This document shows positions 1 to 33,520 of a stretch of DNA of 33,520 nucleotides, piece by piece (within the stretch, counting starts at the first letter, position 1; every line of letters begins with the position of its first letter). The position numbers and the translations under genes are program-made. The notes under the pieces are model-generated. The model worked only from the letters and a program-made list of their open reading frames with translations. It did no database searches and was not told where the DNA came from. The stretch is from a virus. The stretch lies in IMG/VR virus record IMGVR_UViG_3300025874_000003; one strand, given 5' to 3'.

Positions 1-127
1 CACGAAAACGTATGCGCTGTACGTTATGAGAATATAGAAAAGATACTAGAAGAGCGCGGCACAAGGCTCGACAGATTGGATGGTAAAATTGATGGACTAT
101 ATAAAACAGTCATTGCTTGTTCGCTTA
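1..127. repeat. Terminal overlap, copy 1 (identical to 33394-33520)
   Basis: Base-by-base comparison shows 1-127 equals 33394-33520. This implies a circular or circularly permuted molecule of 33,393 bp. Confidence 0.95.
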
Positions 128-168
128 CTCCTATTATTGTTGTTGTTGCAATTATCAAATTTTTGTAA
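1..168 (+). CDS. 3' part of the junction-spanning gene (same gene as 33340-33520); tail-anchored coiled-coil membrane protein, 73 aa in total
   Basis: Frame 1 is open from base 1 to TAA at 166-168 and continues the frame of the ATG at 33340. The C-terminus TVIACSLTPIIVVVAIIKFL is a transmembrane segment. Confidence 0.6.
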   Translation, partial: HENVCAVRYENIEKILEERGTRLDRLDGKIDGLYKTVIACSLTPIIVVVAIIKFL

Positions 169-673
169 CGCACAAGAAGAGCAAGCCGCCACAGTAGGTG
201 ACTTTGGCTCTAACAACCAGCAAAGCGCTGAGAGCATTGATAACAGGACGACTACGACTATTACTCAAGAAGGCGCTGTAGTTAGCACTGCGGTTGCTCC
301 GAGCGGCTCTAGCTACAATCAGGACGTATGTGTATTCTCTGGTAGTGCTGGCGTACAAACACAAATGTTTGGATTAGCCATTGGCAAGCCTGTCGTAGAT
401 CAAAACTGTGAGCGTTTAAAGCTGTCTAAACAGTTACAGGCTCTAGGTCTAAAAGTGGCTGCTGTTAGTGTTATGTGCCAAGACCATAGGGTATGGTGGG
501 CTTTATATGAATCGGGAACGCCCTGCCCGACTAATCAAGGATTAATTGGAAATGATGCGTACACTTTTTATAAACACCGCCCTGATAGGGTTCCTGATCA
601 GCCTGTCGTTTACCGCGAAGAGTCAAACAGACCTCCAAAACAGTACAGCCGTCATAGACAGCCTAATAAGTGA
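80..673 (+). CDS. Secreted Cys-containing protein of unknown function (start ATG 80 or ATG 92)
   Basis: 197-aa ORF in an AT-rich genome. The N-terminus MDYIKQSLLVRLLLLLLLLQLSNFCNA/QEEQ reads as a Sec signal peptide, and the mature part has four Cys. No in-frame start exists downstream of 168 before 365, so overlap with the upstream gene is obligatory. Confidence 0.6.
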   Translation: MVKLMDYIKQSLLVRLLLLLLLLQLSNFCNAQEEQAATVGDFGSNNQQSAESIDNRTTTTITQEGAVVSTAVAPSGSSYNQDVCVFSGSAGVQTQMFGLAIGKPVVDQNCERLKLSKQLQALGLKVAAVSVMCQDHRVWWALYESGTPCPTNQGLIGNDAYTFYKHRPDRVPDQPVVYREESNRPPKQYSRHRQPNK

Positions 674-1331
674 TGGGGCTAATAATTTCATTTCGCAAAT
701 GGCTGAAAATATGGTCGATGGCACTACTGATATTGTGCATCCTGATACTGGCAAGCAGTACCATGTTACCCAAGAACAACTCAATGCATTTAATGCTGCC
801 TATTCTTTGGCACTCGCCGAATCCACTCAAGAGCACCTCACTGCTCTGCTGATTCAAGATCAGATTATCGGCCAGCAAATTGAATTTGAAGAGCAAAAAA
901 ATACAATGATTAACGAAGCTGAAAAGATGGCTGCCGTTACCGCTATTGCTGCTGAGATAGAGGTTGCCAATGAGTCAACTAAGATCGGCATGGAGAAGTA
1001 TGCAACTGATAACGACTTGCGAGAAATAAAGCAGGATACAAGAGATAAGTATGCGGCTAGTATAGAAGGTATGGTAGTAGCTAGTCGGACTAAAAATATG
1101 CTTGAACAGTACGAAGGAGCAATAATTGAATCAACGACCTTTGTCACACAGGCTTCTGGTACTGTTCAAGCATTCTACGATTCCGCATCTGTACAAATAG
1201 ATCAGATGTACCTAAACCAACTAAACGTAGCTTGGGCTGGTGAAGTCGTAGGTGTAGAGAATCAGTTTTGGCTAGTAAATTCAAATATGCAAGGTGAGTT
1301 CTACCCTGATGATATAGAGATGCAACCATAA
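552..1331 (+). CDS. Secreted helical protein of unknown function
   Basis: The ORF track starts at TTG 546. ATG 552 lies 10 nt after AAGGA (537-541). MMRTLFINTALIGFLISLSFTAKS is a signal peptide. Overlaps the 80-673 gene by 122 nt in another frame. Confidence 0.7.
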   Translation: MMRTLFINTALIGFLISLSFTAKSQTDLQNSTAVIDSLISDGANNFISQMAENMVDGTTDIVHPDTGKQYHVTQEQLNAFNAAYSLALAESTQEHLTALLIQDQIIGQQIEFEEQKNTMINEAEKMAAVTAIAAEIEVANESTKIGMEKYATDNDLREIKQDTRDKYAASIEGMVVASRTKNMLEQYEGAIIESTTFVTQASGTVQAFYDSASVQIDQMYLNQLNVAWAGEVVGVENQFWLVNSNMQGEFYPDDIEMQP

Positions 1332-1726
1332 TGAAAGCAGAGCAAATTAGCACATGGATTGGAATCGCTACAGCCTTTGCGGGTGTAGTAGCCTCGTTTG
1401 TGACAATGGAGACAAAGTTAGAAGCCTTAGAAAATAAAATGGCTGAAATTTATAATGTTGAAGAAATACGTGCGCTTGAGCGTAGATTGACTACACTTGA
1501 GGTAACACAACAGAATAGTGATATAAGCCACATCTCAGCAACCATAGCAACCATACAGGGGAATATTAAAAATGTTGAAACAAAGATTAGTGGAATCAAA
1601 GAAACGGATACAAGTGAAATTCAAAGCGGCGTTCGCGTCAACAAAAGCAGAATTAGCAATCTGGAAAGCAAAATTGAAAGGATTAGTTATCAGGTTGAAA
1701 AAAGCAATCAAAATCCACTAGGGTGA
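1331..1726 (+). CDS. N-terminally anchored coiled-coil membrane protein (i-spanin-like architecture, function unknown)
   Basis: TAATG junction with the upstream gene. N-terminal TM segment ISTWIGIATAFAGVVASFVTM is followed by heptad-like repeats. Confidence 0.7.
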   Translation: MKAEQISTWIGIATAFAGVVASFVTMETKLEALENKMAEIYNVEEIRALERRLTTLEVTQQNSDISHISATIATIQGNIKNVETKISGIKETDTSEIQSGVRVNKSRISNLESKIERISYQVEKSNQNPLG

Positions 1727-1730
1727 TCGC

Positions 1731-2015
1731 ATGGCTAAGAAAGACCCACGACTAGAAAAGAATAACCTAGAGGGCTTTAATAAGCCTAAACGTACACCTA
1801 AGCATGGCACTAAAAGCCATGTTGTTCTCGCTAAAGAGGGCGACAAGGTTAAGCTGATACGTTTTGGCCAGCAAGGTGCAGATACTAAACCGCCAAGAAA
1901 GGGTGAGAGCGATGCTGATAAGGCTAAACGCGCATCCTTTAAAGCTAGACATAAGAAGAATATAGACAAGGTTAAGATGTTAGGCGCATACTGGGCCGAT
2001 AAGGTTAAGTGGTAA
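1731..2015 (+). CDS. Small basic conserved phage protein, unknown function
   Basis: 94-aa ORF starting at ATG with tight spacing to neighbours. The IRFGQQG and AYWADKVKW C-terminal motifs recall a small protein family common in marine phages. That family is recalled from memory and not verified. Confidence 0.65.
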   Translation: MAKKDPRLEKNNLEGFNKPKRTPKHGTKSHVVLAKEGDKVKLIRFGQQGADTKPPRKGESDADKAKRASFKARHKKNIDKVKMLGAYWADKVKW

Positions 2016-2033
2016 ACTAAAGGGAGTTACACA

Positions 2034-3188
2034 ATGGACGCGAATCATTTAGAATTTTGCTCTACTGAGAAGCAACTAACCGCCGTTAAATTATATATAA
2101 AAGGTCACTCTGAGCATCAGGTGGCTAAGTTAATGGGCGTTTCTCGCGCTACCGCACAATCATTTAAAAGAGCTGTAAGAAAGAAAGCCGCTGCAAAAGG
2201 GTATGCCCCTGACAGCGATATGATTAGAATCTGCCCTAGCAATTACAATGTTAAGGGAACCTCTACCCTCTACGGCGATGACGGACAAGTTAAAGTCCAA
2301 TGGGTTAAGACTGACCTAGAGAAAGAAGACCAGCTAGAAGCTGTTGAAATTGCGCTTAAAAACTTCATTAAAGACCACGAAAAACGCTCACCATTCGTAC
2401 CGACACCAACTAAAAGTAAGCGTAGTGATGAATTAGCTGTAGTTAATATCGGTGATGCTCACTTTGGTATGTACGCCCATAAAGACATTAGCGGCGACAA
2501 CTACGATGTAAACATAGCAGCGCAGCGTCACAAAGATGTGTTCATGCGCCTTATGAATAATGCTCCAGATTGCGACACTATCGTTATTAATCAGCTAGGC
2601 GATTACTACCATGCTGATAACTACGAGAGCACGACCACTAAAGGCACACGAGTGGACACAGATGGCCGTTTAGAGCACGTATTCCTTATAGGGCTTGAGG
2701 TTATGTCGTTTATAACTGAAGAGGCTTTAAAGAAGTTTAAGAAAGTAATTGTACGTCACGTTAAGGGCAACCATGATTCTGTTTTGAGCATGGGAATCAA
2801 AGCGCACCAACAGGCATACTGGCGTAACAATAAGCGCGTTAAGATTGAGATGTCACCTGCACCTGCATGGGTATTTGAGTGGGGTAAAACTGCTTTTCTT
2901 GTATCGCACGGTCACGCACCTAAACCTAACAAGCTGGCCGAATACTTCACCGCAAAATATCCTGAAGAGTGGGGCCGAACGAAACACCGCTACTGCTATC
3001 ATGGTCATATACATTCCAAGAATACAGCTATGGAAACTTATGGCGGTTGTATTACTGAATCTTTTGCTGGACTACCTAGTGCTGACGCATGGCATAATGA
3101 GCAAGGGTACGTAAGTGGGCAATCCATGTGCTTGATTGTCTTAGATAAGGAAAAAGGTGAGGTTCGCCGATCTACTGAGAGGTTGTAA
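2034..3188 (+). CDS. Fusion of an N-terminal HTH domain and a calcineurin-like metallophosphoesterase
   Basis: AGGGAG Shine-Dalgarno precedes the ATG. The N-terminus EHQVAKLMGVSRATAQSFKRAV is an HTH. Phosphoesterase motifs are read directly: GDAHFG, GDYYHADN, GNHD, SHGH, GHIH. Confidence 0.75.
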   Translation: MDANHLEFCSTEKQLTAVKLYIKGHSEHQVAKLMGVSRATAQSFKRAVRKKAAAKGYAPDSDMIRICPSNYNVKGTSTLYGDDGQVKVQWVKTDLEKEDQLEAVEIALKNFIKDHEKRSPFVPTPTKSKRSDELAVVNIGDAHFGMYAHKDISGDNYDVNIAAQRHKDVFMRLMNNAPDCDTIVINQLGDYYHADNYESTTTKGTRVDTDGRLEHVFLIGLEVMSFITEEALKKFKKVIVRHVKGNHDSVLSMGIKAHQQAYWRNNKRVKIEMSPAPAWVFEWGKTAFLVSHGHAPKPNKLAEYFTAKYPEEWGRTKHRYCYHGHIHSKNTAMETYGGCITESFAGLPSADAWHNEQGYVSGQSMCLIVLDKEKGEVRRSTERL

Positions 3189-3388
3189 TGACAGAAGTTG
3201 ATAATATTACCGACCACGATGGCTATGATTATTACAATTCAGCAACAGATGATTTGTATCTAAAGATATTGGACTTGATATATGAATATCAGGAAAGAGA
3301 GCTGATAACAGATATAGACGCTGTTGGTATACTTGAATGGGCTAAACACCAGATTTTATCATCGGCTTTTCAAGAAGAGGGAGAGTAA
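3188..3388 (+). CDS. Hypothetical acidic protein
   Basis: 66-aa ORF with a TAATG overlap to the upstream gene. Confidence 0.6.
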   Translation: MTEVDNITDHDGYDYYNSATDDLYLKILDLIYEYQERELITDIDAVGILEWAKHQILSSAFQEEGE

Positions 3389-3389
3389 A

Positions 3390-3641
3390 GTGACATATGT
3401 AGACCCAGTAAATCACCCCGCACACTACACGCATGGCGAGATAGAGACTATTGACTATATTGTTGATGTTTTAGGTGTGGAGGGAGCTATAGAGTATTGC
3501 CACGGTAATGTGATTAAATATACTGGCAGCAGATTAATGACTAAAGAAAACCCAGTACAAGATGCCAAGAAAGCTGTCTGGTATATGACTAAAATGATCG
3601 AACTAATGGAAAGTTTAGGAGAGAATTATGCCCCAAGGTAA
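3390..3641 (+). CDS. DUF3310-like phage protein
   Basis: GTG start at 3390 follows GAGGGAGAG and comes directly after the upstream stop. NHPAHYTHGEIETIDYI...GNVIKY...DAKKAVWYM matches the remembered DUF3310 pattern. Confidence 0.7.
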   Translation: MTYVDPVNHPAHYTHGEIETIDYIVDVLGVEGAIEYCHGNVIKYTGSRLMTKENPVQDAKKAVWYMTKMIELMESLGENYAPR

Positions 3642-3717
3642 AGGTACATACGGTAGCAAAGTAGGCGCACCACCAAAGAAAGGTAAGAAAAAACCAATGA
3701 AGAAGCCTAAGAAATGA
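3628..3717 (+). CDS. 29-aa lysine-rich peptide (MPQGKGTYGSKVGAPPKKGKKKPMKKPKK)
   Basis: ATG at 3628 follows AGGAGAGA. Its TGA overlaps the holin ATG (ATGA). Too short for the ORF track. Confidence 0.4.
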   Translation: MPQGKGTYGSKVGAPPKKGKKKPMKKPKK

Positions 3718-4190
3718 ATTTTAAATCTATTAAGAGCTTAATCGGCGCTGTAGCTCCAGTTCTAGGTACGGCTTTGGGCAGCCCTCTAGGTGGCGCTGCT
3801 GCGTCTGCAATTGCATCTGCTTTAGGTTGTGGAAACGACACTAAAAGCATTGAGAAAGCCTTACAGAACGCCTCACCAGAACAATTGCTTGAAGTTAAGA
3901 AAGCTGAGTTAGATTTTGAAACTAAAATGGCGGAATTAGAAGTAGATATATTTGCTTTGGAGGCAGAAGATGTCAAAAATGCGAGACAGGCACACAAAGG
4001 CGATTGGACACCAAGAATCGTTGCGCTTGTGTCTCTTGTGGGCTTCGTTGGGTATATTTTCCTTGTTACTATCCAGCCACCTGATGCTAATAGCGACACA
4101 ATAGTAAGTTTAATACTGGGTTATATGGGCGGTGTAGTATCTGCCATAACTTCTTTTTACTTCGGTGCGAGTCATAAATCAGATGGGTAA
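3714..4190 (+). CDS. Holin (GTA/3TM-holin-like)
   Basis: Gly/Ala-rich amphipathic N-terminus, a central charged coiled segment, and C-terminal TM segments (IVALVSLVGFVGYIFLV, IVSLILGYMGGVVSAITSFYF). Lies immediately upstream of the endolysin and overlaps it. Confidence 0.6.
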   Translation: MNFKSIKSLIGAVAPVLGTALGSPLGGAAASAIASALGCGNDTKSIEKALQNASPEQLLEVKKAELDFETKMAELEVDIFALEAEDVKNARQAHKGDWTPRIVALVSLVGFVGYIFLVTIQPPDANSDTIVSLILGYMGGVVSAITSFYFGASHKSDG

Positions 4191-4533
4191 GTTTAAATAC
4201 TTTAAAAGAGAAGAGTTTGATTGCCAAGAGACTGGCGAGAATGATATGCAGGATGAATTTATCCATGCGTTAGACGAGCTACGTGAGGCGGCAGGTTTTG
4301 CTTTTACAATTACTTCTGGATATAGAAGTGAAAAGCACTCTATTGAAGCTAAAAAGGCTGCTGGCGGTATGCACACTAAAGGCATTGCCGCAGATATAAG
4401 AGTTAGCAGTGGGGCGCAAAGATTCTTGCTGGCGAAACTAGCGTTCGAGTTAGGGTTTAGTGGTATTGGTATCGCCAAGACTTTTGTACACGTAGATATA
4501 CGCAAGACTGTCCCCGTGCTTTGGACTTATTAG
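4183..4533 (+). CDS. Endolysin, peptidase M15 (D-Ala-D-Ala carboxypeptidase / L-Ala-D-Glu peptidase fold)
   Basis: ATG 4183 overlaps the holin stop by 8 nt, whereas the ORF track starts at GTG 4165. Zn-ligand pattern HTKGIAADI ... HVD and the SGYRS motif are present. Confidence 0.8.
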   Translation: MGKFKYFKREEFDCQETGENDMQDEFIHALDELREAAGFAFTITSGYRSEKHSIEAKKAAGGMHTKGIAADIRVSSGAQRFLLAKLAFELGFSGIGIAKTFVHVDIRKTVPVLWTY

Positions 4534-4739
4534 GTGAGCTGCTTGTCACAAGTGTCGTATTTTTGTGGCTCTCCGTATTTGTATTCAGTCCAGATATGCT
4601 GATCTAAAAGTCTTAGAGCCTCTTGTACAAACTTGAAGTCTTCTTCTCTAATATATGTTTTAAAGGCTATGTGCAGTTGGTAGCGTATCTCGCACAAATC
4701 TTTATAGTTGTCATGCCACTGCCTAGACGTTTGTTTCAT
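4530..4739 (-). CDS. Hypothetical protein, last gene of the leftward arm
   Basis: ATG at 4739 with GGGAGA 7 nt upstream. Its stop codon overlaps the endolysin stop on the opposite strand. Confidence 0.6.
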   Translation of the reverse strand: MKQTSRQWHDNYKDLCEIRYQLHIAFKTYIREEDFKFVQEALRLLDQHIWTEYKYGEPQKYDTCDKQLT

Positions 4740-5184
4740 CTTTTAATCTCCCGAACTCACCCAAAGTTTCAAGAACAACGCCTTGCTGCGCTGCAAATGC
4801 CTGTACGAACTCCATAAACATAAACATTTCCCCTTTATCGTATTCACTTGTACTTTTTAACACTAAGGCGCTAATCCCTGTGTCATGGTTTGTTACTCTT
4901 TTACACAGCCATCTGTAGTCTGCATTGTTATAAGCGGCTTGCTTTAAGATTATCTTGGCGTCATCAACATCCGACTTTTGAATACTTTTAAGCGGAACTT
5001 TAAACCTCCAAGCAGCGTACTCTCTAACCCAGATGTGGAGTAGGGCGCTTTGCGATAATGACCTGTTCGACATGCCTGTTACCTTAACCTTAAACGCTTC
5101 TTTTTTATCTATCAACTCACTAATAGACCTCAGAAAATCATCTACAGAGTCGGGCTTTGCTGGTATAACTATAAATTCACGCAC
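4723..5184 (-). CDS. ninB: NinB/Orf-family recombination mediator
   Basis: GTG start with AAGGTGAG upstream. RSLSQSALLHIW and TSEYDKGEMFMFMEFVQAFAAQQGV align by eye with lambda NinB (RSLDQNRKLW ... TSRMRVGEFAELLELIQAFG). Confidence 0.65.
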   Translation of the reverse strand: MREFIVIPAKPDSVDDFLRSISELIDKKEAFKVKVTGMSNRSLSQSALLHIWVREYAAWRFKVPLKSIQKSDVDDAKIILKQAAYNNADYRWLCKRVTNHDTGISALVLKSTSEYDKGEMFMFMEFVQAFAAQQGVVLETLGEFGRLKDETNV

Positions 5185-5545
5185 CTTTTCTCACCTTTTT
5201 TACTTTACGTTTGTAATGCCTTTCGTTTAACTTTCTAAAGACGTAATCGCCAACATACAGGTCGTAACAGATATTCTTTTTGTTATCGGCCATCCTACAT
5301 ATATCAACTTCATCAAATCCGTTGCGTAGTGCAAACATGGCCAGCGTGCCAAAAGCGTTTACTCTATGAGTGTTGTTTATATTGTCTCGCACTTCAGACA
5401 GTCTTAATTTATTACCAAACATTGAAGTCTGTATATCCCACGGGTTAAACCTTTCGCTTACGCCCCCGTTATCAACTCCTAACTCGGTTATTGTGCTTGT
5501 TTGACTACCACTTGCTGTTGTTGTCGCTTGAGCGGTGTACTGCAT
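5177..5545 (-). CDS. Hypothetical protein
   Basis: The ORF track starts at TTG 5557. ATG 5545 (MQYTAQ...) has GGAGG 5 nt upstream and is preferred. Confidence 0.65.
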   Translation of the reverse strand: MQYTAQATTTASGSQTSTITELGVDNGGVSERFNPWDIQTSMFGNKLRLSEVRDNINNTHRVNAFGTLAMFALRNGFDEVDICRMADNKKNICYDLYVGDYVFRKLNERHYKRKVKKVRKGA

Positions 5546-5556
5546 AAAATCCTCCA

Positions 5557-5577
5557 ATTTTGGGAGGTATTACATTA
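5557..5577 (+). repeat. Solitary copy of the 21-bp motif (ATTTTGGGAGGTATTACATTA)
   Basis: Matches the tandem copies at 11672-11738 at 19 of 21 positions. It is in + orientation inside the minus-strand operon. Confidence 0.85.
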
Positions 5578-5612
5578 GATTTTTAACCTAATGCAATACC
5601 CATGCACACTTC

Positions 5613-5906
5613 CTAGAATGGAATATCGTCATCAAAGTCAATCGGTGCAGCCTGTTGCGGTTGCTGCTGTTGCTGCGGTTGTTGCTGTTGCTGACCTTGG
5701 AACGCATTAGCCTTTACTTCATCGACTGCTTTAAAGCTAAACTTCACACTTGGCGCTTTAGGATTGCCGTTTGGGTCGCGCTTCCAACCTGACACGTAGT
5801 ATTCAACACCACCTACCATCGCCTTACCAGTAAAGTGCGGGTGCTTATCAGAAGCTCTATCTTTAGCTGGCCATAATGCGCCTTTGTTATCGTCGTTGTA
5901 TTCCAT
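5613..5906 (-). CDS. Mini SSB-like protein with a Q/P-rich linker and a canonical SSB C-terminal tip
   Basis: 97 aa. The last eight residues DFDDDIPF equal the E. coli SSB tip. A QGQQQQQPQQQQQPQQ linker precedes it. The N-terminal domain is only about 65 aa. Confidence 0.65.
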   Translation of the reverse strand: MEYNDDNKGALWPAKDRASDKHPHFTGKAMVGGVEYYVSGWKRDPNGNPKAPSVKFSFKAVDEVKANAFQGQQQQQPQQQQQPQQAAPIDFDDDIPF

Positions 5907-6020
5907 ATTATCTCTCTTTAGTCTAGGTGGAAAATAACTCTCAAATTTAAGAGTAGTTTTAAGTTAATTAAGGTGCTGGTAGATAAGCTAAACCGACCAG
6001 CGGCGGCGCGAAGGACGAGC

Positions 6021-6332
6021 TTATCTTCGGTTTTTTCTAGTTGGTGCTAATGGCTTGTCCTGATCAGGTAAAAACCACTGAGCGACCTTAACTTTTGTGT
6101 CCCATCTATTTCTAACGCCGACCATTCGAGTAACAACTGGCAAGCCCATACTTCTTAACTCTGATATTCTTGCTGTAGGATTCATAATCCCATGATCATT
6201 TAGGCAAGACATTCTTGTAAGCATCTCACCATTTTCTAGCGCTACTTGCAGCCTTTCACACTGGCTTAACTTTTCTTCTTCTTCTCTGCGAGCATCAGCT
6301 TCTTCGTTTATTTGTTTAAGCTCTTGAAACAT
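6021..6332 (-). CDS. Winged-helix DNA-binding protein
   Basis: LTRMSCLNDHGIMNPTARISELRSMGLPV resembles the wHTH pattern in which an ARI.eLR..G motif follows the recognition helix. TAATG coupling to the upstream gene. Confidence 0.55.
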   Translation of the reverse strand: MFQELKQINEEADARREEEEKLSQCERLQVALENGEMLTRMSCLNDHGIMNPTARISELRSMGLPVVTRMVGVRNRWDTKVKVAQWFLPDQDKPLAPTRKNRR

Positions 6333-6541
6333 TAGTGCATCTCCTTTTTTTTAGTACCTTTAAGTTTCAAACTTTCGTCTAAAATAGTTTTTGACACTTC
6401 GGCTATAACGGCATGAAAAGCCATTAAATTCTTTAATGAACCCATCTCGTAAAGTGTTGAAGCGCCCTCAATCATTAAAGATAAAACATAAAAGTTTTCA
6501 TTTTCTATCTTTATTATTTTCATCTCTATCGGACTTTCCAT
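6332..6541 (-). CDS. Hypothetical protein (alternative start ATG 6616)
   Basis: ATG 6541 has GAGG 6 nt upstream. The longer form would add a hydrophobic and poly-Lys/Arg N-terminus encoded by a purine run. Confidence 0.5.
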   Translation of the reverse strand: MESPIEMKIIKIENENFYVLSLMIEGASTLYEMGSLKNLMAFHAVIAEVSKTILDESLKLKGTKKKEMH

Positions 6542-6646
6542 TCTTAACCTCTTCTTTTTTCTTTTCTTTCTTACCGAAAATAGAATCAAAATTATTATTG
6601 AACTTTTCTCGATCATAAGGGCGCTGATCAATACCCTTAGTCCCCA

Positions 6647-6835
6647 TTACCAATTTACTCCGAACCAAATACCAAACCCATGAATCATGCCAATGGGGAA
6701 AAAGAACCCGCCAGCAATCAGTAGTAAGTATTTAGCCGTAACTAGACAATGAATAATGTGAGTTATCCATGCACCTAAACAAGTAACGACTGTTGCAATT
6801 GCTAAATAACCTGCTGTTTCATCTTTCATTTTCAT
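6647..6835 (-). CDS. Small two-TM membrane protein
   Basis: 62 aa with two hydrophobic helices (YLAIATVVTCLGAWITHIIHCLV, LLLIAGGFFFPIGMIHGFGIWF). AAGGGA precedes the ATG. Confidence 0.6.
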   Translation of the reverse strand: MKMKDETAGYLAIATVVTCLGAWITHIIHCLVTAKYLLLIAGGFFFPIGMIHGFGIWFGVNW

Positions 6836-6841
6836 GTCCCT

Positions 6842-6919
6842 TTATAAAGTAAATAGTTGATATAACGCGTAACAGAATAGTACCACAACAAAAAACTCAA
6901 AGCACTGCATTTTATCCAT
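6842..6919 (-). CDS. 25-aa hydrophobic peptide (MDKMQCFEFFVVVLFCYALYQLFTL)
   Basis: Hand translation. Its ATG overlaps the stop of the upstream 50-aa gene. Weak evidence only. Confidence 0.25.
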   Translation of the reverse strand: MDKMQCFEFFVVVLFCYALYQLFTL

Positions 6920-7064
6920 TTTTATTTATCCTATTCTCTACTTTCTTGGCGTACTTCTTAACGTCAATGTGGGCTTCCTTTGGCAGATAGATACCTCTAA
7001 CCTCTGCAAGACCCTGCTCTTTTTTCTTGGCTCTAAACTTACGAACATACTCAGTACTACTCAT
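6912..7064 (-). CDS. 50-aa ribbon-helix-helix-like protein, paralogue of 10717-10908
   Basis: Hand translation MSSTEYVRKFRAKKKEQGLAEVRGIYLPKEAHIDVKKYAKKVENRINKNG. TAATG junction with the upstream gene. Shares the E-[VI]-R-G-[IV]-[YF]-x-x-K-E-[AS]-H core with the 63-aa protein at 10717-10908. Confidence 0.6.
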   Translation of the reverse strand: MSSTEYVRKFRAKKKEQGLAEVRGIYLPKEAHIDVKKYAKKVENRINKNG

Positions 7065-7270
7065 TATCTTCTATCCTTTCTGTTTAAATAATTCTTAAAG
7101 CCTTCGGTTATGTTGCTGCAAGCCAGCTCGTCGTCAGACAGTGACATCTCGTCGTCAAAGTGCTGCCTTGCATACCTCTCAACGTCCCTCCTGTTCAGCT
7201 TGACCGCCTCAGCTATCTCTGTATAAGTTAGCTCAGTGTGATCAAGTAAACGTCTTACCTGCTTCTCCAT
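7064..7270 (-). CDS. Small HTH protein (sigma region-4-like)
   Basis: ATG 7270, whereas the ORF track starts at TTG 7288. LTYTEIAEAVKLNRRDVERYARQ is an HTH. Confidence 0.6.
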   Translation of the reverse strand: MEKQVRRLLDHTELTYTEIAEAVKLNRRDVERYARQHFDDEMSLSDDELACSNITEGFKNYLNRKDRR

Positions 7271-7322
7271 ACCGTCTGACAACTTCAAAACGTATCAGCT
7301 CTCAAGGCTTCAACATCAGCAC

Positions 7323-7550
7323 TTAAAGCGTCGAGCAATTGTTAAGTATAATCTGATCTTCAGTTTTAGCTTCTTCTTCAGAGATCAGCTCAATTCGACC
7401 ATTAAACATATAACCACTAGCTTTTAAGAAATCACTAAACGCTTCAATAATGTCATATACAGGTTGCTCACTGTCAATGGTCATATCAAGAGACCTTGTT
7501 GCTGTATATTCCTCTGCACCTTCTGGTACTTCATAGCTTAATTTAATCAT
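7323..7550 (-). CDS. Small acidic hypothetical protein
   Basis: 75-aa ORF starting at ATG, rich in Asp/Glu, directly downstream of erf. Confidence 0.6.
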   Translation of the reverse strand: MIKLSYEVPEGAEEYTATRSLDMTIDSEQPVYDIIEAFSDFLKASGYMFNGRIELISEEEAKTEDQIILNNCSTL

Positions 7551-7553
7551 TGT

Positions 7554-8219
7554 TTATGCCCCTTTTAGTAACTTTCGTTCTTCGGTTGTAAAAAATGCTG
7601 TTTCACACTTGCTTGGTGCTACCCACATAGCGCGTTGATCTTCTTCTGGTATCTCGCCAAAGGCTTCTTTAGCTAACGCTATATTATCGCTTGTAGGCTC
7701 GATAAGCATTCTGCGTATAAACTGTAAAGAATCATAATGGAGATCCACCGCTAACCCACACAGTTGCTCTTTTGTTCTCTCCTGTACGTACAGTTGCTCC
7801 TTTGACTTCGCCGGTGACTTTCCCCGCATCATCGCAGCCTCTGCATCGTCATCTGCCGATGGAATTCCCGCCATGGATTGCAAAGAATAACGACGAGCAT
7901 AGGTCACACATTGAGCACCCCCTTGCGCGTCTTTCTTAGCCATCGGCAAATAGAACTCTGACTCTAGCCATTCGCCTGAAGAGTGCATAAGTACAGTTAC
8001 CACACCTATTCCACTACCGCCTTCAGATGTAATAGGAAACTGCGAGTAAGATAGGCCATTGTTATAGAATGGCTCTTTGATTGCCTTGATCACGCTAGTA
8101 AGATCAGCATAGTTAGATTTAAAAAACGGATTCTTTGAATCTTTAACAGCACCGCCCATTTCATTCTGCGCTTTACATAATGCTTTTGCTAAATTACTTA
8201 TACTTTCTGACTTATTCAT
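7554..8219 (-). CDS. erf: ERF-family single-strand annealing recombinase
   Basis: ISNLAKALCKAQNEMGGAVKDSKNPFFKSNYADLTSVIKAIKEP ... CVTYARRYSLQSMAGI is the characteristic ERF N-terminal core. Confidence 0.85.
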   Translation of the reverse strand: MNKSESISNLAKALCKAQNEMGGAVKDSKNPFFKSNYADLTSVIKAIKEPFYNNGLSYSQFPITSEGGSGIGVVTVLMHSSGEWLESEFYLPMAKKDAQGGAQCVTYARRYSLQSMAGIPSADDDAEAAMMRGKSPAKSKEQLYVQERTKEQLCGLAVDLHYDSLQFIRRMLIEPTSDNIALAKEAFGEIPEEDQRAMWVAPSKCETAFFTTEERKLLKGA

Positions 8220-8400
8220 TGCTTCCCCTTTCTCTGTTGTGTACTTCTTTAAGTAGGTTTTTAATTGATTTTAAAACTTGTTTTGCTTCTCGGCTCTCTT
8301 CCATTGTTTCTGGTACAAAAACCGACATATAACGCTGTGCGCTTCCAAGAGTATCGAACGCTGCATCATTAGCTGGCTTGCTTAATCTAAATACCCACAT
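8212..8400 (-). CDS. Hypothetical protein
   Basis: 62-aa ORF starting at ATG, with an 8-nt overlap onto erf. Confidence 0.55.
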   Translation of the reverse strand: MWVFRLSKPANDAAFDTLGSAQRYMSVFVPETMEESREAKQVLKSIKNLLKEVHNRERGSNE

Positions 8401-8454
8401 TACATTTCCTTAAATGTTATTGCTCGAAAGCACTGAGAATAATAATCTTTAATG

Positions 8455-8811
8455 TCATCTCTTTCTTCCCACAGTATCATCGCAGGTATGTATACTGGTG
8501 AAATAATAAGGTGAATTTGCCAAGGGATTCTCTACACTAGAACTCCTAATTGAGACAGGATCTGATGGATTCAATAGGGATTGAAATTTGGACCAGACAT
8601 TCCCAATGCTCTCTTCCGAGACAACGTTCGCTTCTTGAACTGTTTCGTCAACAGGAGATACCATTAACTCAACAGATAAAGCAACTAACGCTTCTCGATA
8701 CTCGGGGTATTGCTTCAGATAAATTTCAAGCGTTGCAGCATCACGATTTTCCTCTTCAGAGAACGAAAATAAAACGTCTTGTTCTGTAAATTGGGGGGAT
8801 GATGTATTCAT
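8455..8811 (-). CDS. Hypothetical protein
   Basis: 118-aa ORF with AAGGAGGAG upstream of the ATG. Confidence 0.65.
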   Translation of the reverse strand: MNTSSPQFTEQDVLFSFSEEENRDAATLEIYLKQYPEYREALVALSVELMVSPVDETVQEANVVSEESIGNVWSKFQSLLNPSDPVSIRSSSVENPLANSPYYFTSIHTCDDTVGRKR

Positions 8812-8877
8812 AATAACTCCTCCTTCTGCAACCCAAGAAAAAACATTTTAATCTTTGACTTATTCATTTTCTTCTCC

Positions 8878-9057
8878 CTATTCATTAAAAATTTTATTTA
8901 CTCTTAAATACAGTACTTGATAGCTATCTGTCTCTTCGTCATGTGTAACTTCAGCATCACTTATACCGTAAAAAGCGCCATAATCGTCTACCGCAACAAT
9001 CGTATCGTCGTCAAGGTCTTGGATTAATTTTTTTAAATCAGCTACATTCTCTATCAT
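8878..9057 (-). CDS. Small acidic hypothetical protein
   Basis: ATG 9057 is preceded by AAGGAGAGGAAAACG. The ORF-track start at 9078 lies inside that Shine-Dalgarno region. Confidence 0.6.
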   Translation of the reverse strand: MIENVADLKKLIQDLDDDTIVAVDDYGAFYGISDAEVTHDEETDSYQVLYLRVNKIFNE

Positions 9058-9193
9058 CGTTTTCCTCTCCTTCTTCATTAAAATGCTCTACGCTGCAATT
9101 GCCGCAAATAGAATCGTACTTACCTACACTTTCGCACGGGTCATAATCGCCGTCTTTATAATCATTACAATACTCACAAATATATATAGCCAT
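9038..9193 (-). CDS. 51-aa Cys-rich (CxxC...C...CxxC) zinc-ribbon-like protein
   Basis: Hand translation MAIYICEYCNDYKDGDYDPCESVGKYDSICGNCSVEHFNEEGEENDDRECS. TAATG junction with the upstream gene. Confidence 0.5.
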   Translation of the reverse strand: MAIYICEYCNDYKDGDYDPCESVGKYDSICGNCSVEHFNEEGEENDDRECS

Positions 9194-9492
9194 TACATTA
9201 ACTCCCAGTCTAAATCGTTTGTGCGCTCTTGGTGAGCCTCTATAGCTCTGCGCTTATCAGCCTGTGTTTTATCTATAGATTTGTTCTTTTTATCGACATA
9301 ACAACCTTTACAAGCCGATGTCTTTTCTCCGTTACGCTGGCCTCTCCAGACTCTTAAATACTCGCCGCACTTCGGACAGGCTGTATCAGAGATAAAACGC
9401 TTGCTACCGCCTACCATTTTTTTGTGGTGCTTCTGGTAAGCGGTGCCGCGATAATCTAAATCAACAGGCTTAAAAGTGGTTTCTCGGACCAT
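9193..9492 (-). CDS. Zinc-ribbon protein (CPKCG ... CKGC)
   Basis: 99-aa ORF with two CxxC pairs and TAATG coupling on both sides. Confidence 0.65.
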   Translation of the reverse strand: MVRETTFKPVDLDYRGTAYQKHHKKMVGGSKRFISDTACPKCGEYLRVWRGQRNGEKTSACKGCYVDKKNKSIDKTQADKRRAIEAHQERTNDLDWELM

Positions 9493-9740
9493 TAAAACGG
9501 TAATCCATGAGCGTTGATGCGTTTAGACTTCTCTTTCACCTCTTCACTCCAAGCCTTTAAAGCTATGGCCTCTATCTTTTTTGCAAAAGCATAACCGTTC
9601 TCAAAGTTGTGAGAGTGCATATATGCCTTAATAGAGACCTGCAATTCATACTCAAGCCAGCCAGTCTCTGCTAAAGCTGACATTGCATCCCCAATGCTAG
9701 AGCCTGTTAGACCATTCTCTGCTAAGTTTTTAACTTTCAT
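9492..9740 (-). CDS. Hypothetical protein
   Basis: 82-aa ORF with an ATGA overlap to the upstream gene. Confidence 0.6.
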   Translation of the reverse strand: MKVKNLAENGLTGSSIGDAMSALAETGWLEYELQVSIKAYMHSHNFENGYAFAKKIEAIALKAWSEEVKEKSKRINAHGLPF

Positions 9741-10015
9741 AGCGTGCGCTCCAAATAATTAGATACAACTGAGCTAAGAAGATCTTGCATATCAAGCTGC
9801 ACTTCATCGGCGTTGCGAGTGTGCATCTTACGCATCCAATGATGAATTAAACCGTTTTCGACAATATACGTTTCTAAATGGTCATGGAATGAGCCATCGT
9901 ATTTATCAGAATCTAAGTAAAGGTCAATTAAGTCCCTTTTAGCTTTATCCATAGAAAAGCCTTTAGGTGGCTCTGGTGGTGCTACTCGTGCTGGATTGTC
10001 TTGTATGTTGTTCAT
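9737..10015 (-). CDS. Hypothetical protein
   Basis: 92-aa ORF starting at ATG, first gene after the 94-bp gap downstream of the initiator gene. Confidence 0.6.
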   Translation of the reverse strand: MNNIQDNPARVAPPEPPKGFSMDKAKRDLIDLYLDSDKYDGSFHDHLETYIVENGLIHHWMRKMHTRNADEVQLDMQDLLSSVVSNYLERTL

Positions 10016-10109
10016 GGTTTGTGCTCCTTCAAGCAGTAGTTGATGAAATGAATGTTACGCGTAACTATTAGATCGGTCAAGCCTTTTATTCGTTTTATTT
10101 AAATTTATT

Positions 10110-10763
10110 TTAAAAACCGTCTGCCCATGAGTTATCTGTGAGTCTGTTGAAGACTTTTTCTTTCTTCTCTGGCCTGTTAGCTGCAAAGCGTACTGCATTG
10201 ACGTACCAAGTTCTCCAAGCGGCTGCATAGTTGTGAACATTAGTCTTTTTAGCTTGGTGGTGAGAGGTAAATAGCATCCACTGCTCTTCCATATCGAACG
10301 CTGCACCCTTCTTTAACCAGTAAGCCGTTGCAGCACCAGCTAACTCTTCAGGTATCTCTTTATCTAATAATTGTTTATTACTTTGTTTATTACATTGTTT
10401 ATTCCTCTGCAATGGTTGCAGGGGTAGGGGTGCAACTGTTGCAGGGGTGGGGTCTAATGGTTGCAGGGGTGCAATGGTTGCAGGGGTCATAGGAACGGTA
10501 GCTTTATAGCGATTTGTAGTACCGCTATGCCCGCCATCGCTTCTATCGACCTCAAGCCACTGCGCCGCCTCTAACTTCTTAATATGCGCCCTTACTGTTT
10601 GCTCGGACAAACCTGTTTCACGGCTTATACGGCCAACAGAGGGCCAGCAGAGGTCACGCTTCATGTTCATATAGGTTCTGAGGTAACTTGCTACATATTT
10701 AGAGTTAGACGGTAGTTCAGTCTTCCAAATCAATTCTAGCCAGTCGATTACTGATGTGCTCAT
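10110..10763 (-). CDS. Replication initiator (lambda O-like organisation: N-terminal wHTH, iteron-encoding linker, C-terminal domain)
   Basis: N-terminal NSKYVASYLRTYMN...WPSVGRISRETGLSEQTVRAHIKKLEAAQWLEV is a winged HTH typical of phage replication proteins. The central part is encoded by DNA repeats (see 10371-10487). Confidence 0.65.
   Translation of the reverse strand: MSTSVIDWLELIWKTELPSNSKYVASYLRTYMNMKRDLCWPSVGRISRETGLSEQTVRAHIKKLEAAQWLEVDRSDGGHSGTTNRYKATVPMTPATIAPLQPLDPTPATVAPLPLQPLQRNKQCNKQSNKQLLDKEIPEELAGAATAYWLKKGAAFDMEEQWMLFTSHHQAKKTNVHNYAAAWRTWYVNAVRFAANRPEKKEKVFNRLTDNSWADGF
10371..10487. repeat. Candidate origin of replication inside the initiator gene
   Basis: Three copies of TTGTTTATTAC at 12-bp spacing (10371, 10383, 10395). 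Four copies of (T/G)GTTGCAGGGGT ending at 10425, 10448, 10470 and 10487. Confidence 0.6.
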
Positions 10764-10908
10764 GTGTTATCCCTTTTTCTGTCAATCTTAAAATATGCTT
10801 TATGTGTGCTTTGATCTCTTTATGAGATTCTTTTTTTACAAAAACGCCTCTTATTTCACCGCGCCCTAGTGCTTTTTGCTTGTCTCGCCAATTTTTATAC
10901 TCACTCAT
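10717..10908 (-). CDS. RHH-like small protein, paralogue of 6912-7064
   Basis: 63-aa ORF. KQKALGRGEIRGVFVKKESHKEIKAHIKHI aligns with the 50-aa protein at 6912-7064. The 3' end overlaps the initiator gene by 47 nt. Confidence 0.6.
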   Translation of the reverse strand: MSEYKNWRDKQKALGRGEIRGVFVKKESHKEIKAHIKHILRLTEKGITHEHISNRLARIDLED

Positions 10909-11336
10909 GCGTAATCCTCAAATTCTAAATACTCGGTTTCACCATTATTGCGCTTTTCACTCAAAATGGCGTGCTGCTTCTTATAATGCTTGGCTATGTG
11001 GCCAGCTTTATTATCTTTAAACATCTGTTTTGCCATGTTTATGTCGTTTTTACGCTCAGTAAGAATCTCATAACGACCAGAACCTAGCGTTTTCTCTGCC
11101 CAGAGCTGAAATTCGTGTGGATTAGCTCCCATTTTTTGATGACAGCCGTAGCAGTGTGCAAAGGCATTGTCACCGTGCCACCTGACTGACTTATTTGCGC
11201 GACCGTGATAATGAGAGCAATGCAAGCCAGTCGAACTGCGGTCATACGATTTAAAGCAGACCTCGCAGGTGTAATCTGTACGCTCGCGCACGCATTTACT
11301 GAACCAATTGTCTGCTGGGTCACGTTTAATCCCCAT
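10905..11336 (-). CDS. ninG: NinG/Rap-like structure-specific (HNH-type) recombination endonuclease
   Basis: FSKCVRERTDYTCEVC...LHCSHYHGRANKSVRWHGDNAFAHCYGCHQKMGANP parallels lambda Rap (FIRERDRDLPCISCG...DAGHY...[22 protein letters not shown]). Confidence 0.6.
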   Translation of the reverse strand: MGIKRDPADNWFSKCVRERTDYTCEVCFKSYDRSSTGLHCSHYHGRANKSVRWHGDNAFAHCYGCHQKMGANPHEFQLWAEKTLGSGRYEILTERKNDINMAKQMFKDNKAGHIAKHYKKQHAILSEKRNNGETEYLEFEDYA

Positions 11337-11526
11337 TTTTAGCCTCGTTTCTGTCGTCTAACTGCTTCTGGACAACACAACCGAGGATAACTATTTCAAA
11401 TAAATCTCTGCGCTTAGAGAACCAACGTATGAGTGTTTCACTGCTAACATCTGTCATGTTTGACACTTGCTTGAGCGTTCTGAAGCCATAAGACTTTGCA
11501 TATTGTGACGGTGTAGTGAATTGCAT
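11326..11526 (-). CDS. Cro-like HTH regulator, first gene of the leftward arm
   Basis: 66 aa. LKQVSNMTDVSSETLIRWF is an HTH. It lies directly next to the divergent control region. Confidence 0.55.
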   Translation of the reverse strand: MQFTTPSQYAKSYGFRTLKQVSNMTDVSSETLIRWFSKRRDLFEIVILGCVVQKQLDDRNEAKNGD

Positions 11527-11554
11527 ATTGATCTCCGTAGTTATAATGTCAACG

Positions 11555-11584
11555 ATTATATATATAAAGTGCGCGTATTAGCAA
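11555..11584 (-). promoter_or_regulatory. Candidate leftward sigma70 promoter (TTGCTA - 16 to 18 nt - TATAAT/TATATA)
   Basis: On the minus strand, TTGCTA (11584-11579) and TATAAT (11560-11555) lie about 30 nt upstream of ATG 11526. Confidence 0.35.
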
Positions 11585-11671
11585 ATATATTTAGTGGATT
11601 TTAATAAATCTTTTTATCAACTAGATTTATTTTATTTTTTCATACCACTTTTTTAAAAAGTTGTTTTCAAA

Positions 11672-11740
11672 ATTTTGGGAGGTATTTCATTGAAATTTTG
11701 GGAGGTATTCTCTTGGAATTTTGGGAGGTATTTCATTGGA
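11672..11740 (+). repeat. Three tandem copies of the 21-bp motif ATTTTGGGAGGTATT(T/C)(C/T)(A/C)TTG at exact 23-bp phase
   Basis: Copies start at 11672, 11695 and 11718. Copies 1 and 3 are identical. An AT-rich tract lies immediately to the left. Confidence 0.9.
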
Positions 11741-11772
11741 TTTGCTGACGGGAATCGGATTTTTTGTATTTT

Positions 11773-11810
11773 CACTGGGTAAACGTACAGTACTAAGTAA
11801 ATATACAGTA
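11773..11810. promoter_or_regulatory. Two degenerate, overlapping SOS-box-like sites
   Basis: CACTGGGTAAACGTACAGTA (11773-11792, CTGG-N8-ACAG) and TACTAAGTAAATATACAGTA (11791-11810, CTAA-N8-ACAG) share 2 nt. Confidence 0.4.
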
Positions 11811-11827
11811 CTTTTTTTGATCTTAAA

Positions 11828-11847
11828 CACTGTATATATATACAGTA
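11828..11847. promoter_or_regulatory. Consensus LexA operator (SOS box)
   Basis: CACTGTATATATATACAGTA matches TACTG(TA)5CAGTA at 19 of 20 positions. It covers the spacer and -10 of TTGATC (11817-11822) - 16 nt - TATACA (11839-11844). Confidence 0.75.
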
Positions 11848-11997
11848 CTTTTTTAAACCATAAAAACCCTTTTTTTTACCCGTATAAATAGAAGTAAGAA
11901 CAAAAGCCGCGCTTTATGTTTAAAGACTATAGCGGCCAGTCGTGCGCATTGATATAAGCCCCATTTTAAATATATATACATAATCTAAGGAAAAGGG

Positions 11998-12025
11998 TTG
12001 ATAATTTAAATTATTGCCCTATAAT
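11998..12025 (+). promoter_or_regulatory. Rightward sigma70 promoter TTGATA - 16 nt - TATAAT
   Basis: TTGATA at 11998-12003 and TATAAT at 12020-12025, 45 nt upstream of ATG 12071. Confidence 0.6.
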
Positions 12026-12070
12026 TCCACACAAGTCGCGAATAACGCGCAATTAAAAAGGGTGAACAAT

Positions 12071-12283
12071 ATGAAATTCATTAAACCAATAGACTTATGG
12101 ACTCACGGCGAAGCTGTTCTAAGCGGCCAGATTAAATTACAACGCGGGCAATGGGTGAAGTGCGGCTCGCAATTGTCGCGTTTTGTAGGCGTAAAAGACA
12201 AGCGGTCTTTATGGGTTGCGCATTCACAAGGCAATAAGGCCGACACTAGGAAGCGCTTTATTGACTTATGCGAGGCCTTCTAA
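12071..12283 (+). CDS. Hypothetical protein, first gene of the rightward ORFan operon
   Basis: ATG 12071 follows AAAAAGGGTGA. The ORF-track start TTG 12014 lies inside the promoter. Confidence 0.65.
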   Translation: MKFIKPIDLWTHGEAVLSGQIKLQRGQWVKCGSQLSRFVGVKDKRSLWVAHSQGNKADTRKRFIDLCEAF

Positions 12284-12456
12284 TGATAACTAACGACTAC
12301 AAAAACGGCGCGTATAAGGCGCGCAAAGCGGGCAAAGGCGCAACTATAGCTAGTGAGCCTAGCATTCTAGCCCAAACCATTACAGGACTATTAAGCGGCT
12401 TTATATTGGCCGCTCCCATTGCTTTTTATATTATTACTAACTATTCAGGGGCTTAA
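12283..12456 (+). CDS. Small protein with a C-terminal TM segment
   Basis: TAATG junction with GAGG 8 nt upstream. C-terminal ITGLLSGFILAAPIAFYIIT. Confidence 0.6.
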   Translation: MITNDYKNGAYKARKAGKGATIASEPSILAQTITGLLSGFILAAPIAFYIITNYSGA

Positions 12457-12458
12457 AA

Positions 12459-12644
12459 ATGGACAATTTACACGCAATTATTGACACGCAATCGGAAGAA
12501 ATTATTTTGACTGGCGGCGAATCTGAAGTTTTAAAGTATATGAATTCTATTATTAAAACTAACGGTAAAAATGATTTAACAAAATTAAACCGTTACGAAG
12601 TTATTACAGGCGAAAAAAACACTATTCTAAATTTTTATAAATAA
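12459..12644 (+). CDS. Hypothetical protein
   Basis: 61-aa ORF beginning 2 nt after the upstream stop. Confidence 0.55.
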   Translation: MDNLHAIIDTQSEEIILTGGESEVLKYMNSIIKTNGKNDLTKLNRYEVITGEKNTILNFYK

Positions 12645-12656
12645 AGGGTTTAAAAA

Positions 12657-13016
12657 ATGGATTATCAAACAATAGAAAATAAATGCGAGAGTACGCCATT
12701 TAAGTGCATAACATTGCAAGGCCATTGCCGTATCGAGCTTTATTGGTCAAAGAATAGCGGCGTTAATGGTCATCAAGTTTACGGCGTATTACATGATAGA
12801 AAGATAGATTCTATTTTTATGCGAACACAAGGGTGTCAGTATTCAAAAGAGGAATTTATTCTTGATCTTTTATTAAGAAAAGTGGGCATTATGCCAAGGG
12901 GTCAAAGTTTAGGCGGCGCGACAATCCCCCATAACTATTACATATGCGGCAATTACTACAAAGTACCTAAAAAAGACGTTTTAAAAATTAAACCACGCAA
13001 AAAGGCGGTCAAATAA
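12657..13016 (+). CDS. Hypothetical Cys-containing protein
   Basis: 119-aa ORF with AAAGGG upstream of the ATG. Confidence 0.65.
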   Translation: MDYQTIENKCESTPFKCITLQGHCRIELYWSKNSGVNGHQVYGVLHDRKIDSIFMRTQGCQYSKEEFILDLLLRKVGIMPRGQSLGGATIPHNYYICGNYYKVPKKDVLKIKPRKKAVK

Positions 13017-13258
13017 TGCAAAATTCAATTATGAAAAGCAACGGTAAAATTAAAGGCGAGCGGCTAATGGTCAAGTCATACAAAGACGCCGACCTTATGC
13101 ACAAGTTCTTAAACGCGCAAAACAATAACGACTGGCGAGTCAATGATCAAGCGGGCATTTTTGCCTCACTACCGCATAAAAGCGGGCATTATGCCTATGC
13201 TGGAGGCGCTTGGCACAATATTAAAGGCTTAGACTTAACAATACTGGCGCATTTATAA
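13016..13258 (+). CDS. Hypothetical protein
   Basis: 80-aa ORF with a TAATG junction. Confidence 0.6.
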   Translation: MQNSIMKSNGKIKGERLMVKSYKDADLMHKFLNAQNNNDWRVNDQAGIFASLPHKSGHYAYAGGAWHNIKGLDLTILAHL

Positions 13259-13268
13259 GGAGCGAATA

Positions 13269-13433
13269 ATGGAGCAGATAGACTCTAATCAGTACTTTAT
13301 GGATATGTTTTTAGAATACTTTAACAATTTCTTAACTTATGAATACTTTGCGGAATACTTCGCGCTTGATGTTGAAGTGGCCAGATACATTATTGATCAT
13401 GGCCGCAAACTGTATCAGGCGAAGTACGGCTAA
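13269..13433 (+). CDS. 54-aa hypothetical protein (MEQIDSNQYFMDMFLEYFNNF...)
   Basis: Hand translation. AAGGAG lies 7 nt upstream of the ATG. Below the ORF-track length cutoff. Confidence 0.6.
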   Translation: MEQIDSNQYFMDMFLEYFNNFLTYEYFAEYFALDVEVARYIIDHGRKLYQAKYG

Positions 13434-13487
13434 ATATATTAATCAGTAAAAACAATGGCTTAAATGCTACAATATAAGGGTGAAATT

Positions 13488-13808
13488 ATGACTGATAGAA
13501 TAAAGATTATTAATTTACACGCGCAAGCCAGAGAGCTAAATGCGTTAAGTGAGCATAGGTTGTTAGAGTCTATTTATAGCGATATACCTGAGCGCGGTAA
13601 ATATATCATTAGAGCGGGCACTTATTATGAGCTTAGACAATGGTTAACCATAGGCGCGCATTTTGAGAGTAACCCAGTATATAAGGCAAAGACTAAGCGA
13701 GAACTATTCAACGCTATACAGTGCGCCATTGATATACTACAGGACAATAAGCGGGCCATTGTTAACAATCATTGGGACGATAAGCACGGCAATGGTGGTT
13801 CCTTATGA
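13488..13808 (+). CDS. Hypothetical protein
   Basis: ATG 13488 follows AAGGGTGA. The ORF-track start at 13464 has no Shine-Dalgarno. Confidence 0.6.
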   Translation: MTDRIKIINLHAQARELNALSEHRLLESIYSDIPERGKYIIRAGTYYELRQWLTIGAHFESNPVYKAKTKRELFNAIQCAIDILQDNKRAIVNNHWDDKHGNGGSL

Positions 13809-13912
13809 TGGGCCAAAGCGAGGAGCTATTATTCGCTATTGTGTTTGTCTATATGATAGCCGCATTAATATATAACATAGCCACAGACTGGCAACACTTT
13901 TGGGATGATTAG
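13805..13912 (+). CDS. 35-aa membrane peptide (MMGQSEELLFAIVFVYMIAALIYNIATDWQHFWDD)
   Basis: ATGA overlap with the upstream stop, and a single TM segment. Confidence 0.4.
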   Translation: MMGQSEELLFAIVFVYMIAALIYNIATDWQHFWDD

Positions 13913-13967
13913 AACCCCTTATTTTTGGAATCTATTACATCCACACCTATACAAGAACACACAACAG

Positions 13968-13992
13968 CCCACCTTAATACGTGGGTTTTTTT
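13968..13992 (+). terminator. Rho-independent terminator ending the ORFan operon
   Basis: CCCAC (13968-13972), loop CTTAATAC, GTGGG (13981-13985), then a run of 7 T. Confidence 0.6.
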
Positions 13993-14207
13993 ATGCCTTA
14001 GATATACTCTAAAACCCTAAATCATTTAGATTATATATTTGGCGGCCTCCTATAAGTCAATACCATTTAGTGCGCGTCTATTGCGTTCTAAGCAACGCCC
14101 CCATATACTGACCCCATTGCATTGATCGATGCCATTGCGTCCAGTATGCGACCGCATATAAAGTCTGGCGGGTATGCTGGATAATGAAGAGGGGGGGGTA
14201 GGGCGGA

Positions 14208-14234
14208 TTGATTCTCAAAGACGGCGCGTATAAT
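14208..14234 (+). promoter_or_regulatory. Candidate promoter for the structural operon (TTGATT - 15 nt - TATAAT)
   Basis: TTGATT at 14208-14213 and TATAAT at 14229-14234, 32 nt upstream of the terS ATG. The spacer is short. Confidence 0.35.
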
Positions 14235-14265
14235 ACACCCCATAACTTTTTAGCGGATAAATCGA

Positions 14266-14628
14266 ATGACAGATAGAAAACGAGGCAGACCAGAAGTAGA
14301 GTTTGACTTAGTTGAGCTAGAAGACCTCTCAAGGTCACATTGCTCGTTTATAGAGCTTGCTAAGTTCTATAATTGCTCCGAAACCACAGTTAAAGATCGT
14401 TATAAGAACGATTTAGACTTTAAAGGCGCTGTAGATCGTGGTAGATTTGAGGCAATTAAGGGTTTGCGCCGTAAACAGCTAGAAATGGCTATGGATGGCA
14501 ACACCCAATTAGCTATTTGGCTCGGTAAGCAGATGCTAGGACAGACTGACAAGGCTGAGATTGATCAATTGTCTCGCGTAGAGCCAATCAGCATTGAAAT
14601 CGTTAATCCCGATGGCAGTTTGACCTAA
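14266..14628 (+). CDS. terS: Terminase small subunit (HTH type)
   Basis: KRGRPEVEF...SFIELAKFYNCSETTVKDRYKND...FKGAVDRG...GNTQLAIWLGKQMLGQTD is the common small-terminase HTH pattern. It sits upstream of terL. Confidence 0.7.
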   Translation: MTDRKRGRPEVEFDLVELEDLSRSHCSFIELAKFYNCSETTVKDRYKNDLDFKGAVDRGRFEAIKGLRRKQLEMAMDGNTQLAIWLGKQMLGQTDKAEIDQLSRVEPISIEIVNPDGSLT

Positions 14629-14700
14629 AAAAAATTTCTCCCCTACGGGGGGTATACCAAATCTCTCAAGAATTGCGAAATCAGTAAATGGCTTTGTAAT

Positions 14701-14744
14701 TTTTTGGGAGGTTAATCATTAAGATTTTGGGAGCTTATTCATTG
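14701..14744 (+). repeat. Two diverged tandem copies of the 21-bp motif, 23-bp phase, abutting the terL start codon
   Basis: TTTTTGGGAGGTTAATCATTA (14701-14721) and ATTTTGGGAGCTTATTCATTG (14724-14744). The TTTGGGAG cores lie at 14703 and 14726. Confidence 0.8.
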
Positions 14745-14745
14745 A

Positions 14746-15984
14746 ATGGCTAAATTAACGCCGACCAAGCCGCAATTTGATTATATCAATACAGAGGCTA
14801 AATTCCCTGCGCTAGTTGCAGGATTTGGTGCTGGCAAGACCGAAGCAGCCGTACAGCGGTGCATTATCGGTAAATTAAGGAACCCCACTACAAATAGGGG
14901 CTTCTACGAACCTACCTACGATTTGATTCGTATGATTGCGTGGCCGCGTTTCGAGGAAATCCTCACCGAGCTGCAAATACCCTATAAACTACACAAGTCG
15001 CCTCTAAACTACATAGACCTTGGCGCTTACGGTCAGATAATCTTCCGCTCAATGGAGAATATCAACCGAATCATCGGTTATGCCCATGCCGATGCCGATA
15101 TTGACGAACTCGATACCTTAAAAGAATCCGATGCTGCTGCTGCGTTCCGAGCTATTATGGCTCGTAACCGTGAAGTCAAACCTAATGGTGAACCCAACAC
15201 AATTGGCGTAACCACCACACCTGAAGGCTTTAAATTCGTCTACAAGACGTGGAAAAAGAATCCTCAGAAAGGCTTTGAACTGATACAAGCGCCAACAGCG
15301 TCTAACCCGCATCTTCCCTCGGACTATGTGGAAAACTTAAAGGCTATTTACCCTAATAACCTGCTCTCAGCATATTTGAACGGCGAGTTCGTCAACTTAA
15401 CCCAAGGAACTGTCTATAACGGCTATAACCGTGACAAAAACCAGAGCGATGCAACGATTAATCGCTTTGACTTCCTTATGGTCGGTATGGATTTCAACGT
15501 AACGGCAATGTCGGCGGTAGTCTTCGTGCAACGTAACGGTATATACCATGCAGTCAAAGAATTGACGGGTATCTACGATACGCCAACCATGATCCATACA
15601 CTGAAGACTAAATTCCCTAATCACAACATTGCGGTGTACCCAGATGCGTCTGGCGCGTCAAGAAAGACCGTGAATGCAAGTATATCCGATATATCCCTGT
15701 TAGAAACGGCAGGATTTGAGTGTAGAGCACCTAAGAAAAACCCTTTTATCAAAGATCGAGTCATGGCCGCTAATGCCGCCTTTGAATCAAGCCAAGTATT
15801 GATAAATTCCGATGAATGTCCTGAACTTTCCAGTAGTTTAGAGCAATTAACCTACGATAATAACGGCGTACCCGACAAAACCTCTGGTTTAGATCATTTA
15901 ATAGACGCTGCGACCTATCCTATTGCCCACGAACTGCCAATTATCAAACCAATAGCGGCAGTGCCGTTTAAATTTGCGATTTAA
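14746..15984 (+). CDS. terL: Terminase large subunit
   Basis: Walker A VAGFGAGKTEA near the N-terminus. 412 aa, positioned directly before the portal gene. Confidence 0.85.
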   Translation: MAKLTPTKPQFDYINTEAKFPALVAGFGAGKTEAAVQRCIIGKLRNPTTNRGFYEPTYDLIRMIAWPRFEEILTELQIPYKLHKSPLNYIDLGAYGQIIFRSMENINRIIGYAHADADIDELDTLKESDAAAAFRAIMARNREVKPNGEPNTIGVTTTPEGFKFVYKTWKKNPQKGFELIQAPTASNPHLPSDYVENLKAIYPNNLLSAYLNGEFVNLTQGTVYNGYNRDKNQSDATINRFDFLMVGMDFNVTAMSAVVFVQRNGIYHAVKELTGIYDTPTMIHTLKTKFPNHNIAVYPDASGASRKTVNASISDISLLETAGFECRAPKKNPFIKDRVMAANAAFESSQVLINSDECPELSSSLEQLTYDNNGVPDKTSGLDHLIDAATYPIAHELPIIKPIAAVPFKFAI

Positions 15985-15986
15985 TT

Positions 15987-17453
15987 ATGAGCGTAGAACA
16001 ACAAAACCCAGAATACTCAACTTACTTAGACGAATGGCGCATGGTGCAAGATTGCTGTGACGGCCAACGTGCTATTAAGAAAAAGCGAACTAAATACCTG
16101 CCATCTATGGAGGGTGTTTCCGAGGTAGACACAAGATATGTCAATTACCTATCTCGCGCCGTCTTTGTCAACTTCACTGGCAAGACTAGAGACGGATTGA
16201 CTGGTGCGATCTTTAGAAACCACCCTGAAGTTGTATTACCTAGCGAAACTGAGTATTTAGAATCTAATGCTGACGGTGCTGGCGAATCTTTAGTTAGTTT
16301 GGCTAAGGATGTAACTGGTGAGGTTATATCTAAAGGCCGACACGCACTTCTAGTTGACTACCCTGAAGTTGCAGAGGGATTAAGCCTAGAAGATGTTAAC
16401 AGGTTATCCCCAAAGGCCACGATTAACCGCTATACAGCCGAAAACTTTGTTAATTGGCGCGTAGAAGTGGTAAATGGTCAGAAATTACTCGCTTTAGCAG
16501 TGCTTTGCGAAGAATACGACAACAATGATGACGAGTTCTCTTACGAAATCAAAAAGCAGTACCGAGTTCTACGTTTGAGAGATGGCGTTTATACCCAACA
16601 GTTATATCAAGATAACGAACCTATAACCGCAGAGTATATACCCAAGAAAGCTAACGGCGAGTTCTTTGATTTCATTCCTTTGTTTATTATCGGCTCTGAA
16701 AACAATGACCCTACTGTAGATGTACCTCCATTAGCTGATGTAGCTCACATTAACATTGCTCACTACCGCAATTCTGCCGATTTAGAAGAAAACTGCTTTG
16801 TTCACGGTCAGTTAACCCTTGGTGTGTCATCTTCTATGTCTTTAACCCAGTTTACAGAAGCTAACCCTAACGGAATTACTGTTGGGTCAATGGCTGGTCA
16901 CTTTTTAGGTGACTCTGGTGGCTTCTCTGTTGTGCAAGCGTCAGAAAACCAACTAGCTGATCGCTTAATGGTCAGAAAAGAAGAGCAAATGCGTAAACTT
17001 GGCGCTCGAATGATGGAAGTGGGCGCTGCAAAGACTGCGACTCAAAGCCTTATCGAGCAAGCGGGTGAGACATCTATCCTAACTACTATCGCCGACAACG
17101 TAACAGAGGGTATTAAAGCCTGTATCGAATGGTGCGGTATGTTTATGGGCGCAACACAAGAGTCTACATTCGTCTTAAACACTAAGTTCTTTGATGAAGT
17201 TGCTGACCCACAAATGCTTATGGCTGCAATGCAATTAAATGAAAGCAATCTGATTGCTAAGTCAGATATGCAAGAGCTGGCAAGAGAACAAGGTGTGATC
17301 AAAGATGGTCGCACTAACGAAGACATTGACGCTGAATTAGAGGCTGAAATGTCAAGGATTCAGGCGGAAGTAGAGCCTGAAGAAGAGGTTGAAGAAGAAA
17401 TTGAAGAAGAAAGTGTCAATTCTTTGACAATAAATGAGCAAGATGGTATATAA
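15987..17453 (+). CDS. Portal protein
   Basis: 488 aa, immediately after terL, with an acidic C-terminal tail (EVEPEEEVEEEIEEE). Confidence 0.8.
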   Translation: MSVEQQNPEYSTYLDEWRMVQDCCDGQRAIKKKRTKYLPSMEGVSEVDTRYVNYLSRAVFVNFTGKTRDGLTGAIFRNHPEVVLPSETEYLESNADGAGESLVSLAKDVTGEVISKGRHALLVDYPEVAEGLSLEDVNRLSPKATINRYTAENFVNWRVEVVNGQKLLALAVLCEEYDNNDDEFSYEIKKQYRVLRLRDGVYTQQLYQDNEPITAEYIPKKANGEFFDFIPLFIIGSENNDPTVDVPPLADVAHINIAHYRNSADLEENCFVHGQLTLGVSSSMSLTQFTEANPNGITVGSMAGHFLGDSGGFSVVQASENQLADRLMVRKEEQMRKLGARMMEVGAAKTATQSLIEQAGETSILTTIADNVTEGIKACIEWCGMFMGATQESTFVLNTKFFDEVADPQMLMAAMQLNESNLIAKSDMQELAREQGVIKDGRTNEDIDAELEAEMSRIQAEVEPEEEVEEEIEEESVNSLTINEQDGI

Positions 17454-17501
17454 CTAAAGGGCTACAGGGTAGCCTATATTTTATAACTAGGGGTTATAAG
17501 A

Positions 17502-18182
17502 ATGAGTATTAAATACAGTGTAAGTGCAGAAGAATTTGGAACGTTAGACGATTCACAGCAAGGTTTATATTCGCAGGGCGAAGATGGCTACACTTTGAAT
17601 GTTGAGGGCGTGCCAAAAGAAGATGTATCAGGTCTAAAGCGTAAGATTGACGAACTGCTTACCGAAAAGAAAACGGTACAGCAAAAGGCAAGCGAAGCTG
17701 AAGAACTGGCTAAGGCTGAAACGGCTGACAAGCTGCGTAAGGCTAACGATTTTGAGCAGTTATACAACAGCTCTGAGTCGGAACGGCAAAAGGCTTCTGA
17801 AGAGTTAGCGACTTTAAAGGCTAATTTACAGAAGCAACAGGTAGCAAGCCAAGCGGGACAAGTGGCATCTTCATTAACAAAAGATACTGCGCGAGCTAAA
17901 TTGCTAACTGAACAGATTTCATCTCGATTATCTCTTGTAGATGGCGAGATTAGGGTGTTGGACGGTAATGGGAACTTAACGGTCAGCACCGTGCAAGAAT
18001 TGACGCAATCCATCAAGGCGGAATACCCGTTTTTGGTTGACGGGTCACAAGCTGCTGGGGGTGGCGCAACGGGTGGAAACAGCGGGGCTGGTGATACCAA
18101 ACAAGTAAGTCGATCAGAATTTGATGCAATGGATGCCACTAAGCGCATGAAATTCGTCAAGTCTGGCGGCAAAATCATATAA
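17502..18182 (+). CDS. Scaffolding protein
   Basis: 226-aa charged coiled-coil protein lying between portal and coat. Confidence 0.7.
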   Translation: MSIKYSVSAEEFGTLDDSQQGLYSQGEDGYTLNVEGVPKEDVSGLKRKIDELLTEKKTVQQKASEAEELAKAETADKLRKANDFEQLYNSSESERQKASEELATLKANLQKQQVASQAGQVASSLTKDTARAKLLTEQISSRLSLVDGEIRVLDGNGNLTVSTVQELTQSIKAEYPFLVDGSQAAGGGATGGNSGAGDTKQVSRSEFDAMDATKRMKFVKSGGKII

Positions 18183-18203
18183 TTATTTTTTTGGAGAACC
18201 AAA

Positions 18204-19400
18204 ATGGGTAACTTAACATTAGATAGTTTAGCAACTGACATTTATGTTGCTGCTGACGTTGTAGGCCGTGAAGCTGTTGGCTTTATTCCTGCTGTAACCA
18301 TGAACGCTGATAGCTCTCGCGCTGCTGTAGGCGATACAATCAAAGCTGCTGTAACACCTAGCTCTTCTGCTGCACAAGATATTGCTGGCGGAGCAATGGC
18401 TATTCCAGAGGGCGAAGACCAAACTATCGGTAATAGCACTTTTCAAATCGGAAAATCGAAAGCTGTTCAAATCCCGATGTCTGGTGAACAAGAATTGCAA
18501 CTTCGTAACGCTGGTACTTACGACACTGTTTACGGTGATTTAATTGCACAAGCAATGCGTACTTTGACTAACGAAATGGAAGCTGATCTTGCTGTAACTG
18601 CACAAGGTAACTTTTCTCGTTTCGCTGGTACTGCTGGTACTACTCCATTCGGCTTTAGTGCATCTACTTCTGGTTTAGAAGACCTTGCTGCTGTACGTCA
18701 ACAATTAGTTGATAACGGCGCTGCAAATGGCGATCTACAAGGTGTATTTAACACTGTAGCTGGTGCAAAATTCCGCGCTAGTAACAACATCGTAAATGTT
18801 AATGCTGCTGGAAACGACAGCTTACGTACTCAAGGCGTTTTAATGCCTATGTACGGTATTGATGTTCGTGAGTCTTCGCAGATTTCATCTTATGATTCTG
18901 TTGGTACTGACGCTGCACTAGCAATCAACAACGGTTTAGTCGCTGCTGGCTCAACAACTCTTACTGTTGACGCAAACACTGCTGACGGCACTGGTTCAAT
19001 TGACTCAGGCGATTTGCTTTCGCTTGCTGGCGATTCAACTGGTTATGTTGCTTCTGGTACTGGTACTGCAAACGAAGCTGCTGGTGGTACTATCGTGCTC
19101 CGTGGTGATAAAGGTTTACGCAATGCTACATCTAACGATACTGCTGTAACTGTTGAGCGTGCTCTTTACAATCCTAACTTCGTATTCGCTCGTTCTGCTA
19201 TCGAGCTTGCAATGCGTGCTCCAGCAATTCCTTCTGTCGGCGATGCTGCTGACGATGCGGTACTTGTACAAGACCCACATTCAGGTCTAGTATTTGAAAT
19301 CCGTATCTACAAAGGCTATAAAAAGTCGATGATCGAAGTTGCTGCGTCTTGGGGAACTAAAGCGTGGAAACCTGACTTCATCGCTGCATTAATTGGCTAG
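18204..19400 (+). CDS. Major capsid protein (P22-coat-like by recollection)
   Basis: 398 aa, Ala/Gly/Thr-rich with highly biased codon use. GGAGAACC Shine-Dalgarno. Position after the scaffold gene. Confidence 0.8.
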   Translation: MGNLTLDSLATDIYVAADVVGREAVGFIPAVTMNADSSRAAVGDTIKAAVTPSSSAAQDIAGGAMAIPEGEDQTIGNSTFQIGKSKAVQIPMSGEQELQLRNAGTYDTVYGDLIAQAMRTLTNEMEADLAVTAQGNFSRFAGTAGTTPFGFSASTSGLEDLAAVRQQLVDNGAANGDLQGVFNTVAGAKFRASNNIVNVNAAGNDSLRTQGVLMPMYGIDVRESSQISSYDSVGTDAALAINNGLVAAGSTTLTVDANTADGTGSIDSGDLLSLAGDSTGYVASGTGTANEAAGGTIVLRGDKGLRNATSNDTAVTVERALYNPNFVFARSAIELAMRAPAIPSVGDAADDAVLVQDPHSGLVFEIRIYKGYKKSMIEVAASWGTKAWKPDFIAALIG

Positions 19401-19481
19401 TAGTTAGTAAGTTTTGGTCGGCTCTCTTGAGTTTCCCTCCCTTTTACTTTTGAGGGTCGGCCATTTTTTTAAGGTGCGAAC

Positions 19482-19961
19482 ATGGCTTTAACAGTAGAAA
19501 CAGGACAGCAATCAACAACTGCCAATAGTTACGTAACTGTTGTCAATTACGATTCTTACCTGAACGCAAGATACCCAGCACGTACAGATATAAGTGATGC
19601 TCAGGCAGAGGCTTACATTTTACGGGCTATGGATTATTTTGAAGAATTACCTTTCGTTGGCGTAAAAGCCAGTGATGTACAATCTTTACAGTGGCCTAGA
19701 AGTAACATTGTTATTGATGGCTACGGAAAGAGTGTAGACGAGATACCTAAAGAGGTATTAAATGCCATTTACGAATTGGCATACGGTTTCGAGCAAGGGT
19801 TCGGTATAAATGACCCCATCTCCAGAGAGACTGTAAAAGAGAAGATAGGCGAGATAGAGGTAGAGTATAAATCCTCTAGCGCAGATCGTACTTTGCTACC
19901 AGCGGCTTCTCAGGCGCTTAGAAAGCTAATTAGAAACCCAATGAGGGTTGTGAGGGCATAA
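19482..19961 (+). CDS. Head-tail adaptor / connector protein
   Basis: ANSYVTVVNYDSYL ... AEAYILRAMDYFE ... LQWPR pattern is typical of gp6-like/DnaT-like head completion proteins. Confidence 0.55.
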   Translation: MALTVETGQQSTTANSYVTVVNYDSYLNARYPARTDISDAQAEAYILRAMDYFEELPFVGVKASDVQSLQWPRSNIVIDGYGKSVDEIPKEVLNAIYELAYGFEQGFGINDPISRETVKEKIGEIEVEYKSSSADRTLLPAASQALRKLIRNPMRVVRA

Positions 19962-20314
19962 TGGCCTTTGATTATACGCCACTAGCGTTAACAGCTACGA
20001 AAATGATTGCCGATTTCGGTCAATCCGTGACCTTTACCAGAAATGGTAATGTCACCTATGATCCGACACAAGGTGTTAGCTCTAGTAGTCAGACAATATA
20101 TATGGCGAACGTAGTTTTATTTGCTCAGATAAAGAATGAGGAAGTTGATAGCTCTTTAGCCTTTAAAGACTTTCCTGCCGTTGCGTACTCCGCAACACCG
20201 CCTAAGATTGGTGATACGGTTTTTATAAATTCTGAAAGTTATAGAGTTATTGAGATTACACCAATACAACCAGCTCAAACGGTGATTTATTATGAGCTTC
20301 GACTCAGAAGTTAA
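19961..20314 (+). CDS. Head-tail joining protein, family unknown
   Basis: 117-aa ORF with a TAATG junction, inside the connector module. Confidence 0.5.
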   Translation: MAFDYTPLALTATKMIADFGQSVTFTRNGNVTYDPTQGVSSSSQTIYMANVVLFAQIKNEEVDSSLAFKDFPAVAYSATPPKIGDTVFINSESYRVIEITPIQPAQTVIYYELRLRS

Positions 20315-20678
20315 GGCTTATACAAAGATTGCGCTCAAAGATGCTCACAAGGTTGTGAAGCAAGTTGTTCAGGACGTGATGGTAAATACGGTTGATAGAA
20401 CTTCCGTAGATACAGGTAAGTTAAAAAATAGTTGGTATGCAAGTTTTGGCTCACCAATTATTGCTATTAATGGCAGAAGTGAAGATGCTTCTGGTGGTGA
20501 TAGTTTAAATAGCGCATACGATGTAACGAGTAAGATTGCAGAGTCTACAATGGGTGAGCCTATTTTCTTTACTAACTCGCTGCACTACGCTGAAAAGATA
20601 GAGCTAGGTGGGTATGCGAGAGCACCTGCTGGAATGATGCGGATTAGTATGAAGCAAGCTGTAAGGAAATTTGAATGA
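20292..20678 (+). CDS. HK97 gp10-like head-tail joining protein
   Basis: TSVDTGKLKNSW and YAEKIELG motifs resemble the gp10 family. Confidence 0.55.
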   Translation: MSFDSEVKAYTKIALKDAHKVVKQVVQDVMVNTVDRTSVDTGKLKNSWYASFGSPIIAINGRSEDASGGDSLNSAYDVTSKIAESTMGEPIFFTNSLHYAEKIELGGYARAPAGMMRISMKQAVRKFE

Positions 20679-21208
20679 GTGTCGATTACAACTTAATAAC
20701 CGAGTCTTCTACTGGCGACATTTACAATATTGACGCAGGTTCGATTACAGATGCTGTAGCAGCCGATCTTAGTAAGCCGTTTAGAAATATACGTATAGGA
20801 TTTGAATCTCTGTTTAATACAATGTGTACAAATTTAAGCATTACACATAAAATATATGAAAATACAGACTTCGATTTATCTGAAGTTTTAAAGACTAACT
20901 TAAATGCTGAATGGGTTGTAGGTACGTTACTACCAGCAAATACAGCTACGGCTAGTCTTGGTACATCTGGAACAGAGCGACACGATGGGCTTTTCCAGAT
21001 TGATTACTACAGCAAAACTGGTGTTGGCGGATTTACTGATCGTGTAGACAGTATCGCTAACTACTTTACCAGAGGCATGAAAATAACTTCTAACGGCACG
21101 GTCGTTAGGATTTTGAACGTATCACTTGGCGTTGGGCGCAGAGATGGTGCATTTTTTGTTAGAAATATAGATGTATCTTATTATGCGGTAACGCCCGCGA
21201 GGAATTAA
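20675..21208 (+). CDS. Tail completion / terminator-like protein
   Basis: 177 aa with an ATGA overlap, directly upstream of the tail tube gene. Assigned by position only. Confidence 0.4.
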   Translation: MSVDYNLITESSTGDIYNIDAGSITDAVAADLSKPFRNIRIGFESLFNTMCTNLSITHKIYENTDFDLSEVLKTNLNAEWVVGTLLPANTATASLGTSGTERHDGLFQIDYYSKTGVGGFTDRVDSIANYFTRGMKITSNGTVVRILNVSLGVGRRDGAFFVRNIDVSYYAVTPARN

Positions 21209-21210
21209 TT

Positions 21211-22143
21211 ATGGCAATTGCAAGTGGAACTAACGTAGTAGTTGGTTTTAAAAAAGAAGCAACTTATGGCTCAGAAGTAGCTGGAACTGATTATCAAATA
21301 ATCCCATTCAAGTCTGCTAGTTTAAGTTTGGCTAAAACCAACCACGAATCCGCCGTAATTACAGGCAACCGTGAACTACAAGACGTTATCATGGGTGCTC
21401 ACTCAGTTACAGGTGAAATCTCTTTTGATCTAGCACACCAGCCAGCATACATTGGTATGTTACAGGGTGTCTTAGGTGATAGCTCATTATCTGGTGGAGC
21501 TATGCAAATCGGCTCTGAGAGACAGTCATACACTATCGTACAAGATTTTGGCGCTGACCTAAATGGCGGCGATGACGCGCATGTTTACACTGGTTGTGAG
21601 TTTAATAACTTCTCAATGAGCATTCCTGCTGACGGACTTGTCGAGTGTAGCGTTGGTATCGTTGGCGCAACAATGACTACTGAAACTGCTGGTAATGACG
21701 CAGACCCAGATGACGGTGGAGCTAACTACGTTGAAGCTAACAATCCATTCCATTCTTCTGACGCTACAATCACTTCAAGCGAAGCTGCTGCAATCCTAAC
21801 AGACCTTTCTTTATCTGTTGAGAATGGCATTGAAACAACTAACTCTGTTGGTGAAGTTGTGCCGATTCAAGGCGGTATTGGTAAGTGTCGTGTAAGCGGC
21901 TCTTTAACGGCTCACTTTACTACTCCAGCATTGCTAGAGAAGTTTATCAGCAACACTTCAAGCACTTTAACTATTAGCTTTGGCTCTAGTACAACGGGTA
22001 TTAGCTTTACAATGGCTAAAATCATCTATACTACTGGTGCTGTTGAAGTTGGTGGTGAAGGTCTTTTATCTGTAGCTATGGACTTTGTAGCGGTAGCCGC
22101 TGATGCAAGCACTTCTACATTGGTAATTGATACAGCGTTATAA
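21211..22143 (+). CDS. Major tail (tube) protein
   Basis: 310 aa, positioned before the chaperone pair and tape measure and followed by a hairpin terminator. No sheath gene is present, so the tail is non-contractile. Confidence 0.7.
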   Translation: MAIASGTNVVVGFKKEATYGSEVAGTDYQIIPFKSASLSLAKTNHESAVITGNRELQDVIMGAHSVTGEISFDLAHQPAYIGMLQGVLGDSSLSGGAMQIGSERQSYTIVQDFGADLNGGDDAHVYTGCEFNNFSMSIPADGLVECSVGIVGATMTTETAGNDADPDDGGANYVEANNPFHSSDATITSSEAAAILTDLSLSVENGIETTNSVGEVVPIQGGIGKCRVSGSLTAHFTTPALLEKFISNTSSTLTISFGSSTTGISFTMAKIIYTTGAVEVGGEGLLSVAMDFVAVAADASTSTLVIDTAL

Positions 22144-22151
22144 TCTTAAAC

Positions 22152-22176
22152 AGCCTCACTGGGTGGGGCTTTACTT
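22152..22176 (+). terminator. Hairpin terminator/attenuator after the tail tube gene
   Basis: AGCCTCAC (22152-22159), loop TGG, GTGGGGCT (22163-22170), followed by TTTACTT. Confidence 0.5.
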
Positions 22177-22193
22177 AACCAAAAGGGTGATTT

Positions 22194-22565
22194 ATGAAAA
22201 TTAGTGAACTATATACAACTGAGTTACACGAAGCTGGCTCTGAAATAGAAATTATTGACGACCAAGGCAATGAAACAGGTCTTTTCATTAAAGTAATGGG
22301 TGTGGACTCTCCTGTATTCCGAGCGCAAGCAAAGAAGCAGCAGAAATCATATATGGAAGCTCTAAGAGCTAACAAAGACTTTGATGACGAGGCAATGACT
22401 GTAGATAGTTTAGTTGCATCTACTATAAGCTGGCGCGGAACTGACGAGAAGTTTACTAAAAATCTATGTAAGCAGCTTTATATTAAAGCGCCATACATAA
22501 GAGATCAGATTGACACCTTTATGGCAGATAGAGCAAATTTTACGAGCGCCAAGCCGAAAAAATAA
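22194..22565 (+). CDS. Tail assembly chaperone (gpG analogue)
   Basis: 123 aa between the tail tube and tape measure genes. Ends ...CCG AAA AAA TAA. Confidence 0.75.
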   Translation: MKISELYTTELHEAGSEIEIIDDQGNETGLFIKVMGVDSPVFRAQAKKQQKSYMEALRANKDFDDEAMTVDSLVASTISWRGTDEKFTKNLCKQLYIKAPYIRDQIDTFMADRANFTSAKPKK

Positions 22566-22888
22566 TCGCGTTTGGCAAATGGATTTTTTTTGCTAACGGT
22601 AGAATTAAGGGTAGCAAATCCACAAGGTTAGAGCAGTGGAAAGCTATTGAGAGAATATCTGGTCGTGCTCCTAGAGAGTTGCACGATCAGCCTCACCTTG
22701 ATGATTATTTAGTTGGTACATGGAATGCTTATTGTTTAATTTCTAAGGGTGTGGAGAGTATAAGCCTACAAGATATATTGGCTTATTCTAAATTGTATGA
22801 CGAACACCTAGATAGATGGCAAATAGATGCTATCTTAGGCTTAGATCAGGAAAGGCTTAAACAATGGCAGACACAATCGCAAGACTGA
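22194..22888 (+). CDS. Tail assembly chaperone frameshift product (gpGT analogue) via -1 slip at G AAA AAA (22556-22562)
   Basis: The -1 frame is open from 22532 to TGA at 22886-22888 and has no credible start of its own (the ORF track starts at TTG 22679). The only slippery run in the window of overlap is the A6 tract. Confidence 0.65.
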
Positions 22889-25164
22889 TATTTGAGGCAA
22901 ACACAGCCGAATTAAAGAAAGCTAATGATGAGCTGAAAAAACTAGCGCAAGAATCAGGTAAGGCCGCTAAGTCTGTCAATGATGGAACTACAGCTAAGAA
23001 AAAGTCAAGCAACGAAACTGTAAAGCTGACTAACAAAGAAAAACTTCTTAAAGATTCTTTAAAGAAAACTGGCAACGAAACAAAAAAAACCACCACTGCT
23101 ACAGACAAAATGACAGAATCATTAAAGCGAGCATCTAATGCTGCCGCTGTAATGACTGGCCCGCTCGGTGGTGTGTCTGGTCGATTATCATTCTTAGCAA
23201 CTGGTATGAATAATTTTGGTCTAGCTGGGATTGCAACTGGCGTTGCTCTTGCTGGCGTAGCAACTATTATAAAAAACTCTGTTGGAGCCTTTGCCGCTTA
23301 CGAAACGCAAATGTTTAAACTTGAGGCGATGACAAAAGCTACAGGCTTTACGGCTGGCTTTACAGCAATAGAGCTAGATAGAATGGCTATCGCTGTAGGT
23401 AGAGATACCTTAGCAAGCGCTAGTGGAATAAGAGATTTACAAGGCGTACTTCTTAGTTTTCAGTCAATATCTGGTGATGTATTTAAAAGAGCTATCGCTG
23501 CTTCTGTTGATCTATCGGCAGTGATGGGGCAAACCGCTGCAAGTGCAGGTAAAACTCTTGCAAAAGCCCTTGAAGACCCTATAAATAACCTATCTGCTTT
23601 AACTCGCGCTGGAGTGCTATTTACAGAGCAAGAAAAAGAAAAGATTGCAGCCTTAAAAGATGCAAATAAAACTTATGAAGCGCAAGCATTAATTCTTGAT
23701 AAGATAGAAGAGAAGATGAAAGGCGCTGGTACTGGTGGTGGTGTAGCTGCGGCCATAGATACTCTTGGCGAAAACATTGCTTACGCCTCTATACAGCTTG
23801 CAAAAGCTAGTGGTACAGCCTCAAGTACAAAAAATATTGCAAATGAGTTTGCTGAAATGTTTCAGATGACAGGAGACTTTTTTGCAGACTTTGACAAAGG
23901 CTTGGAGGGCGAGAGGGAAAAACAGCTCAAAAAGATAAAGTCGCAAGAAAATAAAATGAGTGTTTTTGGTTATTTTTTTGGCGAAGAAAATGAAAGCACT
24001 GGTTATAACTTAGCGCAACTTGAAAAATTCCAAGATGAGCTTGACGTTATAGATGCTAAGATAGCGCAAAGAAATGCAGATAAAGCAACTGCCGATGCTG
24101 CAAAAAACAAGAAACCTCCAGCGCCTGATGATTTTGAAGATGATGATTTTGAAGATGACCTTGCCGCTACGAAAGTAAACCCATTACAGCCACTACTTGA
24201 CAAAATTGCTAAAGAAAAGGAAATTAAAGATAAAGCTGCCGCAGATGATCAGGCAAGAAAAGACGAAATTCTAGCGAAAAATCAAGAAGCTGCTGAGTTA
24301 GAAATGGCTCAAGCTGCTATCTTTCAACTACAGCATCAAGAAAGGCTTACAGAAGCGGCTTTGTTTGAAAAAGAACTAAAAGATCAACTAGCCGAGCAAG
24401 ATGTGGAAAGAATGTTAGCTGCTGGTGAGATTGAAGCTAGTACAGCAGCAGCATTATTAGAGGCTAAACTTGAAAGAATTGCGTCTGAGTATGATCAAGA
24501 GTTAGAAGTTATAGTTGAAAAAGAAGCTGAAAGAGCAGAAGCGCTAAAAGAAATACAAAATGAAGAGGCAAGTGAACTTCTAGCTATTGAGAATCATAAA
24601 AATAAATCGCTTATGTCTGTAAAAATGAGCGGGGCTAAAGCAATTGCTGGGTTAGCAAAAAAACTATTAGGTGATTCAAAAGCGGCAGCGGTGGCGGGCG
24701 TTGCTATAGATGCTGCAATGGCTGCTGGCGAAATCATGGCACAAGGCGCTAGAACGGCCCAATCTATAGTTGCAGGTCACGCTTTACAGGCATCTATGAT
24801 TCCTGACCCAACTGGGGCTACGCAAACCGCTGTCATTGCTAAAGGTCAAGCTATGGCTGGAGCAAGTTTAGCTTCATCTAAGGCTTTAGCAGTAACAACG
24901 GCAGCCATAAAGTTTGGCACTGGCGTAGCTGGTGTCGCTATGGGTGGTGGCGGTGGTGGTGGTGGTGGCGGTGGCGGTGGCGGGTCATTAGCACAAAATG
25001 CACCTGTACAAGAGATGAGTCCACAAGATCAAGTTATTACTCCACAACCTATAAACGTAACTGTAGACGGCTCTATTGACCCTAGCGGTGCAAGGCGTAT
25101 CATAGAGGCCATAAACGAGGCTACAGAAGACGGCCTAGAAATTAACGCATTGGTGGGTTCATAA
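22864..25164 (+). CDS. Tape measure protein
   Basis: 766 aa with coiled-coil and Ala-rich TM-like segments, in the canonical position after G/GT. Confidence 0.85.
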   Translation: MADTIARLIFEANTAELKKANDELKKLAQESGKAAKSVNDGTTAKKKSSNETVKLTNKEKLLKDSLKKTGNETKKTTTATDKMTESLKRASNAAAVMTGPLGGVSGRLSFLATGMNNFGLAGIATGVALAGVATIIKNSVGAFAAYETQMFKLEAMTKATGFTAGFTAIELDRMAIAVGRDTLASASGIRDLQGVLLSFQSISGDVFKRAIAASVDLSAVMGQTAASAGKTLAKALEDPINNLSALTRAGVLFTEQEKEKIAALKDANKTYEAQALILDKIEEKMKGAGTGGGVAAAIDTLGENIAYASIQLAKASGTASSTKNIANEFAEMFQMTGDFFADFDKGLEGEREKQLKKIKSQENKMSVFGYFFGEENESTGYNLAQLEKFQDELDVIDAKIAQRNADKATADAAKNKKPPAPDDFEDDDFEDDLAATKVNPLQPLLDKIAKEKEIKDKAAADDQARKDEILAKNQEAAELEMAQAAIFQLQHQERLTEAALFEKELKDQLAEQDVERMLAAGEIEASTAAALLEAKLERIASEYDQELEVIVEKEAERAEALKEIQNEEASELLAIENHKNKSLMSVKMSGAKAIAGLAKKLLGDSKAAAVAGVAIDAAMAAGEIMAQGARTAQSIVAGHALQASMIPDPTGATQTAVIAKGQAMAGASLASSKALAVTTAAIKFGTGVAGVAMGGGGGGGGGGGGGGSLAQNAPVQEMSPQDQVITPQPINVTVDGSIDPSGARRIIEAINEATEDGLEINALVGS

Positions 25165-26066
25165 TGTCTGGAGCAATGTTAGTAGAGAACGAATTACACC
25201 ACGGTTACTGGCGTAAAAAAAGCGGAGCCACAACTATAACTTATCAAGCTGGGGCTGCTGCTGCTGGTCATGGCTTTGAGAATTGTATCGATGAGAATGC
25301 AGGTACTACGTTTAAGATAGCTAACTCTACACAGGTCAGGGTTAAAATCTTATTCCCTAGCTCTTTAGGGATGAACGGCTTTGCCATTTACGCACACAAT
25401 CTAACTAGAGATCAGGGTGTTGCTATAAAATATAGCACTAACACTAATAATACGACTGGCGACTTTGAGGATGATGGTAGTGTTTATACCCACGAATATA
25501 AACCTACCGACAATTTATATAGGCCGTTCGGTGCAATGTGGACAGACAATAATTTTTCAGTTAGATATTTAACAATTGAAACTATAGGTTGGACTACGGA
25601 AAGCTATATATCAATTATGTCTGCTGGTCAGTGGGTTACTTCGCACATTGACGTTACCGCACCGTTTACGCCGCCTAGCTTTGCTCCTTACGAGAATACA
25701 ATCAAGCGCAACAATAAGGGTAATCCATTATTAAATGATGTGCGTAAAGTTCCGCAAAAGTTAAATATAAAATTAAATAACTTTAGCGAAGATGACCTAG
25801 AAGATACTACTGATACTGCGTTCAATACACGTATAAACGGTGAGCAAAAGGCATGGCCGATGATTGAATATCTAGGGTATTTTCTTTCTCGTTATCCATT
25901 TTTTGTAATGTACACCCAAGGCGTCAGTGGCGAAACTGACGCGCAAATCAAAGCGGACAGAAATAAGATTTATTACTGCACGATAGATAAATCATTAAAG
26001 CAGCCTAGCTACGCCTCGCCTACTTTATTAAACTGGAGCATTAACGCCATTGGGTATATTGAATGA
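25164..26066 (+). CDS. Tail tip protein (distal-tail-protein position)
   Basis: 300 aa with an ATGA/TAATG-type junction directly after the tape measure. Assigned by position only. Confidence 0.45.
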   Translation: MSGAMLVENELHHGYWRKKSGATTITYQAGAAAAGHGFENCIDENAGTTFKIANSTQVRVKILFPSSLGMNGFAIYAHNLTRDQGVAIKYSTNTNNTTGDFEDDGSVYTHEYKPTDNLYRPFGAMWTDNNFSVRYLTIETIGWTTESYISIMSAGQWVTSHIDVTAPFTPPSFAPYENTIKRNNKGNPLLNDVRKVPQKLNIKLNNFSEDDLEDTTDTAFNTRINGEQKAWPMIEYLGYFLSRYPFFVMYTQGVSGETDAQIKADRNKIYYCTIDKSLKQPSYASPTLLNWSINAIGYIE

Positions 26067-29000
26067 GCCAGCTTTTTACGCCTTATCATTTATACGATAA
26101 CTTACTGTTGTGGCTTGACGGGGCTGACCCTAATGCTAATGACGGTGATGGCGTACCTGTACAAGACAAACCTTTGTATCAGTGGGTTGACAAAAGCCAA
26201 AACAAATACGTTTTTGAGCAGAATACTGCTGCTGATGCGCCTACCTACGACTTGGCGAATAAAAGATTGGCCTTTGACGGTACGGAACATTTAGCTTGTG
26301 CGAATATAGATAACTTTCCGCAAGTGTTTAATATGTATGTTGTTGCCTCTATAACTTACACAGCCTCTACTGCTACTAATGTTGTAATATCTTGCGACTC
26401 TGCTGATACCGAATCTGACTGGACTTTTGTTCAAGAAAAAGACTCTGATGAAATAGAGCCAAAATTTACATTTCAGGATGTAAATGACGCGACACAAACT
26501 GCAACAAGCTCTGTAACAGTTACTAACGGCGCACCTGCGATTTTTGAGTTGCTAGGTGATGGCAGGTATAATAATTCCATACAATACGTTGATGTAAATA
26601 ACGCTAATAACTATGGTGGCGCTGAGGCTTCACAAATAAAACTAGACAATGACGTTGTTATTAACCTGATGAAGAATATCGCAGGTGAAGAAACGTCAGG
26701 CACAATTTACGAAGTGTTGATTTTTGATGCTTTACTAAGTCGCCATAACCGCTGGGCTATACAAGGTTATCTAAAGCATAAATACAACCTATCAATCTCT
26801 GAAACCTCTGCTGCTGGTTTAACTGATGTTATGCAAGCAGGTAGAGACAACAACCAAGATGCTCTTGCAGTTCACCCTTACAGAAATAACCCGCCACTAA
26901 CAGGCGCGACTAAACTTGTAAATGCGGCCAATAACAATGAAGAAGAAACTCTAAATAATATATATCAAAACGCACACAAGCTATCACCTAGAGTTCCAAT
27001 GCAGTACGTTAGGCTCTCGTTAGATTTTTGCGATAACGCTTTTGGTAGCAACACTTTTCCGTCTGGATGCACTGCTGACGCTGCTGGACAGCCTTGCTTT
27101 AACACTAGAGAAACCTGCCAAGCATTACAGGCATATAGGTTGGATAGCTCAGGTAAAAGGCAGTATATTTTTAGTCAAGAGATGGGTGATAGATTAACGG
27201 GTGTTGAAAAGCACGCACACTCTGCCCTTATATCAGTGTCTAGCGCACCTACAGAGATAGTACCAACTAAAGGTATATCTTTAAGGTCTAACGTCACTAT
27301 CAAGCTACGTGACTTTATGTCTACCGATACAGATACAGATGATCACGCCGCTAGTCGTAGCTACATTACGACAGATCAAGGTAGTTACTTTGAGAAGTTT
27401 TTAGCTAGAAACCCACACTATGTAGGTCGTACTGTAGAAGTTTTTGACGGCTATGTGGCTTACGATGGCTCTATACAAACACAAGACGGAAAAAAGAAAT
27501 ACATAATTGACTCTATGTTCTTGGATAGAGATGTACTAACTATTAAATGCAAAGACCCAATGACTCTCGCAGATGAGTTAAAAGCTAAAATTCCAAAACC
27601 ATCTGGATTTTCATTAGCAGAGTCTTTAAATACATCTACCCACAACCATATAAACTTGAAAAAAGATGATATATCTTTAGTTGGCTCTAGTAGTTCTGAT
27701 AAAGCATTAGTTACAGCGGAATTTGGAGCTGATAATACCACAGGCTTTGTTCGTATTAATGATGAGATATTAGGGTATCGCGTAGATGTTAGTGGCAGTC
27801 AGGCTGCCTTAGATATTACAAGCCGAAATCAGTGGGGAACAAAAGGAAACACAGAAGCCTACGACGTAGATGATTCAATACAAAAGTGTTTATTTTTTGG
27901 CACCTACACTGGTTTAGATGACAATGATAATGTAGTAGGCGAGACAATTAATAATGTTGCATATGAAATGCTCGTGACTGGTGCTGGCGTACCTGCCGCT
28001 GCATGTAATAACGAGACAGGTGGTATTTATTCTTGGGTTGACGAAAAAACCAACTGGTTAGACACGTTTAAAATAAATATGATTCTTAGTGAGCCTAAAG
28101 AAGTTAATAAGCAACTATCACAACTTGGCTCTATGGTTGGCGTTAATTTCTTTTACGATGATTTAAGCTCGCAGATTGTTATGAGAGCAGAGACTCCAGA
28201 GATTACTACTGACAGCATAGTTCGAGTTACAGATGACCATATAGTTGAAGATAGCTATAAGCTAATAAAAGCGGACAAAGATAGAATCTCAAGAGTTTAC
28301 TACTACTACAATCTGCGAAATTCAACTGATGATAAAGATAAGCCAAAATCATTTAAAAATTTATACGTTAATATTGACTCTGACTCTGAAACAGATTTTG
28401 AATACGCCAAAGAATCAAACAAGGTAATTTACGGCTGGGGTGTAAAAGATTCGTCTGTAGCTACAAGTGTAAGTCAAAGAATTTTAAATAGATTTAAGAA
28501 AACACCTATTTCTTGCAGCTTCAAACTTGATGCTTCCTATGACCAGTTATCTACAGGCGATCATTTTTATTTAAGCACTAGGCATATAACTGACATATAT
28601 GGCGAGCAAAAAATACAAACAGAGATGCAGGTTCTATCGACAGAGTTTGATAGTAAAAAACAACAATTTTTAATTAAGGCTAAACAGTTTAGATTCGGAA
28701 CTCTTAACAGGGGTAGAGTAACTGCTAATGATATTGGTGGCTTTAACAAGGCTAATGCAGATAATACAAGTGAGGGATTTAACTCCTTAAATAACACTAA
28801 TGGCGGGTTAGGTACAGAGCAATCACCTTACTTGGGCGTTAGGTCTACAGGCTCATTTATATCTAATGATGCTAATAGAGCGGCAAGCAGTAGAACATTT
28901 ATAAGTGCCTCTGTTGTTGCTGGCGGCCAAAACTTTAACAACACATCCACTATAGTTGCCGCAGAAGTAACAGCAGATCAAGGAACAGGATTAACATTAA

Positions 29001-29224
29001 CTGCGACCGCCGTAGGTGGTGTTGTTCAGTCTGTAGCCGTTACAAGCAATCCAGCCACAGGTAGTAATCTTGGCGATGCAAGCCACCTTAACTACTTTGA
29101 TGGTCAAATAGTGACCTGCGTAGATGGTGTAAATAATGGCGGTGGCGCTGCTACTGGGCTACAATTACGCCTAAATGTTAGTGCTAAAATGTCAGGCGGC
29201 CAAGAGCCGTATTCAATAGTTTGA
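26063..29224 (+). CDS. Large tail tip / host-specificity protein with an N-terminal LamG-like segment
   Basis: 1053 aa following the tape measure and tip protein. The N-terminal LLLWLDGADPNA ... DKSQNKY ... APTYD ... LAFDG pattern resembles concanavalin/LamG-type lectin folds. Confidence 0.6.
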   Translation: MSQLFTPYHLYDNLLLWLDGADPNANDGDGVPVQDKPLYQWVDKSQNKYVFEQNTAADAPTYDLANKRLAFDGTEHLACANIDNFPQVFNMYVVASITYTASTATNVVISCDSADTESDWTFVQEKDSDEIEPKFTFQDVNDATQTATSSVTVTNGAPAIFELLGDGRYNNSIQYVDVNNANNYGGAEASQIKLDNDVVINLMKNIAGEETSGTIYEVLIFDALLSRHNRWAIQGYLKHKYNLSISETSAAGLTDVMQAGRDNNQDALAVHPYRNNPPLTGATKLVNAANNNEEETLNNIYQNAHKLSPRVPMQYVRLSLDFCDNAFGSNTFPSGCTADAAGQPCFNTRETCQALQAYRLDSSGKRQYIFSQEMGDRLTGVEKHAHSALISVSSAPTEIVPTKGISLRSNVTIKLRDFMSTDTDTDDHAASRSYITTDQGSYFEKFLARNPHYVGRTVEVFDGYVAYDGSIQTQDGKKKYIIDSMFLDRDVLTIKCKDPMTLADELKAKIPKPSGFSLAESLNTSTHNHINLKKDDISLVGSSSSDKALVTAEFGADNTTGFVRINDEILGYRVDVSGSQAALDITSRNQWGTKGNTEAYDVDDSIQKCLFFGTYTGLDDNDNVVGETINNVAYEMLVTGAGVPAAACNNETGGIYSWVDEKTNWLDTFKINMILSEPKEVNKQLSQLGSMVGVNFFYDDLSSQIVMRAETPEITTDSIVRVTDDHIVEDSYKLIKADKDRISRVYYYYNLRNSTDDKDKPKSFKNLYVNIDSDSETDFEYAKESNKVIYGWGVKDSSVATSVSQRILNRFKKTPISCSFKLDASYDQLSTGDHFYLSTRHITDIYGEQKIQTEMQVLSTEFDSKKQQFLIKAKQFRFGTLNRGRVTANDIGGFNKANADNTSEGFNSLNNTNGGLGTEQSPYLGVRSTGSFISNDANRAASSRTFISASVVAGGQNFNNTSTIVAAEVTADQGTGLTLTATAVGGVVQSVAVTSNPATGSNLGDASHLNYFDGQIVTCVDGVNNGGGAATGLQLRLNVSAKMSGGQEPYSIV

Positions 29225-29231
29225 GGAATTT

Positions 29232-29969
29232 ATGACTACATACAGAGCGGTATCAGATACAGAGGTAGCTGTAGATGCGCCTTTAACGCAGCAGCTTATG
29301 CAAGCGCTTAAAGATAACCAGTTAGCGATTGGTGAGGGCGCAAGTCAGGCTCCAAGACAAAGCCATTTAGCTTTAGGTAATGTTGCGGCTGGTGAAAAGC
29401 CAATTATCTTTTGGGCTAGGAATACAGGGTTCAATGGTAGCGGGGTCAACAACGGTCACTCTACCGCTTATGATTATTACTCTAAAACTTGGACTGTTGC
29501 AAAGTGCGGGACTTATAGATTTAAAGTAATGGCACAAGGGCAGGATGGAAATATAAGATGTCGTACTCAACTTTACAAAATAGCCGCTGGAGATGATGGT
29601 GCTGGCTCGGTAGTTTTAGAGACGGCTGGTGCAGTAAGTACAGCCATTTATAATCAGACAGATGTAACTTTTGCAACTGGCGATAAGTTTTATATAAGAA
29701 ATAATAGGACAGATGGAGATGATGTAGGCCGCAGGTTTTCAAGGCTTATTGTTTCAGTATTGCAGCCATTGACAAACTTTTGTGAAACATTTGAAATAGG
29801 GAGTCAAGGCTCTGTATCTGCCAACAATGCTTACGACTCAAGGTTGGCATTTAATGGTGATGGCGGTAACGGCTCCAGCATACCTAAGTTTGAAGATTTA
29901 GAAGACTACGGATTAAATACTACAGATACACAGTTTAATGCCTTAGACTTAACGAGTACGGAGCGATAA
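29232..29969 (+). CDS. Tail-associated hypothetical protein
   Basis: 245-aa ORF lying between the tip protein and fibre genes. Confidence 0.6.
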   Translation: MTTYRAVSDTEVAVDAPLTQQLMQALKDNQLAIGEGASQAPRQSHLALGNVAAGEKPIIFWARNTGFNGSGVNNGHSTAYDYYSKTWTVAKCGTYRFKVMAQGQDGNIRCRTQLYKIAAGDDGAGSVVLETAGAVSTAIYNQTDVTFATGDKFYIRNNRTDGDDVGRRFSRLIVSVLQPLTNFCETFEIGSQGSVSANNAYDSRLAFNGDGGNGSSIPKFEDLEDYGLNTTDTQFNALDLTSTER

Positions 29970-30176
29970 ATGGACGGCTTACAACTACTAAACACAAAAA
30001 ATATACGCAATAATCTGTTAAAGAATTCAGACTATACGCAATTTAATGACAGCCCTTTATCTGATGAGGAAAAAGCGGCTTGGGCAACATACAGGCAAGA
30101 GCTTAGAGATTTAATGTCTAACTTAGATGACCTTGATCATGTTGACGAAGTAACTTGGCCTATTGAGCCTCAGTAA
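29970..30176 (+). CDS. Tail fibre assembly chaperone-like protein
   Basis: 68 aa. RNNLLKNSDYTQ ... EEKAAWATYRQELRDL ... WPIEP matches the common small tail assembly chaperone pattern. Confidence 0.55.
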   Translation: MDGLQLLNTKNIRNNLLKNSDYTQFNDSPLSDEEKAAWATYRQELRDLMSNLDDLDHVDEVTWPIEPQ

Positions 30177-30193
30177 ATTAAACAGAGAATATT

Positions 30194-33100
30194 ATGGCTA
30201 CTGAAATAAAATTAAGACGTGGAACTAAAGCCCAGCACGATGACGGCTCAGGCTTTACTGGTGCTGAGGGTGAAGTAACTGTCGATACAACTGACGACAC
30301 TCTACGTGTTCACGATGGCTCTCTTAAAGGTGGTCATGTAATAGCGAAGCTGTCAGACGTAGAAGCGTCCGATACTCTCGCCGAGTTGCTTGCTAAAGGT
30401 AATTCTACTGGCTCTAATGATATACAAGTTGATGGTACTGATAAGGTTACATTCGGTGCAGAGTCAGGTGGTAAGTTAGAGATATATGAAGATGACAGCC
30501 AAAACGGAGTTATCAAACAGACGGGTACTGGTGCTTTAAAAATATCAGGAATATACGGGACGTTAAATAACGATTCTGATGAAGAATTAATTTCTTGGGA
30601 CACTGATAATGCGGGTCTATCTTGGCGCGGTGCTTCTGGCGCAGGACTTAAACTCTTTACTAAAGAAACAGGTATAGGCGTAACAGGTACAGTTAACGCC
30701 TCTGACGGATTAACCGCCGACTACATCGATCTAACTGGTGGTGAATCCACAACAACTACAGGCACTATAGCTTGTAAGCAAATTGTTTTAAATGACCCTA
30801 CTTCAACTAATGACGGAGATGATGGCACTGATTTAGCCAGAATATATACAGAATCTACTATTACTAACCGCTCTAGTTTAGTTATACATTCTGCTGATGA
30901 CGGAAACGACCAGATTGTATTAAGAACAGATAACGATGTAGATGTTTTAGTAGCGGACTCCCACGGCATAAACGTAACAGGTACGGTTGACTGTGACGGC
31001 TTAAAAATGGATGACGGTGAGTACGCACAATTTGGTACTGCTAATGACTTGCAGATTTTCCACAGCGGAAATCATAGTTACATTAAAGATCGCGGCACAG
31101 GAATACTAAGCATACAAAGTGATGGCGATTCTATTACATTCCACGACAGTGCTAATGCCAGAGATATGGCTAAGTTTAGCGTAGGTGGTACAGCGTCTTT
31201 AAACTGGGCTGGTGGAACTGGCACAGGTACTAAGTTAGCCACTACAGCTACAGGCATAAACGTAACAGGTACGGTTACTGCTTCTGACGGTTTAACTGCT
31301 GACTACATTGACCTAACTGGTGGTGAATCTACAACAACTACAGGAACAGTTGCTTGTACAACAATAAAACTTGCTGACCCCAGCACTCCAGAGAATGATC
31401 AGCACTTAATATACACAGAAGCAGACAGTGTTGACTCACCTCTTACTAATCTAGTAATACACGCTGGAGATGATACGCACGAAAAAGTTATTTTAAGAGT
31501 TGGTAATAATAACGGTGGACACATTGATGCCTTAAAAGCTACGGGTTCAGGTGTAGATATAGCTTCTAGCTTAGACGTAACAGGTACGGTTACTGCTGAT
31601 GGTGTCAACTTAGCTGACGATAAAAAGCTAACAATGGGTACATCAGATGATTTTAGAATATACAAAAATGCGTCTGGAAATGCAATCATTCACGAGAGTG
31701 GTAGTGGTAATTTAGAAATAAGAGGTGAGTCAGGAACATTAAGAAATAACGCTAATGAAACGTGCTTAGGTTGGAATGCTGATAAAGCGTATTTGTATTG
31801 GCAAGGCGATACAGGAACTAAAGGTGAAAGGCTCAAAACTACTGATTCAGGCATAGACGTAACAGGTACGGTTACTTGTGATGAGGCTTTGACAATATCT
31901 TCAACGGGTGCTGCTGCTGATGCAAAACCTGATATATGGTTATTCAACAATGCGCCTGCCGCTGTAAATGAAAGATTAGGTCAAATAACGTGGTATGGCA
32001 AAAATGACGTATCGCCTGAGCAAGAGACTGTAAATTATGCTTTCCAAGAAGTAAAAACTACTAATGTTGGTGATAGCACTGAGCAAGCCGAGATGCAATT
32101 CCACATTAGGAATGGCGCTAGTCACGTTGAAGTTTTAACTTTAGACAGCTCAGGCATAGACGTAACAGGTACGGTAGAAGCAGATGCGTTTAGCGGTACT
32201 GGCACTACTGCGATAACCGACTTTGTTACCGCTGTATCTACAAACAATAACGATACAACTGTACCAACTACTGCTGCCGTTAAGAGTTATGTAGATAACA
32301 ACGATGGAGATACTACATATACAGGCGGCACTGGCTTAACTTTAAATGGCACTACTTTTAACGTAGACGCTGCTCAGACTGGCATTACATCAGTAGGCAC
32401 GTTAAGCGGATTAACTACAGGCGCTACTACAGTTAATGGATCGCTATCGGTTAATTCTACTAGCGCGGACACTACTTATAGCCCAGAAATAGTTTTAGAA
32501 AGAAATGGTGGGGCTGCTGCTGGTGATGATGGTGATAAGTTAGGTGTTATTACGTTTAAGGGTGACGATACAAGCGGTACGCAAGCTGTATATGCTCAAA
32601 TTGGCGCAAGAATAGTAGATGATGGCGCTGATAATACAAATACAAAAGGTGAGATCAGAATAGCTTGCGGATATAACGCTACTGCAAACTTAGAAGACCC
32701 ATCATTAAGGATAGACCATTTAGGCACTTGGATTAATGAGAGTCAGGCAGATGGCTCGGCAGATTCAAGTTTTTATAATGTTTCTGGCTTTAGGAGCGGT
32801 ATAAAATACTGGGCTAATCAATCATCGGGCTACGCCATAGAAGTAAAAAGCGCTACACCTACTGCTGATAGAGATATAAAATTCCCTGATGTTTCGGGAC
32901 TTGTAGTTGTTTCTGGGGTTGCGGGTGGCTCTATGAATGGTGGCGGTGGTTTAGGAACCGCGCAAACCGCTTGGTCTCCTGAACAATTCATGGCTAACGC
33001 AAATACTGACTATTATCATTACACTGACGCATCTACAGATGTAGATTTGTTAGTAGCTGTGCCTTTTTCTGGTATTGACCTCGCCGAGTACGGTACAAAA

Positions 33101-33340
33101 TACACTTTTCGTAATATATCTGCAAATGCTAATTCTAAAATAACTATAGACTTAGACGGCTTTACCTCTGCCTCTTCACAAGGCAATACGCAGTATTATT
33201 CAATCAACAAATATGACGGCTCCACACCGTCATTAATAACTAGCGCGGCAGCTAATTTAGTTATAAGCGTAGGAGGGGTTATAGAGATGTCCCCTATTTC
33301 TTCTGCTGTTTGGCATGTAACTGGAACTGGTTTTGCATAA
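30194..33340 (+). CDS. Tail fibre with a conserved N-terminal anchor and six roughly 100-aa repeat modules
   Basis: The N-terminus IKLRRGTKAQ...GEVTVDTTDDTLRVHDGSLKGG is the widespread fibre anchor (Mtd_N-like) motif. The G(I/L)xVTGTV motif recurs six times. Confidence 0.8.
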   Translation: MATEIKLRRGTKAQHDDGSGFTGAEGEVTVDTTDDTLRVHDGSLKGGHVIAKLSDVEASDTLAELLAKGNSTGSNDIQVDGTDKVTFGAESGGKLEIYEDDSQNGVIKQTGTGALKISGIYGTLNNDSDEELISWDTDNAGLSWRGASGAGLKLFTKETGIGVTGTVNASDGLTADYIDLTGGESTTTTGTIACKQIVLNDPTSTNDGDDGTDLARIYTESTITNRSSLVIHSADDGNDQIVLRTDNDVDVLVADSHGINVTGTVDCDGLKMDDGEYAQFGTANDLQIFHSGNHSYIKDRGTGILSIQSDGDSITFHDSANARDMAKFSVGGTASLNWAGGTGTGTKLATTATGINVTGTVTASDGLTADYIDLTGGESTTTTGTVACTTIKLADPSTPENDQHLIYTEADSVDSPLTNLVIHAGDDTHEKVILRVGNNNGGHIDALKATGSGVDIASSLDVTGTVTADGVNLADDKKLTMGTSDDFRIYKNASGNAIIHESGSGNLEIRGESGTLRNNANETCLGWNADKAYLYWQGDTGTKGERLKTTDSGIDVTGTVTCDEALTISSTGAAADAKPDIWLFNNAPAAVNERLGQITWYGKNDVSPEQETVNYAFQEVKTTNVGDSTEQAEMQFHIRNGASHVEVLTLDSSGIDVTGTVEADAFSGTGTTAITDFVTAVSTNNNDTTVPTTAAVKSYVDNNDGDTTYTGGTGLTLNGTTFNVDAAQTGITSVGTLSGLTTGATTVNGSLSVNSTSADTTYSPEIVLERNGGAAAGDDGDKLGVITFKGDDTSGTQAVYAQIGARIVDDGADNTNTKGEIRIACGYNATANLEDPSLRIDHLGTWINESQADGSADSSFYNVSGFRSGIKYWANQSSGYAIEVKSATPTADRDIKFPDVSGLVVVSGVAGGSMNGGGGLGTAQTAWSPEQFMANANTDYYHYTDASTDVDLLVAVPFSGIDLAEYGTKYTFRNISANANSKITIDLDGFTSASSQGNTQYYSINKYDGSTPSLITSAAANLVISVGGVIEMSPISSAVWHVTGTGFA

Positions 33341-33520
33341 TGGAATTATCAATGGAACAGAAGATTGACAAGGCTCTAGCTCGCATAGAGGGCCACGAAA
33401 ACGTATGCGCTGTACGTTATGAGAATATAGAAAAGATACTAGAAGAGCGCGGCACAAGGCTCGACAGATTGGATGGTAAAATTGATGGACTATATAAAAC
33501 AGTCATTGCTTGTTCGCTTA
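33340..33520 (+). CDS. 5' part of the junction-spanning gene (continues as 128-168 after circularisation)
   Basis: TAATG overlap with the fibre stop. MELSMEQKIDKALARIEGHENVCAVRYENIEKILEERG... is a coiled coil, and the frame is conserved across the 33,393-bp period. Confidence 0.6.
   Translation, partial: MELSMEQKIDKALARIEGHENVCAVRYENIEKILEERGTRLDRLDGKIDGLYKTVIACSL
33394..33520. repeat. Terminal overlap, copy 2 (identical to 1-127)
   Basis: Exact 127-bp duplicate of the window start. Confidence 0.95.

Follow-up and report, generated by a model that had tools for sequence, protein, structure and literature searches.

Three interlocked genes for membrane-anchored and predicted secreted proteins lie between the tail fibre and lysis genes of a phage

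The window analysed here, 33,520 nt of marine phage DNA, begins with an exact copy of its own last 127 nt (bases 1-127 repeat 33394-33520), and this terminal repeat identifies it as a complete circular phage contig of 33,393 bp. Across the junction lies a cluster of small genes, which we call g1 to g5 (Table 1). A first-pass annotation, made by reading the DNA alone, proposed that the first three interlock, and both the open reading frames and their relatives bear this out: g1, g2 and g3 lie on one strand, overlap consecutively, and are real late genes in three successive reading frames. As that annotation placed it, the cluster sits between the tail fibre gene (30194-33340) and the holin-like and endolysin genes (3714-4533). 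Its proteins match no curated family, in keeping with the earlier remark that they resembled nothing recognisable. A search for DNA similarity to GenBank phages found none, and tRNA and Rfam scans found nothing. A search of genome bins for a host returned 32 hits, all derived from metagenomes, with scattered labels that include archaea, and these are probably mis-binned phage contigs; the same search also matched one Pelagibacteraceae isolate assembly (labelled AG-439-D15).

Table 1. Features of the cluster and of the neighbouring lysis genes, in window coordinates.
Feature	Position	Strand	Description
g1, 5' part (codons 1-60)	33340..33520	+	ORF; continues at window base 128
g1, 3' part	1..168	+	encodes ...GLYKTVIACSLTPIIVVVAIIKFL; stop TAA 166-168; bases 1-127 duplicate 33394-33520
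g1/g2 overlap, 77 nt	92..168	+	g1 anchor in frame 1; g2 signal peptide in frame 2 (+1)
g2	92..673	+	193 aa; 197 aa from ATG 80
g2/g3 overlap, 122 nt	552..673	+	diversity by codon position, Mann-Whitney, ~50 relatives
g3	552..1331	+	predicted signal peptide MMRTLFINTALIGFLISLSFTAKS, then QTDLQ; 259 aa, mostly helical, predicted secreted
g4	1331..1726	+	131 aa; N-terminal transmembrane segment, coiled coil, conserved C-terminal NPLG
g4e	1572..1721	+	49 aa; +1 frame inside g4; net charge +13
g5	1731..2015	+	94 aa, very basic, ends AYWADKVKW; phrog_7595, E = 1.9e-38
hol, putative holin	3714..4190	+	158-aa membrane protein; phrog_1544; directly before and overlapping the endolysin gene
Endolysin, Peptidase_M15_3 type	4165..4533	+	Pfam E = 5.2e-11; phrog_894 'endolysin', E = 1.9e-32

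The gene at the junction, g1, is a single ORF of 73 codons, and its 73-aa product combines a helical N-terminal domain and an invariant HExxC motif with the C-terminal hydrophobic anchor that had been noticed at first reading. Diversity at codon positions 1, 2 and 3 (0.113/0.100/0.372) marks it as a real gene. We found 19 protein clusters of g1; residues H19, E20, C23, I30, L34 and Y52 are common to eight divergent variants, and the anchor is kept across three g1 subtypes. Five of these eight variants match the RcGTA Rcc01685 family (NCBIfam NF048001) weakly, with a best E of 2.6e-4, and we rejected membership because the score of 19.3 bits lies below the curated cut-off of 50 bits. Rcc01685 itself is one long helix whose function is not known (PMC7296036).

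The second gene, g2, encodes a predicted signal peptide, a variable, low-complexity linker rich in Ser, Thr, Asn and Gln, a helical domain with four invariant cysteines (C84, C110, C133 and C149) and a basic tail. Its frame is open from ATG 80 to the TGA at 671-673, with in-frame starts at 80, 89, 92, 113 and 137-146. The conserved start is 92, because four relatives (L014, L018, L019 and L030) carry a stop just before the equivalent codon; the overlap with g1, put at 77-89 nt in the first-pass annotation, is thus 77 nt, and would be 89 nt with ATG 80 as the start. The next start, ATG 365, would delete the invariant residues A71, P74, D82 and C84, which upholds the view that g2 has no alternative start past the overlap. 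We found 6069 g2 homologues; those that were aligned all have an N-terminal leader and the four cysteines. The protein belongs to no Pfam family and matches phrog_20531 (E = 1.4e-15). AF2 modelling, which had been suggested for all of the products, succeeded for the core of g2 (pLDDT 78-90) and gave a poor model for g3 (pLDDT 44), too poor for a structure search. Searched against the PDB, the g2 model had no match; in BFVD its matches were all uncharacterised phage proteins.

We judged signal peptides solely by their n-, h- and c-region features and the -3/-1 rule, a heuristic by which both leaders have Sec character. That of g2 reads MDYIKQSLLVR / LLLLLLLLQL / SNFCNA, followed by QEE, and that of g3 reads MMR / TLFINTALIGFLISLSF / TAKS, followed by QTD; those of the homologues are alike, and in relatives at 34-46% identity the leaders of both proteins stay signal-peptide-like with small residues at -3 and -1. 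The leaders are therefore consistent with Sec export and cleavage by signal peptidase I. The cysteine in the g2 leader does not make it a lipoprotein, as Phe occupies position -1 and the cysteine is missing in close relatives.

Within the g1/g2 overlap, which spans 44-89 nt among the three g1 subtypes, diversity (0.249/0.058/0.335) shows the g1 frame to be dominant. The Ile/Val-rich anchor of g1 uses (A/G)TT codons, which in the +1 frame become TT(A/G) leucines, the core of the g2 signal peptide. Just 0.22% of synonymous recodings of g1 leave the g2 frame open, so that the codon choice of g1 is non-random. The g2/g3 overlap behaves differently, in that the g3 frame survives 61% of synonymous recodings of g2; one sequence therefore proves little here, and the evidence is comparative. 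The first-pass annotation held that the last 122 nt of g2 also encode the g3 leader, and named loss or interruption of a frame in relatives as the sign that it was wrong. All ~50 relatives retain the ATG and keep the frame open, with an overlap of 104-122 nt. The synonymous-site constraint that it proposed to look for is also present: third-position diversity falls inside the overlap from 0.448 to 0.229 for g2 (Mann-Whitney p = 3.9e-8) and from 0.447 to 0.254 for g3 (p = 5e-6).

Near nt 620 the g3 frame takes over from that of g2 as the main source of constraint. From 552 to 620 it comes mainly from g2 (YKxRPDxVPDxP), with the g3 leader written over it, and from 621 to 673 mainly from the mature N-terminus of g3, with the variable, disordered basic tail of g2 written over that. 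Each overlap pairs a stretch where one protein tolerates sequence change with a stretch where its neighbour is constrained. The ribosome-binding site of g3 (AAGGA, 537-541) lies within conserved g2 codons, and because it is inside g2, g3 can be made only from mRNA that also bears g2.

The overlaps could instead be an illusion of annotation, with g3 starting at ATG 699 (M50), past the overlap, and the g1 anchor or the g2 tail untranslated read-through, open only through conservation of the partner frame. Many gene callers chose a g3 of 206-214 aa, including the one that annotated the window (P0134, 210 aa), and the tolerance of g2 to recoding would fit this explanation. Nevertheless, we regard it as highly improbable. 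Residues 25-49 of g3 are highly conserved, including the invariant T26, L28, T32, I35, L38 and I39, and g3-frame periodicity sets in from ~nt 621, so that both begin ~80 nt before ATG 699, which is accordingly the wrong start. The only starts upstream of it are 546, 552 and 555, just after a stop in the g3 frame at 543-545. Leader character is kept in g3 homologues at 38-46% identity (129 homologues, 18 representative clusters), and also in unrelated genes that occupy the same slot. For the g1 anchor, the non-random codon choice and the conservation in three subtypes argue likewise. We considered a frame-1 ORF inside g3 (670-852) as a fourth link in the chain and rejected it: it lacks a conserved start and is broken by stops in 8 of 33 relatives, and the third-position diversity of g3 across it is normal (0.49).

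The start codon of g4 overlaps the stop of g3 (TAATG), and its product is the N-anchored coiled-coil protein described at first reading, with a hydrophobic segment at about residues 8-26. At 45 of 77 loci, g2 is followed downstream by an ORF that ends in NPL and has a hydrophobic segment in its first 75 residues. Positive charges precede the transmembrane segment in the g4-like proteins of CRP-810, HTVC115P, L054 and L056, and g4 itself is ambiguous; judged by these flanking residues, the relatives favour an N-in, C-out topology. Two g4-like genes carry the label 'lysozyme', and the scans that we ran found no lysozyme-family match in them.

A further conserved gene inside g4, g4e, was absent from the first-pass annotation. 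Its ATG and open frame are present in 33 of 33 non-redundant relatives, the third-position diversity of g4 falls from 0.483 to 0.294 over it (p = 3e-5), and in one relative (L085) g4e is intact and freestanding and g4 has decayed. The g4e peptide has no signal, hydrophobic or transmembrane segment, and its helical hydrophobic moment is no higher than that of shuffled sequences. No embedded cationic ORF was found in distant g4-like genes, so g4e is specific to the clade of the window phage. The following gene, g5, accompanies the module, and its homologues adjoin the module in CRP-810, CRP-207 and HTVC202P.

Most relatives carry g2-g3-g4(-g5), the putative holin gene and the M15 endolysin gene in that order, and in several phage backbones the module keeps synteny with a holin-like gene and an endolysin gene. 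The arrangements vary: 7 nt separate the end of g4 from hol in L029 and L045, the end of the endolysin gene meets the start of g2 in L039, g2 directly follows hol in L124, and in several different arrangements no more than ~2.5 kb separates the g2 family from the holin-like gene. Where g2-g4 are missing, g1-like genes overlap the start of hol by 4 nt, and the endolysin that follows is of M15 or lysozyme type. This distribution does not support the obligatory co-expression that the first-pass annotation had read from the overlaps. In L118-L122 and L126-L130, g1 immediately precedes the holin-like gene and g2-g4 are missing; in L012, L027, L039 and L041 it is g1 that is missing and g2-g4 that are present. 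Two sister phages with a 99% identical backbone (L066 and L068; the identity covers the exonuclease gene and hol) have lost g2-g5, and all that they retain is g1 with a chimeric remnant of 85 aa; in nature, then, phages can do without the module.

The overlap of g2 with a downstream leader-bearing gene extends beyond the clade. Of 71 non-redundant g2-family loci, 50 have such a gene with its start 40 nt or more inside g2, and in 49 of these 50 it is in the +1 frame. The overlap is 161 nt in the Roseobacter phage CRP-810, 77-80 nt in the Roseobacter phage CRP-207 and at least 77 nt in the Pelagibacter phage HTVC115P. A trio of g2, a partner with a leader and a membrane-anchored coiled-coil protein ending in NPLG recurs in Pelagibacter and Roseobacter phages. 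The g3-slot proteins are unrelated in sequence between lineages and all have leaders; homology between the window g3 and CRP-810 gp52 was rejected at an hhalign probability of 0.2%.

Lipoproteins were sought with three lipobox patterns. The complete genome contains no lipobox ORF by any of them, apart from an antisense artefact in the portal gene; as controls, the patterns recovered lambda Rz1 and Bor and missed P2 LysC, so an atypical lipoprotein could escape here. In HTVC202P the stricter first pattern missed a lipoprotein candidate (gp08) that a looser one found, and for that reason we make no claim that this phage lacks a lipoprotein.

The first-pass annotation offered four guesses at function: superinfection exclusion, receptor masking, a novel spanin-like complex and periplasmic effectors. 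The lysis or spanin-like role fits best, because of its synteny with a holin-like gene and an endolysin gene and because no lipoprotein spanin was found. Our best explanation, to which we give about an even chance, is that the set belongs to the lysis cassette as an accessory, with g2-g4 forming a periplasmic complex that replaces the lipoprotein spanin. In such a scheme, g1 would work with the holin-like protein, and g2, g3 and g4 would assemble in the periplasm, with g4 tethered to the inner membrane and its conserved NPLG tip binding a secreted partner. The complex would act at or just before the final step of lysis and substitute for the lipoprotein spanin, possibly together with the cationic g4e peptide. 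Several observations count against this role: g2 and g3 have no lipid anchor, g2-g5 are missing in the two sister phages, the HTVC202P trio lies ~20 kb from the M15 endolysin gene in a phage that has the separate candidate gp08, and the g3 slot is filled by unrelated proteins, a pattern also of conflict genes.

The last of these observations, together with the variable linker of g2 and the presence or absence of the module among near-identical backbones, would suit an accessory of the moron type, in which the proteins serve superinfection exclusion, receptor masking or another modification of the envelope and their adjacency to lysis genes is incidental. The module lies just after the tail-fibre gene, a site common for cor, llp and lom, and a distant locus (L054) has a phage-encoded porin gene beside its g2 homologue. 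We consider a moron unlikely, as the module shares its strand with the late genes, its promoter and terminator signals are no more frequent than chance, the g2 family stays close to the holin-like gene through varied arrangements, and PADLOC defence-system models returned coiled-coil noise only. The trio also spans phages of very different hosts and morphologies; the exclusion systems known to us are lineage-specific and narrower in spread.

Dispensability is equally usual for regulators of lysis timing, and g1 adjoins the holin-like gene in phages that have no g2-g4. In an arrangement resembling antiholins or lysis inhibition, g1 would act on the holin from the cytoplasm, and g2, g3 and g4 would report the state of the periplasm. 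Periplasmic holin regulators are known, T4 RI being one. However, none of the proteins resembles an antiholin in sequence or family, a timer built from three exported or anchored proteins and an embedded peptide would be elaborate, and the HTVC202P trio is not close to the endolysin gene. A timing function appears distinctly improbable.

To our knowledge, the most abundant phages of the ocean have lysis genes that are almost wholly unannotated, and the cluster offers a concrete, testable candidate set that recurs in cultured Pelagibacter and Roseobacter phages. A broader proposal, that the trio is an unrecognised, widespread, lipoprotein-free lysis system in which the +1 overlapped signal peptide is an ancient, family-wide coupling device, is one that we hold only tentatively, as doubtful. 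On this proposal the trio, accompanied in the clade of the window phage by g1 and g4e, would bridge or disrupt the periplasm and the outer membrane and so do the work of spanins in abundant marine phages, those of SAR11 and Roseobacter among them. The cluster is also a natural example of how dual coding can be afforded, with leaders, anchors and disordered tails written over constrained segments and constraint passed between frames inside one overlap. Gene finders that forbid long overlaps will go on missing such genes; in public annotation, at least four g3-slot genes have starts that remove their signal peptides and need correction.

Several known systems share features with the cluster. The g1-hol-endolysin order of one relative (L121) resembles the Bacillus PBSX xhlA-xhlB-xlyA cassette, where a small protein with a helical N-terminal domain and a C-terminal membrane anchor is followed by a holin and then an endolysin. 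PBSX differs in its Gram-positive host, and none of eight g1 variants matches XhlA (PF10779) at Pfam E ≤ 0.1.

The releasin of phage Mu, gp25 (DUF2730, PF10805), is a small protein encoded near the endolysin gene, with an N-terminal transmembrane domain and a helical region (PMC9239132). DUF2730 proteins are reported to be oriented N-out/C-in and, in sequenced active phages, to occur only in transposable phages, within five genes of the endolysin (PMC9239132). DUF2730 matches g4 itself and 4 of 11 relatives below threshold, which makes 5 of 12 family members with E ≤ 0.01 (best 7.7e-5), and generic coiled-coil families do at least as well; since g4 scores 22.7 bits against a Pfam cut-off of 24.9, we rejected it as a DUF2730 releasin. 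The charges of the g4 relatives favour N-in/C-out, and those of g4 are ambiguous. The endolysin here, read in a close homologue, has no hydrophobic N-terminal (SAR-type) segment, and the window ORFs scanned showed no Mu-like hallmarks and matched terminase, NinB and exonuclease.

The disruptin of phage phiKT, gp28, is a cationic peptide of 56 aa and charge +7 that disrupts the outer membrane in a spanin-less phage (bioRxiv 10.1101/515445). The comparison is with g4e alone. At 49-58 aa and +10 to +13, with no secretion signal and a place among lysis genes, g4e has the sequence and context features expected of a disruptin (fewer than 80 aa, charge of at least +4, no membrane-targeting signal and no spanin found). 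It differs in being embedded in another gene and in a hydrophobic moment not above that of shuffles, and no homology can be claimed, because gp28 has essentially no relatives.

The two-component spanins differ from the cluster in their two genes, as opposed to four or five here, and in their lipoprotein. The genome-wide lipobox scans found no small outer-membrane lipoprotein with a lipobox cysteine of the o-spanin kind, and g4e, although embedded in the +1 frame of g4 in a cassette syntenic with the holin-like and endolysin genes, is no lipoprotein. Nor did the scans find a unimolecular spanin, which would have its lipobox at the N-terminus and a transmembrane domain at the C-terminus; g1 has the C-terminal anchor and no leader. 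Moreover, the overlapping g2 and g3 are both secreted proteins of predicted Sec type, and neither is a coiled-coil anchor. The sole sequence similarity is a weak match of g4 to phrog_739 'Rz-like spanin' (E = 0.0083), one among many coiled-coil matches. The likenesses are of organisation. As with P2 LysB/LysC and lambda Rz/Rz1, the genes lie in the lysis cassette, and a downstream gene starts in the +1 frame inside an upstream one, with a signal sequence encoded in the shared DNA; the lysB/lysC overlap of P2 measures 146 nt in the +1 frame. In architecture only, g4 corresponds to an i-spanin, the inner-membrane partner, with an N-terminal transmembrane anchor followed by a periplasmic coiled coil, and as in Rz/Rz1-type pairs, g4 and g4e occur both embedded, as in the window, and separated, as in L085.

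The first 127 bases of the window are an exact copy of bases 33394-33520; this terminal duplication of 127 bp shows the underlying contig to be circular, with a length of 33,393 bp. The contig is complete, and its junction is spanned by g1, the first gene of the cluster described here. The contig has a G+C content of 41%. Its + strand carries the genes for the terminase, portal, major capsid protein, tape measure, and tail fibres, and its other genes include those for an exonuclease, an M15 peptidase endolysin, and a membrane protein of 158 aa. At the DNA level it resembles no GenBank phage, the closest capsid proteins from cultured phages are at most 43% identical to its own, and tRNA and Rfam scans of the window returned zero tRNA genes and zero matches. 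The 1048-aa tail fibre next to g1 starts with an Mtd_N domain, the domain with which the major tropism determinant of the Bordetella phage begins.

Comparison of related sequences shows that the interlocked, dual-coded genes proposed by the first-pass annotation form a real and conserved chain, which extends further than was described there. Its frames are kept in relatives, and a further embedded gene, g4e, was found. Re-reading the open reading frames reproduced the coordinates and sequences first given for the interlocked genes. The g2 frame is open from 80 to 673, with every possible start up to base 146 falling within g1, and the next in-frame start, at 365, would remove invariant residues, in agreement with the earlier claim that g2 has no usable start beyond the overlap. 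In four relatives a stop codon lies immediately 5' of the codon corresponding to ATG 92, which identifies ATG 92 as the conserved g2 start and gives a g1/g2 overlap of 77 nt. Gene g1 has clear coding periodicity (codon-position diversity 0.113/0.100/0.372) and occurs in at least three divergent subtypes, which share an HExxC motif, a GLY/WGLY motif, and a C-terminal anchor. The anchor lies over the g2 leader in all three subtypes, with an overlap of 44-89 nt. Constraint in this overlap is stronger on the g1 frame (diversity 0.058 at codon position 2), and when g1 is recoded synonymously, the g2 frame stays open in only 0.22% of cases. The ATT and GTT codons (Ile/Val) of g1 become TTA and TTG (Leu) when read one base later, so that the shifted Ile/Val codons supply the run of Leu residues at the core of the g2 leader.

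Features of the window and of related loci (L-numbers)
Feature	Coordinates	Strand	Description
Tail fibre	30194-33340	+	
g1	33340 across junction to TAA 166-168	+	73 residues; C-terminal end TVIACSLTPIIVVVAIIKFL
g2	92-673	+	
g3	552-1331	+	ATG 552 three codons past in-frame stop; 122-nt overlap with g2
g4	1331-1726	+	N-terminal transmembrane segment, coiled coil, C-terminal NPLG
g4e	1572-1721	+	49-codon ORF, +1 frame inside g4
g5	1731-2015	+	phrog_7595; ~90 aa, very basic, ends AYWADKVKW
Holin-like gene	3714-4190	+	158-aa membrane protein
Endolysin	4165-4533	+	M15 peptidase
L121 g1-like gene	1894-2079		61 aa; invariant HExxC motif, C-terminal anchor
L121 holin-like gene	2076-2558		
L059 g5	6739-6990		phrog_7595
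L133 g5	4228-4506		phrog_7595
L058 g5	4396-4668		phrog_7595
L059 misannotated gp52 start, gp51 label (CRP-810)	5524-6315, 6315-6737		
L133 misannotated gp74 start, gp73 label (CRP-207)	2468-3295, 3292-3873		
L060 misannotated gp53 start (HTVC115P)	5416/5470-6933		
L058 misannotated gp25 start (HTVC202P)	5439-6767		
L060 g2 homologue (HTVC115P gp54)	4947-5546		hydrophobic C-terminal segment IIPMVITALAFGVAF
L085 free-standing g4e	2822-2995		57 aa
L066 g1 and chimeric ORF	534-936		ORF 85 aa
L068 g1 and chimeric ORF	1373-1733		ORF 85 aa
L006 giant protein	1-6007		3130 aa as called
L054 porin and DUF4337 genes	6134-7905		

For the g2/g3 overlap the set of relatives comprised 47 viral contigs that carry g3, five that carry the closest long-context g2 homologue, and others reached through the holin-like gene. 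Every relative spanning the region keeps the g3 ATG and an open frame, with an overlap of 104-122 nt, including the divergent locus L006 (g2 57% and g3 46% identity). Synonymous-site constraint is present in both frames: across 33 non-redundant sequences, third-position diversity falls from 0.448 outside to 0.229 inside the overlap for g2 (p = 3.9e-8) and from 0.447 to 0.254 for g3 (p = 5e-6). Bases 552-620 follow g2 codon periodicity, with g2 encoding a conserved YKxRPDxVPDxP motif and g3 its leader only, and bases 621-670 follow g3 periodicity, with g3 encoding the conserved mature start SQTDLQNxTAxIxSLI and g2 a variable basic tail. The 210-aa g3 call on the contig (start M50) is therefore wrong. 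Because 61% of synonymous recodings of the g2 protein leave the g3 frame open, dual coding here is argued from the comparative data and not from the single sequence. A hydrophobic 60-aa ORF in frame 1 inside g3 (670-852, +) starts at the end of g2 and is also open in the related locus L001, but stops in 8/33 relatives and an unconserved start indicate that it is not a gene.

The embedded g4e has an AGGGGA ribosome-binding site 10 nt upstream, and 33/33 non-redundant relatives retain its start codon (ATG) and its open frame. The arrangement of g4 and g4e is similar to that of Rz/Rz1. Third-position diversity of g4 drops from 0.483 to 0.294 inside g4e (p = 3e-5), only 1.5% of g4 recodings leave the g4e frame open, and between-lineage amino-acid identity of g4e equals that of g4 over the same DNA. 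In a group of contigs (L080, L082-L086) the g4 frame has decayed; in L085, examined in detail, the N-terminus is gone, a stop codon interrupts the frame, and NPLG is changed to TPLR, while g4e persists as a free-standing gene. Its product has no signal and a net charge of +10 to +13 (+13 in the window), and falls among disruptin candidates under published screening criteria; as a helix, it is no more amphipathic than shuffled sequences are.

Curated families, defence models, and solved structures gave no functional handle on the cluster products. For the g2 protein, searches gave 6069 homologues at E <= 0.001 and one PHROG, of function unknown, and no Pfam family. All aligned members combine a leader and a low-complexity linker with a domain in which four cysteines are invariant, a pattern that fits a disulfide-bonded periplasmic protein. 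Its predicted structure is confident only for a helical core, and the model matched nothing among solved structures and only uncharacterised phage proteins in BFVD. The g3 family is narrow (129 clustered homologues; 18 representatives among 1.8 billion proteins), its leader is retained in members at 38-43% identity, and its structure model is unreliable. The g3 stop and the g4 start overlap by one base (TAATG). Matches of g4 to DUF2730 were sub-threshold and no better than those to generic coiled-coil families, and the published properties of DUF2730 fit g4 poorly.

Among cultured phages, those of Pelagibacter, Roseobacter, Achromobacter, and Ralstonia include carriers of distant g2 homologues. 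In HTVC202P (gp24-26), HTVC115P (gp54, gp53, gp49), CRP-810 (gp53-51), and CRP-207 (gp75-73) the g2-like gene is followed by a secreted protein of unrelated sequence and then a membrane-anchored coiled-coil protein. This coiled-coil protein has NPL at, or at most five residues from, its C-terminus (...NPLG, ...NPLGR, ...DNPL, ...NPLSNMK), and 45/77 non-redundant g2 loci have, within 6 kb downstream, an ORF ending in NPL with a hydrophobic segment in its first 75 residues. The basic protein g5 often accompanies the module, as in the window phage, two Roseobacter phages, and one Pelagibacter phage; in L001 its place is occupied by a cationic protein of 54 aa that is unrelated to it. At 50/71 g2 loci the leader of the downstream gene begins at least 40 nt inside g2, in the +1 frame in 49 of the 50, which makes the long overlap an old trait of the g2 family, although not a universal one (almost none in HTVC202P, L054, and L136-L138). 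HTVC115P gp54 is a second case of hydrophobic segment over hydrophobic segment, its own C-terminal segment sharing DNA with the poly-Leu leader of the following gene. The GenBank starts of CRP-810 gp52, CRP-207 gp74, HTVC115P gp53, and HTVC202P gp25 lie downstream of a clear signal peptide and cut the leader off. CRP-810 gp51 and CRP-207 gp73 are labelled lysozyme; both are membrane-anchored coiled coils with a C-terminal NPL (NPLGR, DNPL), and gp51 has no PHROG match and no lysozyme family among those listed for its alignment. Two loci have other neighbours: in L054 a distant g2 homologue is preceded directly by genes for a phage porin (Porin_4/Porin_1) and a DUF4337 membrane protein, and in L006, which is without g1, the gene for a giant protein carrying a zinc-protease-like HEMGH motif extends 7 nt into the g2 homologue of that locus.

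The cluster is part of the lysis region, and its products are envelope-targeted proteins of no known family. Relatives show the gene order g2-g3-g4(-g5), holin-like gene, endolysin, often contiguous; in the window lineage exonuclease and DUF3310 genes separate g5 from the holin-like gene. Elsewhere the endolysin end is the g2 start (L039), or g2 directly follows the holin-like gene (L124). In phages without g2-g4 (L118-L122, L126-L130, L098) a g1-like gene directly precedes the holin-like gene and overlaps its start by 4 nt, followed by an M15 peptidase or a lysozyme (L121) as endolysin. This arrangement makes g1 a holin-linked cassette gene, and the position between g1 and the holin-like gene is a variable one, filled here by g2-g5. 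In two sister phages, L066 and L068, the backbone (exonuclease and holin-like genes) is 99% identical to the window, yet g2-g5 are missing, and g1 is kept beside a chimeric ORF in which the g2 leader is fused to a g3 fragment; the module is therefore not essential. The g3 slot holds unrelated proteins in different lineages, and HTVC202P has its trio at a distance from the endolysin gene and a lipoprotein candidate elsewhere in the genome. Searching the complete window genome for lipobox ORFs with three patterns gave only an antisense artefact; among controls, lambda Rz1 and Bor were recovered and the atypical P2 LysC was missed. The cluster may have a role in exclusion or in lysis timing. The best-supported reading is that it would act in the last, envelope-breaching stage of lysis.

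Follow-up and report, generated by a model that had tools for sequence, protein, structure and literature searches.

A 23-bp start-associated repeat unit and its gene-less tandem array in the control region of uncultured marine siphophages

Results

The window, by which we mean the whole 33,520-nt stretch of viral DNA analysed (IMGVR_UViG_3300025874_000003), contains a control region in which an AT-rich tract, three directly repeated 23-bp units and three LexA-type boxes lie between the divergent early promoters P_L and P_R (Table 1). A first-pass annotation, made from the sequence alone, had placed the repeats next to an AT-rich tract and about 30 bp from SOS boxes. The tract is real, with a GC content of 18-22% across 11550-11700, and the first LexA-type box is situated 34 bp past the end of the array. 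A second leftward promoter-like site is present in the tract (11657-11629). The LexA-type arrangement is repeated in four related loci (L078, L119, L118 and L305), and in L128, L049 and L308 the boxes are replaced by other palindromes.

When the window was searched for the pattern ATTTTGGGAGGTATTTCATTG with a limit of three mismatches, it was matched at five sites, all on the + strand: without mismatch at 11672 and 11718, with two mismatches at 5557 and with three at 11695 and 14724. No match was obtained in 100 dinucleotide-preserving shuffles. Tandem Repeats Finder reported 11671-11740 (period 23, 3.0 copies, score 117) as the best tandem repeat in the window. The copy at 14701, exactly one period upstream of the one at 14724, falls beyond the three-mismatch limit and was found through the core TTTGGGAG and a position weight matrix, with which it scores 12.5 compared to 25-41 for the other copies. 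On the - strand the weight matrix found no copy of the unit, neither in the window nor in any related locus. Units occupy three loci per genome, which in the window are a triple (11670-11738), a doublet (14698-14744) and a single copy (5556-5578), all on the + strand. The earlier description of a non-palindromic motif in three tandem copies with a 23-bp period, with related copies at 14701, 14724 and 5557 and none in reverse orientation, is confirmed by these searches, with the qualification that the 14701 copy is weaker; the repeat is real and single-oriented.

Table 1. Features of the repeat loci and of the control region in the window.
Feature	Position	Strand	Remarks
Structures in leftward mRNA around the orphan unit	5551..5599	-	hairpin and inverted repeat; predicted
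Orphan unit	5556..5578	+	AATTTTGGGAGGTATTACATTAG; antisense to the local leftward operon
66-aa helix-turn-helix (HTH) protein, first gene of the leftward operon	11326..11526	-	distribution tracks the array
P_L, leftward early promoter	11555..11584	-	TTGCTA-18-TATAAT; CGCG operator-like sequence in the spacer
AT-rich tract between P_L and the array	11585..11669		GC about 0.2
Array unit 1	11670..11692	+	AAATTTTGGGAGGTATTTCATTG; pattern and tandem-repeat search, aligned with array units of relatives
Array unit 2	11693..11715	+	AAATTTTGGGAGGTATTCTCTTG; pattern and tandem-repeat search, aligned with array units of relatives
Array unit 3	11716..11738	+	GAATTTTGGGAGGTATTTCATTG; its TTG begins an ORF of 51 codons, not kept in relatives
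Three LexA-type boxes	11773..11847		11773-11792, 11791-11810, 11828-11847
P_R, rightward early promoter	11998..12025	+	TTGATA-16-TATAAT
terL doublet, upstream unit	14698..14721	+	AATTTTTTGGGAGGTTAATCATTA; degenerate, without start codon; weight-matrix score 12.5
terL doublet, downstream unit	14722..14744	+	AGATTTTGGGAGCTTATTCATTG; directly abuts the terL ATG at 14746

In relatives, units are found at the starts of late genes. In four loci (L128, L131, L133 and L135) the terminal TTG of the unit is the start codon of terL and aligns with the terL ATG of other lineages (TTG GCT AGA TTA, protein start MARLNPTKPQF). A T4-type lysozyme, whose Pfam match (PF00959, E = 8e-13) begins at profile position 3, starts at the TTG of a unit in L049, L206-L210, L226 and L231, and in L207-L210, L226 and L231 a 22-bp doublet stands right behind the stop codon of the upstream membrane protein. 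In lineages of the L124 type only GGGAGCTTT-ATG is left of the unit at terL. In the window, the TTG of the downstream terL unit opens a mini-ORF, TTG AAT GGC TAA, which overlaps the terL ATG, and the remaining genes have ordinary AAGGAG or GGAG sites with ATG starts. The predicted pairing of the G-type unit with the 3' tail of 16S rRNA (-11.7 kcal/mol) equals that of the strongest Shine-Dalgarno sequence tested among the phage's genes. Conservation extends past the rRNA-pairing bases, as AATTTT and the T-rich right half are also kept. The copies at terL and lysozyme have, in many loci, a Shine-Dalgarno core a few nucleotides from a start codon, the array units being the exception, with no gene attached.

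From these comparisons it is well supported that the 23-bp unit acts in relatives as a cassette of ribosome-binding site and start codon, i.e. as a translation initiation region. The cassette consists of four parts: an A/U-rich AAUUUU, a strong Shine-Dalgarno sequence GGGAG(G), a U-rich spacer of 7-8 nt and a UUG start codon. The comparisons also show that single copies and doublets are the initiation regions of late genes of the rightward arm, terL in the window and both terL and the T4-type lysozyme in relatives, with terS in relatives possibly a further gene begun by the cassette. The suggestion in the first-pass annotation that the GGAGG core may act at the RNA level proved to be the key point. 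The variable right halves of units match within one genome: TTCATTG is common to the window's array and its terL unit, and TCTATT to the L119 array and the lysozyme unit on the same contig.

Conservation in relatives had been proposed as a check of the motif, and the array is indeed kept across the 18 array-bearing loci examined. Three or four units are present in 17 of them and L286 shows two before the contig ends. In all 18 the array is placed between divergent early promoters and points to the late-gene arm; all weight-matrix matches are on the late strand. The array forms an island of invariant columns amid flanking DNA that is about 50% identical, and its contiguous 11-bp core, AATTTTGGGAG, is essentially invariant and tighter in the array than at gene starts. 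Units are spaced by 23 bp in most lineages and by 22-24 bp in some, and the array tolerates insertions between units, of 9 bp in L103, 32 bp in L118 and 1 bp in L308. Decayed units flank the array, and copy number differs even between the near-identical loci L128 (three units) and L049 (four units). Flank identities on the two sides of the array differ strongly between pairs of loci: 79% left and 59% right for L329 and the window, 59-63% left and 74% right for L329 and both L124 and L272, 95% left and 65% right for L124 and L119, and 87% left and 60% right for L128 and L305. The conservation pattern suggests that the array is under selection. Alignment of these pairs shows the array, conserved between flanks that can be swapped, as a crossover point for the exchange of left and right control modules.

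The sister clade has no array in the available 3-7 kb upstream, no different repeat at the equivalent position, no unit at terL and no weight-matrix match in any of its loci. There the genome is one-directional, the stop codon of terS overlaps the start of terL and gene order is co-linear from early to late. A search of species-representative genomes for pairs of cores at a 23-bp distance turned up repeats of unrelated kinds only, from diverse taxa (e.g. CCCATTTTGGGAG repeats), and neither a prophage nor a hint as to the host. When the region was compared with phage records by megablast and blastn, nothing useful and no close cultured relative came out; identity to cultured phages does not exceed 50% for terL and 45% for the NinG-like gene. 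The phages described here are uncultured marine siphophages; for their genes, the nearest cultured relatives infect Vibrio and enterobacteria. A Vibrio breoganii phage was considered as a relative and rejected, being of a different, lambdoid type.

No conserved ORF follows the array: ORFs derived by hand in seven lineages are 2-51 codons long. A gene behind the array was rejected since these ORFs show no relationship among themselves and indels disrupt them between close relatives. Folds of eight lineages gave no shared hairpin with a U-run after the array, with z-scores near zero. We found no conserved sigma-70 promoter upstream of the array, and a promoter scan found none inside the array of the window. 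Weak periodic promoter candidates came from a separate weight-matrix scan; they score 6.6 in the window, and the highest score, 11.0, is reached in L103. A hexamer plus a 17-bp spacer makes up the period of 23 (6 + 17), and pairs of unit junctions score as sigma-70-like in the eight lineages scanned (11.0 in L103, 8.1 in L119 and L124). The window's junction hexamers, TGAAAT and TGGAAT, are without the critical A at position 2, and G occupies position 2 of the -10-like hexamer in more than half of the internal junctions, both window ones included. The phage's own promoters P_L and P_R are near consensus.

Rfam gave no match at the gathering score over the whole window, and matches only at chance level at permissive E-values for 11450-12150. 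With neither an Rfam match nor a conserved terminator after it, the array does not resemble a known RNA family or small RNA gene. Neither a tRNA nor a tmRNA was detected, and a search of the window for a complementary partner sequence yielded four 8-mer matches where 5.9 were expected. A G-quadruplex formed from the spaced GGG runs was rejected, as its loops would be 20 nt.

The orphan unit is part of a 56-bp insertion between the stop codon of SSB and the next gene, and is limited to the window's sub-lineage (L199-L205 and L329); its right half recurs in the array units of L286. In the leftward mRNA a CCUCC/GGAGG hairpin (5551-5567) is predicted to sequester the Shine-Dalgarno sequence of the gene at 5177-5545. 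Beside it, a 12-bp inverted repeat joins 5567-5578 with 5588-5599, and variant pairs are G.U-compatible on - strand RNA only. The orphan, antisense to local transcription, fits poorly with a simple start-site role.

The only identified DNA-binding gene whose distribution tracks the array encodes the 66-aa HTH protein, found in every array-bearing locus with a recovered left flank and absent from the sister clade. This co-occurrence is not independent evidence, as the gene is syntenic with the array. The protein falls to 43-55% identity between lineages and its predicted recognition helix varies (SSETLIRW, STVTLRNW, NRDTLVIW, PYSTLICW). Its divergence tracks another, CGCG-containing operator in P_L, which is lost in L137. 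A protein search gave a single near-identical match, and profile matches were weak and of TetR/MerR-type HTH. The AlphaFold model (pLDDT 75) has a three-helix HTH and a long helix, with no significant PDB neighbour in a fold search. It had been claimed that a second DNA-binding factor was implied, with two RHH paralogues among the candidates, but both paralogues (6912-7064 and 10717-10908) are shared with the sister clade, in which no array was found, and a phage-specific factor is not required, the core being nearly invariant despite 43-55% protein identity. A winged-helix protein is encoded at 6021-6332. Pfam and PHROGs scans revealed no CI- or gp71-like repressor, and comparison by eye with the consensus sites of IHF, Fis, sigma-54, sigma-32, DnaA, CRP, ARG-box and Fur-box gave no convincing fit. 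Because the 11-bp core is nearly invariant while phage proteins diverge to 43-55% identity, the unit is most likely read by invariant host machinery rather than by a phage protein.

Discussion

We propose that the repeat is a portable, start-associated expression cassette read by the host, and that its gene-less amplification at the start of the rightward arm gave the triple array. We put the probability of this whole reading at about 0.45, that is, somewhat below even. The control region would have arisen by inversion of the clade's early module with respect to the late genes. The 30S subunit would bind the units through its anti-Shine-Dalgarno sequence. RNA polymerase may also read them, since each unit junction reads TTG-R-AATTTT-GGGAGG, similar to a TGn-extended -10-like element that has -11A and -7T and a GGGA-type discriminator behind it. 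We infer that the array launches a rightward leader RNA, decorates the leader RNA with ribosome-docking sites, or both. Transcription would start from an upstream unit, with the unit after it serving as ribosome-binding site, which would explain the doublets in front of terL and lysozyme. Several observations do not sit well with this proposal. A near-consensus P_R is found 260 bp further downstream of the array, so an extra promoter is not obviously needed, and contiguous conservation over 11 bp exceeds what ribosome binding alone needs. There is also neither a conserved sigma-70 promoter upstream nor a conserved ORF or terminator after the array, and the case for a promoter within the array is weak, with none found by the promoter scan and the window hexamers lacking A at position 2.

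The array could alternatively be a DNA operator, with tandem units bound between the divergent promoters by the 66-aa HTH protein or a host regulator, and with the copies at terS|terL, membrane-protein|lysozyme and SSB|next-gene acting as elongation roadblocks or silencers like the stoperators of mycobacteriophage L5. We regard this explanation as unlikely, although a good deal is consistent with it: direct repeats of 23 bp that adjoin an AT-rich tract and lie between P_L and P_R, the contiguous 11-bp conservation, swapped flanks (an operator needs no flanking promoter), an orphan whose orientation would be immaterial to a DNA binder, and a protein of predicted three-helix HTH and long helix that is present wherever the left flank of an array was recovered and not in the sister clade. 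Precedents exist for asymmetric dispersed operators (PMC9283540) and for direct-repeat arrays bound by small HTH proteins (PMC7498355). On the other hand, the sense Shine-Dalgarno sequence and correctly spaced start codon, used by two or three genes, would have to be chance, and the gene-associated sites lie within operons and not at promoters. Variation in the predicted recognition helix of the 66-aa protein contrasts with the invariant core, and divergence of that protein tracks the CGCG operator in P_L instead. Its fold search gave no significant match, no CI- or gp71-like repressor was found by the Pfam and PHROGs scans, and insertions between units (9, 32 and 1 bp) are tolerated. Even less probable is that the units are promoters only, i.e. 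tandem rightward promoters of extended -10 type or activator-dependent (core at about -30), with a secondary resemblance to Shine-Dalgarno sequences. The 6 + 17 period, the junctions TTGAAA (-35-like) and TAGAAT, TAAAAT and TATAGT (-10-like) with the scores given above for L103, L119 and L124, the TAGATT or TAAGAT found 8 nt past the core in the orphan and in the upstream units of doublets, and the position of the array in the control region, upstream of LexA or repressor operators, are all in accordance with promoters. Against them stand the G at critical position 2 in most internal junctions, including both in the window, the failure of the promoter scan to find any promoter within the array, and the near-consensus sequence of the phage's real promoters; moreover, single units sit on start codons, so a promoter there could not serve the gene. 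An origin of the iteron type, or an incompatibility or partition locus, is very improbable. The layout is that of an iteron origin, as the first-pass annotation had noted, with three direct repeats of 23-bp period (3.0 copies) beside an AT-rich block, but the O-like initiator gene holds its own lambda-type origin (10370-10487), with four palindromic iterons (10403-10487) and an array of AT-rich 12-mers. These iterons have another sequence than the motif, a difference which had been noted correctly. Pfam and PHROGs scans found no second Rep, ParA or ParB, and the units, rather than being initiator sites confined to origin or control loci, start terL and lysozyme elsewhere.

A role of the array as RNA decoy can be formulated in two ways. 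By means of its initiation-region mimics, the transcribed array may titrate a trans-factor (a translational repressor, a small RNA or a CsrA-like binder of GGA) on which translation of terL and lysozyme depends, or an RNA made by leftward transcription of the array may pair with the terL and lysozyme starts, and this seems improbable to us. It would agree with the matching right halves (TTCATTG, TCTATT) of array and gene units in the same genome, with timing-critical targets such as terminase and endolysin, and with the orphan, in which an inverted copy can apparently sequester a Shine-Dalgarno sequence in cis. Gene conversion explains the within-genome similarity equally well, however, and no promoter or terminator bounding such an RNA, no Rfam match, no complementary sequence elsewhere in the window beyond chance and no RNA-binding protein was found. 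Slightly less improbable is a mimic of initiation regions: three or four decoy terL/endolysin starts, expressed from the control region, would sequester or compete for a factor that gates translation, be it 30S subunits, a CsrA-like protein, a phage protein or an antisense RNA. The outcome would be a post-transcriptional timer for packaging and lysis, and through the inverted orphan at 5556 an early gene would come under the same sense/antisense logic. To our knowledge there is no phage example of a ribosome-binding-site decoy array, and our literature search found no report of tandem Shine-Dalgarno sequences in phages. Finally, the array might have no regulatory role, as a product of neutral amplification or a linker that provides short homology for module shuffling by Erf/SSB/NinB. 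Homology does break exactly at the array in several lineage pairs, units flank swapped modules (a peptidase-type endolysin gives way to the lysozyme), the accessory genes on the early right side are hypervariable, copy number varies (L128 versus L049) and decayed units lie beside the array. Nevertheless, at least three intact units with a near-invariant core in 17 of the 18 array-bearing loci, amid flanks about 50% identical, argue for direct selection, and selection for evolvability alone is weak. We therefore find this explanation improbable as well.

The proposed host-read cassette can be compared with several known systems. Iterons of plasmids and phages (R6K, RK2, P1, lambda ori) are likewise direct repeats with a period of about 22-23 bp beside an AT-rich region, but they are not known to be gene start sites as well, and in this phage the iterons of the initiator are separate and within its own gene. 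In STAB-SD 5' mRNA stabilisers (Bacillus cryIIIA) and ribosome standby sites a leader Shine-Dalgarno sequence binds 30S without starting a gene; these are single sites in a defined 5' UTR, in contrast to the three or four tandem full cassettes described here. The PeSLs of T4-type phages, reported by Arbiol, Comeau and Krisch in 2010, are said to be mobile regulatory cassettes of an early promoter and a stem-loop. They are similar in being short conserved expression signals at module boundaries and crossover points for mosaic shuffling, but are neither ribosome-binding cassettes nor tandem arrays. The array described here marks the exact crossover point of control-region modules and would be a short conserved signal shaping phage mosaicism.

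The Cox/Apl arrays of P2 and 186 (PMC3936717, PMC7498355) share with the window a small HTH protein as first gene of the early operon, adjoining a direct-repeat array in the switch region, and a further group of sites in another part of the genome. Their sites are one helical turn apart (PMC7498355), in contrast to 23 bp here, where there is no integrase or attachment site and the HTH variation does not match the invariant core. Stoperators of L5 and cluster A phages (PMC9283540, PMC6550527) are similarly asymmetric, dispersed in short intergenic gaps within operons and biased in orientation. They differ in being DNA sites for a known repressor and not ribosome-binding sites, in numbering dozens against three loci per genome here, and in having no tandem arrays; no cognate repressor was found for the units.

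The closest analogue, which is not a homologue, are the start-associated sequences (SAS) of cluster K mycobacteriophages (Pope et al. 2011, PMC3203893), whose function was still untested as of 2025 (PMC12699233). Both are asymmetric conserved sequences with a Shine-Dalgarno core a few nucleotides from start codons, in one orientation apart from a rare inverted copy that belongs to no gene start, conserved past the bases that pair with 16S rRNA, and clade-specific. The sequences are unrelated (AATTTTGGGAGS... here, GGGATAGGAGCCC in SAS) and the hosts belong to different phyla. Here one to three gene-associated copies are located at late genes, compared to 11-19 at non-structural genes for SAS (PMC3203893), and the TTG start codon is inside the unit. 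The chief difference is the gene-less tandem array, which the SAS reports PMC3203893 and PMC12699233 do not describe. Should the array be no more than a conserved initiation cassette multiplied by slippage, the finding would be modest. Start-associated repeats, known from that one mycobacteriophage group, remain unexplained after 14 years, and a second example, independent and unrelated, would render the phenomenon general and provide it with a tractable test bed: copies are few, the genes under their control, terminase and endolysin, set the timing of packaging and lysis, and the gene-less array can be deleted or moved.

Results

The window appears to be a complete siphophage genome (~33.5 kb) whose two arms diverge (see the table); the rightward arm continues past the wrap-around with exonuclease, kinase and endolysin genes. 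Neither an integrase nor a CI-type repressor was detected in the window. In the divergent control region, between near-consensus P_L and P_R promoters, lies the array of tandem units. A pattern search of the window matched the motif exactly at 11672 and 11718, with three mismatches at 11695 and 14724 and two at 5557, all five on the + strand; 100 dinucleotide-preserving shuffles gave no match. Tandem Repeats Finder returned 11671-11740 (period 23, 3.0 copies, score 117) as the window's top tandem repeat. The copy at 14701, one period 5' of 14724, is degenerate and detectable only through the core and a weight matrix, and a weight-matrix scan of the opposite strand found no unit. The positions, single orientation and 23-bp period described in the first-pass annotation are confirmed, and so are the AT-rich tract (GC ~0.2) and the SOS boxes reported beside the repeat, the LexA-type boxes beginning 34 bp after the array end.

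Features of the control region, the units and other sites in the window
Feature	Position	Strand	Details
Leftward arm	11526 to 4530	-	66-aa helix-turn-helix protein, NinG-like, O-like initiator, Erf, winged-helix protein, SSB, NinB
Rightward arm	from 12071	+	small accessory ORFs, likely small terminase, terL (Terminase_6N/6C), portal, capsid, tail genes
P_L promoter (predicted)	11584-11555	-	TTGCTA-18-TATAAT
Operator-like sequence in P_L spacer	11568-11580	-	ATACGCGCAC, CGCG-containing
Array	11670-11738	+	three 23-bp units
LexA-type boxes (3)	11773-11792, 11791-11810, 11828-11847		downstream of array; one perfect (CTGT-N8-ACAG), two degenerate; overlap promoter-like hexamers TTGATC ... TACAGT
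CGTATAAAT(A) block	11882-11890		appears as TATAAATA
P_R promoter (predicted)	11998-12025	+	TTGATA-16-TATAAT
Inverted repeat just past P_R	12036-12054		CGCG-AATAA-CGCG
terL doublet	14698-14744	+	two units
terL mini-ORF	14741-14752	+	TTG AAT GGC TAA
Orphan unit	5556-5578	+	single unit
Iterons (4) in O-like gene	10403-10487		palindromic, TGCAAyNGTTGCAGGGGT, 22-23 bp spacing
AT-rich 12-mers (3)	10370-10409		ATTGTTTATTAC, adjoining iterons
RHH-like paralogues	6912-7064, 10717-10908		RHH-like N-terminus; …EVRGIYLPKE… and …EIRGVFVKKE…
Terminator	13966-13987	+	strong; closes early-right operon
Non-coding stretch	within 13966-14265		~280 bp, following the terminator; G8 run and GCGCG-TATAAT right before putative terS
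Hairpin after terS	14630-14652		CUCCCC-UAC-GGGGGG; A8 run upstream
Endolysin module	3714-4533		peptidase type

The array is clearly under selection. With three to four units, in the same intergenic position and orientation, it is shared by the window and 16 related loci (L005, L045/L124, L078, L103, L117/L137, L118, L119, L128, L049, L272, L275, L296, L305, L308, L319 and L329), and two units are visible in L286 before the contig ends. In an alignment of ten lineages it forms an island of invariant columns (consensus T-R-R-A-A-T-T-T-T-G-G-G-A-G-[G/C]-T-W-T-T-T-Y-N-T-T-R) in DNA that is otherwise ~50% identical. The near-identical L128 and L049 have three versus four units, insertions between units are tolerated (9 bp in L103, 32 bp in L118, 1 bp in L308), and decayed units occur on the right side. 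The core-at-23-bp pattern also matched the unrelated genomes L116, L110, L113 and L114 (GC-rich or cyanobacterial contigs); the CTCCAAAATTTTGGGA palindromes and CCCATTTTGGGAG tandem repeats of such contigs are unrelated to the unit. The CGTATAAAT(A) block is kept in all lineages ~150-250 bp downstream of the array; it lacks a recognisable -35 and may act as an additional rightward promoter.

In a sister clade, whose terL is 75-79% identical, early and late genes are co-linear, the terS stop overlaps the terL start, and neither unit nor array occurs within the available 3-7 kb upstream. Three of its loci (L146, L147, L152) carry Erf, winged-helix protein, SSB, NinB and RHH-like protein genes directly upstream of terS/terL on the same strand, so that, by comparison, the early module is inverted in the window's clade. 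It is therefore in the inverted clade that array and unit-type starts arose together.

Motif scans and a terL search retrieved many uncultured loci from IMG/VR and metagenomes, and in these relatives the unit coincides with gene starts. In L128, L131, L133 and L135 it occupies the terS-terL junction, its terminal TTG aligned with the terL ATG found elsewhere (TTG GCT AGA TTA AAC = MARLNPTKPQF), and in L049, L206-L210, L226 and L231 its TTG opens a T4-type lysozyme gene (PF00959, E = 8e-13, matched from profile position 3). A 22-bp doublet directly follows the stop codon of a 158-aa membrane protein in L207-L210, L226 and L231. L124-type lineages retain the left half alone as a plain Shine-Dalgarno (GGGAGCTTT-ATG), and in the window, L136 and L137 the unit is followed by A and then ATG. 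The predicted pairing of the G-type unit with the 16S 3' tail (-11.7 kcal/mol) equals that of the strongest phage gene site tested, and the C-type unit used at terL gives -6.8 kcal/mol; the remaining genes have ordinary AAGGAG/GGAG sites and ATG starts. Because of these starts and this pairing, the unit is very probably a complete translation initiation region, made of an A/U-rich segment, GGGAG(G), a U-rich spacer of 7-8 nt and UUG. The interpretation in the first-pass annotation is upheld in part: it was correct in allowing for an RNA-level role, and its iteron or RHH operator reading is unlikely.

At terL the unit's TTG begins a mini-ORF of three codons that overlaps the ATG, which is unusually far (12 nt) from the Shine-Dalgarno; L136 and L137 share this layout with TAG as the stop, and terL may be translated by termination-reinitiation. 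The window's endolysin has a GTG start overlapping the upstream 158-aa membrane protein gene, the module being swapped relative to L049 and L207, where a T4-type lysozyme stands behind one or two units. Many related contigs start within the non-coding stretch before terS, 440-670 bp upstream of terL, which suggests that the physical end of the genome (cos) lies there, together with a late promoter. The hairpin after terS is a better intrinsic terminator leftward than rightward, and in relatives a C(UUCG)G-type hairpin is fused straight onto the unit's T-run.

The array marks a break in homology between lineages. On a scale where unrelated AT-rich 150-mers align at ~55-63%, left and right flanks are 79% and 59% identical between L329 and the window, 59-63% and 74% between L329 and both L124 and L272, 95% and 65% between L124 and L119, and 87% and 60% between L128 and L305. 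The array is therefore where crossovers swap left and right control modules between lineages. The right module carries LexA boxes in the window, L078, L119, L118 and L305 versus GTCA-N6-TGAC palindromes in L128, L049 and L308, and is thus a swappable operator module.

The orphan unit is part of a 56-bp insert that separates the SSB stop codon from the next leftward gene, and is confined to the window's sub-lineage, the junction being compact in L206-L210. The L286 array units have the same right half (GTATTACATTA), which makes the orphan a genuine unit that was transposed or recombined. In a hairpin predicted for the leftward mRNA, CCUCC from the orphan's complement pairs with the GGAGG Shine-Dalgarno of the gene at 5177-5545; next comes a 12-bp inverted repeat with variant pairs that are G.U-compatible on - strand RNA only. 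In this position the unit appears to have acquired an antisense role as a translational attenuator.

Discussion

We propose, with a probability of roughly 0.45 for the reading as a whole, that the rightward arm uses the unit as a start-associated expression cassette and that the array is a gene-less amplification of it heading that arm. The array would be read by host machinery, through 30S docking on a rightward leader RNA that is possibly self-started at the -10-like/GGGA junctions, and would double as a recombination linker. The data establish the identity of the cassette and the selection on the array; that the array is transcribed and has an effect is what we infer. The core is invariant across lineages whose phage proteins are 43-55% identical, as expected of a reader that is constant in the host, and the ribosome is the obvious one. 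RNA polymerase is possible too, because the unit junctions read TTG-R-AATTTT-GGGAGG; this is similar to a TGn-extended -10-like element (-11A, -7T) with a GGGA discriminator after it, and the period of 23 equals a hexamer plus a 17-bp spacer. A weight matrix gave periodic promoter candidates in each of the eight lineages scanned, those of the window being weak (score 6.6), and a dedicated promoter scan found none inside the window array; units that are promoters only appear quite improbable.

A DNA operator or stoperator-like array is an unlikely explanation. Among the DNA-binding genes identified, that of the 66-aa protein alone tracks the array; the two are syntenic, which deprives their co-occurrence of independent weight. 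The protein model shows a three-helix HTH and a long helix, and it has no significant structural neighbour. Across lineages the predicted recognition helix varies and the unit core is constant. The CGCG-containing sequence inside P_L and beside P_R, probably the binding site of this protein or of a Cro-like protein, is kept in most lineages and absent from L137, whose copy of the 66-aa protein is the most diverged. Synteny, variable helix and separate CGCG sequence all count against it as the array's reader. The RHH-like paralogues do not explain the array, since each retrieves the same locus set, including sister-clade loci where the array was not found. A decoy or antisense RNA network, for which the orphan's pairing might speak, is improbable, the array matching no known family in Rfam. 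We give equally little weight to a recombination linker with no regulatory role; the homology break fits it. Neither a conserved ORF (seven lineages) nor a conserved terminator (folds of eight) follows the array. An iteron origin, for which the period would speak, is very improbable: the O-like gene has its own iterons and AT-rich 12-mers, arranged as in lambda, which rejects the array as the O-dependent origin, and units serve as starts in relatives.

Stoperators (PMC9283540), Cox/Apl arrays (PMC7498355, PMC3936717), iterons, STAB-SD stabilisers and PeSL cassettes each have one feature in common with the element and fail in the others. Its closest counterpart, by analogy, is the start-associated sequences of cluster K mycobacteriophages, which are asymmetric, include a Shine-Dalgarno core, abut start codons, keep one orientation apart from a rare orphan on the opposite strand, and are conserved past the rRNA-pairing bases, their function being still unexplained (PMC3203893, PMC12699233). 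Sequence and host are unrelated, and unlike those sequences the present unit serves late genes, has the start codon within it and is also repeated as a gene-less tandem array; it is therefore a variant of the start-associated kind, not a member of the cluster K set. As such, it offers a clean, conserved and experimentally tractable case of an unexplained class, together with a proposed mechanism.

What the first reader, a model, noticed from the sequence alone, without database searches (positions are those of the whole stretch)
11773..11847. Consensus LexA SOS-box cluster in the divergent control region of a phage with no repressor or integrase
11828-11847 reads CACTGTATATATATACAGTA, a 19 of 20 match to the gammaproteobacterial LexA consensus TACTG(TA)5CAGTA. 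Few chromosomal SOS genes match the consensus this closely. It covers the spacer and -10 of a rightward promoter candidate, TTGATC (11817-11822) - 16 nt - TATACA (11839-11844). Because it is palindromic with a TATA core, it could equally occlude a leftward promoter.

Two weaker boxes lie just upstream at 11773-11792 (CTGG-N8-ACAG) and 11791-11810 (CTAA-N8-ACAG). They overlap by 2 nt, an arrangement that resembles the double SOS boxes of colicin operons.

I can find no CI/S24-type repressor, antirepressor, integrase or excisionase anywhere in the 33.4 kb. My inference is that host LexA is the phage's master switch. It could gate early expression during a carrier or episomal state, as in the LexA-dependent tectivirus GIL01. 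Alternatively it could tie the ORFan operon to host DNA damage. Such a circuit in a siphovirus with Erf/NinB/NinG would be unusual.
Basis: partly seen in the sequence, partly recalled or inferred. Interest (0 to 1): 0.8.

Follow-up and report, generated by a model that had tools for sequence, protein, structure and literature searches.

The report
Host LexA operator array in marine phage
A complete 33.4-kb genome of an uncultured marine tailed phage with no lysogeny genes carries three near-consensus binding sites for the host DNA-damage repressor LexA, so part of its early gene control probably listens to host DNA damage, but as an optional add-on rather than a master switch.

Summary
The three 20-mers are at the stated coordinates and are the three best LexA-matrix scores in the window: 26.1, 18.3 and 13.1 bits, against a chance maximum of 12.0±2.3. 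Arrays of two or three such boxes, always 18 bp apart, occur at the same place in five diverged relatives. Their interiors differ but the CTG/CAG arms are kept. The consensus of 17 distinct boxes is TACTGTATAAATATACAGTA. They are almost certainly operators for a beta/gamma-proteobacterial LexA.

The window is a complete circular assembly (33,393 bp) with no integrase, S24 repressor, antirepressor or partition genes. However, the boxes lie in a 133-bp non-coding cassette (11748-11880) that misses both strong divergent promoters: P_L (11584-11555) and P_R (11998-12025). Otherwise collinear relatives carry an unrelated cassette there, so LexA input is dispensable.

My best reading is that the array tightly represses an auxiliary rightward promoter (TTGATC-N18-TACAGT) feeding the 1.9-kb ORFan early-right operon, which ends at a terminator at 13966-87. 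The target and direction are inferred, not shown. No promoter keeps a constant position relative to the arrays across lineages. This is a new variant of LexA co-option by mobile elements.

The parts
11773..11792 (.). LexA box 1, CACTGGGTAAACGTACAGTA
   Evidence: 18.3 bits, about the median of the E. coli training sites. It is invariant in all cassette-bearing close relatives.
11791..11810 (.). LexA box 2, TACTAAGTAAATATACAGTA. It starts 18 bp after box 1 and is weakened in this genome by G>A in the CTG arm.
   Evidence: 13.1 bits here. Relatives with CTGAG or CTGGG score 20.0-23.3 bits. The same 18-bp spacing is found in five lineages.
11828..11847 (.). LexA box 3, CACTGTATATATATACAGTA, a near-perfect consensus
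   Evidence: 26.1 bits, above all training sites and all 300 shuffles. In relatives the centre varies (ATAT, GGAT, ATAC) while the arms are kept. It arose with its T-run as a 37-bp duplication of the box 2 module (repeat D4).
11748..11880 (.). Exchangeable non-coding cassette that holds the three boxes and the T-runs 11812-18, 11850-55 and 11870-78
   Evidence: Alignment of relatives shows sharp junctions after GGATTTGCTG and before CGTATAAA. An unrelated cassette of about 190 nt sits there in L001, L003 and L006.
11817..11846 (+). Candidate auxiliary rightward promoter: TTGATC-N18-TACAGT, or N16-TATACA. Box 3 covers its spacer and -10.
   Evidence: Second-best plus-strand promoter score in the intergenic region: 8.4 against 11.7 for P_R. 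Conserved in all window-type cassette carriers. It falls below the threshold of the consensus scan. Inferred, not shown.
11671..11743 (+). Three tandem copies (23-bp period) of the phage-specific motif AATTTTGGGAGGTATTTCATTG. The LexA array starts 54 nt after the start of the last copy.
   Evidence: Repeat family D2. The motif recurs at 14702-44, directly before the terminase ATG, and at 5558-77: 8 matches against 2.5 expected, reached by 0 of 100 shuffles. Its function is unknown.
11998..12025 (+). P_R, the main rightward early promoter TTGATA-16-TATAAT, with the palindrome ATAATTTAAATTAT (12001-14) in its spacer
   Evidence: 11/12 match to consensus. Conserved in relatives. The palindrome arms are conserved and its centre varies. 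The first gene's ATG is at 12071.
11555..11584 (-). P_L, the main leftward early promoter TTGCTA-18-TATAAT
   Evidence: 10/12 match. Conserved in relatives. It lies 28 nt upstream of the 66-aa gene's start at 11526.
11326..11526 (-). First gene of the left arm: a 66-aa helix-turn-helix-like protein and candidate phage regulator
   Evidence: Weak Pfam HTH hits at residues 17-38. The AlphaFold model (pLDDT 75) has three short helices plus one long helix. Only weak fold matches were found, all to DNA-binding HTH or homeodomain proteins, with E-values of 1.6 or more.
12071..13987 (+). Early-right operon of small ORFans, ending at an intrinsic terminator at 13966-13987. This is the most likely recipient of LexA-gated transcription.
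   Evidence: ORF list. PHROG and Pfam give no function. The terminator AGCCCACC..GTGGGTT followed by T5 is.
10110..10763 (-). O-like replication initiator gene. It contains internal lambda-style repeats (10403-10487) and an AT-rich repeat (10370-10409), which is the more likely origin.
   Evidence: PHROG 270/391 and Pfam HTH_36. Repeat families D1 and D5.

Best explanation
The three sites are operators for the host's LexA repressor, of the CTGT-N8-ACAG class used by beta- and gamma-proteobacteria. Two dimers would bind 18 bp apart (boxes 1 and 2), and a third would bind 37 bp further on (box 3).

The array lies in a small, exchangeable, non-coding cassette. On its left is a phage-specific repeat array. 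On its right is the main rightward early promoter.

While LexA is intact, the array most likely keeps an auxiliary rightward promoter, TTGATC-N18-TACAGT, tightly shut. Box 3 covers that promoter's spacer and -10. Boxes 1 and 2, with the T-run, occupy the -45 to -80 zone where the RNA polymerase alpha subunit would dock.

LexA could be cleaved after DNA damage. It could also be cleaved once phage replication and Erf-type recombination generate RecA-activating single-stranded DNA. Either way, extra transcription would then enter the 1.9-kb early-right ORFan operon, which stops at the terminator at 13966-87.

This is an optional SOS input laid on top of the phage's own P_L/P_R circuit. It is not the master switch of a repressor-less temperate phage.

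Shown: the sites exist, match LexA better than chance, and are conserved as an array. The cassette is dispensable, and the genome is complete and lacks lysogeny genes.
Inferred: that LexA binds, which promoter and direction it controls, and the biological pay-off.
My estimates: about 0.8 that the sites are LexA operators, and about 0.4 that the target is a rightward promoter.
For: - Matrix scores of 26.1, 18.3 and 13.1 bits are the top three of the window, against a chance maximum of 12.0±2.3.
- Five diverged lineages carry two or three boxes at exactly 18-bp spacing. The first box starts 50-60 nt after the last motif copy. Box interiors and flanks differ between lineages. The lineages are window-type, L012/L050, L015/L048, L047 and L121.
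- The consensus of 17 distinct boxes is TACTGTATAAATATACAGTA.
- Within the window-type lineage, variation falls in the box centres. The only change in a CTG/CAG arm is the window's own box 2.
- TTGATC-N18-TACAGT is the second-best plus-strand promoter of the intergenic region and is conserved in all window-type carriers.
- In L053 the identical module, box plus ACTTTTTTAAA, sits in the same orientation. It lies 38 nt upstream of an extended -10 promoter (TGaTATAAT) and a rightward ORFan. This argues that the module works on rightward transcription.
- No plus-strand terminator lies between the array and the ORFan operon. The operon ends at a good terminator.
[quoted passage not shown] Tandem overlapping SOS boxes give very tight repression with no basal expression (PMC2994835). 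Several phages have independently co-opted LexA (PMC9437464, PMC4551915).
Against: - The host is unknown, so its LexA motif class is inferred from the boxes themselves.
- The candidate promoter is weak (8/12 to consensus, below the scan threshold), and any LexA box looks like a -10 element on both strands.
- No sigma-70-like promoter keeps a constant position relative to the arrays across the five lineages (and manual reading).
- L012, L015, L047 and L121 have no equivalent of box 3 over a promoter core.
- P_R, 150 nt downstream, is already near-consensus, so an extra upstream promoter seems redundant unless P_R is shut by a phage regulator.
- The relation that is constant is to the unexplained TTTTGGGAG motif array. 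That could mean the array acts on something other than a promoter.
Confidence: 0.45

Rival explanations
1. GIL01-like master switch. The phage is temperate without an integrase, persists as an episome or carrier state, and host LexA bound to this array is what holds the lytic programme off.
For: The complete genome has no integrase or CI/S24 repressor. The array is tandem and high-affinity, like the tight operators used for lethal functions (PMC2994835). GIL01 is a precedent (PMC4551915).
Against: The boxes do not overlap P_L or P_R. Collinear relatives lack the cassette altogether. No partition or plasmid-maintenance genes were found. The terminase was never seen on a contig longer than 50 kb. 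No gp7-like partner is identifiable.
Confidence: 0.08
2. The array controls leftward transcription. A LexA-covered promoter inside the array fires towards the motif repeats and on into the early-left replication and recombination operon. Its RNA would be antisense to the TTTTGGGAG motif (CCUCCCAAAA, three copies). It could also pair with the translation-start regions of the terminase and lysozyme genes, which carry the same motif.
For: Minus-strand candidates overlap the boxes: TTTAAG-16-TATATT and TTTAAA-17-TACAGT in the window, and TTGCTG-16-TATATT (score 8.1) in L012. The array keeps a fixed 50-60 nt distance to the motif array in five lineages. The motif lies at the terminase and lysozyme starts.
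Against: The minus-strand candidates score below the plus-strand one in the window and are not conserved in L015 or L121. In L053 the module faces a coding gene on its left, so a leftward promoter there would only make antisense RNA. No terminator lies downstream on the minus strand.
Confidence: 0.15
3. The array has a non-promoter role. One version is a LexA sink: three strong sites on every replicating genome copy would draw LexA off host promoters and switch on host SOS functions. Another version is that LexA is a gate or architectural partner for whatever complex forms on the adjacent motif repeats.
For: No promoter is consistently associated with the arrays. The sites are as strong as or stronger than chromosomal ones, up to 26 bits. 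They occur in multiples, and their position is constant relative to the motif array rather than to P_R.
Against: I know of no precedent, and my literature searches on other LexA questions surfaced none. The cassette is dispensable. The origin is more likely inside the O-like gene. Three sites per genome is a modest sink.
Confidence: 0.12
4. These are not LexA sites. They could be operators of a phage-encoded protein, weak intrinsic terminators (a palindrome followed by a T-run), or chance AT-rich palindromes.
For: Box 3 can form a -6 kcal/mol hairpin followed by T6, with z = -2.5. In L053 the module sits directly after a stop codon. The host is unknown.
Against: Most boxes have negligible hairpin stability, 0 to -3 kcal/mol, yet keep CTG-N10-CAG. 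No transcription is expected to arrive from the left. The match to the LexA matrix exceeds all shuffles. No phage LexA or S24 homologue was found. The same extended box, flanked by A/T runs, sits upstream of a UmuD/S24-like gene in two unrelated high-GC elements, which is an ordinary SOS context.
Confidence: 0.1

Closest known systems
GIL01 (Bacillus thuringiensis tectivirus): LexA dinBoxes at promoter P1, with co-repressor gp7
   Same: The phage has no CI-type repressor and no integrase. It carries several adjacent LexA boxes in its early control region (PMC4551915).
   Different: In GIL01 the boxes overlap the main early promoter, and the 50-aa gp7 stabilises LexA. Its host is Gram-positive, and its lysogeny is a proven linear-plasmid state. 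Here the boxes miss both main promoters, the cassette is optional, no gp7-like factor is identified, and there is no evidence of lysogeny.
CTXphi PrstA/PrstR control by Vibrio cholerae LexA together with RstR
   Same: A gammaproteobacterial LexA box lies in a divergent phage control region. That matches the position of boxes 1 and 2 relative to TTGATC. PMC3323433 confirms LexA/RstR co-regulation.
   Different: CTXphi has a single box, its own repressor RstR, and is an integrating filamentous phage.
Colicin operon double SOS boxes
   Same: Two adjacent LexA dimers give very tight repression with no basal expression, used for lethal functions (PMC2994835).
   Different: From my own recollection, colicin boxes overlap more, with centres about 15 bp apart, and lie directly downstream of a strong -10. 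Here the spacing is 18 bp, and no strong promoter precedes the array.
LexA-controlled antirepressor modules: coliphage 186 Tum, N15 AntC, Gifsy, SPC32H Ant
   Same: A LexA box on a phage genome links the phage to the SOS response (cited in PMC9437464).
   Different: Those boxes sit at the promoter of an antirepressor gene and act through a CI-type repressor. Here there is no gene directly behind the array and no CI-type repressor.
Host-regulator co-option by lytic phages: Spo0A sites in phi29, and CtrA sites giving 'lytic deferment' in alphaproteobacterial phages
   Same: Sites for a host global regulator, placed in phage control regions, modulate timing rather than classical lysogeny (PMC9437464).
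   Different: The regulator and the signal differ. A LexA version in a non-integrating tailed phage of proteobacteria did not turn up in the papers I searched.

Membership tests
Beta/gamma-proteobacterial LexA operator (SOS box) | A 16-mer palindrome CTGT-N8-ACAG with an AT-rich centre, within a 20-mer TACTG(TA)5CAGTA | tested here: met
   Box 3 is exact. Box 1 is CTGG..ACAG. Box 2 is CTAA..ACAG here and CTGA/CTGG in relatives. The motif definition is from PMC3323433.
Beta/gamma-proteobacterial LexA operator (SOS box) | A score within the range of experimentally known sites and above chance | tested here: met
   26.1, 18.3 and 13.1 bits against a training range of 13.2-24.5 and a shuffle maximum of 12.0±2.3. 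The matrix was built from sites I recalled, so it is approximate.
Beta/gamma-proteobacterial LexA operator (SOS box) | Conservation of the recognition arms with free variation elsewhere, across relatives | tested here: met
   Five lineages gave 17 distinct boxes with consensus TACTGTATAAATATACAGTA.
Beta/gamma-proteobacterial LexA operator (SOS box) | The box overlaps or abuts a promoter that it represses | tested here: inconclusive
   Only a weak candidate exists, TTGATC-N18-TACAGT (score 8.4). No promoter is consistently placed across lineages.
Beta/gamma-proteobacterial LexA operator (SOS box) | The host encodes a LexA of this class, and that LexA binds the sites | not testable with these tools
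   The host is unknown. The nearest homologues are in Vibrio and other marine phages. The one genome-collection hit is a Gammaproteobacteria MAG contig with 40% terminase identity.
GIL01-type LexA-maintained lysogeny | LexA boxes overlap the main early promoter, so that LexA alone silences the lytic programme | tested here: not met
   The boxes are about 190 nt from P_L and 150 nt from P_R. The cassette is absent from collinear relatives.
GIL01-type LexA-maintained lysogeny | A small phage co-repressor (gp7) that binds LexA | not testable with these tools
   There are many small ORFans with no family hits. No gp7 sequence was available for comparison.
GIL01-type LexA-maintained lysogeny | A stable episomal prophage state | tested here: inconclusive
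   No partition or integrase genes were found, and all contigs are 50 kb or shorter. That is absence of evidence only.
Colicin-type double SOS operator | Two overlapping boxes directly downstream of a strong -10 | tested here: not met
   The boxes overlap by 2 nt (18-bp spacing). The best upstream candidate is only CTGACG-16-TATTTT (score 7.2), and it is not conserved in other lineages.
LexA-controlled antirepressor module | The box lies at the promoter of an antirepressor gene, in a phage with a CI-type repressor | tested here: not met
   The next gene starts 224 nt downstream, behind its own promoter. No antirepressor or CI family hit was found.

The most novel reading that the evidence does not exclude
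This is an abundant marine siphophage lineage that is strictly lytic or at least never integrates. In it, the tandem LexA array is one allele of an exchangeable 'host-signal input' cassette placed next to a phage-specific repeat array. LexA would then act as an infection timer or deferment gate, released when the phage's own replication or external damage activates RecA. Alternatively it would act as a LexA sink. In neither case is it a lysogeny switch. Other alleles of the cassette would plug in other inputs.
Probability: 0.2. Interest if true: 0.8.

Novelty: new variant of a known kind. Interest (0 to 1): 0.55.

Why it matters
LexA co-option is well known in temperate phages, plasmids and integrons. 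A conserved, multi-site LexA operator in a complete phage genome with no lysogeny apparatus is different. It would show that apparently lytic phages also read the host SOS state.

The array is polymorphic: carriers and non-carriers co-circulate with sharp recombination junctions. That offers a natural experiment on what the input is worth.

In practice, the box class predicts a beta- or gamma-proteobacterial host for an uncultured marine phage group. Contigs carrying the identical terminase were indexed in 228 blocks of the assembly collection.

Tried and rejected
- **DNA similarity to cultured phages.** No match for 11300-12400. The terminase is only about 50% identical to the nearest isolates.
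- **Host identification.** The single genome-collection scan gave one distant MAG contig. Tail-fibre and replication-protein searches only point to marine phages.
- **Known RNA families.** Rfam gave nothing credible.
- **Terminator reading.** Only box 3 folds appreciably (-6 kcal/mol). Most boxes fold at 0 to -3 kcal/mol. Rejected as the main explanation.
- **LexA at the replication origin.** I first took the TTTTGGGAGG repeats for origin iterons. I rejected this because the same motif sits before the terminase gene, before a lysozyme gene in relatives, and at 5558-77. Lambda-style iterons also lie inside the O-like gene.
- **Small ORFs across the cassette.** These include a 51-aa ORF from the TTG at 11736, a 13-aa ORF at 11917 and a 42-aa minus-strand ORF. 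Their frames and starts are not conserved between relatives, so they are rejected as genes.
- **A promoter at a constant offset from the arrays.** None was found in either orientation (and manual inspection).
- **A downstream TATAAA/TATAAT.** It lies 35-38 nt after the last box in the window, L012 and L053, but not in L015, L047 or L121, and it has no -35. Left open.
- **The 66-aa protein.** The fold search gave only insignificant helix-turn-helix-like matches.
- **The metagenome motif scan.** It returned mostly unrelated DNA, though it added lineage L121.

Full report
**1. The observation**

Box 3 is CACTGTATATATATACAGTA at 11828-47. Box 1 is CACTGGGTAAACGTACAGTA at 11773-92. Box 2 is TACTAAGTAAATATACAGTA at 11791-810 and shares 2 nt with box 1. 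TTGATC (11817-22) and TATACA (11839-44) are 16 nt apart.

I scored the window with a symmetrised matrix built from 20 E. coli LexA sites that I recalled from the literature, so the matrix is approximate. The three boxes are the three highest scores in the whole window: 26.1, 18.3 and 13.1 bits. The training sites score 13.2-24.5. The maximum in 300 Markov shuffles averaged 12.0±2.3, with a largest value of 23.0. Two sites of 8 bits or more within 80 nt occurred 0.05 times per shuffle. In 518 kb of mostly unrelated metagenome DNA, a single non-family site reached 18 bits. The loose pattern with one mismatch is not enriched across the genome, so the signal is this cluster.

**2. The genome and the region**

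The first 127 nt of the window recur at 33394-33520. The window is therefore a closed circular assembly of 33,393 bp, that is, a complete genome.

The 545-bp intergenic region 11527-12070 separates two arms.
- The left arm starts with a 66-aa helix-turn-helix-like protein. It continues with NinG/Rap, an O-like replication initiator, Erf, SSB and NinB.
- The right arm starts with seven or eight small ORFans and ends at a good intrinsic terminator at 13966-87.
- After that terminator come the small terminase at 14266, the large terminase at 14746, the head and tail genes, and an M15 endolysin.

No integrase, S24 repressor, antirepressor, excisionase or partition protein appears in any Pfam or PHROG scan (and the Pfam columns). 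The identical terminase is indexed in 228 blocks of the assembly collection, and the longest contig that carries it is never over 50 kb.

There is no DNA match to any cultured phage. The terminase is about 50% identical to Caulobacter and Kagunavirus terminases. The replication protein is 38% identical to those of Vibrio phages. The tail fibre matches Roseobacter phages and cyanophages. Related contigs come from marine samples, for example Tara assemblies. This is an uncultured marine siphophage whose host is unknown.

**3. Anatomy of the control region**

The two best sigma-70-type promoters are placed correctly for the two arms. P_L is TTGCTA-18-TATAAT (11584-11555, minus strand), 28 nt before the 66-aa gene. 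P_R is TTGATA-16-TATAAT (11998-12025), 45 nt before the first rightward gene. Both are conserved in relatives.

Between them, from left to right, lie:
- an inverted repeat (11592-11623), which is duplicated in some relatives;
- an AT-rich stretch;
- three tandem copies of AATTTTGGGAGGTATTTCATTG (11671-11743);
- the LexA boxes;
- a conserved block beginning CGTATAAA (11881 onward).

The P_R spacer holds the palindrome ATAATTTAAATTAT. Its arms are conserved and its centre varies in relatives. It looks like an operator for a phage regulator.

The boxes are thus about 190 nt from P_L and 150 nt from P_R.

**4. Comparative evidence that the boxes are functional**

*Close relatives.* Nine terminase-identical contigs cover the region. 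Six carry the three boxes. Box 1 is invariant. Box 2 reads CTGAG or CTGGG, so the window's CTAAG is a weakened copy. Box 3 varies only in its centre.

*More distant relatives*, found through the NinG-like protein, the repeat motif and the box module, show the same design with different sequences:
- L012/L050 has three boxes: TACTCTATATCTGCACAGTA, TACTGAGAATTTATACAGTA and TACTGCATAAATATACAGTA.
- L015/L048 has TACTGTGCAAAAACACAGCA and CACTGAGTATTTATACAGTA.
- L047 has TACTGTATAAATCTACATAC and TACTGTATATCCAACCAGGA.
- L121 has TGCTGTAAATTCATACAGTA and TACTGTATAAAAATACAGTT.

In every one of these arrays, and between boxes 1 and 2 of the window-type lineage, adjacent boxes start exactly 18 bp apart, and the first box starts 50-60 nt after the last repeat copy. 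The consensus of the 17 distinct boxes is TACTGTATAAATATACAGTA. That is the motif described for E. coli and for most beta- and gamma-proteobacteria (PMC3323433).

Most boxes cannot form a meaningful hairpin: 0 to -3 kcal/mol. Box 3 reaches -6 kcal/mol. The palindrome-plus-T-run therefore does not explain them as terminators. Rfam finds nothing.

Two unrelated high-GC elements carry the same extended box with A/T-run flanks upstream of a UmuD/S24-like gene. That is an ordinary SOS context.

I conclude, at about 0.8, that these are LexA operators.

**5. Why LexA is not the master switch**

The boxes lie in a 133-bp cassette (11748-11880) with sharp junctions. L001, L003 and L006 are collinear with the window on both sides, yet they carry an unrelated cassette of about 190 nt in its place.

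The same alternative cassette (…TTTTTTAGGC…) occurs in the L012-type lineage, in L013 and L020. Those two still retain a remnant right half-site, TACAGTATTTT. L016 and L017 carry a third type.

The two alleles therefore co-circulate in at least two sub-lineages, and the phage type exists without LexA input. Taken together with the distance from P_L and P_R and the candidate phage regulators, this does not fit a GIL01-style circuit. In GIL01, the LexA boxes on the main early promoter are the silencing mechanism (PMC4551915).

**6. What the array most likely does**

Tandem high-affinity boxes are the design that colicin operons use to abolish basal expression (PMC2994835).

In the window-type cassette, the second-best plus-strand promoter of the whole intergenic region is TTGATC-N18-TACAGT. 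It scores 8.4 against 11.7 for P_R. Box 3 covers its spacer and -10. Boxes 1 and 2 and the T-run fall at about -45 to -80.

LexA blocking the alpha C-terminal domain from upstream of the -35 is the mechanism I recall for CTXphi PrstA. That is my own knowledge. PMC3323433 confirms only that LexA and RstR co-regulate CTXphi.

In L053 the identical module (box plus ACTTTTTTAAA) lies in the same orientation inside the rightward operon. It sits 38 nt upstream of an extended -10 promoter and an ORFan. That favours action on rightward transcription.

No plus-strand terminator lies between the array and the ORFan operon. LexA-gated transcripts would therefore add to P_R transcripts and stop at 13966-87.

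I therefore favour an auxiliary, SOS-released rightward promoter feeding the ORFan operon. I put this at about 0.4 for the direction and target, and 0.45 for the whole statement as worded.

**7. Weaknesses and rivals**

The candidate promoter is weak, and any LexA box resembles a -10 on both strands. No promoter keeps a constant offset to the arrays in the five lineages (and manual reading). The other lineages have no box over a promoter core. The constant partner of the array is the unexplained repeat motif.

The rivals are:
- A leftward LexA-covered promoter (0.15). Its RNA would be antisense to the motif, which also sits at the terminase and lysozyme starts.
- A non-promoter role, as a LexA sink or as a gate on the complex at the repeats (0.12).
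- Not LexA at all (0.10).

**8. Novelty and score**

LexA co-option by mobile elements is established: GIL01, CTXphi, 186, N15, colicins and integrons (PMC9437464, PMC4551915, PMC3323433). Use of host regulators by lytic phages is known for Spo0A and CtrA (PMC9437464).

What is new here is the context and the form. The genome is complete and free of lysogeny genes, and the phage group is marine and uncultured. The array has a fixed 18-bp period and is conserved across five lineages. It lies away from the main promoters, inside an exchangeable cassette.

I rate it a new variant of a known kind, with interest 0.55. The most novel reading not excluded is an SOS-timed or deferred lytic programme, or a LexA sink, delivered by a swappable host-input cassette. 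I give that 0.2, and it would deserve about 0.8 if true.

Noticed in passing
window 11671-11743, 14702-14744, 5558-5577; also L027-L054: A phage-specific motif, (A)ATTTTGGGAG(G/C)TWTTYCATTG, always on the plus strand. There are three tandem copies in the control region and two that end 1 nt before the large-terminase ATG. One more lies antisense between ssb and the next gene. In relatives, two copies precede a T4-type lysozyme gene whose TTG start is the last 3 nt of the motif. There are 8 matches against 2.5 expected, reached by 0 of 100 shuffles. Its function is unknown. It contains a Shine-Dalgarno-like GGGAGG.
   Followed up: partly
window 10370-10487 (inside the O-like gene 10110-10763, minus strand): Four copies of AGGGGTGCAAC-N-GTTGCAGGGGT at 22-23 bp spacing lie next to three copies of the AT-rich ATTGTTTATTAC. 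This is a lambda-style origin layout inside the initiator gene, and a better origin candidate than the intergenic repeats.
   Followed up: partly
window 1-127 and 33394-33520: The first 127 nt are repeated exactly at the end of the window. This is the signature of a circular assembly, so the true genome length is 33,393 bp.
   Followed up: yes
window 12001-12014: A perfect palindrome, ATAATTTAAATTAT, lies in the spacer of P_R. In relatives the arms ATAAT/ATTAT are kept and the centre varies. It is probably an operator for a phage-encoded regulator, possibly the 66-aa helix-turn-helix-like protein.
   Followed up: partly
window 13966-13987 and 14208-14234: A good intrinsic terminator closes the ORFan operon. 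The late genes begin 280 nt later, with only TTGATT-15-TATAAT upstream. How late transcription is switched on is therefore unclear.
   Followed up: no
window 21034-21053: TACTGATCGTGTAGACAGTA scores 13 bits as a LexA-like site inside the tail-terminator gene. It is present in all relatives, including those without the cassette. Its conservation is probably due to coding.
   Followed up: partly
L053:1783-1860 (IMGVR_UViG_3300007276_001808): The box 3 module, CACTGTATATACATACAGTACTTTTTTAAA, occurs outside the divergent region. It lies directly after a stop codon in the rightward operon and 38 nt before TGaTATAAT and a 74-aa ORFan. That ORFan has no homologue in the window.
   Followed up: partly
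L013, L020, L001, L003 (aligned to window 11748-11880): An alternative cassette (…AAATTTTGGATTTTTTAGGC…) replaces the LexA cassette in two sub-lineages. L013 and L020 keep a remnant LexA right half-site at the junction. L016 and L017 carry a third cassette with four AWWTTGAC repeats. L015 combines LexA boxes with TTGACGCC repeats.
   Followed up: partly
window 14628-14660: A CCCC-UACG-GGGG stem-loop lies directly after the small-terminase stop codon. It is preceded by an A8 run and is not followed by a T-run.
   Followed up: no
L055:3375-3401 and L056 (reverse complement):1545-1571: Two unrelated high-GC viral contigs carry AAAAAGTACTGTATAC.CATACAGTACTTTTT upstream of a divergently oriented UmuD/S24-like gene. 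This shows that A/T-run flanks can accompany ordinary SOS boxes.
   Followed up: no
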